Below are positions 1-64,000 of a DNA stretch of 64,000 nucleotides, one piece after another. The notes under the pieces are model-generated. The model saw only the letters and a program-made list of their open reading frames with translations, did no database searches and was not told where the DNA came from. The stretch is from assembly GCA_964304625.1 (NCBI GenBank), contig OZ199838.1, forward strand, positions 1,499,158 to 1,563,157. The letters run 5' to 3'. The DNA is from Kudoa neothunni. Taxonomy: Eukaryota; Animalia; Cnidaria. A program made the position numbers and the translations under genes. Position 1 is the stretch's first letter; the number at the start of each line of letters is the position of its first letter.

Positions 1-325
1 TTAGGTGATTACTTGTAAATGGCTGAACAGAATGTGGAAACGGATGCTTTTTTTCTGCCCCCTTTTCCAAATCCCAAATAGTTTGAGAGGTGAAGTTCAA
101 CATTTTCTCATCCAGCATCTTCTCATAATCGTACAAAGATTTCAAATTGGATTTATCCAACAAATTTATTTCTTTCATTGCCATAAAACGCATTCGATTC
201 ATTGTTTCAGCAAATATCTTTGGTATTGTCACTCTCTTGTACGTATCCTCATACTATAACAGTAAAAAAATCACATCTCCGATTTCTCGTAAATCTACAA
301 CTACTCTTATTTTGATTGTCAACAT
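1..325 (-). CDS. 5' part of an unidentified spliced gene running off the window (N-terminus weakly PB1/ubiquitin-like)
   Basis: ATG at 325, 21-nt exon, 51-nt GT-AG intron (304-254), then a stop-free exon: MLTIKIR|YEDTYKRVTIPKIFAETMNRMRFMAMKEINLLDKS...HPFPHSVQPFT followed by a GT donor near position 12. Confidence 0.45.
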
Positions 326-3300
326 AACTCAGTAATAAATGTGGCAAATACACCAAAACTGTCTATGTGGTTTCCTTGACGACGCTGGTTATCAGCCACA
401 ACAAAGATAAAATCCACTGGGAGTCTTTGGAAATTCGGTATCAATACAATAGAGTGCAACGATGCTCCCGATAAAATTCAATAAATTACGTAATTTTGCA
501 ACTATTATTAATTAATATTTATAAACACCTAGCTTAGTATTAATAGAAAATTTTAATATTTTAATAATATGAATTACAAAACGGTCGTAAAGGCGTCAAT
601 TTATTTCCCGCTATTTACTTCGATGAGATAAGCCAAACAAAACACACTGACTCTTATTTTGATCATTATTAAGTTGAAGCGGACATTATACATTATTAGT
701 AAAGAATGAACTGCAAAAAAACAAAAATGTATTTCAAATACCTGGTTTATTATCGAAAAATACATAAAAAATAAGCTAAAATTATTTAAATTGTTAAGCA
801 TAAATCTAATAAAATATTTAATTTTATATTGCAGATTAGGCAAAACCAATAAGTTGGTCAACTAGTTCCCCGGCTTTTTCTGGTCTTTCTTTTGCTTTAG
901 AGAGGGTACAGATCAGATATCAGATCGTTGGACTGCGGTGGGACCACTGCGCCTTTATTTCGTAAAGAACGTTGTGGTTGGATTATACGTTTACTAATTG
1001 GTATGAAGTATTGAAAATTATAGTTCGATCCAGGCGTAATGCGAATAAAAATCTTGCAGCTTTAACACATCTAATAGCTATCGACGATGTAATATTTAAG
1101 GCGCAGTAAGATAAGACTCACATGGATAGAAGATATTTGTTTACTCGGTTAGATTTTCACGTTTTCCGCTATAGGACTAGGCAACAAACTACATGTAAAT
1201 CTCCACTATGCCTACAACGTTCATAGAGTCTGATTGAACTTCAATGTCTAAACAGATGCTCCAGAGGGTTTAACTTGAGAAATAACAAATGTGGAATATT
1301 TTTACATTTGTGATGTGAGAAAAATTTCATCTCATTTTTCGCATAAGAATAATTTTGACAAAAATAGTATTAATATATAATTTAAGGTCATATTAGTCAT
1401 AAGATTATTTTATAGCTGTAAAATATTTTTATCACCAATAATACATGCAATTAATTAGCGAGTGACGATTAGATTTAAAAAGTGGAATATAGTTTTTTAC
1501 TGCGTAAATAGTTGTTAAATTTCTAGATTGCTTAAAATATATGTGTTAATATATTGATTTAATTCAGAATTTTATAGGAACATAAATATCAATTTAATTA
1601 CAAAATAGTCATTGAGGTAGTAGTCCATATGAGATATTGCTTATACGCACAGAATACATCCCAATTATAATTTAAAAACTCTTAATTTTACCATTATTAT
1701 TTGATGGATCAAAGCGTGAATCACCTTGAAAAAATATCCTACGGTACAAAACAGCTTCAAACGTTAATAATATAATGCCGCAATTTGTCAATATGAATCG
1801 TACATAAACTATTACATAATAAATAAGAATATAGAAACTTCAACTTTATACAATTGCAAGTTATATAGTTTTTGGTTTGTTGCCATTGCCACCATTTTAA
1901 AAATTAAATTTAAGAATTTATCTAGAAACCAAATTTTTTACCATATTATTGATCAATTAAATTTAATTCTGATTGAATATTAATTCTATATCCTACCATT
2001 TTCTAATTTTTTCTAATTATTTGTTATATTTCGTGATTGAATCAGTAATCTTTTTGTATATAACGTTCATTTAATGTTTAAATTGACAAGAAAAAAATTA
2101 CACTTCCTTGACGCTCTATTTTGAATATCTTCATTGATTAATTTTTAATTAATCAAAGTGATTTTTAGCTACCTAAAAACAAATTTAATATAACTTTGGT
2201 GAATAATAACACTAAAATACTCATTCAAAAATCTAAAATAGCACCATTTAAACCTCCATACATATGCTAAAACAAATCATGTTCCCCGCCGCGGGGGGTC
2301 ATTTTGAGAAAACTTGTACATTTAAAAAAATGGCTTTATATATAACAAAAGTTCATTTATTGATATAGAAAACATAGAAAATTTTTAATTTAACGAATAA
2401 TAAAATATAGATATTGCCTATTTTATCCTTACACGTGACACAATGGATTCTGAAATCACTGAATACGAGCCCCAATTTGAAGAAACTAATGTTGAATTTA
2501 GTAATTATATAATTGAGAACCCCATATCGAGTTACTATTATGCTGATAATGTAATTTATCTTTCCAGCGTAAAAATCTACGCGGTGGCATTTAAGGAGGG
2601 AGAAAAATGGTCTGAACAATCAACACGTATTCGAAGATTAACTGACGCAGTGAACATTTTCAAACATAAAACCTCCTTTAAAAATAATGAATCAAAATAT
2701 TGTGATACTTCATTGTTTGTGTTCTTAAATTTTCTGAAAAGTGAAACGTTTCATTTGATTGTTGAATTTATAAATAAACACATAAGGAATGAGTTACAAT
2801 AGTTGAGTTCAATTACAAACGATGATTGAATGAAGTATATTAGTTTTGATTCGCATATAAGAATAATGAAGGGGGAAAAATATGGATTTGCACAATTACT
2901 AATGTCTGCAATCTTGAGTTGAGTGAATTTTAATGTACATATATAATTTTTAAAAATGAATACTAAATAAGTTAATCCTAGACTGCGAGCTAAATGTTGA
3001 CAGAGACTATGGTACAACCGTGTAAACGGCCTTATTGCTATGATCAATCTCATCATGAAAATCATGATAGTCTGGTTGCAATCGGGAATTTAAAATATTC
3101 CTCCGTCACATATAAATTACGTATTATTTAAAACAGTTGTTTAAAAGTTTTTCTATTTCTAAAAGAAGAAAATTTTCAGCGAGTTACAATCTACGTCACG
3201 TGTTTGAATAAGAAAATCATTTCCTATTATTTTTAATAATATATTTTAATAATATTAGTTTTTCTATTATAGCAAACGCTCCTTTTTTAAATACAATAGC

Positions 3301-3691
3301 AATTTCTTAAATACTATTCAGGGATATTAAAAATGGCAGGTAACATGGTTTTTTATGTATCAAGGCTTAACATGTCTTTAATGATAACGTATAACAAATT
3401 TAAATTGTATATGATGATAATCAAGTTTCAAAAATAAATTAGAGATAACAAAAATTTTTTTCTCTCGGAGTTGTTTACAAGAAAACATCGATTAAGTCCG
3501 GTGAGGGTCAAACAATGTAATCAATTTTTATGCATAATCGTAATATATTCCACAAAATAATTGTATTAAAACATAATTCACCCATGATTAAAAAAATTCA
3601 CACATATTTTAAAAGTTGGGGATTAATTTAAGTAAATTATACAGTAGTTAATCGATTTTCCGCACTTTTTTTGATGCGTTCGCTTTTCCTA

Positions 3692-3847
3692 TTACTATTT
3701 ACTATTTGCTATTTACTATTTGCTATTTACTATTTGCTATTTGCTATTTGCTATTTACTATTTGCTATTTACTATTTGCTATTTACTATTTGCTATTTAC
3801 TATTTGCTATTTACTATTTGCTATTTACTATTTGCTATTTACTATTT
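3692..3847. repeat. Heptamer tandem repeat with two interspersed variants (TTTGCTA / TTTACTA)
   Basis: Directly visible, about 22 units; it explains the spurious ORF 3671..3865. Confidence 0.95.
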
Positions 3848-4611
3848 AAAGGATTGTTTACTTGATTTATAAAAAAATTTTTGTAATTTATTAAGTGAAA
3901 TATTTGAACTTTTGCCACATAAATTAGAAATGTTGATATACCTATAAACTAAGAATATGGAGACTAAAAGGTAAAACGGTACATAATTATGCAGTTTTTA
4001 CACGTCTATAGGGGAGCAACCTATTTTTTCAAATAAACGATAATTAATGCTTGTTGAATATACATACGTCATATATACATGTGTTCAGGTATAATACATA
4101 TTTATTTATAAGAAATGAATGCTTAACTTGAGTTGTAAAAGAAAAATTTATTCATAAATAACCTAGAAATCTTTTTGTTTGAAATATTGCATTGATATAC
4201 ATACTACATTGTATATGTCGTACGGTGTTGAGTGGTACTTTTATCTGGAAATATGATTAAATGGTTCTTCTGGTTTCCGAATAATTGATCATTTATCGAC
4301 ACGTAATGTCAATAAAATCCAAACGAAATATGAAATTTTTTCCGGATAATCAATGCTCGACTGTATTTCATATAGATGTAATATAATTAAGTTCACAATT
4401 AGTAGCTTTTAGAAAGTTTTTTATCCTTTTAACATCAATTTAAGAAAATCTGGTGAATATGCATTTAGATTGCTATCATTTTCAATAATGTGGGTTTTAG
4501 CGAAATTCTTTTGTAGTTGGACTTTGAAAAATAAATTATTCATTTATTGAGAGATAATAGTTAACTATATGAATTTTTTGATAAATGTAAGAATGATGTT
4601 AAAGTCCAAAA

Positions 4612-5914
4612 GGGCTCGTACGTAATGAGTCGGGGAATGGAGTCTCCCTACGTAGAATCACCGCATTACGCAAGAGATCTCTATGCGCATTGATGATTTT
4701 GTCAGAAATTTTTATTTTACTTTAATCATTGCTTTATGTATACTTAACTGAATAAATAAAATCAATTTTGACATTATTGCATCTATTTTTATATTGAGCG
4801 AATTGATAGTCTATTAGTGGTCTAAAAAATTTCTAAAGGAATTATGAAGTTGCGAAAAATAAATATAAATGGTAACAACTATTCTTATGCAATAAATGTA
4901 TTTTGATTGTTTCTCATTTGTTCGACTCTAGTATCTCATTACGAATTCACGTTACCCAATTTATAAATATTTAAAAAAATCAAATTTTTGGTGTCATTCT
5001 TGAATCGATTATAATACTGTAAACCTGCTTTCCGACATCACAAATGTCTTTAACTGGGATCGAATTTGTTTGGTTTAATAACTTAAATAGATCTACTTAT
5101 TATTCGAGAGCCTGATTAAATGAAATAGATGGATTCACAATTTACGTTTAATCCTCATCAGATGTGTTGTTATCATCTATTTACCATATTTCACCCTTTT
5201 AATTATTTTTTAAACATATTTTTAATGCATTCTCAGGTGACCACTTTTCACGAACATCATAAAGTTTCTCATTCCATTCTGGTAGTGTTCCAGCAGGAAA
5301 GCTTCCAGTTTCCAGCTTCAACATAACATATTTTAATTTAACCTGGTTTTTATACCCTTTAAATTTTCTACAGTTAAAATGATCGCTATTATTGTTACAT
5401 TCATTTGAAGTGAAACTTCTCGCCATTGTAATGGTATAAACCACCATTCACTCTTACTTAAAGTATCCACTTAGATTTTGTTCTAAACATCACGGTTGAG
5501 GTCTTATTTAAGGTTTTTCGGTAATTTTTCACATTGATTAACCTCCTGATTTAAAAATTACATCTCTTATTAAGATCTCATTCAACGTTGACATTCTTTT
5601 CGGGCCATACTTATCCATAGTCATTTTTTCGAAATTTCTCATCTCGTGTACTGAATTATTTTTAATTTCTCAGAAAAGCTTTTGTAATTTTGCGGTTAGA
5701 TAGATTTTATTATTTCCACGATTACGTACGAAACACGAAACATGAAAAGTTTATTTTCAGGTACAATTTCCATTATGTAGAATCGTTGAATTACACACGA
5801 GCCATGTTTTTGTTTATTTTTCTCATAGTTAAGAGTATTATTTTTATTATAATTAAGAATTAAAAAATTCAAATTTAGTTTTGTGTAAAAAAAGTGGCGA
5901 TTACGTACGAGCGC
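4612..5914. mobile_element. ~1.3 kb non-autonomous DNA transposon bounded by 15-bp terminal inverted repeats (possibly MULE-like)
   Basis: GGGCTCGTACGTAAT at 4612-4626 versus ATTACGTACGAGCGC at 5900-5914 (14/15 inverted match). Decayed internal minus-strand ORF with CNNNSDHFN, loosely like the MULE TNNxxESxN motif. No TSD found. Confidence 0.55.
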
Positions 5915-7756
5915 TATTTCACTAAACATCATCTCGTTTCATGATTCAAAGTTGAGCTACAGATACATACATATATGTTATTAAAAATATTTACAAAATT
6001 ATTATTTTATTTAATTAGATATATTTTACATGTTTCAACATCATTATTTCTTTGTTATTATATTCAAATTGAATGGATAAATTTTTATTGTCGTTAAAAA
6101 CCCGTTAATTTTTGTGACAGCAAGTCAAAATTGTCTGAACAACTTCCAGAAACGGACATATAAAATTAGCTCATAAATCATTTTAGATATCTTTTCTAGA
6201 TGTGAATTGGATTCCAAGCATAACTCGAATTTTACCTTAGAAAACTTTTACACATTAAAATAATTATTTTTTTTATTGAATAATGTAGTCTTATGTAAAT
6301 TGACCATTTTTAAATTAATGCATGACCTATAATCCATAAAAACTCCTAAAGTACTAAATTTTTTTACTTATTTGTTCATCTAAAATAAATCGGTTTTCTT
6401 GACTCTAGTCTAATGCCTTAAATCAATTATAAACTACAGCATAAAAATTATTTTTGAACTATTTTCCAGAATATTTCATATTTCTTATGGATGAATCCGA
6501 GCTTTCTTTACACGAGGAAATCGATTCGGCATTATTGTTTCATCAGTTTTCAAAGCAGAAATAGGTAAGAGAACAAAATTACCCAAGAATGTAAATGATA
6601 TACCTGTATTTATTCGCAATTTTTTTAAGAATGGGTCAATAATAAACTTCTCTTTAAATCTAAATTATTTGCAATTTTATCGTGGACGCAACTAATCAAA
6701 AAAAAGGATTTTGAAAATTAGGGTTGGAGTCGAAAGTTACGTAAAATACATAATCCCTATTTTTATAAACAACTTCTTTACAAATTATTTTTCTCTCGAA
6801 ACTTTCTTTTATATTTGCATAAAATAAACTGTCTTAATTTACAGAAATAGTTTTAACTCTGATAATTATATATAAGCGTAGAAAAAGTAAATGTACGTAA
6901 AATCGATTACCTACTATAAAAGATTATTGTGTATTATCAACAAAGTCATTATTTATAATTATATACCTACTTCAGAAAGATTCATATGTTAAAACTCACT
7001 CTTACATAACCATTTTTAGATATAAAATAGTTACGAAAACGAGAAATTGAAATTGGCGCGCAAGCACAAAAAAATAGATCGATGTACGAATATCGACTAT
7101 TTTTAGCCATTGTTCACACAACAAATACAAAACAAATTTTCGCTACATTTTAAAGAGAGGATGAAATTATTACACAATCGATACTTAAAAATATGATTAT
7201 TAGTTAATTTTCATTTTTTCCATTAAAAATTAAAATAATGAGTAATATATCACCTCCAATAAGACAGTAAGAATTTCGGAACGAAAGGGCTAAATTAGTT
7301 AACATAAAATTAACCTTCTTGATATGCAATTAATTGATTTTCGTTGATATCAAAATGAAACGTAAATTAAAATATAATTACCTAGGAGGAATAAAATAGG
7401 TTTCAAATTAGAATGTGCGTTATTATTTGCTTTACCGAACTCCTAACATCCAACGCTACGATCCAATAATTATACATTCGCCTCAGCTGTGCTACCCCCT
7501 CCCAGAAGGAATCAGTTATTAAGCTTAGTAATAATTTTTCACAAATATTATACAATAATTTTAACAATACTTCAATAGGAAATTGGAAAAAATTCGTTTA
7601 CACTATAAAACTCCCCAATAATCAAAACACAACAAATTAATAGGTGTAAATTGTGTTAAAAAATCAACAAACGACAATGCCATAACAACATTTACTATAT
7701 CAAGTAATCAAATACTCCTATTAACAAGTAACAATGAAAAACAGTCTAAAGAGCTC

Positions 7757-9987
7757 CTAGAAAAAATAGGGCTTGTCCTCGAAAATATCAAGATCAATGT
7801 TTTCCCCATCCAAATAGGTTCCAGTTTCGTTACCAGCAACAATGAGGTATTTTTGTGAGAGTTCGTTGGCTAGTTTGGCTATTTCGGATTTGGGATGGAT
7901 GCACAAATTTTCGAGCGTATCCATTGCGCCGGAAATGTCAAATCGTTGTTGTAGATCGCGGCGAAAATCAATGCAGACCTAATTGGAAAAATTTCCAGTA
8001 TCTCGTTAAATTACACAACACACACACACATCCAAATCACATACTTTAAAAATTCCAATATAACTTTCAAGCGCATGTTTAATCATCTAAAAACAATTAT
8101 ACATCATTCACTGAAATTAAAGAAAAACGTCCCCAACAAAAAACCACTCACATTAGAATCCTTTGATTTGAGAACTGTATGCAACGCATCAAATATTCCC
8201 ATATGAACCAGTCTCATGTTCTAATGGAACAACAAATACTCCTGTTTAAGTTATTGAATGAATATTACGTCATTTGTGCTGCCATTGTGGACAATATTTG
8301 AGACAACCCAAAGAGCTTCCTTTTGATGCATAAACAATCCATGTTGTAGGTGTCTAAGCACTCGATCAATAATAGAAGGTTCGATGATCATCTAAACAAC
8401 GAATGGAAGTGTGTAAAGTGGTTGGGGTGTATTACTCGCATTTGATCATGGGTACCAGCAGCAATGTTGGAAAGCACCCATAAAGTCTCCTGTATAATTC
8501 GTACATCTTCCAATTCCAACAACATTCCCAGTTGAGTTAACACGTTCAGTTTGCACACATAGTCGGTGTGTGTGTCGGGGCCGGCGGCAAGATTTCCCAA
8601 ACAACGTATAATACCAAGAACTAATCGAGAATCGCCGTGAGTGAAAAAATTCACCGCAATACGAAGAATATCCGATTCCACAACCACATTGGCGTTAGCT
8701 TGACAGGAGTCAATCAAAAAACTGAGACTCCATAACGCATCGGATACAACCTTCGAGTCGTTTGGAAAACCAATCAACAAATCTTTGATTATGGCGAGCG
8801 ATTGTAAAGTGTATACCGTTGGTATTGGTTCATCTTTTGAACGAACTATGTTGATCATCAGCCAAGCGATGTTTTGAAGAAGCGGAATAAAATTGACTTT
8901 ATCGGGACTGTTGGCAGCTTTCAACACAATCTCGTAGATAAGCTTCAAATAGCCCATTTCAATGACTTTGTCTCTCAATTCGGGCCCTTCTCCAACAATA
9001 TTGGCCAATGTCCAAGCTGTTTGTTCGGCCACCTTTACATGGGGTGATTGTAACGTTTTGAAGAGCAATGGTAGAAAATCTGCCAATGCCATCATTTAAA
9101 ACCACACTCATTATAACCAAAATACTATTATCCACAACAGCTAAAGTCTGATGTGATTCTCCAGATGCAATGTTAGTGAGTGACCATAAAGCTTCATATT
9201 GTACGTCAGGTCTAATAAAAACCTTCTATTAACAGTCAACTTTGACCCAACCAAATTACTCATTTTCACGTTCTATACATTTGTATAGAGCTGGCAAAAC
9301 ATTGATCCTAAATTGTGAAGTAGGTAGGTTGATTAGTATAATTTTTAAATATTGGTTCGGTTGAAGAACTCCAAATAATATCAATCTATTATTTATCGCA
9401 ATTACTTTATCAATGCATCCACAGGTCTATAATCCCGATTACTTAGGATAGTTCGAATAGTCTTGAGCGCAATAAAACGTTCATCGTAGTTATCACTGAG
9501 AGCCTCCTATGTATTGTTATCATAATTATTAACTGAATTGTTAAAGTTGGACATGTCGAAATGTAATCTGTCAAATCAACCTTAATAAGTTCATCTTCGT
9601 TTTTCTCCTTTACAACAACAATAATACTCAACCAAAACAATCATATCGATCTCACACTTACATCCAATACAAATTTGGTCTGCGCCAAAGAGTTATTCAT
9701 TCCAAGCCTAGAATTATCTTCATCTCGATTTGGCATCATTCGTTTCTGCTGAATTATCTCATCTCGTTGGCTCTACAAATTGTACCAATTCATTCCACCT
9801 AGCAAGCTCCACAAAGGGTGATAATACTTGACGTAATTCAATGGTTTGATTTGTGCGTTGATTACGTATATCCTAGAATAAAAGAAGGAGTTGATTGTAT
9901 TGTATAATTGGTTGTGGGTGGTATTAGGAGATTCTAAATTACCGAAACATCAACCTTTGCTTTATACAACTTTTTATGCTTATCCAT
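7757..9987 (-). CDS. KPNA: Importin subunit alpha (karyopherin alpha), multi-exon
   Basis: N-terminal IBB-like segment (ELRQSQRDEIIQQKR); ARM-repeat WxxxN motifs WSLTN, WTLAN, WLMIN, WVLSN, WVVSN; NIASG/NIVGEG/NLAAG; ends ...DKPYFF*. Short GT-AG introns. Confidence 0.95.
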
Positions 9988-10917
9988 CACTGCCAAAGAT
10001 CAATTTGAAGCAGCGTGAGCATCTATACTTGGTATTAGCATTGCGGAGGTATTAGCGGGATTGTTAGAACTTTTTACATTGTTATAATCTATCTATTTCA
10101 ACTTTTTTAAGATCGTTAAGCAACGCTGAGCATTGTGTATAAAGTGCATAAGTTTTAATTGGGCAAGCGAATATTTTGTTTTGAAAAGATCTCTCGGTAA
10201 ACCATTGCAATAAAAACTAACATTCTATTGAAGATGTGTTCGATTATAAATCACATATTAGTGGAAGAATAGAGTGGATTTTGTATGCATGTAACAAATT
10301 GACGGCAACTCGCGCATAATCTGCCCGATCAGAACACCACTGAGGACGCCGACTATCTTAACCTTAACACGGTTTATTTTCGGACAGTATAACTTTAGAA
10401 TACTGCAAATTATTGATTGAACTCTACAGTTGATTTAACACTGTGGTAGTGGTCAACAACTGTTACCGAATTATGATACAGAACTGAATGGTTTATTAAT
10501 GCCGCTAATATTTTGACGGTAGCGAAAAGTAATCCCGCAAAGGCTGTGAGTGTCAAATTCAATATGTTGGAAAACATTTGGGGATTATCTACCTTAACTC
10601 ATGAAAATAGCGATTTATCGAAATTTACGGTTTTTAGAAAATTTAATAATATTTCCTAATTAACCCTTTAATTAATGTACTCTAGGATTAAAAAATAGAA
10701 CAGGTTTTATGCGATCATTTGTTGGAAAGAATTTTTTCAAGTAGAAATATTGACAATTCTAGGGGATATACAAAAACGATAAGGTGTTACAACGTAAATA
10801 AATTAGATAATAATCTCGATAATTCTACGAATACCGCTTTCGTCAACAACCGTCGCATTAACTTTTAAATCCTTGGTTCGATTGACAGTGTGTTTTTCCT
10901 CATGAAAGCTTCTACAG

Positions 10918-11562
10918 TAACTAAAAGTCATGTGACTGACCAATTTGACGCACTTTTTAAAAATCCATTTAGTTAGAATATTGATTGGTCATTGTTTATG
11001 TAATATTTTTCTTATAATATTTCAATCAAAATTGTTAAAAGATTATTTAAAACAGTTGCTAAATAATGTAACTAAAAGTCATGTGACTGACCAATTTGAC
11101 GCACTTTTTAAAAATCCATTTAGTTAGAATATTGATTGGTCATTGTTTATGTAATATTTTTCTTATAATATTTCAATCAAAATTGTTAAAAGATTATTTT
11201 AAACAGTTGCTAAATAATGTAACTAAAGGTCATGTGATTGACCAATTTCACGCACTTTTTAAAAATCCATTTAGTTAGAATATTGATTGGTCATTGTTTA
11301 TGTAATATTTTTCTTATAATATTTCAATCAAAATTGTTAAAAGATTATTTTAAACAGTTGCTAAATAATGTAACTAAAAGTCATGTGACTGACCAATTTC
11401 ACGCACTTTTTAAAAATCCATTTAGTTAGAATATTGATTGGTCATTGTTTATATAATATTTTTCTTATAATATTTCAATCAAAATTGTTAAAAGATTATT
11501 TTAAACAGTTGCTAAATAATGTAACTAAAGGTCATGTGATTGACCAATTTTACGCACTTTTT
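10918..11562. repeat. 151-bp tandem repeat (about 4.3 near-identical copies)
   Basis: Period 151 (ORFs at 10945 and 11096 are near-identical); the units differ at only a few positions. Confidence 0.97.
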
Positions 11563-11699
11563 TCGAGTAATTCTTGTTTATTATTTAGCTAAGTCAATAT
11601 TTTATGACAATAAACCGCTAATGTATCGCATTTTTAAATATTTATTATCTCAACTCCTAATGACATCCTAGAGATGAAAAATAAGATAATCAAAACCTA

Positions 11700-12080
11700 C
11701 AAATGTTTGTAGAATCTATAAATAGAAATTATTTGCATGCACGACAATTCAATTCTATTGACGAAGATGTATACGAGTGGATTGGGTGGACACGAAGCAG
11801 AAATATTGTAGTAAGCATCGTGGACGATAATCATCAAGAGATATTAATTAGCCAAAGAAAAAGGTTTATCTTCATGTGCAGCGATTCTTGAAGGATTTCA
11901 TTGTTTTAAAAAAGTTTTAACGTCTGAAAATCGAATTTATTAGCTAATCTGCTGATGCTACACAACTGAAACTACTTCATAATAGACACCAATCAAATCA
12001 GGACATTTTTTAATATATACTATGAAAATTTTATTTACGATGCACACGAAACTGCCTTATTCTACTGATTGCAACAAAAA
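11700..12080 (+). mobile_element. Decayed pogo/Tigger-family transposase fragment (CENP-B HTH plus start of DDE_1)
   Basis: FNSIDEDVYEWIGWTRSRNI resembles the CENP-B-type HTH; downstream YENFIYDAHETALFY resembles NIFNADETGLFY; contains stops and frameshifts. Confidence 0.6.
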
Positions 12081-12699
12081 GAGTATTTCATAGATAGTTG
12101 AAAAAATATTTTTGTACTCCTAATTCGTTTCTCGAGTTTTAATTATTTTTTTAAAAATTAATATATAGTTAATTAGCCTTTATAAACGCAATTTAATTAT
12201 TATTAAATGCCAAATTTTTCTGAAATAATTGCGCGCGCGTGTGTACGAGATTAGGCGTGACCGGTTTACGCACTTTTTTTCGTGGTCCCCAGGGGATTAT
12301 GTGAATTTGGTTTCTTGTTGTATTATTAATAATTTGTATATAATTAATCTTTGCAATTTGTATTTGTTGGTGGTATTAAGCGCCAAATTAAAATCTGCCA
12401 TATCGAAAATCGCGATACTGGCTTCAAAGTACGTCGTAATGCCCAATTATCTCACCACTATTCATGTCACATCAATATTCAGAATTATACCTGTTTCATC
12501 AGAGTGGTTCATTTAACGTTCAAAAATTCTTTCCGCCCCATCGGTAATCGGGGGGGGGGGCGTGATATCCACGTTGGGAAATGCTGCATTAGAGGGTTTA
12601 GCGTTCGCGAATACAGTATTTCACGAACAATCATTAAGAACTGCTCGCATGTTTTTACTAATTATCAAATAAAGAAGAAAAAATAGAGAAGCCAACAAG

Positions 12700-13150
12700 T
12701 TATTTATTCAAATAATAATTTCGGTGTAAGATGTTGACGGGATTCTTAAGTAGGGATGCTGGAAAATAAGAGTTTAAGTGTCTCACATAGCTTTGACGAT
12801 TGGTTTCGGTTATTTGGATTGGATTATTGTTCATACATTCAATTAGTTCATCATGTGTTTTTGGTGCTATCCTTTTGAAAAATGAATTAAGTTGCCCAAA
12901 AACTTCTTCGTTTGGGTCAAGAAGGGGCGAGTACGACGATAATAGTAATAACTTCTGGGGACTGTTTTCTATCAAACTTCGAACACACTCAATCGTATGG
13001 GAAGCTGGGAAGCTATGTTATCTGTAACCAAAATAGATTTATCATCATAATTCGCCTCCAAATTTTCAAAAAGATCTAGAAATTACGTAAACACAGACTG
13101 GTTCACACCTCCTTTGTGAAGTTTTAAAATGTCGTAGACAGATAACACAT
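12700..13150 (-). mobile_element. Tc1/IS630-type (DDE_3) transposase pseudogene
   Basis: KGGVNQSVFT*FLDL...ILVTDNIAS and LSSYSPLLDPNEEVFGQL match the DN and PPYSPDLNPIE motifs; in-frame stop and frameshift. Confidence 0.75.
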
Positions 13151-13580
13151 CGGTGTGACACTCGAACTCAGAACCTTGAGGAGGTAATGGGTTCGAATCC
13201 TCCGGTGGTCAGACTACTGCTTCCGTGTCGATGGGTGTCTATCCCATATTCGGTTTGGGAGCTGTGGTTAAAGTGTACGCCCGCTGTGGAGTGAGATGCA
13301 CTGGCAGCCAGATTTGCGTGAATAGAAGTTTGAATCTCCGGAACCCATCGAAAATCGAAAGGCAAAGTAATTTGCAGTTCCCACAGAGCCAACGTCCTTA
13401 AAGGGATAGGGTTTGAGGTTATTTTCGCCCTGAGACGAGGATGTTTTGTGAGCTAAAGGTCCACAGTACCGCATAAAGATAAGCGACGGGGTTTCATTTT
13501 ACGTCCTGCGATGCCTAAAGCTCTAATGGAAGAGGTCTGACCAACCAGAATTCCACAACCTAATAAGTTGTGCCAGGGTT
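13150..13580 (+). mobile_element. tRNA-derived SINE-like or structured Pol III-type RNA island
   Basis: Sharply GC-richer than its flanks. tRNA-like head CGGT...CTCAGAACC...GAGGT..GGGTTCGAATCCT with a perfect B-box at ~13190-13200; many internal inverted repeats; abuts the Tc1 relic. Confidence 0.6.
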
Positions 13581-15748
13581 TTAACTTGTAAACAAAAATA
13601 AATTGTGAATTTTTAAATTTCAAATCTTTATATCATTCATCGTTGTTATTAGTGATATGTTTTGAGATCTGATGTATTTAACCTTGCAATTTTCGCTCGT
13701 CCCAGAAAGAGATCTACTTTGAGAACGACGAGGTTATAACAAATATTATGTGACTAATCGATATATAATATATACGAATACTTAGGCTTCATCTTATAAA
13801 TTCGTTTACATAACTAAAAAAATATTAGATAAAATATATAGGTTTCTTCGACACTCGAATTGTATGAATTTATTCTATAAGAATTCCTATCTATAAGCAC
13901 CAACAATAATTTTTCAAGGTATAGTGAAACTCTTTCCGAACTTTATCTATCGTTTGACGAGAAACGCGAATAGAAAATTTTTGAACGAGCTTTTCTGATA
14001 ATTGATTGAATGTCAGTTTAAAATTTTCATATACTTCTCAAACAAAAAATTGTTTTGTGCACTTCACTCAACAATGGGCGGCGATCACCTCAAGTTGTTA
14101 ACAGTTGTTAACCTTTGAAACAAACCCGGCACATTGTTTCTCTTCAATATTCTACGTACTGTAGATTCGGGAATATCTAATGACTCAAAAATCTGACGGT
14201 TCGTCTTTCCAATCTTATTTATTTCGATAATCTTTTAAAATTGTTACTCACTTCCACATGGTGAGTAAATTTAGCCCTATGTTCGGCATTAACTTTCTCA
14301 TATTTTTTATTATTAGAATTACTATTTTCAAATTGATTAGGCATTCTTATGCTTTCACTGGAGAAACAGTGAAAATATGCGTGGCATTTGCATCTTGAAT
14401 GAACATGTTTACATATAGATTGAGCCAATCAATAATATTTTCCATTTTTGGCCAATCTTGATTGAAACACATATGCCACGCTCTCTTTTTAACTCTGTTT
14501 GAATTTTCACCCATACTTTTAAAATAATGTACGTCTATAACTCCAAAATATGTTTATTCGAATAAACTAAAATATTTTAAAGATAACGTCGAAATAGCCA
14601 AACTCAATTACAGAATAATAAGAAAAATGGATCAAATAATAATTATTCAAGAATCTGAAAACAGCGCGTTTCCAACTATAATGATATCTTTTTAAGATTT
14701 CGAATCATTTTAATCCTCATCACTATTAAAACAATAAATATGATTATTTTACCTAATTATAAAACTTATTATTTATAAACTGATCTCAACAAATTTATCA
14801 ATCTACTAGTTTTGATGAATAAGTAAAAAACCCCCAAGAACCCATGATTAGTAGATAAATCTCAAGGTTTGGACTTCCAGCTTAGAAGATTATTTTACTT
14901 GTTGTCAGTTTCAGTTATTTCACACAACACAAATTGACACTGAAATTTTGACAACTATTTGTAATCTTCTTTGAAGGAAAAATTGAATTTTATAGAGAAT
15001 ATCATTTTTTAGGATAATATGGTAAAATATTATGTCAACAAATCTTAGATTATCAACTATAGTTGATATACAATATTTCACTTTTTTTTATTTAATAAAT
15101 GATTTTAATAAAAGTTGGAATTGAGCATTTTAATTTTATTCTTACGAATCATAACAACAGTTACACATTAAACCAATCTAATTAATGTAATATTTAAACT
15201 AATTATGTTTCAATTAACTTTTAATAAATTTTATATCCTCATGTTAATATTTGTGAGCAAAATACAATAAACTAGAACCTATAACATAGGAAACCCGTAC
15301 AAAACTGCTGAATACGAATAGCTATATAAATTAATGTAGCTACCCCAAATTTTGCATAGAAATAAGTATCTACGCGATCATTTATATACAAAAATAATAT
15401 TTTATTCAATAAGAATGTATCTCCACATAGATTAAATTATTTAATTGATTTATGCAAATAATTAATCAATATTATAACATAATTATTTCATGAAAAATTG
15501 AATCAATAAAAGAAATCATACTCAAAGTTGGAATTCTCATGATAATTGTACTTCACCAGTCACTACCTCAATCCTTCAATCGACCAAATCGTGAGGGGAT
15601 TGAACCTTCTTATTTAACAGTTCAATGGAAATACTTTTCATGATCTAACAAATAAAACTGAGATTAACCAATTATGTTTCTATAGAAAAAATCATATATT
15701 TAAAGAAACGAATTGTCAGGGTTGATAGAAATTTTCAAATTGAAAAAA

Positions 15749-17971
15749 ATGTCCAGACCTAACCGAAAAACACCCTTTTTCGCATTGGTACGTAAAATTT
15801 TAAATTGAAAAGATTGATTTTTAAATGAAATATTATTAAGATAGTGGTTTTGTTGAGCATCAGCCATTTTGGCCGATCGTTCGCAATTACTGAGGTGATA
15901 GATTTCACTGTGTTGGATCAAGAAATTGCTCAACGTGTTGACGACTTGATGGCATCGGGGAAATATGACCTATCCTATTTCACTGATTTCACCTTTGGTG
16001 CCAACCTAACATATGCAGACTCGACAAAAGCAATGGTTGCCTCCAGCGATATAAGATGCTCTAGAGTTGGTGCCTATTATCTTGAAAATGGTGGCAACAT
16101 GATTGACGCTGCCGTTGCTACATCTATTTGTATTAATGTGATCGAAATCGCATCTTCAGGTGCACTTATAAATATAGCCACAAAATTGAGCTTTTTTATA
16201 TCGGATAGGATTTACTGGAGGTGGTGCATCGCTGTTTTTATTGAACGGCCGTGTTCAAACATTGGATTTCGCCCCATACCCCACCAAGAGTATTGTCAAC
16301 GATGAAGACATATATGAAGGAGGATGTTGGTCGTGCTTTGATATATCTCTTTTAATTGTGAATTTTAGCTGCTAGAGCGTTGAAAATTCCTGGAATGGCT
16401 ATGGGATTGTACCAACTGTGGCAAAAGGGAGGAAAAATTGAATGGAAGTCATTATTTGATATTCCTATCCTAATCGCTTACAATGGTTGGGAAGTCAAAC
16501 CATCTCTGAGAAGACAGCTAGTTGCAAATGAATTTCCTTTAAGTCTTGATCCTTTCCTCAAGTAATATTGAACTATTACATCAGGGGAAACACCAGTCAA
16601 TTTCCTAATATTTAATTTAGACAAATTTTATTTAACGGTAATGTGGTAAAAAGTATTGGAGATAGAATTGTTAACAAACCATTGACAAGAACACTCCATT
16701 TGCTCTCGATGGACTATAAAAACATGTACTTTGGAGCTATTCCATCACTTATGATGAACCAAATTGGACAAAAATACTACGACAGTCTTATGAGTGAAAT
16801 CAGCCAATACCAAACAAGGGTTTTTGAAACAATGTCTCTTGACCTGAATGATGAGAAAAAGATGGTTACTATACAAGGAAACCATGGTGGATCATTGGCT
16901 GCCTATATTATAAACGCAATAAGAGGTATAGTTTATTTTAAACATATTTATTTATAAGAAAAAAAATTATTTCCACAAAATAGGATATAAAAATGCTAGA
17001 CCTGAAGTATTTCACGGAGATGGAACTGTTGATGACAGTTATTACGTGACTCTTTATGATATTCTTAATAATGGTCATATTCTTATGCCTAATGCGGAGG
17101 GAGACAAAGCTGTGAGTTTAAAATTTTGTTTAGAATCGAGTTTGCGTATTTTGGTTTAGATACAACTAATCAAGGATGCATACAACAACTACACAAACGA
17201 TGTGCCCACTATAGAATTACCCGCAGCTAGAAAATTAACAAAAGCAAAAGAATCATTGTTAGATAGCGAATATAAGGAAGAAGAGGATATTCCAGGTTCA
17301 TCTTCTGTGGTTGTCTTTGATGAATGTGGAAATGCTATATCGATGAAAGTAGCCATCAACCAATTGTAAATTTTTTGAGGAAAATTGGTCGGGTCTAGCT
17401 TGATGTGTATTATAGATTCGGTGGTGTTTTCAGTTTCCCTGAACTGGGTCTTGTAGCTAACACCTACACAGGGGTTAAACTAGATGAAAACTTGAAGCCA
17501 ATTCCTATTAATACAACTCATCGATTTACTTTCTCTTCACCCATTTTGGTTGTTGGAAAATCTGACAATCGAATCTACCAAATCTATTCGGGAACCGGTG
17601 GAAGAAAGATTGCTTCTGCCGTTGCTCAAGTTCTTGCCAATCATTTCTATATTAACATGCCCATGGGAGTGTCATCGGGGCATTTTAGAATGTTCTCTCC
17701 ATTTGATGATAACTAGTAATCGTTATGAGTCCTTGTAATAAGTAAACGCGTCAATACTGAATTTAGTGTTCATGCTGAAGAAGAAAGACCGATACCAGTT
17801 AAAATTGTTGACCTCCTCGCACAAGAAAGAGGTGTATCAGTGCGTGTCATTCCCTACCATTACATGTCTTCTGTCACTCAAATAGGAGTTACTCGTGATG
17901 CCTTCGGATACCCTGTAAACATATTTGGCCAGGGTGATTTCCGAAGAAACGGAGGAGTAAAAGGAGTCTAA
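15749..17971 (+). CDS. Secreted gamma-glutamyltranspeptidase-like protein, copy 1 (catalytic residues altered)
   Basis: Signal-like MSRPNRKTPFFALIVVLLSISHFG; GGT motifs CSRVGAYYLENGGNMIDAAVA, SGFTGGG, KIPGMAMGL, W..LF..PI..A..GWEV, SGTGGRKIASAVAQV, C-terminal GDFRRNGG. Hand splicing gives an uninterrupted frame. Confidence 0.9.
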
Positions 17972-18580
17972 CCATTACAAACCTATTATTTTCCAATACA
18001 TCAACTTATTCTAATACAATTGGTCCTGATTGTTGATAATTTTCACTGTTTGGCCAATTATAACACAGTTTCTCTATTGAGATTGAGATATATTCCAGTT
18101 TGCGCAATAAAAAATCAAAAAGATTATGCACAAATAAATATTACTTACCCCTAATTTCCCATAATTAATAATATTTTTCATTCTTTATAACAGAATAACT
18201 ATAAAAATGTACGGTTCGAAAACCTTTAGGACTAACCCTTAGAAAACAGTATTGTTTGCGAGTGTAAAAATAGCTCAAATCATATAAAACCATAATTCTA
18301 ACTAAACAATTGTTCATTTTTTGTTTTAAAAACAAACTGAATTCGATACCTTTTATCTTTTATGGAAAATATAATCCGAAGCAAAGTCATATAATATCTC
18401 TTCATTTTTATCAATAATGTACCGGCATCTTATTTTAAAATTTAAATACTACCAATGCAGTTTCTATTTTATTGGTATGAATTCCACTGCTGGAAACGAT
18501 GGAATATTGGTGTCATAATGTGTCAGGAAAAAATCCTATATCATTCAGATGATTTTTACCTTTTATTTATCTGTCTAAAT

Positions 18581-21500
18581 CAATGTTTCCCAACATTAAT
18601 TTTCGTGACCCATATTTTACAAACAATAATCCTGTAATCCACGTAAATATTCAAAATGTTGATTAGAATTTAAAGTTAATTTTCCAATAATATTTATAAT
18701 CAATATTTTATATAATAATTTTATTATGCTTTTCAAACATTAATATTACACTTTAAACGAATATTGTTCAACCACTTAGCTACTTCTGTATCGACTTTTC
18801 AGGTTTGCTTTTTAAAGTTTTTCGTTATTTTCTCACGTTCTAATTATTTTATTATAATTGTTATTTTTAAGAAATCAGTTATTACGGCTCAATGATGTAA
18901 TCAATAAAAAATTAAGAATTAATATAATTTGTTAACAAAAATGCCATTATATTCAATGCAACGAACAAAAAATGTTTTATTTATAATTTCTCTTAATAAA
19001 CACAAATATTAAGTAAAATTTTTGTCATGTTCTCTTTTAAATTCAATAAAATAAAATTTTAACTTTCAAGATCTTTCAGATGAGGCAATTTCAGAATAAT
19101 CGGTAGTTAATTCTACTTTAGTAAGTGCGCATGCTTCGTTTACAATAGATTGGTTTCTTGGTGTAAAATATATTTTCGCACTACATATAATATATAATCA
19201 ACGATACAATTTGATGTAAAAACATATTTTTTAGTTTTTAATTTTTTTATATTAATTTTTGAGTTAAAGCGTAAATATAAGTGCAATATTACCCCATTAA
19301 TTGTCACAACAATTTAATTTTCTTTATTAAATACGTTATATAAAGTCACAAGCGAATCAAAAATTTGTAAAAAAAATATATGAGTAATAAAAATTGTTTT
19401 AAAATAGCCCATTCCAGTTTTCCTCGTAAATTAAAATCAGTATGTATTCCAATACTTTCTTATATTTTTAAATATAAGCGTGTCGTTCATCAATATTCTT
19501 TGATCTTATATAATATAAATTTAGTTCTTTGATACTTTTCTGCTAGGTAATGGCTATTGTAATGGAAGGGAATATCTCCTAAAATAACGCTTGTATCAAA
19601 ATTTTAATTTCATTAATACATATAACAATAAATAAACTATTATCAAATAAATTAGTCAACTTTTTACCTCTAAATTGATCAAGTATGCAGTCATTGTTTA
19701 ATATTTTTCTTCAAAAAATTCATATTTGTATTTATGTATAAGTGATTTCAAAATTTTGTTATGTTTATTTTATACAACAATAAGTAGCGACATATACTAT
19801 GCGTTAATTAAGAACAAGTGAGCCCCTGTTATTGTGGTTTGTTTGCAGAAATGATTGTAAACAAACTATTTTACGATGTAATTTCAATTTCACTTTAGAT
19901 GATTAATTATACATTAATTTGGTTGTTATAATTTTTATTATGTGATTTATCGATATAGATCACCATTTATACTTTTAGTATTAATGTCGATCACGTGAAA
20001 TATTATTATTTAATTTACTTTAATAAAGACATTTCCCGCCAGCGAATATATACAGGATAAATTATCAACTATTCGTAATGCTAAATCTAGTCACAGTGCA
20101 CCAAAATTACAAGAAATCCTATAAGAAAAATTTAAACCTTACTCAAAGAGCCTATAAAATACACAAGTCTACACAAACCAATATGTGCCAAGGTCTGCAA
20201 AATATTGCAATGAATTTATCCTTAGTTCAATAATTGCCATTAAGATAATTGAAGTTACGTTAGAACTAATAACGTTTCGTGACTAGAAAAAATATTAAAC
20301 ATTGTTATAAAATACTTATTTAAAATGATGTAACTAATTTTAAATAAAAAGCGATACCAACGAGAACAATTCGAAATACGATAATTAGGTAAAAAATAAC
20401 CGGCAGAATGAAAGAATCAATAGTATTAATATAAGTATAATTTGCTCAAATAAATATTAGATATTAAGCGTTAAGCAAATCAAAAGACTTAAGTGAATAA
20501 AATTTCTCAAGCATCCTCAACCAATATACTTAATAATGACTTGTCTGAAGACTTGTATAATATGTAAAGCGATCAACGGATAGATAAGCACGATGTTGAC
20601 GATAATTTCTATAGTTAAGTAATCAAACAAAATTTTTTATTAAATTTTTATGGATTTAGAATTTCCCTCTAAAATAAACAATAGGAAGACCTAATGGCTG
20701 TGATCTAACAATCATTAGATTGTCTAAAAAACGAAGATGAGCAATTTAAATTCATGTAAAGTATACAAACAATAAAATATTTTTTTAAATATATATCAAT
20801 TAAATATTAATTTTATTTTCATTTTCATTTTTTAGGACAGGAAAACAAGTCAAAAATCACAACTATTTGATCTTAAAATGGTTATAGCCACTTTGTAATA
20901 AAGTCAACTGAGAAAAATATTTTTTCTTGTTTTTTTCCATCTTTGATCAAGAAAAGAAGATAGAATTGACAGAAATAAAAGGAAAAAATGAGTGTATTAT
21001 TAGCATGCGGGTTAACTCTCTTTGTAATTTCCTATAAAGATTACACTCCTTATAATCAGTTTTATTCAAAAACAAATACAGATATAAATTCTTTATGCAA
21101 ATTACAACTTAATTCGTGCATAATTGGCAAATCTAGAGATGAAAAGTCAACTAATATACTTTCTTTTGAAAATTTATTTAATAATAGTTCATTTATTGTT
21201 ATACGTATTTATGAAATTAAAATTTGGATAAAAGCGTTATTTGGGAGATATTCCCTTCCGTTACAATAGCCAGTGTCTTTCTACTATGTTAAATAAGATA
21301 TTTGAAAAATTTATTTCGTTGATTATATATAATATGAGTGACATATAAGGATAGTAAAGAATATAGTTTGGTCGTGAGGGTTACATTATCATAAATAGTT
21401 GCAAGCATATTACTTTGAGGAGTAAAAATCTTTTATTTCATGAAAATTATGTTACGAGAAAGTATTTTTTCGCAGAAAAATAATGCTTACAATGTCTAAA

Positions 21501-22091
21501 TTATGGTTATTAATACGACGAGTCAACTGATGTGTTGAAATAACTTCAGTTTTAATAGTTAATTTTAATTTTTAATGAACTCTCCAAAAATGTTATTTTC
21601 ATTTGGATGTTATTTTTATTTAAGTATTAAATAATTAAAATAGAAAAACTCATGAAATCGTACCGATATGTACCTTGAAATTAAACATGCCCAAGAAAAA
21701 AATGAATATTCACGTGTCTAAAATTAATTGAATAGAAAGATTAACTCGCATCTGAGTCAGATTTTTAGTTAAAGAATTTTTCATGTGCATCAAAAACAAA
21801 CAGACGGAATAATGAGTGCTTCCTGATTAGAAAACGTGTTGATTGCTTTAGATCACATGGTGAGGTAAGTTTTTTACAATTTTTCATATTGAAATATGCC
21901 ATTTTACTCATAAAACAACAATATGTAACTTAAATCAATATAATATTTATATTATATCAATATATCTCGATTCCAAGCGTTAAAATAAAATTTTCTATCT
22001 CAACGGTAACCTACACGACATGAGTCTGCGTTTTCCTGTGCCGTCCAAATTAGTCACAAAATTTTTCATGACCCCAGGCTGGGAAACATAA
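18581..22091. mobile_element. Decayed hAT (Buster/Charlie-like) element(s) between the GGT paralogs
   Basis: Ends CAATGTTTCCCAAC and GGCTGGGAAACATAA resemble Charlie/Buster TIRs; both flanks fit nnnTAnnn (GTCTAAAT / GGCTAAGA); YDESTDV motif at ~21515-21535; minus-strand SRYRSS*VVE near 18780. Confidence 0.55.
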
Positions 22092-23576
22092 GGCTAAGAC
22101 TTTATGGTTGTAGCGGAGCTCATGAACACACAGAGAAAATGCTCAAAAGTATATATTTAATGACATATGAAAATTCATTTTTATGCTTATTTCTATTGTT
22201 AAATATAGTTTTTTAATATTATAGTATAAATTTATATGTTTTTAATAGATAAATTGACTGGAATTATGGAAGAAAGAACTCTATGGAATATTTAATCAAA
22301 TTAGAACCCAATATGTATTCTTAAAGTTATTGTCATACTGTGAACGAAAATAATAAGATTCTTTTAAAAACGTTAAGATGATTTGAAAATACTCATTTAG
22401 ACATTTGATTACTTCATCAAAAATGTAAAGAGGTCGTCTTATATACGGGGCACTTATTCGTGACGCAGGAGGAAACAGCGATGAATTTATGTATAGTAAT
22501 TTAGTATTTAGAGTTCGTTTCAAAATTTTGTTTATTCCAACTCCGCTATACTGACTGGATCTCTTATTGCTTATTTTGTTAAAATACACAAATTAGAGTA
22601 AGAATATTCCATTGTGAATAAGAAACAAATACAAATTAATTACTTATTTTCATTTAAATCTTAAATATAAAAAAATTTTTATTTAATATTTTATACCACT
22701 GGTTCATAGTTTTCAAGTACTCAAAGAGATCAGTTTAGTTTTTTCCTAATGGGAAATGTTAGAGCCAACAAAATAACTCATTTTTAGGAAAGCTTCAATT
22801 AGTACGATAAAAAAATTCTATAGTTGATTAAATCTATCATATTAATTATAACTTTTGTATTGGTCGAAAATGCTATTTTACCGAAGGAATCCACTATAGG
22901 ATAGTAATTAATGTAGGTGATCATTTAAAAAAAGATGAATTCAGACTATTATTCTTCAAATTTATGAATAATTATAAACTAGAAGATTTCATAAATAGTC
23001 TAATTGATCAGAAAATTATATTTAAACTGTGCATCAAGGAAGAATAATCTCTAGAGTTCTGATTCTTTGCTATTCAGGCGACTTCCTATCATATAAAAGT
23101 GCCCATAGATTAAAAAACATAATTCACTTTATTTGATAGATTTGTTTCAAATCAAGTTATAAATATCCTAATCAATTTATTGTAAAAATTTGTTCTTATA
23201 CGAGAAATTAAACATAGAAGATAATTTTCATCCAATAGATACAAATTTTAAGATTAATTTAAATAATATTCCGATTATTATCATTTACATAAAATAAAAT
23301 CAATTTTTATAACAATTATCTATTATAGAAATTATCTCAAAAATACGAACAGCAATTATTTATTCATATCCTCTGGATAATTTTATTTTATCAACCACTA
23401 TACTGAATAGAAGAATCCTAGTCACGAGGGAATGGAACCCTATCACATACTTTAATGGTTCTTATTAAAATTAATTTATACAATTAAAATGCTAATTAGT
23501 AAAATAGGTTTCTATAGTATTAAACAAATATAAAATCAGTCGAATTTTATTTGGCAAGATATTCTAGACTAGAACA

Positions 23577-26087
23577 ATGTCAAGGTTGAACATGAAAAAA
23601 CCAATTTTTATTTTGGTACATTTAAGATCAAATATTCAAACTTGATTTGAATTTATATGATTAGATTTTGATCCTTTTAACGATCAGTAATTTTGGTTTT
23701 TCGACCCCCGACGATGAAGTAGACGAATGTGTTCTAAAATGCAGAAGATATAAGGATGATAATCAATATAGTGTATCTCGTCCATATGGCGGAGACAACG
23801 ATGATGATGATGACGACGACGATGATGATGATGATAGTGGTGACAAATATTTGGGACGTCCTGTATCAGGCGTAGATGATGATGGCGATGATGACGATGA
23901 CAGCGAAGATAAACAAGACGATGATGATGGTGAAGATGTCAGTGATCAAGATGAAAAATACAATGACACAGAAGAGGATGAACAAGAGGATGAGAAAAAC
24001 GACAAGGAATATGAGCCTGTAGATCAAGAAGTTATACAACGTGTTGAGAATTTGTTGAACTCAGGAAAATACAATGTGTCTCATTTTACTGATTTTGAAG
24101 ATGCTCCGGGTGATATGATGAACACATCTGAGAAGGGAATAGTAACCTCCAGTGATGTGAGATGTTCGAGGGTTGGTGCCTACTACCTAAAACATGGTGG
24201 AAATGCCATTGACGCTGCAGTCGCCTCATCACTTTGTCTCTCTGTTATTGAAATGGCATCAGCAGGTATATCATTTGAGAGTATTGCCAAATTTTTACAA
24301 TTCTTAGGATTGGCTGGTGGTGGTGTATCGTTGAGTTATGTGAACGGTCGCATCAGAACGGTTGATTTCCGTCCAAGGGATACAAAAATTGTTGTTTCCA
24401 GAAGAAGGATTAGAAGATGTAGAGGTTAGTTTTATTGAAAAGTCGTGATGTAGTTTTATAAACCGTTGCTAGTTGTAAGAAGATTCAAAGTTCCAGGTAT
24501 GGCTATGGGATTGCACAAACTATGGAAACAAGGTGGTAAACTCGAATGGAAGATCCTCTTTGATATCCCCATCATAATTGCTTCCAAGGGATTCGAAGTA
24601 AAACCTAGTTTTGGCCGAATGCTGAGAATTTCTAAGCGTAGACTATGGCGAGATCGATATCTCAGGTGAAAATTGTTATTAAGACTAATCATGATGTTTG
24701 TTGAATTTAGAAAAATATTATTTATTGGAAAATGCGTCAAAAAGACAGGTAGTCGCATCGTCAACGAAAGACTAGCTAGAACGTTGCATGAACTTTCCAA
24801 AAACTACACCAACATGTATGTTGGAAGAATACCCCAAATTATGGCTAGAAGAATTAGCAGGAGAAACGAAAAAGAGATAGTTGAAGAAGTCGGAAAATAT
24901 GAAACCCCAGTTTTGGACACATTAGAAGTTGACGTCGATGAAGAACATAAGATGATCACCACCTCTAATAACACCGGCGGACCACTCTTAGGATACATGG
25001 TTGATTCTGCCAAAGGTATATATAAAAATAAAAATTTTAACTGTTATGATAATTTAATTGTACTTAAAGAATTCAAAGAAACTCACTCTGATGCCTTCCA
25101 TCCAGATGGCACTGTAGACGATTCAGTTTATTTGAAGACTTTTGATACTATTGGCAACTCTCATTGTCTTTCTTCTCACCTTACCAGTGGTGATCCGGTA
25201 TTAATATAAAACTATAAGAATGGTTCTCTACTACACATAGGAAAAAGTACTCAATGGTTTATTCGCTCGAGCCAAAAAAAATATCTCTACAGAAATACCT
25301 GAAACCAGAAAATTAATGAAGGGTGAATGCCCACTAGACGATGTTGAAGAGGAAGAGGAAGAAGAGGAAGAGGAAGATATTGGCGGTTCAGTGTCACTGA
25401 ATGTTGCTGACGATTGTGGAAATGGAGTCTCAGTCCAAAGCGGAATCAACAGATTGTATACATTGATAATTCTGCTAGAGTGTGGTAATCTTCAAGAATT
25501 TAACTTGTGTTGTATTTAGATTTGGTGGAAAGTTTAGCTTTGGTTCATTGGGTATAATTGGCAATCCTCTATCAGTGATAGGAAGGGATAAGAGAAGACG
25601 TTGCAGAAGATTCCGAAGAGGAAGAAGACACCTCAAATCATATTACTCTCCTTCAATAGTTATTGAAAATAAAAACAACTCACTCAGCGGAATATTCTCA
25701 GGAGCCGGAGGAAGAAAAATCCCATCCGCTGTTGCACAAGTCATGGGAAATCATTATTATAGAGGCATGAGTCTTGATAAATCCGTCGAAAAGTTTAGGA
25801 TGTTTGTTCCATACGGAAATAATAGGTGAAATCTGTTTTTATCATTTTTTCTCAAACATAAACTAAAATCATATATATATAGAGTCTTCTCTGAAGTAGA
25901 AAAACCGATTCCTCGTAGGATTCAAAGATTGCTTCGCAGAAAGAGAATGGCCAGAATTAGAAGAATATGGCGTGCTCGATCATCTGCTGTGTCCGCAATC
26001 ACTATCAGGCGAAACGCGTTCAACAAGCAAGAAGCAGTTGTTGGTGTGGCCGATTTCCGAAAACAATGTGGAGTTGGTTCTGCATAA
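23577..26087 (+). CDS. Secreted gamma-glutamyltranspeptidase-like protein, copy 2, with poly-Asp/Glu and Arg-rich tracts
   Basis: Same exon structure as copy 1; MSRLNMKKPIFIL signal-like start; CSRVGAYYLKHGGNAIDAAVA, GLAGGG, KVPGMAMGL, SGAGGRKIPSAVAQV, ADFRKQCG; intact spliced frame. Confidence 0.9.
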
Positions 26088-26407
26088 CGGCCACGAGATT
26101 GAACTTTATTTATTCTTCTCAATTATTCTAAAAATTATTGGTCGTGAGTTTCACATTATTTGACCGATTTAATCCACAATTCCTTGTGTATTTTTGTGTC
26201 TGTATTAATAAAGTAATATAACAAAAAATTAAATGAAAAAAATCTCTGTTACCTTATTGATTTTTATGATTATTTCAAAATACTTTCTTAAAGATTATTA
26301 AAAAATGTATAGGAATGTTTAATATTTGAAAAAATTAATTAAATGTCAATAAAGAACAGATAATTTTATTTTATGCTAATTATAAAATAAAATATTCCGC
26401 TTAATGT

Positions 26408-27475
26408 TAACTTTGACCCCCTTCTTGGAATCGGAATTACTCGTTCATCAAAATAGACAGGAAGCATTGATATATCCTGCAATACGAAAAAGTTTTTTAA
26501 ACATTAAGAGTCATAAATATCCACTGTATCTTTAATAAACAGATTTATTTTTTCGAATGTCTTTAAAACTCCGTTCACTTATATAGCTTATACAGGATGA
26601 TAAAATTCCTTCTTTCTATTCGTTACTCTGTGGTATTTCCGTTTAAAAGCATTTCAAATAACCTCAGTTCTATTTGTATGGACTCCAGTAGAAGAAGCAA
26701 ATTCTCTCCCATGTATCACTGTTTTATGAACGTACGGAAGGTTTCTACATTTTTTATATCCTTTGCAGCCTTCAGAATGGATGATTGAACCTCTATCAAC
26801 GAACTTTAAATTACATTGTTTAACGTAAGGTGCCCCTATTATAGTATCAGCCATGAAGAATCTATCTCCCTCAACGACACCTCCAACAGTTCAAATATTC
26901 CTATTCTTCAACATTTTCCAAACATCAGATTTCTTGCTGCTAATATCATTTTAGACAATACGTACATTCACATCTAGCCCTCCAGTTATAACTTGATGAA
27001 TAAGAAAATAATTTAGACATACCTCTTATGATGTTTATTCAATCCATGGCAGTGACTGAAGAATCGATTCCGCAACACTTCATAAGAACTAATTGAGCCG
27101 TCGCACCCTCACGCCTAAACTATAACAATTTGAGTGTGTAATACAGTGAAAGACTAGATTCGAGGAATAATTTAACTTTCCATGAGGATACTCCCTGACG
27201 ACAAATTCTTTTGTAGTAGCGAAATGTGCAACCATCTCTAATTTTAATTCTTTTAAATAGTTGCATCAAGCTGCACCATGAACAAGTTATTTATAATGTA
27301 AAAATTATAATCTTTTTAGAAAAATTATCAAATTTTCGTTTTTATTTTAAAAGTAACAAAAGACATATTTTTTTTGGTTTCTCTAAATTTTCTAATGTGT
27401 AAAATGCTGTTGACATTTGACAGAAATTGTCGATAGCGGGAAAACGAGTAATCTGTCCGGAGGGGTTAAATTAAT
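26408..27475 (-). mobile_element. Merlin / IS1595-family (ISXO2-like) transposase pseudogene
   Basis: GSIIHSEGCKGY...YVHKTVIHGREF..STGVHTNRTE matches the GSxIxTDxWxGY / HxTVNH / GVHTNxIE signature; upstream GGLDVNVRIV* ... I*TVGGVVE; imperfect inverted ends near 26408 and 27460. Confidence 0.8.
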
Positions 27476-27600
27476 TCGCAACAACACTTCATAATAGAAT
27501 TTTTGAGTAATTTCGGAAATTTCAAAATATATCGACTGCTTGATACACACATTTCTAAACTCCTAACCAACTAGGATATATAATAAGGACATTATTGTTA

Positions 27601-28006
27601 GGGATCGTAGTTTTCAATTAAAATCGATTTTAGTCATCGAATTTTGAAAAAAGTTTCAATGTTTATTTCCTTGGAAAATTCGAAATCTCCCGTAAAAATT
27701 GAAATGGGTAGTAACTGGAGAGAAATTGATAGTTTTTTCGTTGAATAGATATAGAGAGACATAGAGAAGGTGGAAAATAAATTTGCATGTAAATATTGCG
27801 ACGTGAAATTATATCCTCAACAAAATAAAATTTATTAGAAAATAAAATAAACATCGTTATAAAGTGCTTCAAGACACTTCTTTTCCAATATATTTTTTTA
27901 CAGATAGAAAAGTTTTTTGTTAAAATTTTTTGAAATTTAAGGCGTTAAACATTCACACAGGCACACTAGAAAATCCACCCAAGTAAACGTCGAAAACTAC
28001 GATCCC
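27601..28006. mobile_element. 406-bp MITE with perfect 15-bp TIRs flanked by TA
   Basis: GGGATCGTAGTTTTC at 27601-27615 and GAAAACTACGATCCC at 27992-28006; TA immediately outside both ends. Confidence 0.8.
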
Positions 28007-30660
28007 TAGTTATAATGCTTTATAGTGGCATGTTTTGCCTCCATTGAGGCCGAATTCAAAAATATTTTATTATATATTTAACTTGTTCGTTCTGTAATAT
28101 AATTTAATTATATTTCGATTAGAATTAATTATTTAAATTTCCATGAAAAAAGTCTCAAGATAAAAAGCGTAAAACATGCGTCACAAGATTAATAATGCTG
28201 AAATTGTTATAACATATTGTTATATTTAGATCTAACTTTTTCAATCAATACATTAAAAAATATTACATATCTATATAACAAAAAATTGGTAAAATTGAAT
28301 CGTTTATATCTGCGAAAATTACGCCATTGACACGCACTTATAATATTCTCTATTTGTGATTTAAAAACGTGAGCCTATTTTCACAACAATATCGGCAAAA
28401 TTGAAAAATTTTATTTTTGAAAAAATTGATTAAGACGTGATTTATCAACGTTTAGAATGATCATCTATAGTAAAGCACATTATTTTTTGGTTGTTTCATT
28501 TATTTTTGAACTCCAAAATGATTATTATTAATTAATTAATTACAATATAAAATCATAATTTTAATTCTCTAAATTTATTTAGATTGTAAAAAGTTTATTG
28601 ATAGATTTATTACTTCAAAAATAAATAGGGTTTTCTACAATATTTTCTTGTTAAAAAAATCTATCTATTGAGCGATTATTATTGATTATTAACACAATTA
28701 ATTACAATATTCAAATAATATCCATGAAAAAATAATTATTACGAAGTTTTATCATTCCAAAATTAGGAAAAATAGTTCTAATCTAATCTAATCTAAGATA
28801 ATGATAATTTGGTAAATCAAACTTACCGAAACTTAATTAAAAGTAAAAATAAATATTAATAAAAGCTAAATATGTGAATATTACACGTGAAGAAGTATTA
28901 AAAATATTGAATTGTATATATTATAACGGTTCCATTAAAACTACACATTAGCTAATTAAGGAGGGAGTATTTAAAAGAGATAACAAGGAAGCCAACATTG
29001 AAATCATATTCAGATTTTGAGATCTTCACTTAGAATTTCTAATCATTAATTTAAGTGACTGGTTACAATGAAGGAATATTACCTTCATGTAAGGAAATAT
29101 TCCTTAATTTTGAAATAAGTAAATTAACAATAAAATTTCAGATTTATAAAAACAAAAAATAATCAAAAATAATATTCTTAATAATTATACTTGAACTTAA
29201 CGATAAAATGATTAAATGTTTAAAATAAATGAAAAAAATTGATTGAAATTTTTTGATCAAAGATAAATAAGGCACCTGAATAATAATCTCGTTTAAAATT
29301 TTAAAAGAGGTAATTATTTGATATTCGACAGTTAGCTCCACTTTATTAATAGAACTATATTTTTCTTCTATAATTTGACGCACGCTTTATACTGTCATTC
29401 AATGGGATGCAGGTCTGAATCAATTGAAGAAATGAAGAAGCGCGATTCTACGTACACCCTCATTTATGAGGGAAACTTAATTTCATGCTTGCTTCTTACA
29501 TGTAGTGTTCTTTGAACATATCATATTATGCATTTTTATTCACCTTAAAATTGTACAACCTAGCAACACGTGGAATAACCTTGTTTAAGTTTTGTCCTAC
29601 TCAAAATAGAGATTATATTTTTTATTATTAAACCTAATTTGATTTAGCACATTTCATTAAAGTTAATTAATAAAATTGTACATGAATAATGGAAAAATTG
29701 TTGATTTTATTATCCATTTAAAATTAAAATAAATAAAATTAATATACACCAGTTAGTAAATTGACAAATCCAATCAATTTTGAGATTATACTTGGAGAAA
29801 ATTAATAGTTTAGAGTAGATAATGAAACGATCGTACGAACATATGAATAATCTTATCATGATATATTCTTAATAGGCCATTATAGAAATATAATTTAATG
29901 GGACATTATTACTATAGCTGAAGAATATTTCAAGTAGGTTTTTTGTAATAATGTTAGCATAATTAATTAATCATCTAAAACAATATCGAGCTCATAAACC
30001 TTACCTAATGTATATTAATCATTAACTTATTGACGCTATTTTTTTGATAAAAGCTTTTTATATCGTCTAAAAAATGACCACACTATTTGTTGTGGAAATA
30101 TGTGGATATAACAATAGTTAACATTAATCTTAATTTTAACAAAATATACGAGTAATTAATAATCATGAAAAAAAGTTAAATAAATCATGTGTTTAATGAA
30201 AAGAATACTTTACTAAAACGTTTCACGTGCTATAATGATGATCCTTTGTTTAAGCGGAGGACCGGTGGCAAATCGCTATAATCCAATATAGATAGGAATT
30301 AGCATCAAAATATGCAGTAATTAAGATGTTGAAATCGGTAAAAATAGCGTAAAACTTAAGTTGAATCTGAATTTTACAAAATACACAATAAATATATTGC
30401 AAAACGTACAATAATACAGAGGGCGAACACAAACCAACAAAATGAATCATAAAGGTTGTTGGGAGGAAAACAGTAAACATCAGATCCACATTTTAATCTC
30501 GAGAAAATCAGCCTCATTGAACACAGCCTTATAGATATACTAATAGAATTGATTTTGGGTATTGTAATAATAAACAGCAATGGGTGTCAGAATTCACACC
30601 AAGCCTACTCTCAGGTAGAATATTTAATTTATTGTTTGAATGAACCAATCGTAGAACTCC

Positions 30661-31388
30661 ATGTGTGAGAACTTGAAAGCTTTGTTACTGCTAAGTTGTG
30701 GGGCGGTTTCATTTACGCTGTTATCGATAGCGTTGTTCAGTCCCACATGGATAAAAGTGGATGTGCCAGACAACAAAACTTACATATCTGGTCTATTCTA
30801 TGGTTGTATAGCTAAAGAGCCTAATATAGGTGAGGCATGCTCTGCGGAGATCTCTCTCCTAGACAATAGTAACTAGATGGTGTTTTTACTCAGCTTATGC
30901 TTATAACAATTAAATTTAGCTATAGCAGTCATAATTGGGGCATTTCTAGTGGTAGTGCTGGTTGGTATGCTGGCGGATGTTTTTATAATTATAGTTGCCT
31001 TTTATCATCGTTCAGGATTGTTATCCTTCTCAATCATATTCCACACATTAGTGGGTAAGTGGTGTTTATTGTTGTTCAATTAGGCTGATTTTTATGATTT
31101 AAAATAGAGGTGTTGTTTGCCGCGGCCATGGTAATAGTAAGTTGGATAATTTCTATGAAAATCTACCCGAAAAATTACATAATGATACAATCATTCGTGA
31201 GGCTGAGCGACACACCGGAATACGTACTCATGGAGAATATGGCTTACAACGAGGGAATGTTATTCTCGTGGTTATCATTTGGAACACACATTTTTTTGCT
31301 ATTATTGAAGATCATCATCTACTACTGCGATCATATGAGCTCGAGATACAAACCACTGTCCAACTCACCCCCTCCATATAATCCCTGA
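30661..31388 (+). CDS. Claudin/PMP22/EMP-family tetraspan membrane protein (3 coding exons)
   Basis: TM1 followed by W...GLF..C.....C first-loop signature (SPTW...SGLFYGC...EAC); three further hydrophobic segments; C-terminal PPPY motif. Confidence 0.75.
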
Positions 31389-31456
31389 ATTATCTATTGC
31401 TCACAATTAAAGAATCAATACACCCATGAAACATAAACATATTTTTAATTTTCAAG

Positions 31457-34076
31457 CTAGGCAGTTTCTAAAAGTTTCAATTTGACATCTTCCGCTATTT
31501 GCTTCTGAGTTTCAAAGTTTTTCAATTCCTGGATCGAATAACTTTGCGCCGAATCAAACGCATTCACTAGGCTGGTAGCGTAAAGAGGTAGGCCGTAGAA
31601 GTCGAGGATTTCAGTGCATTGTTTTAGTATCGCTATCGATTGTCTATCATCGTAGGATACGCTCTAAATTAGATACAACAAATAAAAATCATTATTTTCA
31701 TCCTTTTTTTGCAATTTTTATACATCTATAGTAGTATTTAAATTGTCTACGTTGTAGATTAATGTAAAGCCGTTAATTCAATTTTATACATATTTATCAA
31801 TGTTAACTTAAATTTGATAAAAGTTTTTTCCATAAAGATCCATTTAAAAAAAAATTTTTTAATAAAATTCCCTCGAATTTTCTGTTTATATTTGAAAAAT
31901 TATTATAGCCTAACCATTATTTAACCTTCATTTTTTCAAGAGAATGAATATTTGCATGATAAATAATATTAAGGTGTCATTAGTTTTGACTATGTTTAAT
32001 TATTTCTCGGCTCTAGGAGAAAACTAATGAAAAAGAAATAATTAAATAGAGCGGGTTTATATAAATTTAATCTATAAATAGCTTTTAATTAGGAGTTTTT
32101 GATATTGAAATTTCAATTACGCATGCGTACATGATGTTAAAGATTAAATTTATCATGAAAATAGTCTCCGTGAATTATTTTTGTATTTGGGATTAAAAAT
32201 GATCTAAAAATAGACAATCACTCTAAATTAAGCTGAGACATTCTTGTTAGTCAAAATTCGTTTGATAAAAAAAATTTATTTATTTCTTAATACACACATC
32301 AAATTATGTATTTTTCTCCAATTCAATTTAAAAATCTATCGGATCAAATTATCAAAGCTGGATAAATAATAAATAACGGCGCAGAAAATTAGAATTAATA
32401 AATAATAAGACATCAATCAATTACAATTTTTTAACATATAAAAGCTTTTTTAAATTATATCTGCCGATAATATTCAGAGATAATATTATTTTGTGGATTT
32501 CGTTGTAATGTTGTCGCTAAATACAAACAAGTTTGCCGAAAAAATATTAAGCTGAACCTAGAATCCGCCAGTATACTGTTATAATATTATTGGAGCAATA
32601 AAGAGCACAATTTAGTTAATTTTATTTTACTTTACTTTACTAAGTCTATCAAACATCGAAAATTAATCCAATGTTATACGCGCACGCAAGGTTGTACTTT
32701 AGCCTAAATAACTTTTATTTGAATTAATATACAAAGTTAATTTTCAAATAATAATTTAAAAAATTATTTCTGACAACCGCTATGCTCATAATGATAATGA
32801 AAAATGTGAAATTTGGTCATATTTATATATAGGGATTAGATTTAATAGGCCAATTAAAAAATTCCTTTATTTGAAAAAAACGAATAATCGTGAAGTGCTG
32901 CCGAGAAGATTAGCAAAGATTATTCTATAAATTAAAGTTGGGTTTTCTCCAACTTTTGCATGTGGCTGTCATTACAAAATATGTAATTAATTTATAAAAC
33001 ATATATATTTTTAATTCTGGGGCATTCTCGAACCAAAATATTATTCGAATGCTTTTTTTGGTAGCATTTTAATGTTGTACATCCAAATATAACTAGGAAG
33101 CACTTACTTGCCAAAAAATTTCACTTTCGACTTGAGAAAGATCCATACTTTGAATGTTGTGAGAACCAAACCAAATGTAACCATTCGCGCCAAAAATCAC
33201 ATTAATCCCACAAGGTAGAAGATGGATTTGAGTTTTTAAACGTTTGATTCGACAGATTTGAACTTTAGTCATCACTCCAGGAGGTAACTTGTTTCAAAGT
33301 GAGGATCATAAACAAATTGGTAAAATAGCAATCACTTTCCCATATCTGATACTACGCGTGTGCAACGAAAGAGTTCCGTCACTATTAATATGCTGTACCT
33401 CGGCCTATAGTTAAATAAAACACCCCGCGTTAAATCCCTCTAACAATACCACAACCAAATCCCCTTTATTCATGAACACCTTCATTTGTAGTTCGTCTTC
33501 CACATTTTTTCTTCGCTAAATGAATTGCATTCAATAAGCGATATTAATCTTTAAATACATTACCAACTCTCCTCCAGGTAAATTTATTGAGGACAACAAC
33601 AACACAGCTTCTCTCCTAGCATTAATATCCAAATACCATCGTCGATTTTCAATCTAAAAATCATGCATCGACTGTTACTTCAAACAACTATGTGACTCAC
33701 TCTGGTTATTCTGCCTATCACTACATCACCAATATCACCACTATATCTAGATTGAAATAAAAAAGTTAGATTTCGAACTGAACCCTCACTTTGAATTCAG
33801 CGGATTAACACAAATCAGTTTGTTCACCCTCTCTTTGATCCCAACTACTGATGACACAATATTACCATCCTCTGTGTAGGTATGGTGTCCTCTAATTTGT
33901 TAACAGTTTAAATGCTGATTTAAAATTCCTCCTGCCGTGTAAATCAACCTCATAAAATTTTCTTCGGTAGCAATCTCGTCAGACGGCAACATCAATCCTA
34001 TTATCTCTTTACCCTTGACCTCATCATCGGTTACTAGTGGTTCCCTAGTGGAATAAGAGTATACGTTTTGTGCCAT
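31457..34076 (-). CDS. EXOSC2: Exosome complex component RRP4
   Basis: FMRGHHTY, YSGDIGDVVIGRIT, SSINLPGGELRRK, DELQM..F...GDLVVAEVQ, DGTLSLHTRSIRYGKL, GANGYIW; last exon (31663-31457) SVSYDDRQSIAILKQC follows a ~1.4 kb intron. Confidence 0.95.
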
Positions 34077-34949
34077 AGCTATAAAGATGAAAAGTTGATC
34101 GCGCTTGCGCATTAGAAAAAATATTATAAACGCCATTTAACATTGACTTTCTTATCAAATAAGCCTTCTTTAAGAATTATAGCTTCAAAAAAGTTTATGC
34201 TAGTGTTTATAATTTTTTCTAATTTATATGTAAATACCTAATTTATTTATTGAGGGTAAAATTAAAAATTTTATAATTATAATGGAACGTTTTTTATTTA
34301 TTTAGGGGGTTGAAATAAATAATTAAATGAAACATTATATAATAAATATTTTACATCAATTAATGTTATGATTGGGATTTGTGGAATGTTTGAATAAGTT
34401 AATAAATTACTTGATCTAGTATTTTTAAAATTAATTTTATTAATTTATACTTATGTACGCAAATATATCAAAATTAGTTTTTATCATTTATTAATTAAAC
34501 TATGTCGAATTTTGTCTAGTTGCCGTTATAAAAATTAAAATTGTATCATTTATTAGTTTCTAAATCATATAAAACGTTGATCTTTTTTACGTTTAATATT
34601 ATTTATTCGAGTAAATCCGAAAATAAAGTTACAAAATTTAAACTTTAATAGATTAGTTTATTATTTAATAGTTTTGTACAACTTTAAATTTATGCAATAC
34701 ATTACGAATTAGGTTAGAATTGAATTAATTATACTATCGTTGTAGGTTGTGTGGCAGAGTTGAGAATATCTAACAAATGATTGTCATACTAACTATCCAA
34801 ATGAGTTTAATTATGACAGCATTAATTATTTTAGGCCCCCAACCGAAATAATCTTGGACCAAAAATAATTAAATACAGTAGAATCTAGAAAATAAACTAT
34901 ATATGCCAACTATAAATAGGAGTTCCTAAGATAAGTAATGAATAAAACT

Positions 34950-35830
34950 ACTGCTCATTCTCTTAATTTAGAGAATTTTTAGCGGTTGAATTCAATTTTA
35001 TCTAAATAAATGTTATATCACAAAAATATTACACCGATAATTCAGCGTATGGCTGATAAGTCATTTGTAACTTTAAGAAACTTTATCATAAAACCCCTAT
35101 TGATTAAGTGATCCCGAGTGATCTATTACATACAGTTAGAGCTTATGGAATATCTCCAAAGGAAAATTTTTCTATTTGAGTTGCATCTGTCTAACTGAAA
35201 ATATTTGGAGTCAAATGACACCAAACGTTGACTTCAGCATGGTTAAAACAAAGGCTGGAGTGTGACTCAAAACATTACCTTGAAGGGTGTCAATCTTAGA
35301 CAGTTTCAGACACTTTAATCACTAAAAGTGTGATCTTATAGAATATTATTTCGATGAGGATAATTATGGGATTCGAGATAGAGAATGAAAGACTTCGTGG
35401 AGCTAGTGGGAATCATTAAGTCAAAATAATAATTAACGAAGAACTGTTACATTTTCGATATAAATGTCAAAGAACTTGTTTAAGGAAATATGGTCTGAGG
35501 AATATGAGGAAAAGGTGAAAGTTCTATCATAAAAGAAGCGAGTGTTAAGTGAAGTCAAATGAAGCTCTCGTGGATAAATTGAATAAGGATACAGTGTTGA
35601 TGAATGGAGCAGTTGAAATTTTTAACGATATCGTTATAATTTTTTTTTAAACTCTACAACGAAGGAAAAAACAACAAAGAGTAAATATTTCCTTTGTCAT
35701 TGTAAAAATAACAACTAATTCAGAAGGAGATCCAGGTGGAAAGAGGAAAATCCAGATTAGTCCCTCATCGATAAAAGTAATCCTTGTTCTTTAGTTAATA
35801 TAGACTCAATGGATCTAATCGAATGACAGC
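34950..35830 (-). mobile_element. Highly decayed Penelope-like reverse transcriptase relic
   Basis: Fragments EGLIW..FPPGSPSEL (RT GxPxGSP-like), QIYPRELHLT (IYPxELxL) and LYRK occur in RT order, broken by stops and frameshifts. Confidence 0.35.
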
Positions 35831-36401
35831 ATAGAAAATATTAATAAATGATTATTTTGTTAATATTTAATACGCATTCTATTTTATAAATACATTATAT
35901 ATACGTGTTCATATTTTATTATTATTTAAAATAGTAATTTATTTTGTGCGTGTTAACAGATTAAGAAAATTTTAATTATTTTTCATTTAAAAAAAAATTA
36001 TTCAGAATACAAAAACATTTCTAGAATGAGTAATGTTCGAAATTCGAGATTAAACTGTATATATATTAAAACTATTACATGATATATTAAATAATAATAT
36101 AAATTCTTCATTTTATGTTTATTAGAAAATAGCTCTAATTGTTATTTTGAATTGTTTCTATAATAATTAAATTAAATAAAATATCTAAATTTTTAAGTAA
36201 CATCGAAAAGAGAAAATAATCAATATTCATTCATAAAAGAATTCAATTTATGAATAGTTATTATTTCAACGGAACTTCGGAGACCTCAGTTTAAAGAACT
36301 GAATAGGAACAAATCAATATCTAATCCATTGTATCAATATATTTAAAGTAGTATATATAACACTTATTCTTCGTTAATTCGATATACGAAAAATTATAGT
36401 T

Positions 36402-39400
36402 ATGACGATAAATCTTAGATTTGTCTCATCAATATTTCTTCTATTTTTAGTTTGTAATTTATGTTTTAATTAATAATTTTTATCAGCATCTGTAGTATGT
36501 GGAAGGCATGTTCTTGCCATTAATATCGATAATAATATTATGAAATTGAGATATTCAACCCAGCAAAATAAATATATTATCTCACTTTCAGGATATGATA
36601 TTGAAAATAGTTATAAGAAATGTGCACTCCAATATTACGGCCATGAAAATGCACCTATTGACACCATCTCTATATGCAGTGATATAACTGGTGCTACTAT
36701 GGACGCAACTTCAAATATGTGCATTTTTGTCTGCAAAAGAGTAGAACTAAAACCTAGCGGCCAAGAATTGAAAGCCGTTAAATTTTTAAAATGGTGCCAA
36801 GTAACAAATAATAATAATAATAATGTCAAAATGTGCGCTAATAAAAAGACTTTCAGGATAAAAGGTATGTGCTTAAAATGTTGTATTTTTAAATTATTAT
36901 CTTATAGATCTTTATCTAAAAAGTGTGATTAAGGTCACAAAGCAAGATAATACATTTAATGTCACTGTTAAAACTAAAGTCAATAGGGGACTAAGTGTTA
37001 AAGAGGACTCTATTGTAAAATCAACACATTCGTTAGATGAGGGATTTTATACAGAAAAATCGATTACACTTCATACTAAATCGTACAAATCTAATTATTT
37101 TGTTGAATTCCTCGATCGGTCATCAGAAATATTATTGAATCCACATAAACCTGATGTGGATTGGTTTATAGCAACTGGCTCTAAAAGTAACAACCATTAT
37201 ACAATTATACTTCAAAATCCAAATCCATCTCAGTTATGTTACTTTGGAATAAAAGATATTAATGAAGTTCATTTTTCTTCTAATTGCTCAGATATGAAAA
37301 AAGCTGGGCCATGTTTTCAGCCTTGTTACAGGGCAACATTATTTCACGACTCAGTCTTGAATTATGCTCAAGTACTTGTGAAACCGCACGGAAAGATAAT
37401 GTCGAAAGAGTTTATTCAAATAGTGACATGTAAGTTCTAACTAATTCAATTTGTTGTAAAATATTCCATAGTTAATGCTGCTAATCAACCAACTGTCACC
37501 TCAACTGGAAAGAATGGAGCTACTGTCAATTTAACTAGTTTAAATAAGAATGAAGATGATAGTGGTGTTGCGACTGGTGCAGAAATAAAAGAAATTAAAT
37601 TAATTGAAAAATATCATGGAGTTGAAAGCAGTGGAAAAGATCTTACATGTACTGAAAATTGTAAAACATTCGAAAAAATTACTATAAGTTCGCTTGAACC
37701 ACTGACGGAATATATTTTAAAGATAAAAATAACTGGACTTAAAACCGTGGACTCACCAGAAGTCAAATATTATCACCGCTATATTTATTTCAAAACTATA
37801 GGTAATCAAAAATTTGCAAAAATCTTAATGATTTGAAATAGGTGAGGAATTTACAGGAGTAGGTAGTAATCTTATTCCGATTGTTGGGACAGCTGAACCT
37901 ACTACATTAAGTCTAAATCTTAATAGTTTATTTTCCAGTGGTGGCGATAATGGCAAAACATGTGAACTCTATTATTCAATTGTGGACAGTGAGACTTCAA
38001 AATTTCCTGCTACATGCAAGGACAATGATGTTAAGAAATTTTGCTCCGGCATATGTAGTGAGAACTTTAAAATTATTAACCTTGATCCAAAAACCAACTA
38101 CCAAATAACAGTTTGTTCCAAAGGATATACATGTATTAAAACAGCTACTAAAGAGAGTAACTTTTCAATGTAATAATATAATAATCAGTTAAATATAGCT
38201 GGTGGGGTCGAATTTACATTGGATACTACCAACATTGAAACAGATAAGAAAACTAAAATAACAATGACAAAATCCGCTGGGGAAAATGGAAGTTTCGGAG
38301 AATTTTGGGGCTTCGTTCTACTGGAAGAAACATCTAAGCGAATAATAACAGATTGTTTGAATGGCGAGTGCAATCCCACCATTAATATTGGATCAGGGAC
38401 CATTACGTTAGAACTTTCATGGACTAATCTTAATGCTGACGTCAAATATAAGGTTGTTCTTATAAATAAAGATAAAGCCAAGCCAAAAGAAACCAGCTTT
38501 GAATGTATTTATTTTTATTTTGAATAATCTCTTTATTTCTATAGTTGATACCGAAAAAAATTCTCAGGGTATGATTTTATACTATGGCAAATCAGCAACA
38601 GAATATAAGGTCAAATTCAATGATGGACAATTATCGAAAACTGATGTACAGTGCACAATCAAAAAATCAAATGATGACTTAACTGCTTATGAAGAATTGG
38701 GAGGTAACAGTGGGATGCCTCCAAAAAAATGCAATGAACTTTCAACCGAATTTGATATTGAAATTGATATTCAAAATAAATTTAAATATATTTCCGTCAC
38801 TTATCCAGATCCTAAATCTGTAATCGTATTAAACTTAGTAAAATACGCTGTTACCGGAAATTTTTCTTCATTGTTGAGACTATTTCGAAGCAATTTCGAC
38901 GAGAGCAAAAGTACACCCCAAAGATCACCGCCGGAAAATATTCAAATACTACAAAAATTAAATTCACAACCAACAACTTTTAATTCTGGAAAAGTTTATT
39001 CGTACTATATGGGTATTAAATAAATTAATGTGAAATTTAAGATTTTTTAGATGTGTATGAGGAAATAACGCATACAGCTAAATTAGATGGAGACAAAATT
39101 AAATTATCTTTAGATAAATGTCCATCGTCTTGTAAAGCGTACAAGGACGGATATGAGGAAACAGGAATATCAGAAGCATGTGATGGTGCGTCAAGTACAT
39201 TTAAAAGTTACTCTATTCCATTCGACGAACTGGTGAAAGATTATTATATAAGTTGTCCAGAATATTTTGACTTTCATTATTTTTACGACAATACATTTGT
39301 TAAAAACCACGCTTCGGTTTTCAGTAGATTTTATTATGAATTAAACAACAATGATGAAAATAATGCATTAACAGTTCGACTGGTTAATGAAGAGCCATTT

Positions 39401-42400
39401 GAAATGTGCACATTTGAATGGATTGATGCTACAGCGTCATCTTCACATAATTTTTTTTCAAACGTGTGCGAGAATAAGAACAACTATTTTTATAGTATAT
39501 GCAGTAGCTATAAATTTGGAAATTTGCCAACAACCGTAAAGGCAGTGAAAATACGTGTCCTAAAACTTGGAATGAAACCTTCGATTGGTTACCAAAATAA
39601 TATATACCTACGTAATATTAAAAATATTTAATAAATAAATGTATATATATATATATAATAATTTTTAGTGGAACAAGGAAGCGATATTTCAGTTACATCA
39701 TCAGGAACAAAATTTAAGATCAACATTAGTCGTAATAATAAAGGTATAGGTGGTAATGCTGTTTCCAGTGCATCTGGTGTACAATGCACCCTGAAATTTT
39801 GGAATGCATATGCCCCGTTGGTTATGGAAAATGGACGGAAATCTGTAAGTAATACATCACCTTGTGTATTTGGAGAAATGGATATAACGTCAATTTCTAA
39901 TCATTTACCTAACGATATTATGGTATCTATAACAAATATACCAGATTATTCACTCAGAAAATATTTTTACCATAAAGCCAGTAATTTATGTATCAATATT
40001 CTTTTGTAAATATTTTTAAGACCAAAACAATGAACTTACCTCTGAAAATATACAATTTATTCCTACTGCTAGTGGATTCACATTAATCAAAATACATTTT
40101 CAGCAACAGTCACATGCACTATCTACGTCCGGGAACTCAATAAATTGTTTTACCCTGCTATTTGTTTAGGAAATAAGCCATGTGTCAAAACATGCAACTC
40201 CGGTTTTACTATCATTGATCTTTACTCAGATGCCACCTATGACCTCAAGATCGTTCCTACTGGAGCCTATAATATTAAAACTGTTCCAAACATAAAAACA
40301 AGTAGAAAACATTAGTTTTTAAATTAATGATAAATAATAGGCGGCACTACAATTCAGTTCGTAGTTTCGGATAAATCTAAGAAGAATAATCTCATAATAC
40401 AACCTACATCATCATTTGAGGATGCTTGTAGTACAAACTGCTATTATCAGTTGTATAAACATGGAGCGGACCAAGGTAATGATACCGCGTTATTTTTATA
40501 AAACACATTTATAGATTCCCCTACAAAAATCGTAATGTCTTGCATCGGTTGCACTGGAAATGAAAACATTAAAAAATGCAATGAAATTCAATTTGATGAT
40601 AAAATATATGATAATAAGTATAACTATACATTGTTGGTATACGCGCACGAAAAATCAAAACCTGTCAAACTATCAATACCAGGTAACGTGTTTAGCTGTT
40701 TTCATTCTACATATTTTTATAGCTTTTCTCGAAATGGAAAACTTGAACAAAAGTTTATTTCTTCTGTTGCTAACAATGTTGAGAGGTTTTCCATTAAACT
40801 ATCGGAATTTCCTCAGGGTAATAAATGTGTCATAAAAATATCGAGTTTTACAACACCCCGTGTATTCAAAAAACCAACAAGTTGCAAGGAATTAAGTGGA
40901 AATGACTGCTTAGTGGACTGTAGTCAAAATGATTTGGAAGTCGGATACATAAATTCAAAAATGGATCGATATTTATTAGTTTGTTATGGGAAAAAATGAA
41001 GGGGAAGCCAAAGCATGTAAAAAGACCCAAGTTTTTCCATTAATAATGAGTAATCAAAATATATTGTCATCCTTTGGATTATTTGATTAAAATATAATTT
41101 AAAAATAAGCTTTATTATAAAATTTATTCATCTAAAATAATCCTTTTTGTAGATTTCAATCAAAAAAACACTTATTCAATATCTCATGCTGATGGAAATA
41201 TTACGTTTTCATATAAAACTAACTCGATTTCAGACTGGAAGGTGGAGTATGATGGAAAACATGACAAACGTAGTGATACGTTTAAAAATGAGTTGGCATT
41301 AACAACTTATACCGACACTACAGAAACAAAATCTGCTACATTTTTAATTGACAGATCCATGGATTATTACAAAATTAGTTCAACGCTATTGTGGCCTGGA
41401 TTATTCTATTTTTTGAATAATAGTTATTTATATGATAATACACCCCTAAGATCGCAGATAATTTATTCTATTTCAAAAGATAATAGCGAGAACAAAATAA
41501 AAATAAAAATTCTCTCCTGGTCCATATAACGATGATATTTGTCATATCAAGGTATTTGAAGTCGACAGTGCTGGTACCGAAATACAAGACAAAATTCTGA
41601 ATGGATGTAAAGATAGAGAAAAGGAATGCTTCCAACTTTGTCAAGACGGCATTATCCATCTGACAGAAGTAAAGGACAAAGTTGGCGTTATAGTAAAAAG
41701 ACGATTTGATGCTGACGGATTCACACAATACTATAAAAGTAAAATCATATTAATTTTGATGAATAATGCTTTATAGGAGGTGATAGCGATATCGATATCG
41801 ATGTAAGAGATATTACGAGTATAGGGGTCGCTGTTCATGGACTTAACGTTTACAAAAAAATTAATGGGGAAAGAGCAGATATTACATGTACTATTAAAGT
41901 ATATAGAGCAAATCTTTTTTCTACCGAAACCAAAGCCCAATGCAGAAGCAATGGTGAATGCAATACTGACTGTGAAGATTCATACTCAATTATTAACTTG
42001 GAGGAAGGAACAAATTACATCATTTCTGTATCGATAAATAATCTTGGAATTAATGGATATACAAAGAAACTGACATTCCGAACAAGTATCTGTAAATTTT
42101 ATCGAAATATATTATAATTATGTTTAGCTGGAGGAAAAACAATTGGTGAAGATAGTTCAACTCCCATCATAAAGGGTGGCAACGCTACCATAACATCATT
42201 TCCAGCAGATGATTCATTGCCATACTGCCGAATTTTTCTCAAAAAAAATGGTACCTCCGATCCAAAGTATATGGCTACTTGTGACGAAATTGGGGCATGC
42301 GAACAAAAATGCGATAGTAAATTCAAGATTATCAATCTTGTATTAGGAGCAACTTACGAAATGACTGTTGAACCATCCGATGGTAGAAAAGTGAGGAAAT

Positions 42401-43312
42401 ATACGATTGAGACAAGTAATTAAAATAAAAAATTATATCACTAATAAAACTTTTTAGAAAATACCGATATTACTATTACGCCCACATTGAATGGAGATAG
42501 TGCTTTGAAAGTCGAAGTGACTTGGGATGGAAAAGCTGGAGGTTCAAGATGTCCGTTTTTCTTGCAGGAAAAAACAGATACTGATGGGGAGGGACGAACT
42601 GTTACATGGTGTAATGATGATGTAGAATGCTCAGCCAATAACTGTAATATCAACATCGATATGTTGTCAAGAGAAAAAGATTACATATTGATGCTGAAAG
42701 TGAAGGATTATTCACTCTATAACAAGAAAATTATTCGATGTAAATAAATTTTTTTACAGTATTATAATTTGTATAATCAAATAATATTAATAATAGATTC
42801 AGAAATGGCTCAAACAACTCGGTAATAGATGTTTAATATAATCATATCATTATAATAATGTTTTAGTAAATTAACTCCAAAAAATTTAAAAAGTAACATA
42901 TTTATAGGAGGGCAAAATGTTAGGAGCGAGTATACGAATATTGAAATTGATGATATAACACAAAAAATAAAAATTGTTGAAGAAGGGTACATAATTTGTC
43001 TAATGTTTTTATAACACTTTATTTAGTATAATTTTTATCTAAAAAATAAAATATAGATAAAAAATACATAGATAATAAGAAAATAGGAAAATTTGAAGTT
43101 GCAAAGAATAGTCATTCGTAGTTTTGGTTCGAATTTTCAAATTTAACATTATTAAGGTCATTTGGCACTTACATGTAATTAAGTAAGCAATCTGGTGTCG
43201 TATACCTTCTTTTAGATTGTATTCGATGATACCCATTGTAGCTTCAATCTTTGTGGCGATAGGACTGTTTGTTCACAGAAGAAATTCCAAAGAGACTACT
43301 GTTGACTTATGA
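36402..43312 (+). CDS. Large type-I membrane protein of ~100-aa exon-encoded, Cys-containing FN3-like modules (apparent frame disruptions in the 3' half)
   Basis: Signal peptide MTINLRFVSSIFLLFLVSSVVCG (33-nt intron); phase-1 exons with FN3-like L-x-x-x-T-x-Y motifs (LEPLTEY, LDPKTNY, LYSDATY, LEEGTNY, LVLGATY); TM YSMIPIVASIFVAIGLFV followed by HRRNSKETTVDL*. Confidence 0.75.
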
Positions 43313-43688
43313 GGATTAAATAGTCATTCCATAGAAATATTATTCTTTAATATATATTTTTTTAGAAAAAAATAATATAAATTTAATCTTCAAAAGATTT
43401 TTTGAGATAATTAAGTTAAATAATTGTTAATTCTTTTTATCAGAGTGAAACTGTACAGACATTATATATATTATAAAGTCATAAATACCATCATCATATA
43501 AATTCTTAATTTATGTATGTTGATAAGAATTAATTTTAACAAACATGATTTATTTTAGTTAACTGTAAACTACATGGTTATTTAGGAGAACTCGATATGT
43601 AAAAATCAAAATCTAACAGTGTAAAAAATCAGGATAGTCAAATAAATCTTATTCTAGGAATATTTAGTATTTTATGGTCGTGTTATAA

Positions 43689-43987
43689 CAGAGATGGGCA
43701 AATTAATGCCTGTGAGAGGTTTCAATGCGGCACGTGAGCTCTTTCGTTACGAACCTCTCAAAAATTTCATATTACACAATATTCATCATGTATTTTATTC
43801 TCATTGCGCGAAAAACATTTTCTCGGATGTTGTCACCCATTCGATTTATAACGACTGAATTTAAAATAAAATATTATTGTTCCATTTGCATTCTTACATT
43901 AGTATAAAGGGATATTTTTGAATGTTGCAACCGTTGTCTTAACAAACGTACATTTTGTCTGCGGATAAAACCGTTTTCCCATCCCTG
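43689..43987. mobile_element. ~300-bp hAT-type MITE
   Basis: CAGAGATGGGCAAA versus TTTTCCCATCCCTG (12/14 inverted match), typical CAGGG-type hAT end; TSD degenerate. Confidence 0.6.
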
Positions 43988-44054
43988 CCGTTATTTGATG
44001 ATAATTGAGGATAAACAATTTGTTGAACATTTTACTTTTTTGAAACGTTATAAC

Positions 44055-44900
44055 TAGGGCGTATAATTTTTGATTAAAATCGATTTGGATTGATTTAAAC
44101 CGTCTACTAATCGGAGGAAAATAACCGGTTTTTAATTTTTGTCGAAGAGACGGTTTCCGCCGAAAAGGAATGTTTGAAAATGGGAGGAAAACAACGCGAA
44201 TTGACTAATTATTTGGTGTAATGGAACGATTTCGAAATCATTGAGGATTCAACGGTCTGTAAGTATTGTAACTATTGCAAGGGACATAACGAATTCTTGG
44301 AGATACAATCTGTTAGTGTTAATACACATTACTTATCATTAAATCTTTTAATTGATGCTCTTACTGCATTGTATGATTCCTCAAAATTATTAGAAACAGA
44401 CGAGAATTTCACATCACGGATGACTTTGTAATTAAGGGAGATAACTTGATCAATAATCGTAAAGATACTATTGGCTTTGTTCCATTTGAATCTTCAAATA
44501 ATTAGATATTTAAATGTGAAAATTTGTGCGATGCCACAAACGAAGAAATAAATCGATCAATACTCATATATTTAAGGAAACTTTTCTCCTCTTTAAATTT
44601 TTCATACGGTGAGATATATTGATGCATACATTCCAATTATTAATGATAAATATAATGTTTATTATTTATTATGAAGTAAAGAGAAGATCGAAGTCAATAA
44701 CGAATAAAACTTGATCGATATAAGCATATTGATGGTATTAGGCCATTGTTTACGAATGAGCTACGAACATAATTTTCAATGCATTTAAAGATCGCATGAA
44801 ATTTTATATCGTCATGATACACACGAATAAGATTTTCATTTTTTCTCTAATTTGAAGACAATGAATGGATGATAAAAAATTTTTAAATCGTTACATCCAA
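44055..44900 (+). mobile_element. hAT (Ac/ZBED-like) relic with a BED zinc-finger fragment
   Basis: TAGGG end with AAATCGATT and AACCGGTT subterminal motifs; WNDFEIIEDSTVCKYCN BED-like segment at ~44222-44272; stops downstream. Confidence 0.5.
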
Positions 44901-45111
44901 CTATTTTACGAAATGTATTATTCTCAGAGGACAAACAGAAAATTTTGGCATAAAAAGGTAAACAGGCGCCGTTAATCATAATCTGCCGAGTCAAATAGAC
45001 CCATGTCTACATTAAAATATGTACACACACGCGCAATTTATTTATTTGAAAACAACGATTTAAAATATCAGAAAAATATAAAAAACTATACAAATTTCTC
45101 CAATCAATTAA

Positions 45112-47289
45112 TTAACTGGAGTCTGGTGCCCATCGATAGATGCTCAACGTAGTCTCAGACAGGGTGGATACAAAACAATACTGACCTATTGTGAAACTTT
45201 CAATATCTAGAATGTTGGAATCATCATGAGTGAGATTTTGGATAAGTTTTCCACTTGACACATCCCAAACGATGGCCTATAATTAATTTGGTTATGTCAC
45301 TAACAAAAGATCGATTTGTGGAAATACTGATTTGGCAGCTTCGTCTCCAGATATCACCATGGTTGTTTCTTGATTGGGCAGAGTTACAACGGCGGATCTA
45401 CACATTTGAGAAGCACTATTCCCACCGGTGAATTCTTTGGAGACTTTGAATTGCAGAGGGGAGAGTGGATCAAAGCGATCACCATCATCAACTTGGATAG
45501 AGTTTTGTAGAGGTTGGATAGTGCCAAACTAGAAACAGAAACAATAATACAAGAGGTGATAGGGGTAAAGCAATTAAAGAGTAGGATACAATACCCGATG
45601 AGTGACTTTTTCACGACCTACACCAGGCCTCAACGAGTAAAGACAATATTTATGACTGGGATCCACTTTCATCGACATAAAAGAACCTTTGATGGATGGA
45701 AAACGATGAGGAAAAGTTTGATGTTGAGTTTTCTCGATGAAAAATAGGCAGTCCAATGCTGTGGCGCAAATTCCATGACGCTCTCTAAATAGAGTCATGT
45801 ATTACCACCACCACCACCACCACATAATAAATGAGAGTGCCTTGAAGAAGTAGAGTCTTGATATTGGTTGATGTTGTTGGAAGAGGATGACACATTTATG
45901 GGTTTTAGAGACAAAACTGGTGCCCTAGTGGAGGTGAACCCAAACGAATTAGCGCTCATAGATTCCACCGCATCGACAGTGTTTCGAATGTCGTAAATGT
46001 TGACAGAACCATTAGCAAGGCCGGCATAAAGAATGTTGTTGTCGAATCGATCCCAACAGCAACTCCACACTGGCGCATCAGCTTTGTATGTGAGAATAGT
46101 AGCATTTAGTTCAATGTTGGAAAGTTTGATAGTTTTATCCATAGATACAGTTAAAATTTGGTTGGGTACGAGAGGTGAGAAAGCCACATCACGTATAACA
46201 TTAGAATGAAGTCGAAAAAATTCGGTTTTTGTTCTCGAACTATAAAACTCTACACTATTAATCTATCCAATGAGTATTTTATGTTAATTGTTATAGTTGT
46301 GGTGACAGCAATCGTGCAATACTTTAAGGACGCCGTAGCCGGGACAAAGATTCCAATTGGGTGAAGGTTTTGAAACAACGTGAATGCCCAACGGACGATT
46401 GTAAGAGCCCACACGACAACCTCCACTGGCACTTACTTTCATCGACGATACAAATTTGAATGATCCTTTATTTTCTAATTTAAACTGTCCATCCACACCA
46501 TCCATCATTGAAGCATCGGTGGAATTGGTAGTGGGATCGTGTGGTTTCACAGTGTCATTTTTAAAATCTTCATACATCGATTTGTAATGTCTTAGCTCAA
46601 GTTTGGTGTATTCGAGTTGGGAAAGAATCTGTTGGTACTTCAACAGAATTCGAGTTTCGGATTCTTCAGCTTCTCGTTTGAGTTTTTTTTCAATTTCTAA
46701 ATTTCGAAGGGCACTACACGCGCGTAAAACCAATGTAAAAAAATCAAATAAAGAGAAACTCTACTTGTCTACTTCAGTTCGGTCAATTGCCACCAACTTT
46801 TTCACGAATAAATTCCTCAAATCTTTCACTCTAGATTTGGTATTGCATTGAGGGCATTTGGCGCTAACTCCCTTTTCGCGGAGCCATCTTTCGATACAAC
46901 TAATACGTGAACAATCAGAACAAACTCACTTGTGATATTCATTACCTTCTACCAAACAAATGCCCACATCTAAGAGAGCACACACGATGTCTACCAGTCG
47001 ACGTCCATCCATCGAAACAAATAACGCATGTGAAATTCTATTTCTCCAATCAATCAAAGTAAACAATCCACAAAAGTTGTACTTCTTCAGAGGCAGATAG
47101 TTGAGACATTAATTGTGAGGCTGGATTCGTTTGTTTCTGCGCTTGTGGATCCACTGCAATAGTGTCCAAATGTGGTTGTTCTTCATGTGAATTTTCATCG
47201 AGTTCATCTTCGAATGAAGTGTCACAATCAGTTTCTCCCCTTTCATCGCTTATCTCAATAATTTCATGTTCACTATCATGACCAGACAT
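45112..47289 (-). CDS. RFWD3: E3 ubiquitin ligase RFWD3 (RING, coiled coil, WD40)
   Basis: [32 protein letters not shown]....CPQCN RING; coiled coil; PVWSCCWD...[17 protein letters not shown]; C-terminal [13 protein letters not shown]. Confidence 0.93.
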
Positions 47290-47410
47290 TTAATTATTTG
47301 AGATATATTTTTGGTTTTAGCTATAAAAATATTCAGGCGGTCTAAAATGCGATTACATTAATGTGCGCCAGACTTTGCGCAAATAAAGAACCTATGCGGG
47401 CGCAATTAAA
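47290..47410. promoter_or_regulatory. 121-bp bidirectional promoter between RFWD3 and PPP1R8
   Basis: Head-to-head ATGs at 47289 and 47411; three GCGC-core motifs (GTGCGCC, TTGCGCAA, GGGCGCAA) in otherwise AT-rich DNA. Confidence 0.6.
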
Positions 47411-47622
47411 ATGCGTGGATCAGATGGAAAACCAGATCTCTACGAGCTCAATAAATCTGTCTACACCGTGCCTACGTGGTAATTTATTTTCTCTAATTGA
47501 TTTCTGATCTACATGCTAAGTTATTATGAGGTTTCAATTAAATTGGTTTAATATAAGCTAATAATTTTGTCTAATTTTGCATTTTAATATTAATCATCTT
47601 CTTGTGGTTATATTTGATCGAG

Positions 47623-47665
<43 letters not shown>

Positions 47666-50600
47666 GTATATGATGGTTGACTTAGGGCTCTTAAAAAGTC
47701 TCCTCCATCTGGTTATAAACTCCAAATTTATAAAGACGCTCAATTAATTTCTGTAATAATATTTAAATGTAAAAAATATCTATGAATTTTGTAAGACTGT
47801 AAATGTTGATGAGAAACCTGTTTACTATTTGGGGAGACAACAAGAACAAGTTGATATCGTTACTGAGCATGCTTCATGTTCAAGAACCCATGCCATTTTG
47901 ATGTTCCATCACACTTTGGATAAATGGTATTTGGTTGATTTGAAGAGTGGTAATTAACATCCTATTTGATTGTTGTTGTAACTTTTTGTAATGTCACCGA
48001 CAATTATTGTTTTCAATCTTAGTACATGGCACGTACGTCGGCAAAACAAAATTAGAACCAAAAACACCAACCCCTATTAGCACCGATGTGGGGTTTCGTC
48101 TCGGAGCATCAACTCGGCTATACAAACTATTTCGGGAATCCCTCCCGGATACTGGCGCGGATGAGGAACAATCAGATTCTGAATACAAGGTATAATTATT
48201 GTTGAATTGGAGGGATTAATTTTCATAGCAAATAACCAATAAAAACACCAAATACAATGAATTGCTTCATCTGGTGCCTCTTGTTGAGGGAGCCGAGCAA
48301 GAAAAAATCTCAAATAATAGAATTGCCGCTAAAAAAGTGGAATTCAAATCCAATGTCGAAATTGTAAATCCCGGTATGTGTTGATTATTAAATGGCTTTA
48401 TCATTCAAAAAGAATGTTTGCATTGGAGTGTATATGCCGTCAAAATTTAACTATTATAATTGTGATTTTGTTGTTAAATTTTTGGATGGAATTTAATTAA
48501 TTTAATTAATTAATTTGAGGGCATTCGCGCGTTTTTGATAGAAATTTTGAGTCGTGTGACTATAATTTGTAATTAAAACACATTTAAAATATTTATAGTC
48601 ATTATTAAACTAATTGACTTGAGAATTATTTATAGTTGAAGTTGTTCCCGCCAAAACTTTTTTTAATATAATTGTCAGGTGTATATTTTCAAATTTTATT
48701 GAACCATAAAAACGCTATATTATTCCTTTAAGTAATTATACAAGGTTTGAATAGTCAATTGTATTTTATTTTCTGCAAATAATGTGAATGAATAAAATGT
48801 TAACGCGTGCGAAAATATTATTTATGGTTAAATCTGGGAAGTGACGACTATTTTACATTTTCATGGATGGGAATATCTACTGGAATACGTGAGATATTAA
48901 AAATTTGATTTCATTAATATATTAGTCTATGTTTTTCGTAAAAATTTTATAGATTTTTTAAAATTATTTTCGGTGGAAAATTTCTGCAATAAAATCTGTA
49001 TTTGTACAATCTCTCTATGCAAAAATCATACTTTTCTTGATTTAGTAATAGTATTTAATGCTTGTTTATGGTATCCTTACCGAATTTATTCAAATTATCT
49101 ATAAATTCGTACGTTACAGACTACTTTTCACACTTAATCCCATTATCTAAAAATAATAAAAACTGCGTCTGCCGAACCACCAATTATATTTTTAATGCAA
49201 CTATTGTTTGTAGTTATTTTAATGATGTCCTCATTTTATGCTCGTTTGTTTAAAAATTTTTTTCTTTATTTATTAAAATAATAGTTTTATTAAGTTAAAT
49301 TAGCGGTAATTTAATATATCAATAGTAGATAGAAATTTTAATTTAATTCTTATTAAAAGATTTTTTGGAGAGCTAACAGCAGGCACTCTACTCACCTTCG
49401 ACCTTCCTATAATATTTGTTTTGGATAGTTCCTCCAAAATAATATTAGATGCGTAGAGTGGCAGATAAGTTAAGTATTGCTGTTAAATGTGATATCACAA
49501 GACTTAAAAAATTCGAAATTATTATATTTTATTCTTTGAACTCTCATAGATTTCATGTTTTAGAAGAATTTTGCGTTGTTAAAAATTGTTTGATTTTGCC
49601 TTTTATTGATCCCAATCTATAATTCTTGCGGTTGTCATAATAATTTTCAGCAGAACTTAAGCCAATGATCCTTTTATTTATGGTTAGGTTCTTATTTTTG
49701 TCAAAATAAATATTGAGATTGGAGAGTCCGTGTCCGTATGATTTATCACGTAGGGAATCAAATTAATTTTTAATAGCTCTATAAACTATTTTATTGCAAA
49801 TTTTCGTCACAAATATTATTTTCTCTGCATTTATTCCACACTTTCCTATTTGACTTTGACTTTGCGTTGGAATATTTGACAGAAATTAAACCTACATATC
49901 AAAAGTAAGCAGATTCAACATTAATCCATATGTGTTATTATCGCTGATATCTTTGTTTTCAATCAAGATACAACGTCAATTATTCATTTAACAACCATTT
50001 GCTCGAATCTTCTGGTTTTTCATTCATGATACATGCAGTCGTTATATGGTATGGTGGCTCAAGCCAAACGAATCTTGTGTAGCCTTTATGAAGAGGAATA
50101 CTCTGGACATAAATATGTCTACATTTAGAATATTTCAATTTAAGTGAAACATGAGTTAAATATTCAATCTTCTAAAAAATAATCGTGGTGATTCACATCA
50201 TAAAATTCATCGCATAGTTTCAACAAAACTAAATGATTTTGCGTATAAACATATGACACAGAATAACATAGCCCTTGATTATATGATATTATTGAAGTCA
50301 AATAAGAACTAACACTTTATATACAACAACTATTAAAATTATGAGATCATACGGTCGACGAATTATGCGCGTAACGTCCAGCATGACAATAATCAATCTT
50401 GTTACAAATTATAGAACTTAAGTGACTAACATACGATGTATAAACATTAAATATTGTTATTAAATCAAGAAAAATATGATTTTGGCCAATAGAACATGGA
50501 TAAAATGTGGTTTTAAAAGATGAATTCCCGTTTAAGAATAGTTTGGAAATAATTATAAAATTTCTTGGGGAAAATACAGAATAACGTATTAATGGAGTCA

Positions 50601-51118
50601 AATTTTTAATATCTCACGTATTCTAGGAGATATTTCCATCCATGCAAATAGCCACCGACTTAATTTAAATTTAAATAAATATAAATTTAAACTTAATTTA
50701 ACTTAACTTACTTAACTTAAAATTAAACTTAAATTTGTGGGGACGAACAACAATATTTAGTAATAAACAAATTAATCAATCAATTAATTAATATAATTAA
50801 TATATGATAATGTTTAACTAATCGCGATAATAAAATGTTATATTGTGTGTAGAAGAAATCGATCCTACTGTTGGAAGATATAGAAATTTGGTGAAAGAAA
50901 CAATTGTTGTGGGCAAGGTAATTTCACAAATTAAATCAATTTAGATAGAGATAATGACTTACTTTTTTTATATTTAGAACGGAAGAAAAAGAAAATCACA
51001 CGATGAACAAATCTACGTTGAACCTTGTAAATTCGAACAAAGAAACAGCGCCAAAAAGTATCAGCAAGAAAAGTGGCCTTCCAGCCCAAGCGACACTAGT
51101 CAAGCACTTAAACCTTAA
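47411..51118 (+). CDS. PPP1R8: Nuclear inhibitor of protein phosphatase 1 (NIPP1)
   Basis: PTWA...; FHA domain YLGR...HASCSRTHA...DLKS.HGTY..GASTRLY; RVxF-type KKVEF; EIVNPEEIDPTVGRYRNLV; C-terminal KKYQQEKWP. Includes a ~2.5 kb intron (48374-50851). Confidence 0.93.
47628..47661. repeat. (TA)n microsatellite in PPP1R8 intron 1
   Basis: Directly visible. Confidence 0.95.
49400..50650 (-). mobile_element. Possible decayed hAT transposase inside the long PPP1R8 intron
   Basis: Fragmentary motifs IVMLDVT and DCMYH (CxxH) in hAT order; heavily degraded. Confidence 0.3.
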
Positions 51119-52109
51119 ACATTAGTTTTTTGTTGACTGATACCATGTTTTTCTATTTTTTACTCAATTTCGTTTTTTACCGCCCATACCATACATTCCG
51201 GTCGAAGCCAATTTTGATTTAGAATTTTTTGTTGAGACCATTTGCCTCATAAAGAATTATACTTTTTTTCTATTGAATTAAATATTTCAACAATAATAAT
51301 AATAATAATAATAATAAATAACAATCTTAGGTGTTAGTAGATATTCAAATTTTGCGTATTGTACCTAACTAATAAAAAATAAGCTTTATTTTTTAATACT
51401 AATATAAGGGTTTGGAAATTGGTTAATTTAAATTGAGGTATTTCTGCGCAAATCAATGTGACATTAATTATTGCGAAAAATTTCAAATTATTTATGAAAT
51501 TTAAAGTTCTTCCCTCAACAAGAAATTTCAGTAAAATTAAAGATAGAAGGGATTAGATTCTAACTCGACATATTGACGTATTCTAATAAATAAAAAATTA
51601 ACCCTAATTTATTTTATTATTTTATATATTAAAATTGATTTTAATAGACTTTAAATTTTAATCATTACTATTTAAGTCCAATTTTTTTTGAGTCGCGCAT
51701 GCTCAGTTAGTAAAAGATTTATCCTTATTTACCTAAGTCTAGCTAGATTTCTACATTTAAAATATCGTTAAATAGTTTTATCGGAATTAAAAATAAAGTA
51801 TCCTGGGTATATTCTGTGTGAATACATGAATTAAGATAAAACATTTTATAGCAAATAAAACAAAATTGACGAAATAATAATAAATTAAATTAGTCAAAAT
51901 ATAAATACAAATATAATTTAGAGAAAAAAAATAAACACACAATAAATATATAAATAACTAATAAATATTATTACACAGTACATCATCCCTTTGAGTTAGT
52001 CGTACACAATTCTAGCAGTATGACCGTTTGAGAGTGTATACTCTACAAATAACGTACATACTTGTGTGAAATGGTAAAAAAATATTATCTCATAAGAGTC
52101 AATCTATTT

Positions 52110-55100
52110 TTATGGTTTTTTGGGGAGTGAAAAATTGTTCAAAATGGATTCTTTCACATCAATTATTTCGTTAGTGATAGGAGAATCCACATTTTTGAAA
52201 TCGACTTCTTTAATGGCGGCGAGTATTTTCTGTTGTGTGACCAACACAGCACTGAATTTTTTATATGGTATTTGTTTGTTTCGACTGTTTTGAATGGCTG
52301 TGGATAGTAGGTACATGAATTTGAGGCTATATTTTCATGAAAACAAACAAATTATGAGGAAAAATTGAACAAAATACGTATATTCGGGTGGTGGAGGATA
52401 ACCATTGGAATAACCTAAAGGTATTAGCCATGTGTGGATCATTTCTAAGAATCGCCAGAAAAACTAATAAACAAAATCAAACACGATCAAATTAACCAAC
52501 CGAAGGACTAATACACAAGTAATCAAAATATACCAAGGTACAATTGAACTGAATTGTTTCAATTTTCAGGAAATAATCCACGCATCTTATATGATTATCC
52601 ATTTCATTCACATCTCCAAGACCAAACATGATAATACTCACCAAACTGTCATTATCAAGAATCTACGTAATGCGGAAATTTAAACACTGTTAACTTTAGA
52701 AAAAACAGAAAAAAAGCGCATACAATTGGATACTGGTCTGAATGAATTTTCTCGGATTTCAAAGCTTCAAAAATGCTTTTACTAACATAAACCTTATGAA
52801 CCTATAAATGACCCCCAGAAATCGTCAATTTAATCAACTCACTGCGATAATTAAAAAATGATACATCAGAAAGTAAAAAAAACATTCGAATAAACATTTC
52901 GATTCCTTGGCTATAGTTGAGAATGAATGGATACAAAGGACCACTACAAGATCAAAAAATCAATAAATATAATTGTAGAAGTAAATTTCCTTATTTATAT
53001 TGTTTGGAATGGCGCTTATTATACACAAATTAACCGTGCTTTAAAAAATAAAATTACTCCGCTACAAACGCCCTGATTCAGTAATCTATACAAAAATCTA
53101 TCGAAAAATGAGCCATTTAATTTATTAATTTGTTTGTGAAAAATCATGTTCAAAATATATTTTGCCTCTATCTTCTGTACATACAAAAATCATTACTAAA
53201 TCTATTATACATGCAATTCCTTCACATGATGTTTAATTTTAACCACAGACAGCGGATACTGAAAAGCGAAAAATTGATAACGGGTGGCCTGTATTTAATA
53301 AATATTTTGTTGTACAAACTGGCCCAACGCTGTTCTCTTATTTATCACCATATCTGTGCAATATTCAAAAAATCAAATTTATATTTTTCATTAAATTCTT
53401 TATAATAATCCGTCCCCTCCTAAAAGTATAATTATCCATGACTGAACAAGATGAGAATATAATGTTTAGTATCATTGAAGAAATTTCAAATTAACGAATA
53501 CGACATTGGCAACATAGTCAACCGGAATCAAATATCGCAAAAATGAGGTTCAAATTAAAGTATAAGATGTTCCATCTGTCCAATAGAGCATAATAACCAA
53601 CGTTCAACTTGCCACAAAAATTATATGAAACCTATGTCCAACCCCAATATACTAATATTTTGTGGAAATTGCATCAAAAATTATAATTAGTACATTACAT
53701 TTAACAAATTATTTACAAATTTTACAAGCTTTACAAAATTTAATATTTTTAACGTTTTTTATGGAGAAAATTATTCGTAAAACTACTATTTCTATTCTAT
53801 CCTAGGGTCAAAAACGACCTCAAACACATTTAAAGGTGAAAACTGTCGACTTGGTACTCAATACGAGTGTTAAATTCGCGCTTCAAAAAATTAAATGTAA
53901 TGTTCATTTTTGCCTCAAAAAAACCGAAACTGCATTTGGAACCATCTAAATTGTAACCTATAATTTAATATTTCATTACCTATGGCGTAGGAGTAGTAAT
54001 TTATTGGTTGAAAATAAAATAACAAAAACCCACGCGCAGGCACAATCTCGCAGATTGAAATTAAAATAAGCCGCGTCCCAACGTCGCTATTGCTATCGCT
54101 ATTTAGCACCACGTGTGTAACTTTTAAATTTGTTGAAATGACCGCTCCAACTTTTGGATATTACATACAAAATTATTTAAAATTAAAATATTGAAAAAAA
54201 TGTTTTCAGTCATTGAATTAAATTCGGGATTCAAAAGGTTAAATCACCAATTATTCGCAAACAATAGAATTTATCGAAATATGCCGAAAATAAAAACATA
54301 CATTTTGAGCATGAAATCGCCCAAGGAATTTTGGATTTTAATCATTTCTTGGGGTTTGTAATCAATTCTAGATTATCAACAAAATTAACAACATTACGCA
54401 ATCCAATAAAATTACTTTTGTAAATTTTGAATCTGGTACGATACCACTCGATTTCTAATCTCATAATCAATAGCAAGACGAATTGCCTTTACAAATTTTA
54501 ATCAACAATTAACAAACAAAAAAGTTACTCTATCAATAAGTGACAATACATAATAGCGTTTTTGAATATCGGAAAACAATTCCGGATTATTAATCTAAAC
54601 AAAAACAATCCACAACATTGTAATAATAATAATTAATTTAATAATAATAATAATAAATAATTAATTAATTTAATTTAATAATAATAAATACTATAATAAT
54701 AATAATAATAACAACAACAAACATTCGCTTACCTTGTTAACTTCGGGGTTGTTTTCATTGTCGCAACTAATCATTTTTCGTGGGAAATGCGCTGAAGACC
54801 AATTAATACTCCCCAAAGTGTCCTCATATGTTATAGCTTATTGTCAACAATTAATTTTCAAATATCACTCACATAGATAAATAAAAAGTATATAGTTAAA
54901 TTACTTAGAGGGCGTATAGGTTTAGTTGGTTGATGTGTTGGTTGTTGTTGTTGTTGTTGTTGTTGCTGTTGTTCAAGAGGGGCTACATCAAGCTCAAAGG
55001 TCGACGTAACAGGCGGTAACCACATATCATCAGCAATCAGCATACGATTCACACGGCATGCATTAGGATTCAATCTATAGATACGTTCCTACAAGTAAAC

Positions 55101-56052
55101 TCAATTAATTTAATGTTGAAAATTAAATTAATGTTCTGTAAATTCATCCAAAAATTTTGACTATAATTTATACAGCAAAATGGAAGCAATGAATTCGATT
55201 GATATATGACCATGAATTTCCGTTTACAGTCCGTCGATCTAATTTATTCGACCGACCAACAAATAATCAAATTGTTTCGGTGGTCAATAATAAAATAGAA
55301 ATTTTCAAAAAAATAGCTACCCAATAATAATAATCGCAGTTGAAAGGGATTAGATTGGCACATTCGGCTAGTTTTCTCTGGAACAATTGTACCATATTAG
55401 CCATATCGACACCGAACAAAAATCTCGAAGCATGAAACTTGAGTTTGATCCTATTGAGCATTTTGTCTTCGAGTGTGGGCACGATGTGACCGTAGTTGAA
55501 TAGTTTTTTCTTGCGGCAGTTCATATTATGAAGATCGCTCAACATGTAAAGTTGATGGGGGTTTATCCACAGGAAAAATTCTACACATTATTACGATAAT
55601 GATGATGATGATTATGATAATGATAATGATAATGATAATAATATATATATATATATATATAATTATACGGTCTACGATAGATGTTGAGTAGGCGGTCACT
55701 TCATCTTCACCTTTAGTACCAGCTGAGGATTTATCGTCATTTTTCGAGTTGTTGATTGATAGATTCATTAAATAGGTGACTTCTTCTGGTTGTTGAAATT
55801 TGTAGGAGTCAGGTTTTGAGGACTGGTTCAAACTCTCAATGTCTTCACCTTTGATTTCCACTCTGTATTTGGTTTCAGCCACATTAAAACTAAATCCTAC
55901 AATCGAGATAATAATTAATCAGGTGATTTATTGAATTTTCTCGAACCTTTTGGATTCATATTCAACGCAGCTGAACCAAATGTGGCATCATTCAATCGAT
56001 CATACTCTTGTTCATCATAACTTGCACTATCATCCGAATACACTGTATCCAT
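52110..56052 (-). CDS. PATL1: Pat1 / PATL1 mRNA decapping activator
   Basis: N-terminal YDRLNDATFG (DDX6-binding motif); PFNCDYYYW (Pat1 PYxDDYYY); EDTLGSINWSSAHFPRKMI (cf. SLGKLTVSSVNNPRKMI); polyQ tract; ~1.3 kb internal intron. Confidence 0.85.
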
Positions 56053-56456
56053 CCAATGTATTCAATATGTTAGTTAGGTTGATATGGCAAACTATTGAAC
56101 TAATTACCACAACGAGCCTTCATGTCTGCACGCTGGCAATCACACTCGCGAGTTAGTTGTAACTTATAACGAAACCACGCGCACACTCGTTCTAGAAAGT
56201 CCAACCTATACGTTGTAACTGATTGGAATAAATATAAAATGTTACAAATATATTATAATCTACTACAATAAATTATAATCTACCTCAATTAAGATTAAGG
56301 GGGTATTTGTAGGTTTTACGGATTGTGCTCTGTAACGCGACTGCGTGAATATTTAAGCATAACTAAACAACTGCTGAGTATCTGAGTATCTCACTCGGTC
56401 ATTCATAAACTATACATAAATTTAGAAGTTCATTTTTGCTGGGAATAATCTTTGTT

Positions 56457-57077
56457 ATGTCAACTAAAAACGTCATGAAAGCTCGATTGTTCTTCCCACA
56501 TTTTACCGTGGCTCTATTGAGACCAAAACCCGGGACCGATCCAAACCGTCTCCAATTCAAAATATCCAGAGAAATGAGCAAACTCGATTTAAAATTGTAT
56601 TTGAAAGCGTTGTATGGAATTGATGTGCATTTTGTGAGAACAATCATACCGAAAGATCTCACTTATGGAGGTGTGCTTTTGATAGTGTGGTTCTTTTATG
56701 GTTGATTTTCGATGTAGAATATAAATCCTATAATAAAGTCGAATACAAATTAGCCCTGACCACTATTGTGTGTGGTTGATTTTTGGATTAAATTCTAGTT
56801 AACGTATGACTGAATAATTTAGAGCGAACCATTCAAATTTCCCCACGTTGATCATTTCTTCACCGAGCACATCAAAAAACAACTCCAACTCCCTCATGTC
56901 GAACAACCTGAAGAAATCACCCATAGCAATGGCCCAGTTATTGCAAAACGAGAACGATCCGATCAACATGCCCCCTTAAAATTGAAATACGATTATCCCA
57001 CTTATAAAATTGTTGATCCCAATCAAGCTAAGAAATCTAGTGATTGGGTGGATAATTGGTTTACACTTTTTAGTTGA
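56457..57077 (+). CDS. MRPL23: Mitochondrial ribosomal protein L23
   Basis: LFFPHFTVALLRP...PNRLQFKISREMSKLDLKLYLKALYGIDVHFVRT; YKLALTT|SEPFKFP; 3 exons. Confidence 0.88.
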
Positions 57078-57209
57078 TATTTTAAATCGGAAAGTTTTTC
57101 AATTATTTAGCCAAGTATTTGACACACACCTATTTGGTTTTGTTGAATTTTCTGCGTGCGCATATTTTACTATTTTATTTGGTTTTGTCAGCTCAGCGCG
57201 ATTCTCTCT

Positions 57210-57826
57210 ATGAGTTTCGTTAGAAAGGATGTACAACAGACGAATTCGGTAATCACCTGCAGAACTTTCATAGGTACAAGTGTTTATTCATCGCTGTAGA
57301 ACACAATTAACAATCCAAATGCAACCATTATTAAACAAGATCAATCCAACGAGAAAATTAACACTATAGTCGATGACGAAATTACAACAACGCATGTAGG
57401 CTATCTACCAAATTCCAGTTTAAATTTCGAGAAAGAAAGTAATGACATGAATTTGGAAAAATTCTTATAAGCGGGACTATTCTAGTACGTCAAATAATGT
57501 CAGCGTATGATGATAGCAATCAATATCAATACAACGGTTCTACTATTCAAATTCTTGATGATATTTTAAGTGGATTTGTTAGAGACACTGTAAGAATTAT
57601 GATGATGGTGGTGGTGGATTTAAATGATATTATTGCTGTTGTGTAGACTCGACGAGCTGAACAAGTAGGCAAACGCGGAAAAATCACAACAAGCGATATC
57701 ATATATGTGGTCAAAAATGATAAAATCAAATATTATCGTGCAAAAGAATTACTCAAACTCAACGAACAGCTTAAGAAAGCTAAAAAGCTAGCTGAAGCTG
57801 ATGTTGATCTTGATCTTGATTTGTAG
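57210..57826 (+). CDS. TAF13: TFIID subunit TAF13
   Basis: FEKEIRQIMSAYDD...STIQILDDILSGFV...GKRGKITTSDIIYVVKNDKIKYYRAKELLKLNEQLKKAKK; 4 exons. Confidence 0.9.
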
Positions 57827-59414
57827 TCAACTACTCCTGTATTATATATGCTTATTACAGATTTTTTAATTTTTTCAAATTTTGCTAATATTTTCTTAAA
57901 ATTGAAATAATTCAACATTAATTGTAGAGATACTTACACTTTTGGAACTTTTTGATGTCGACAATTCTAATCTCATTTATTGATGAAAGGAGCAGTTTAT
58001 TTTATTGAATTCTAATTAGTTTATTATTCGTAAATTTAAATTAATTAGTATTTCATCAATTTTCCGTTAAAACCAAAACCGTGGTCACAACTACATTCAA
58101 GGTATTAATTCTTTATTGGAAGTAAAAAAAGCGCTCTACTTCTGGTGCATTCTAAACTTCTACATTAGTATCTATATTTTTTATGAGAAATAAAATTTTT
58201 GTTATTGTTAAAGAACGAATGAATGAATAAATGAATGAATAAATAAATAAATAATTCACGGGTGTTTGAATGATGTCGTGATTTGTTAGGACATTTTATG
58301 AAGGGTACTAGGAATGTCGGGTTGGTTTTCGGTGCGAGATTTAAAATAAAGATAATGAATTTCGATATTTTCAATAAAAACTAAATAAGGAAGAATTATA
58401 CATCCCACTATTATAGAAATTTTTCAAACGCACTTCATTATCGTTTATATTAAAATCACGATATACAGGAAGAGTAACCAATTCACGCATTTTTTATAAA
58501 CATATTTAATGAGAAAATTTTTTGGTCATTTTTTATACAATACTTAAAATAAAACCCCGTTTCGTGAAGGCATCCTTGCGAAGGCATCCTTGCGCAAACT
58601 AAAGTCTTTTTGATTCTTAAACAAATAGCGCTAATACACAGTTTTGCCTGGTACTGTGTGATGGAAATTTTCAACTTTTAGTTTTATTTTTGAATGGAGA
58701 AATTCTACGGAATATTTAATTTAATATAATTAATTAGCATGTTAAATATTGTAAATTTTATTTTTCTATTTTAATTGATACATTTTGTTACTTGACATTA
58801 TTTTTTAAATGTGATGATTTAGTGAAACCAAATAATGAGTAAAAACATATCGATATATATGATAAAAAGAAATATTCATTTATGAAGTTATCACAAAAAT
58901 TTAATTATTTGAAAACTCTACTCACATCTTACATCGTTTTTAGAATATGAATAGAGACCAAAATTATTCCAGAGTAGCAACAACTTATAACCTCAAATTA
59001 TGTGTTCAATTTAAAATGATCTTAAGTCTATTTTCTTATAAACGAAGCTATATTTAAAAAAAATATGTTTCAAGTTTTAAAGGAAATGCAACAACTCTTT
59101 TAAATGTGACGTTAATAATTTTATTTGTCTTACAATTACTCCAAATATGTAGCATTTTTGAAACATTCCATACTAAATTTAACTGATTTTCTTTGCATAT
59201 AATGGGTAAAAGTTCATTCGAATAGACTATCGCTCCGAAGTAAACAAACATCAATACAGTAGGTGACGGCTCGTAAGCACTTAAAGAGAACCAAGCAGCT
59301 TCGTTCTTCGAAAGATAAACTGGTGGATATAATGACATATAATGAAAAAATATCGAAAGGGAAAACAGAAAAACTAAAATTCTTAATGGTTTTAACGTAA
59401 AATCTCTATTCTCT

Positions 59415-61200
59415 TTAACATCCCTCGCGCCCCAAAAAACAACATACACTTGGTGCTATTGGGGTCTATTTGACCCCATGTTTTTATTGGTTCTATCTGC
59501 TGTAAAAATTTTGATAAACTTAGTTCCAATATTTAAAAAAATATATCGAAAAGTTTCAAAGTTATCATAATAAACATTTCTTACAGGGTCGCACAAATTT
59601 CGACGATCACACAAATAATGTTACCAATTATTAAACTCTGAGTGTTATGGATTGCCCAAATCATTTTAATTCCTATTTTGGCGCAAATAAAAAAATTATG
59701 AAATGTTTAAAGCTCATAAAAGTGTATACTACTAAATAAATTGAGTCATTTATTGATCTCTCATGAACAATTCAAACAAACTCTTGAATTTAAGTAGAAT
59801 CTTTTTCTGAATTTTGATAAGTTTACGTTGGTTCTATTAAACGTTTCTGTAGGAATATTGGGTCGTTTGACAAGTTTATCCGCTAAATTCTCGTGGAATT
59901 TGGATATTTTAATTTTATTTTCGTTGAATACGATTTGATACAGGGCAAATGCATTAATTAAACGTATACCTAAGATACTGAAGAAAACCACTGTTGGCCT
60001 ACGATTTGAATATCTCTTATCGCTAGTATTCTATGAACGGTGTCAACCCCACCTTTTGTTTTATTGTAACAATTAATATCTGACTTTTTATAAATATATA
60101 TATGTATATATAATCATCAGATAAACTGGTATTATTTGTTGACGTTGCCAATATTAAAACAGCCTTATTTTGTTAGTACATAGATATCCCAGCATTTTCT
60201 TGTCATTAAAAAGAAAAAGTGAACTGGATAAAAACCCTGGATTTATTCGTTTTCATTGTCTCAGGAATATCTCGTTTATTATATTTGACGGTACCAAGCA
60301 TTGTGGGTCCAAGTTTTAATAACTTATCGGAGAGGAGTACTGAGATAAAAAAATTGTCGAAAACAATATTTCTACCATTAGATTTTAAACAAGAAACGAG
60401 ATCCAGTGCAACACTCTCTTCCAAGCATTTTTCCCTTTGATTATTGACTTTACCTAGGTAAATGAATATATTATGGTGATAATTAGTTGCAGGGTCAACC
60501 AACAAAAAAAATGGATGCCATAAACCACCGGCTATGAAGGCATGTACTCCTTAAATGAGCACTTACCCCTAAATGATATTAACCGCTAATCGCCCATCGC
60601 CCATCGACAGTTAGGTCTGTATGAGGAATCAGGCATTTAGACAGTATCCCTTTCCAATTCTCAAAAATTTCTCGAATTGAGCAAAATTTATTGCCTTCTT
60701 TTCGCTGAGGCTTCGTTTCAAAGTCATCAGAATGTAGAGCGCTTGTTATTTCAACAAATCTACGTAAAGGCATCCATCATGTACGAAATATGGGTCTATC
60801 GTTGTCTACACTCCATAAGGATTTAACAGATTCTAGTTTAGATTTATAAATCGCCATGTATTCGAGAATGCCATGTATACAAGAATGTCATCTAAGCACG
60901 AAACTCTAAACATGATAACTCTTCCCACGATTCGAGATAATGATGAAATCCAAATTTGTTTTTATTTTTGACAATAATATCGTAGAAAGTGACGTCTAAA
61001 AATATATGCAGGTAGTCAATTAACGCTCTTATTCTGTTAGTTGCATAGGCGGTTATGCCCGTAGTCTTAGCCATTATGTTCTCCTTCCGTGTTTTAGTTG
61101 ATATGGGTATTTAGGTAGACCATGACTGGTTATTTTCATTTATGTACACAGAAGGTGTATTAACACATACATTATCATCAGAATCGGATGATAACAATTC
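59415..61200 (-). mobile_element. piggyBac (PGBD, DDE_Tnp_1_7) transposase pseudogene
   Basis: IYLGK...GRNIVFDNFFIS...LGTVKYNKRDIP, DLTVD, FRGKCSFKEYMP, YNKTKGGVD, INAFALY; TTAA and GGGGTCTATTTGACCCC end-like motif at 59415-59477; frameshifted. Confidence 0.88.
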
Positions 61201-61599
61201 TAAATCACTATATTCTTCAATGTCAAGGATTTCACTGGAAAACATATACAGTCAAGAATGGATATTGCGTGGGTTTTGGGGACCAGAAAAAACCCACGCA
61301 ATAAAAAGTTTTTACGCAATATCCAGTTTTCATACGTGCGCATCACACTGTAAAATACGATTTTCTTGTGCTTACGTTCGATGATTATTCCTACAAACAA
61401 ACATTGTTAAAACACAAATAATACCGAGTTCAATTTAGGAAGAGTTATTAAACTTTGTCAATAAATCTTGTGATTTTTGTATGTCGAAATCTTTACATTG
61501 ATATTTTTTAAATTCTACCCGGTATGGGATATAAATCAAACAATCTAGATGGAACCTCTGGAATTAAAACTTTCATTAAAATATTAACTATACTTTTTA

Positions 61600-62900
61600 T
61601 TCATTTGATTAAAATTTTGACTTCTTTAATAATTGGTTCGATATCATCAGATTAACCATTGTTGCAGCATTACCATCGTCAAATATATTTTCGTAAACTT
61701 TGAATTCATTTAAAAAGATTAATTATGTGTACATAAAATATTCCTTTTTGAACTGTTTCTGGCTTAAAATGACTTTCTTAAATCTTTTTGTTCTATAAAC
61801 TGATATATTCTTTTATTACAGTTTTATATTTTGCTTTACTTCAAGCATTTTTGATTTTTAAAATAATTAAATATAAATTCTGGCGTAATACTCTCCCAAA
61901 GTTTAATTAATAACATGATTGAGTTTAGTAATGTTTATTTTTCGATGATAAAAGCTTCACATAAAACCATGCGCTTAGTCAGTGTATTCCTGCCTTAATT
62001 TTTAATGCGTTTGATGATGCTTAAATAAAGGTTTGAAGAATATTTGATGTTTTTGGTAGGAAAAAAATTTCGATCTTTAAAAAAAATTAATATTTTGGGG
62101 ATCCAGAGGATATTGGCTATCAAAATTAAAAAAACTTTTCTATTCTCATTTATCATTCTTTGGTTCAACTTTCTAATTATGTTTATAAATCTATTACACA
62201 TCGTCCATCTTTTTTTTGGATTAATATTCACACTATGTATGTTTAAATCAGTTAAAACGTCTTGGATTCTGAAATTTACCAGTAGAATCTGATGGGAGTT
62301 TAGCACTATTTACAAAAAAATAGTGACAGTGAAACATTCACTCTTTTTTGGATATTTTTCGTCATATATTCCAACTTCGTCCTTTAAAATATAACTAATG
62401 TTTTGTAACTGCTCATAAAATTATAAACAATTTCATCAATGTTTATAACGTCTTTAGGATTATATGCCTTAACCAAATTAGTGTATTCAACAGATGAAAT
62501 ATCTGTATTCGCAGCCTCACCATGAAACATTTTGAAAGCTACCCCATATTTTGATATGGACTCTGAAAGGCACCCTTCATTAGACTTTAAATTAGAAATT
62601 TCTTTTTTACTTACAATGTATAAAGCAATTCCGATAATAACACATCTCAGCAGAACATTATTATTCGAACATTGTTTAACGATCCAATCATACAGTTCAC
62701 CATCTATATTTTTAATTTTTCCCAAAAATGTGTCCTCTTTAGTTTCAATATCCGTATTGTTGACTTTATCTTCGTGTGAATGAATTCTATCAATTTTTAA
62801 ATGACTTTAAATGTGACAATGTATTAATGATCAACGTAAATCACCATATTACTCAATTTAACTTAGAAATTGTAATCTTTTTGACGACTTTTAATATTTG
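61600..62900 (-). mobile_element. pogo/Tigger (jerky-like) transposase pseudogene
   Basis: IDGELYDWI...SNEGCL...MFHGEAANTD...YNPKDVINIDE; downstream RKLNQRM...RKVFLILIAN...FFPTKN. Confidence 0.75.
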
Positions 62901-63167
62901 TATCGAATTATCGTCCTTCGAAATAAATAATTAACAAAAGAAATGAGCACGTTTCTCCTTATGATGATTTCAAAAATGTTGGCTACGGATGGTTTTCTTG
63001 GCTTTAATAATAGGTTAAACTTGAAAAATCAGTTTCCATGGCGAAGCTACTTAGCACGTTACCCATAGGAATCATTACAGTTTGGAACATTCAACTTTTT
63101 AAAATTCTTGAAAATTAAGGGGGGATCAAATATGCAATGTCGAGATCGAGATGAGACCGCGCGCTGT

Positions 63168-63410
63168 TCTATCAGTTCTATCAATTCTGTCAATTCTATC
63201 AATTCTGTCAATTCTATCAATTCAATTCTATCAATTCTGTCAATTCAATTCTGTCAATTCTATCAATTCTGTCAATTCTATCAATTCAATTCTATCAATT
63301 CAATTCTATCAATTCAATTCTATCAATTCTGTCAATTCAATTCTGTCAATTCTATCAATTCAATTCTATCAATTCTATCAATTCTGTCAATTCAATTCAA
63401 TTCTATCAAT
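63168..63410. repeat. Compound minisatellite of TCAATTCT(A/G) 9-mers and TCAAT 5-mers
   Basis: Directly visible; it explains the spurious ORFs 63108..63413 and 63151..63423. Confidence 0.95.
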
Positions 63411-63601
63411 TAACGTCTTGTAAGTGATTCCAAAACATGGTTATTTTTGTTCTTAATAAATTGTTTTCACAATCACTAAAAGAAACCCGAAAATTTTTAA
63501 TTTTTAATAATATTACGTCCATTATAACAATTATTTTTTCGCGCCAAAAGTGTTCCTCAATTTTTTAATTTAAATCTAAATTACATAATATTTTTCAATC
63601 G

Positions 63602-64000
63602 ATGGATGATCCTAACTATATCTCTTCTAATGATGTTACGTATGTGGAAAATTTGAAAATATCCTACAAAGGTGTCGGTTATCCATCCTATAGGTGACGA
63701 ATTGGCTAAAATCGAGCTATACACATGTAAGAGTATATGGAAAAAAGAGCAGATTATTTTAGAAAGTCGAAACAAAAAAATGAACGTTCACGTATCTTTA
63801 TCACGTGCGCGCCTAAAAGCTATTAAGAATTACACGTCTACGAGGCCTAATTCGTACTTTTCCCCACAGAAATAAGCAGGCGCGCACGCAAAAAAGAAAC
63901 ATGGCAATAAAAAATAAAAATCATTATTATACTATTCTTCATTATTAACACAGGTTGTAGAGTTGATTGGTGATGATGGACATGAGGGTTTGGTTGTGAA
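63602..64000 (+). CDS. Possible 5' part of a spliced gene running off the window (unidentified)
   Basis: One feasible splice path gives MDDPNYISSNDVTYVENLKISYKGVGYPSY|SIWKKEQIILESRNKKMNVH|VVELIGDDGHEGLVV; the junctions are ambiguous. Confidence 0.3.

Follow-up and report, generated by a model that had tools for sequence, protein, structure and literature searches.

Two genes of the GGT family in Kudoa neothunni, a myxozoan parasite of fish, have Ser at the nucleophile position and have lost the gamma-glutamyl pocket, while the residues of the fold and of self-cleavage are largely preserved. Both lie in a window of 64,000 nucleotides, on the + strand: copy 1 at 15749..17971 and copy 2 at 23577..26087. 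The Thr nucleophile is conserved in all known GGTs according to a 2022 review (PMC9140057); the two genes are natural homologs of GGT that carry Ser at this reportedly invariant site. We favour, with evenly divided confidence, the reading that both are GGT-fold pseudoenzymes of the capsule, whose secretion, capsule location and inactivity we infer. Such proteins may bear on how cnidarians produce and retain poly-gamma-glutamate, the polymer behind the firing of the stinging capsule.

Gene models and the nucleophile position

Copy 1 (603 aa) and copy 2 (702 aa) each consist of nine exons with GT-AG introns, an open frame and a match to PF01019. The exons of copy 1 lie at 15749-15787, 15841-16159, 16209-16325, 16369-16561, 16621-16925, 16984-17111, 17160-17365, 17416-17715 and 17767-17971, and those of copy 2 at 23577-23615, 23665-24265, 24308-24424, 24473-24665, 24711-25015, 25070-25197, 25241-25455, 25520-25825 and 25883-26087. 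The 16 introns, all of them GT-AG, measure 42-64 nt and agree in phase between the copies. Neither copy has an internal stop, and spliced alignment independently recovers all eight introns of copy 2. The gene positions, intact frames and common exon structure described in an earlier note on this DNA therefore stand. Exon 1 of each copy, comprising 13 codons, is predicted from genomic DNA; three RNA runs and one DNA run labelled as this species yielded no reads. Databases were queried with one exon at a time, and the joined models were compared only with already collected sequences. Matches to PF01019 in Pfam, two of them above the cut-off, came from exons 2, 4, 5 and 8 of copy 1 and from exon 8 of copy 2, and the homology spans both subunits in both copies. 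With the GGT family as a whole (PF01019, MEROPS T03; E. coli GGT, human GGT1), the copies share full-length homology and the single-chain layout. By homology they should have the alpha-beta-beta-alpha fold of Ntn hydrolases, and a hydroxyl residue stands where autocleavage would expose an N-terminal Ser, Thr or Cys.

Both N-termini have a basic start, a stretch of 11-14 hydrophobic residues and then small ones at −3/−1, as judged by hydropathy and inspection; for copies 1 and 2, the best 11-residue windows score 3.2 and 3.6, and the 19-residue windows 1.8 and 2.0. The predicted signal peptides comprise aa 1-28 of copy 1 (15749..15885, +) and aa 1-26 of copy 2 (23577..23703, +), each split by intron 1, with the cleavage sites placed by eye. 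The hydrophobic segments could instead form a type II anchor. Copy 2 also carries an acidic N-terminal arm, aa 27-131 (23704..24018, +; 51 Asp/Glu and 11 Lys/Arg; in frame and assumed to be exonic), which is mostly missing from copy 1, and a poly-Glu linker, aa 491-510 (25328..25387, +; 13 acidic and 0 basic residues), directly before the nucleophile position. The body of copy 2 is Arg-rich, with a pI of 11.7 in the small-subunit region, whereas copy 1 is mildly acidic.

The nucleophile position, corresponding to Thr391 of E. coli GGT, is occupied by Ser414 in copy 1 (17298..17300, +) and Ser511 in copy 2 (25388..25390, +), both encoded by TCA, as the earlier note had proposed. The register was fixed in three ways: by multiple alignment, by hhalign to E. 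coli GGT (weak alone) and by an intron anchor: each of the nine intact GGT genes in this genome, the three canonical ones among them, has a phase-2 intron exactly 68 nt 3′ of its nucleophile codon. We also looked for a Thr at the true nucleophile position, a case raised in the same note, and the nearest Thr lies 20 residues away in copy 1 and 28 in copy 2. The intron anchor and the lack of a nearby Thr rule out misalignment. An assembly error is unlikely, as TCN codons are present at this position in three separate genes. Sequencing run X1 contains 97% of the words of the region; it is probably the source sample and so is not independent of the assembly. An exon-7 word search, an exon-8 profile search and two metagenome scans revealed no ortholog spanning exon 7, and a PDB search with exon 7 gave no match; the Ser is accordingly known from the K. 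neothunni paralogs.

Remodelling of the active site

Around the Ser, the active site is extensively altered. Both copies lack His393, Thr407, Thr409, Gln430, Asp433 and Ser463 (numbering of E. coli GGT): S416, K430 and A432 of copy 1, and S513, Q527 and G529 of copy 2, occupy the positions of His393, Thr407 and Thr409, respectively. Among the alpha-amino binders, Asn411 is kept and Gln430 and Asp433 are lost in both copies. At the alpha-carboxyl binder positions Arg114/Ser462/Ser463, copy 1 has Ala/Thr/Phe, while copy 2 has Arg/Ser/Tyr and retains two of the three. The position of the RE motif (Arg114-Glu115 in E. coli) is Ala141-Pro142 in copy 1 (16271..16276, +) and Arg235-Pro236 in copy 2 (24370..24375, +). 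The ortholog of copy 1 in L028 reads Arg-Pro here, and by this comparison copy 1 lost Arg114 after diverging from its ortholog. The oxyanion-hole glycines, in contrast to the pocket, are intact as Gly497-Gly498 in copy 1 (17597..17602, +) and Gly596-Gly597 in copy 2 (25707..25712, +), each followed by Arg-Lys. The C-terminal arginines needed for processing, R513 and R571, are kept as R527/R595 in copy 1 and R626/R694 in copy 2. Copies 1 and 2 and the paralogs F and G have a lid region shortened by about 10 residues. Thus, of the features that an active GGT requires, both copies have the GG oxyanion hole and R513/R571, and lack the Thr nucleophile, His393, Thr407/Thr409 and the complete binder sets.

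The alignment agrees with the earlier note on the His-to-Ser change, the replacement of Thr409 by Ala or Gly, the loss of xMDDF, the conversion of RE to AP or RP and the retention of GG. The reported loss of the Ser-Ser pair holds for Ser463 in both copies, but Ser462 is kept in copy 2 and is Thr in copy 1. The statement that only GG is kept was too strong, because Asn411, Gly(−1), Arg513, Asp569 and Arg571 also survive in both copies, and copy 2 retains Arg114 and Ser462 as well. The change of Thr407 to Lys or Gln is additional to those listed there.

A Kudoa subfamily and its probable capsule relatives

Copies 1 and 2 belong to a remodelled subfamily of seven genes in the K. neothunni genome, together with D, E, F, G and H (the last translated with X at its frame breaks); elsewhere in the genome lie three GGTs with a canonical site, namely A (NSP7), B and C. 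The nucleophile is Ser in copy 1, copy 2 and F, and Thr in D, E, G and H. H (C1:6.667 Mb) is near-canonical and retains most of the pocket, which the other six have lost. Since three of these six rebuilt paralogs still have Thr, the Thr-to-Ser change is not the defining event of the subfamily. Across the seven paralogs and two outside relatives, the nucleophile residue is always Thr or Ser. Gly(−1), the hydroxyl nucleophile, Gly483, Arg513 and Arg571 are present in all seven and Gly484 in six. Elsewhere the six rebuilt paralogs have variable replacements (A, E, V, Q, Q and K at T407; F, S, E, A, G and A at T409; T, S, D, N, N and N at N411), and, of the ancestral alignment columns, 5 of 14 with Ser/Thr and 14 of 18 with Gly are unchanged in all six.

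The subfamily paralogs are 34-47% identical to one another (41-47% among the three Ser-type members), while copies 1 and 2 are about 19% identical to E. coli GGT and 21-25% identical to the canonical paralogs A and B. With the canonical GGTs they have in common the GG pair, R513/D569/R571 and several intron positions, and differ in the Ser nucleophile, the lost pocket residues, the shorter lid and, in copy 1, the loss of Arg114. In a quick tree of 32 rows, the whole subfamily is sister to the canonical GGTs of Henneguya salminicola (KAF0989620.1) and Thelohanellus kitauei (KII61910.1). This lineage is also the best match of both copies among the full-length proteins compared, and the cnidarian or myxozoan affinity suggested earlier is thereby borne out. 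A recent tandem duplication of the pair is not favoured, as the closest grouping of copy 1 is with F and G, which belong to the other cluster; the clade of copies 1 and 2 has a p-AU of 0.06, and the dS between them is about 2. The comparison of one Ser origin with two, or with a single one followed by reversal in G, gave a p-AU of 0.15.

The large-subunit exons are under purifying selection. The dN/dS is 0.20 between copy 1 and its ortholog and 0.14-0.20 over the orthologs compared, and the pN/pS between paralogs is 0.47-0.69 in both subunits. Open frames and splice sites persist across synonymous divergences of 1.1-3.6, and another sample contains orthologs of copy 1, E and H, with a dS of about 1.1 where measured. 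The genes thus look selected rather than decayed, as first supposed.

The Henneguya/Thelohanellus lineage and the Kudoa subfamily have both lost the PPxSG prolines and share a predicted signal peptide and a basic surface (in Kudoa, in copy 2 and H); the former is strongly basic, with a pI of 9.7-10.7. In contrast to the six rebuilt Kudoa copies, the Henneguya and Thelohanellus proteins retain GTSH, T-S-S-I-N, NNxMxDF and SSM, and one protein per species was found, as compared to seven in Kudoa. We assigned the Ceratonova shasta polar-capsule proteome protein TRINITY_DN35999 to this lineage by eye, from a partial sequence in which GTSH is visible; its group is listed with Myxobolus and Thelohanellus entries in a nematocyst proteome table. 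C. shasta DN3369, to which its BLAST label had pointed as the ortholog, was dropped, because its sequence is of the NSP7 type. GGT is the presumed enzyme of capsule poly-gamma-glutamate (PMC5584322), and Ceratonova capsules contain three different GGTs. NSP7, the cnidarian nematocyst-specific GGT (PMC6134521), belongs to the same family and to a capsule-associated lineage but, unlike copies 1 and 2, is single-copy with a canonical site. Paralog A (C1:13.06 Mb) matches the Hydra NSP7 row by eye, whereas the copies group with the Henneguya/Thelohanellus lineage, and their identification as NSP7 was rejected. The capsule link suggested in the earlier note draws indirect support from the by-eye ortholog of the ancestral gene in the C. 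shasta capsule proteome, rather than from NSP7. The location of the ancestor need not hold for the duplicates.

Possible functions of the pair

How would the remodelled proteins function? In the pseudoenzyme reading, duplications of a myxozoan polar-capsule GGT in the Kudoa lineage would have given rise to proteins that perform no gamma-glutamyl transfer or hydrolysis at a useful rate, with maturation slow or absent. With H keeping most of the pocket and three other GGTs keeping the chemistry, the six copies may have been retained for their folded surface, in a structural or binding role within the matrix or the wall of the capsule. Copy 2, with its Arg-rich body and Asp/Glu-rich arm and linker, might bind a polyanion, such as poly-gamma-glutamate, and cations, while the mildly acidic copy 1 would have another partner.

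In our assessment, the mutational literature favours a pseudoenzyme over a Ser-type hydrolase, since each copy combines several changes of which any one is harmful in bacterial GGTs. In bacterial GGTs, the Thr-to-Ser mutation slows processing and lowers activity by about 90%, H393G impairs processing, and T407K, the same substitution as Lys430 of copy 1, causes a maturation defect (PMC8062742). The H. pylori mutation T398A, at a position where copy 1 has Ala, and E. coli R114L/D abolish activity, and the loss of Asp433 abolishes transpeptidation (PMC8062742). The variable replacements at T407/T409/N411, with the fold residues fixed, are as expected for an unconstrained site, and the persistence of canonical A, B and C also counts in favour. 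Comparable cases in unrelated lineages are the Aphidius ervi venom gamma-GT CL1Contig6, with two reported mutations (PMC4035087), and SCRN1 (secernin), which has Ser for the Cys nucleophile and stays uncleaved (PMC9140057). Like copies 1 and 2, these two and human GGT2 are members of their families that were kept despite an altered active site and questionable activity, although neither wholesale pocket loss nor a Ser nucleophile is reported for CL1Contig6 (PMC4035087). Against a pseudoenzyme stand the self-cleavage parts retained in all seven paralogs, the Ser mutants of bacterial GGTs that complete processing with time, the more active B. licheniformis S460A/S461A, and the extremophile GGTs that work without Arg114 and the Ser-Ser pair.

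In a possible, though rather doubtful, alternative, the copies would be Ser-type Ntn hydrolases that self-cleave at Gly/Ser, the free Ser attacking an amide and the GG hole stabilising the intermediate. A pocket without a grip on the free alpha-amino and alpha-carboxyl groups of glutamate, with a shorter lid and Arg-Lys after GG, could accept a polymer, such as poly-gamma-glutamate in a CapD-like manner, or an isopeptide bond during capsule maturation. The restriction of the nucleophile to Thr or Ser, the retention of Gly(−1), Gly483, R513, D569 and R571, the shortened lids and the persistence of Ser in three paralogs just 41-47% identical fit this scheme. The penicillin acylase subfamily includes Ser-nucleophile Ntn hydrolases, and acylase activity arises in bacterial GGTs on the loss of Asp433. 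However, Ser/Thr retention at the nucleophile is within the background rate and not exceptional, given the Ser/Thr and Gly columns kept in all six, and the paralogs have no new pocket residues in common. Furthermore, T407K, H393S and T409A together predict poor maturation, and the searches yielded no exon-7 ortholog to show the Ser conserved across species. Bacillus anthracis CapD is a GGT-family member that self-cleaves and is active on poly-gamma-glutamate, with basic residues at its acceptor site. Its nucleophile is Thr. No specific similarity to CapD emerged, as it was absent from what the exon-8 profile matched in the PDB. A bolder version, which we consider unlikely, would make the copies natural Ser-nucleophile, self-cleaving GGT members acting on poly-gamma-glutamate or capsule isopeptide bonds, within a seven-gene Kudoa toolkit tuning capsule matrix chemistry; the acidic arm and linker of copy 2 would then be built-in shields of a polyanion-binding surface.

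Improbable, too, are host-directed proteins secreted by the muscle-dwelling stage, acting as binding or signalling decoys without GGT chemistry and unrelated to the capsule. The lineage-specific expansion, the fast divergence of the secreted paralogs (34-47% identity), the abundant mutated GGT of parasitoid venom and the reported activity-independent effects of the GGT large subunit on host cells would suit such a role, but the lineage from which they descend seems to be that of a capsule protein, and the ortholog dN/dS of 0.14-0.20 gives no sign of an arms race. About equally improbable are redundant duplicates that are being lost, or else ordinary GGTs, weak but with some activity left, that have taken on no new role. 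The many active-site losses, the late loss of Arg114 in copy 1 and the roughly 10% activity left in bacterial Ser mutants point that way, against which stand the frames and splice sites still open at such synonymous divergence, the dN/dS of 0.20, the orthologs in another sample and an upstream motif common to the paralogs.

Of the three GGTs present in Ceratonova capsules, one appears to have been expanded in Kudoa into a graded series, from the near-canonical H through the rebuilt Thr-type D, E and G to the Ser-type F, copy 1 and copy 2, a natural experiment separating catalytic from structural roles. If the copies are dead scaffolds only, they are a good example, though not an unusual one, of how pseudoenzymes arise in a parasite that evolves fast.

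The upstream motif is GGGRATKDAAH, a pattern defined after the fact, which lies about 150 nt 5′ of the copy 1 ATG (15595..15605, +), 5′ of copy 2 (23428..23438, +) and likewise 5′ of D, E, F, G and H; it may be a cis element. Neither A nor C has even a looser version in its upstream region, and most of the 33 further sites in the genome look like repeats or are unrelated, so the motif was set aside as evidence of a capsule-gene signal.

Gene models and catalytic residues

Translation of 15730-18000 and 23560-26110, combined with a splice-site scan, yielded nine-exon models for both tandem GGT-like genes on the plus strand, with copy 1 (15749-17971) encoding 603 residues and copy 2 (23577-26087) encoding 702. 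Their GT-AG introns (42-64 nt) have identical phases, no internal stop codon interrupts either reading frame, and a spliced aligner given copy 1 as its sole input recovered all eight copy 2 introns. The proteins share 44% identity, and copy 2 owes its greater length to an Asp/Glu-rich arm C-terminal to the predicted signal peptide; the signal peptides of both copies are predictions from hydropathy alone. In the exon-by-exon Pfam search, exons 2, 4, 5, and 8 match PF01019, and the PDB matches of the exon-8 profile are exclusively GGT small chains. Intron 5 of copy 2 (25016-25069) is 54 nt long and lacks a stop codon, and its retention would insert 18 residues in frame.

How is the active site altered? 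Ser414 of copy 1 and Ser511 of copy 2 align with Thr391 of E. coli GGT (Thr381 of mammalian GGT1). Evidence that does not depend on the alignment agrees with this assignment: each of the nine intact GGT genes in the genome has a phase-2 intron exactly 68 nt past the first base of its nucleophile codon, and no Thr occurs within 20 residues of this position in either copy. In contrast, the nucleophile is Thr in all known GGTs, according to a review (PMC9140057). In E. coli numbering, the further losses common to both copies are His393 (Ser), Thr407 (Lys in copy 1, Gln in copy 2), Thr409 (Ala, Gly), Gln430, Asp433, Ser463 (Phe, Tyr), and Glu115 (Pro); their lid region is also shorter, by about 10 residues. 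The residue alignment thus bears out the earlier note's list of lost active-site residues and corrects its statement that only the Gly-Gly motif is kept: Gly(-1), Asn411, Arg513, Asp569, and Arg571 are retained along with Gly483-Gly484 in both copies, and Arg114 and Ser462 additionally in copy 2. Judged by sequence, the two proteins are GGT homologs, yet they do not qualify as active GGTs.

A remodelled subfamily and its relatives

The surveyed assembly (40.26 Mb; contigs of 17.2, 12.0, and 11.0 Mb) contains ten GGT-like genes. Paralogs A, B, and C have near-canonical sites, while copies 1 and 2 and paralogs D-H, the latter in tandem 5 Mb away, form one subfamily of seven with a common exon structure. 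A literature search found no reports of this Kudoa subfamily. All seven members lack His393; D, E, G, and H have Thr at the nucleophile position, and F, copy 1, and copy 2 have Ser there. The glutamate pocket is mostly retained in H, the sole member with a near-normal one, and lost in the other six. In the trees, H is basal, D and E branch next, and copies 1 and 2 group with F and G, a topology that implies either two origins of Ser or one origin followed by a reversal in G; the topology test does not reject a single Ser clade (p-AU 0.15). The neighboring copies 1 and 2 are not each other's nearest relatives in the best tree. The reading frame of paralog H (G000:C1:6666990-6669200, minus strand) is broken at three or more points near homopolymer runs, and the gene may be a real pseudogene or reflect a low-coverage assembly error; no such breaks were seen in its relatives L030 (partial) and L029. 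In paralog C (G000:C2:7.937-7.940 Mb), Ser-Lys replaces Ser-Ser, and the protein has a long N-terminal extension rich in Thr, Pro, and Cys, resembling that of the most abundant GGT in the Ceratonova shasta capsule proteome.

Searching 1.8 billion proteins with the exon-5 profile revealed four further members. Three, L028, L031, and L030, are orthologs of copy 1, E, and H, all from one ENA metagenome assembly. The fourth, L029 (3888-6024; run SRR31175926), is a near-complete H-like gene with a net charge of about +96 and a pI of 10.7. Its nucleophile region reads Thr-Ser-Ser, and by this sequence the His loss is older than the pocket loss. The next matches, Henneguya KAF0989620.1 and Thelohanellus KII61910.1, have canonical pockets and a pI of about 10, and form the sister group of the subfamily. 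Over the 211 codons shared with L028, which ends before exon 6, copy 1 shows 66% identity, dS 1.15, dN 0.23, and dN/dS 0.20. L028 carries Arg at the position of copy 1 Ala141, and therefore the Arg loss in copy 1 is recent. Comparisons between paralogs, whose synonymous sites are nearly saturated, give pN/pS values of 0.47-0.69 in both subunit regions.

Probable capsule ancestry and possible function

The C. shasta polar-capsule proteome includes three GGTs (PMC5566210 supplement 1). By eye, DN3369 matches paralog A and Hydra NSP7 (PMC6134521), a nematocyst-specific GGT, DN24913 matches paralog C, including the long Thr/Pro/Cys N-terminal extension, and DN35999 matches the H/Henneguya lineage. 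DN35999 and this lineage both have SDDLRCSRVG, RTGGP where PPxSG would otherwise stand, a signal peptide, and a basic composition, and DN35999 retains GTSH. In the nematocyst proteome supplement of PMC8773148, four myxosporeans have entries in a "GGT1-like" group, which is equated with DN35999 by the common label alone. On the basis of the DN35999 match, made by inspection, copies 1 and 2 probably descend from a capsule GGT; they are distinct from NSP7. We infer a capsule location for these duplicates.

In bacterial GGTs, the Thr-to-Ser change slows processing and leaves about one-tenth of the activity; maturation is impaired in H393G and T407K mutants, transpeptidation is abolished when Asp433 is lost, and H. 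pylori GGT without the second Thr is inactive (PMC8062742). Since each copy combines most of these impairing changes, glutathione-type activity appears very unlikely. Both copies nevertheless retain the residues needed for self-cleavage, but this retention does not exceed the background seen for columns of these types (5 of 14 Ser/Thr and 14 of 18 Gly columns), and the rebuilt pocket positions differ among the paralogs, with none in common. These two observations favor secreted pseudoenzymes whose GGT fold would serve in binding or as a structural element of the capsule, a proposal to which we assign about an even chance. In copy 2, the Arg-rich body together with the acidic arm and linker would be well matched to binding polyanions and cations. 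The main rival, a slow Ser-type hydrolase acting on a polymer or isopeptide substrate, is unlikely in our estimation. A host-directed factor ranks after the hydrolase, as improbable, and decay or residual GGT function comes last.

Human GGT2 is likewise a mutated yet retained GGT. Further precedents are the wasp-venom GGT (PMC4035087), also mutated yet retained, and SCRN1 (PMC9140057), an uncleaved Ntn protein with Ser at the nucleophile position.

Upstream motif and neighboring features

The motif GGGRATKDAAH lies about 150 nt before the ATG of copy 1 (15595-15605) and copy 2 (23428-23438). It is found upstream of all six remodelled paralogs (copy 1, copy 2, D, E, F, and G) despite saturated synonymous sites, which makes it a candidate cis element for the family. 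Under a stricter definition, it occurs at 36 sites in the genome, versus 17 for a control, and the remaining sites do not mark capsule genes.

Between the two copies lies a 1.73-kb dispersed repeat (19545-21280) with terminal inverted repeats of about 105 nt (91-94% complementary) and no long ORF. With about 40 copies genome-wide at 68-85% identity, it is likely a non-autonomous DNA transposon. The window also holds a tandem array (10917-11562; 4.3 copies of a 151-nt unit, 97% identity) and an Armadillo-repeat gene (7757-9095, minus strand) that by eye resembles importin alpha.
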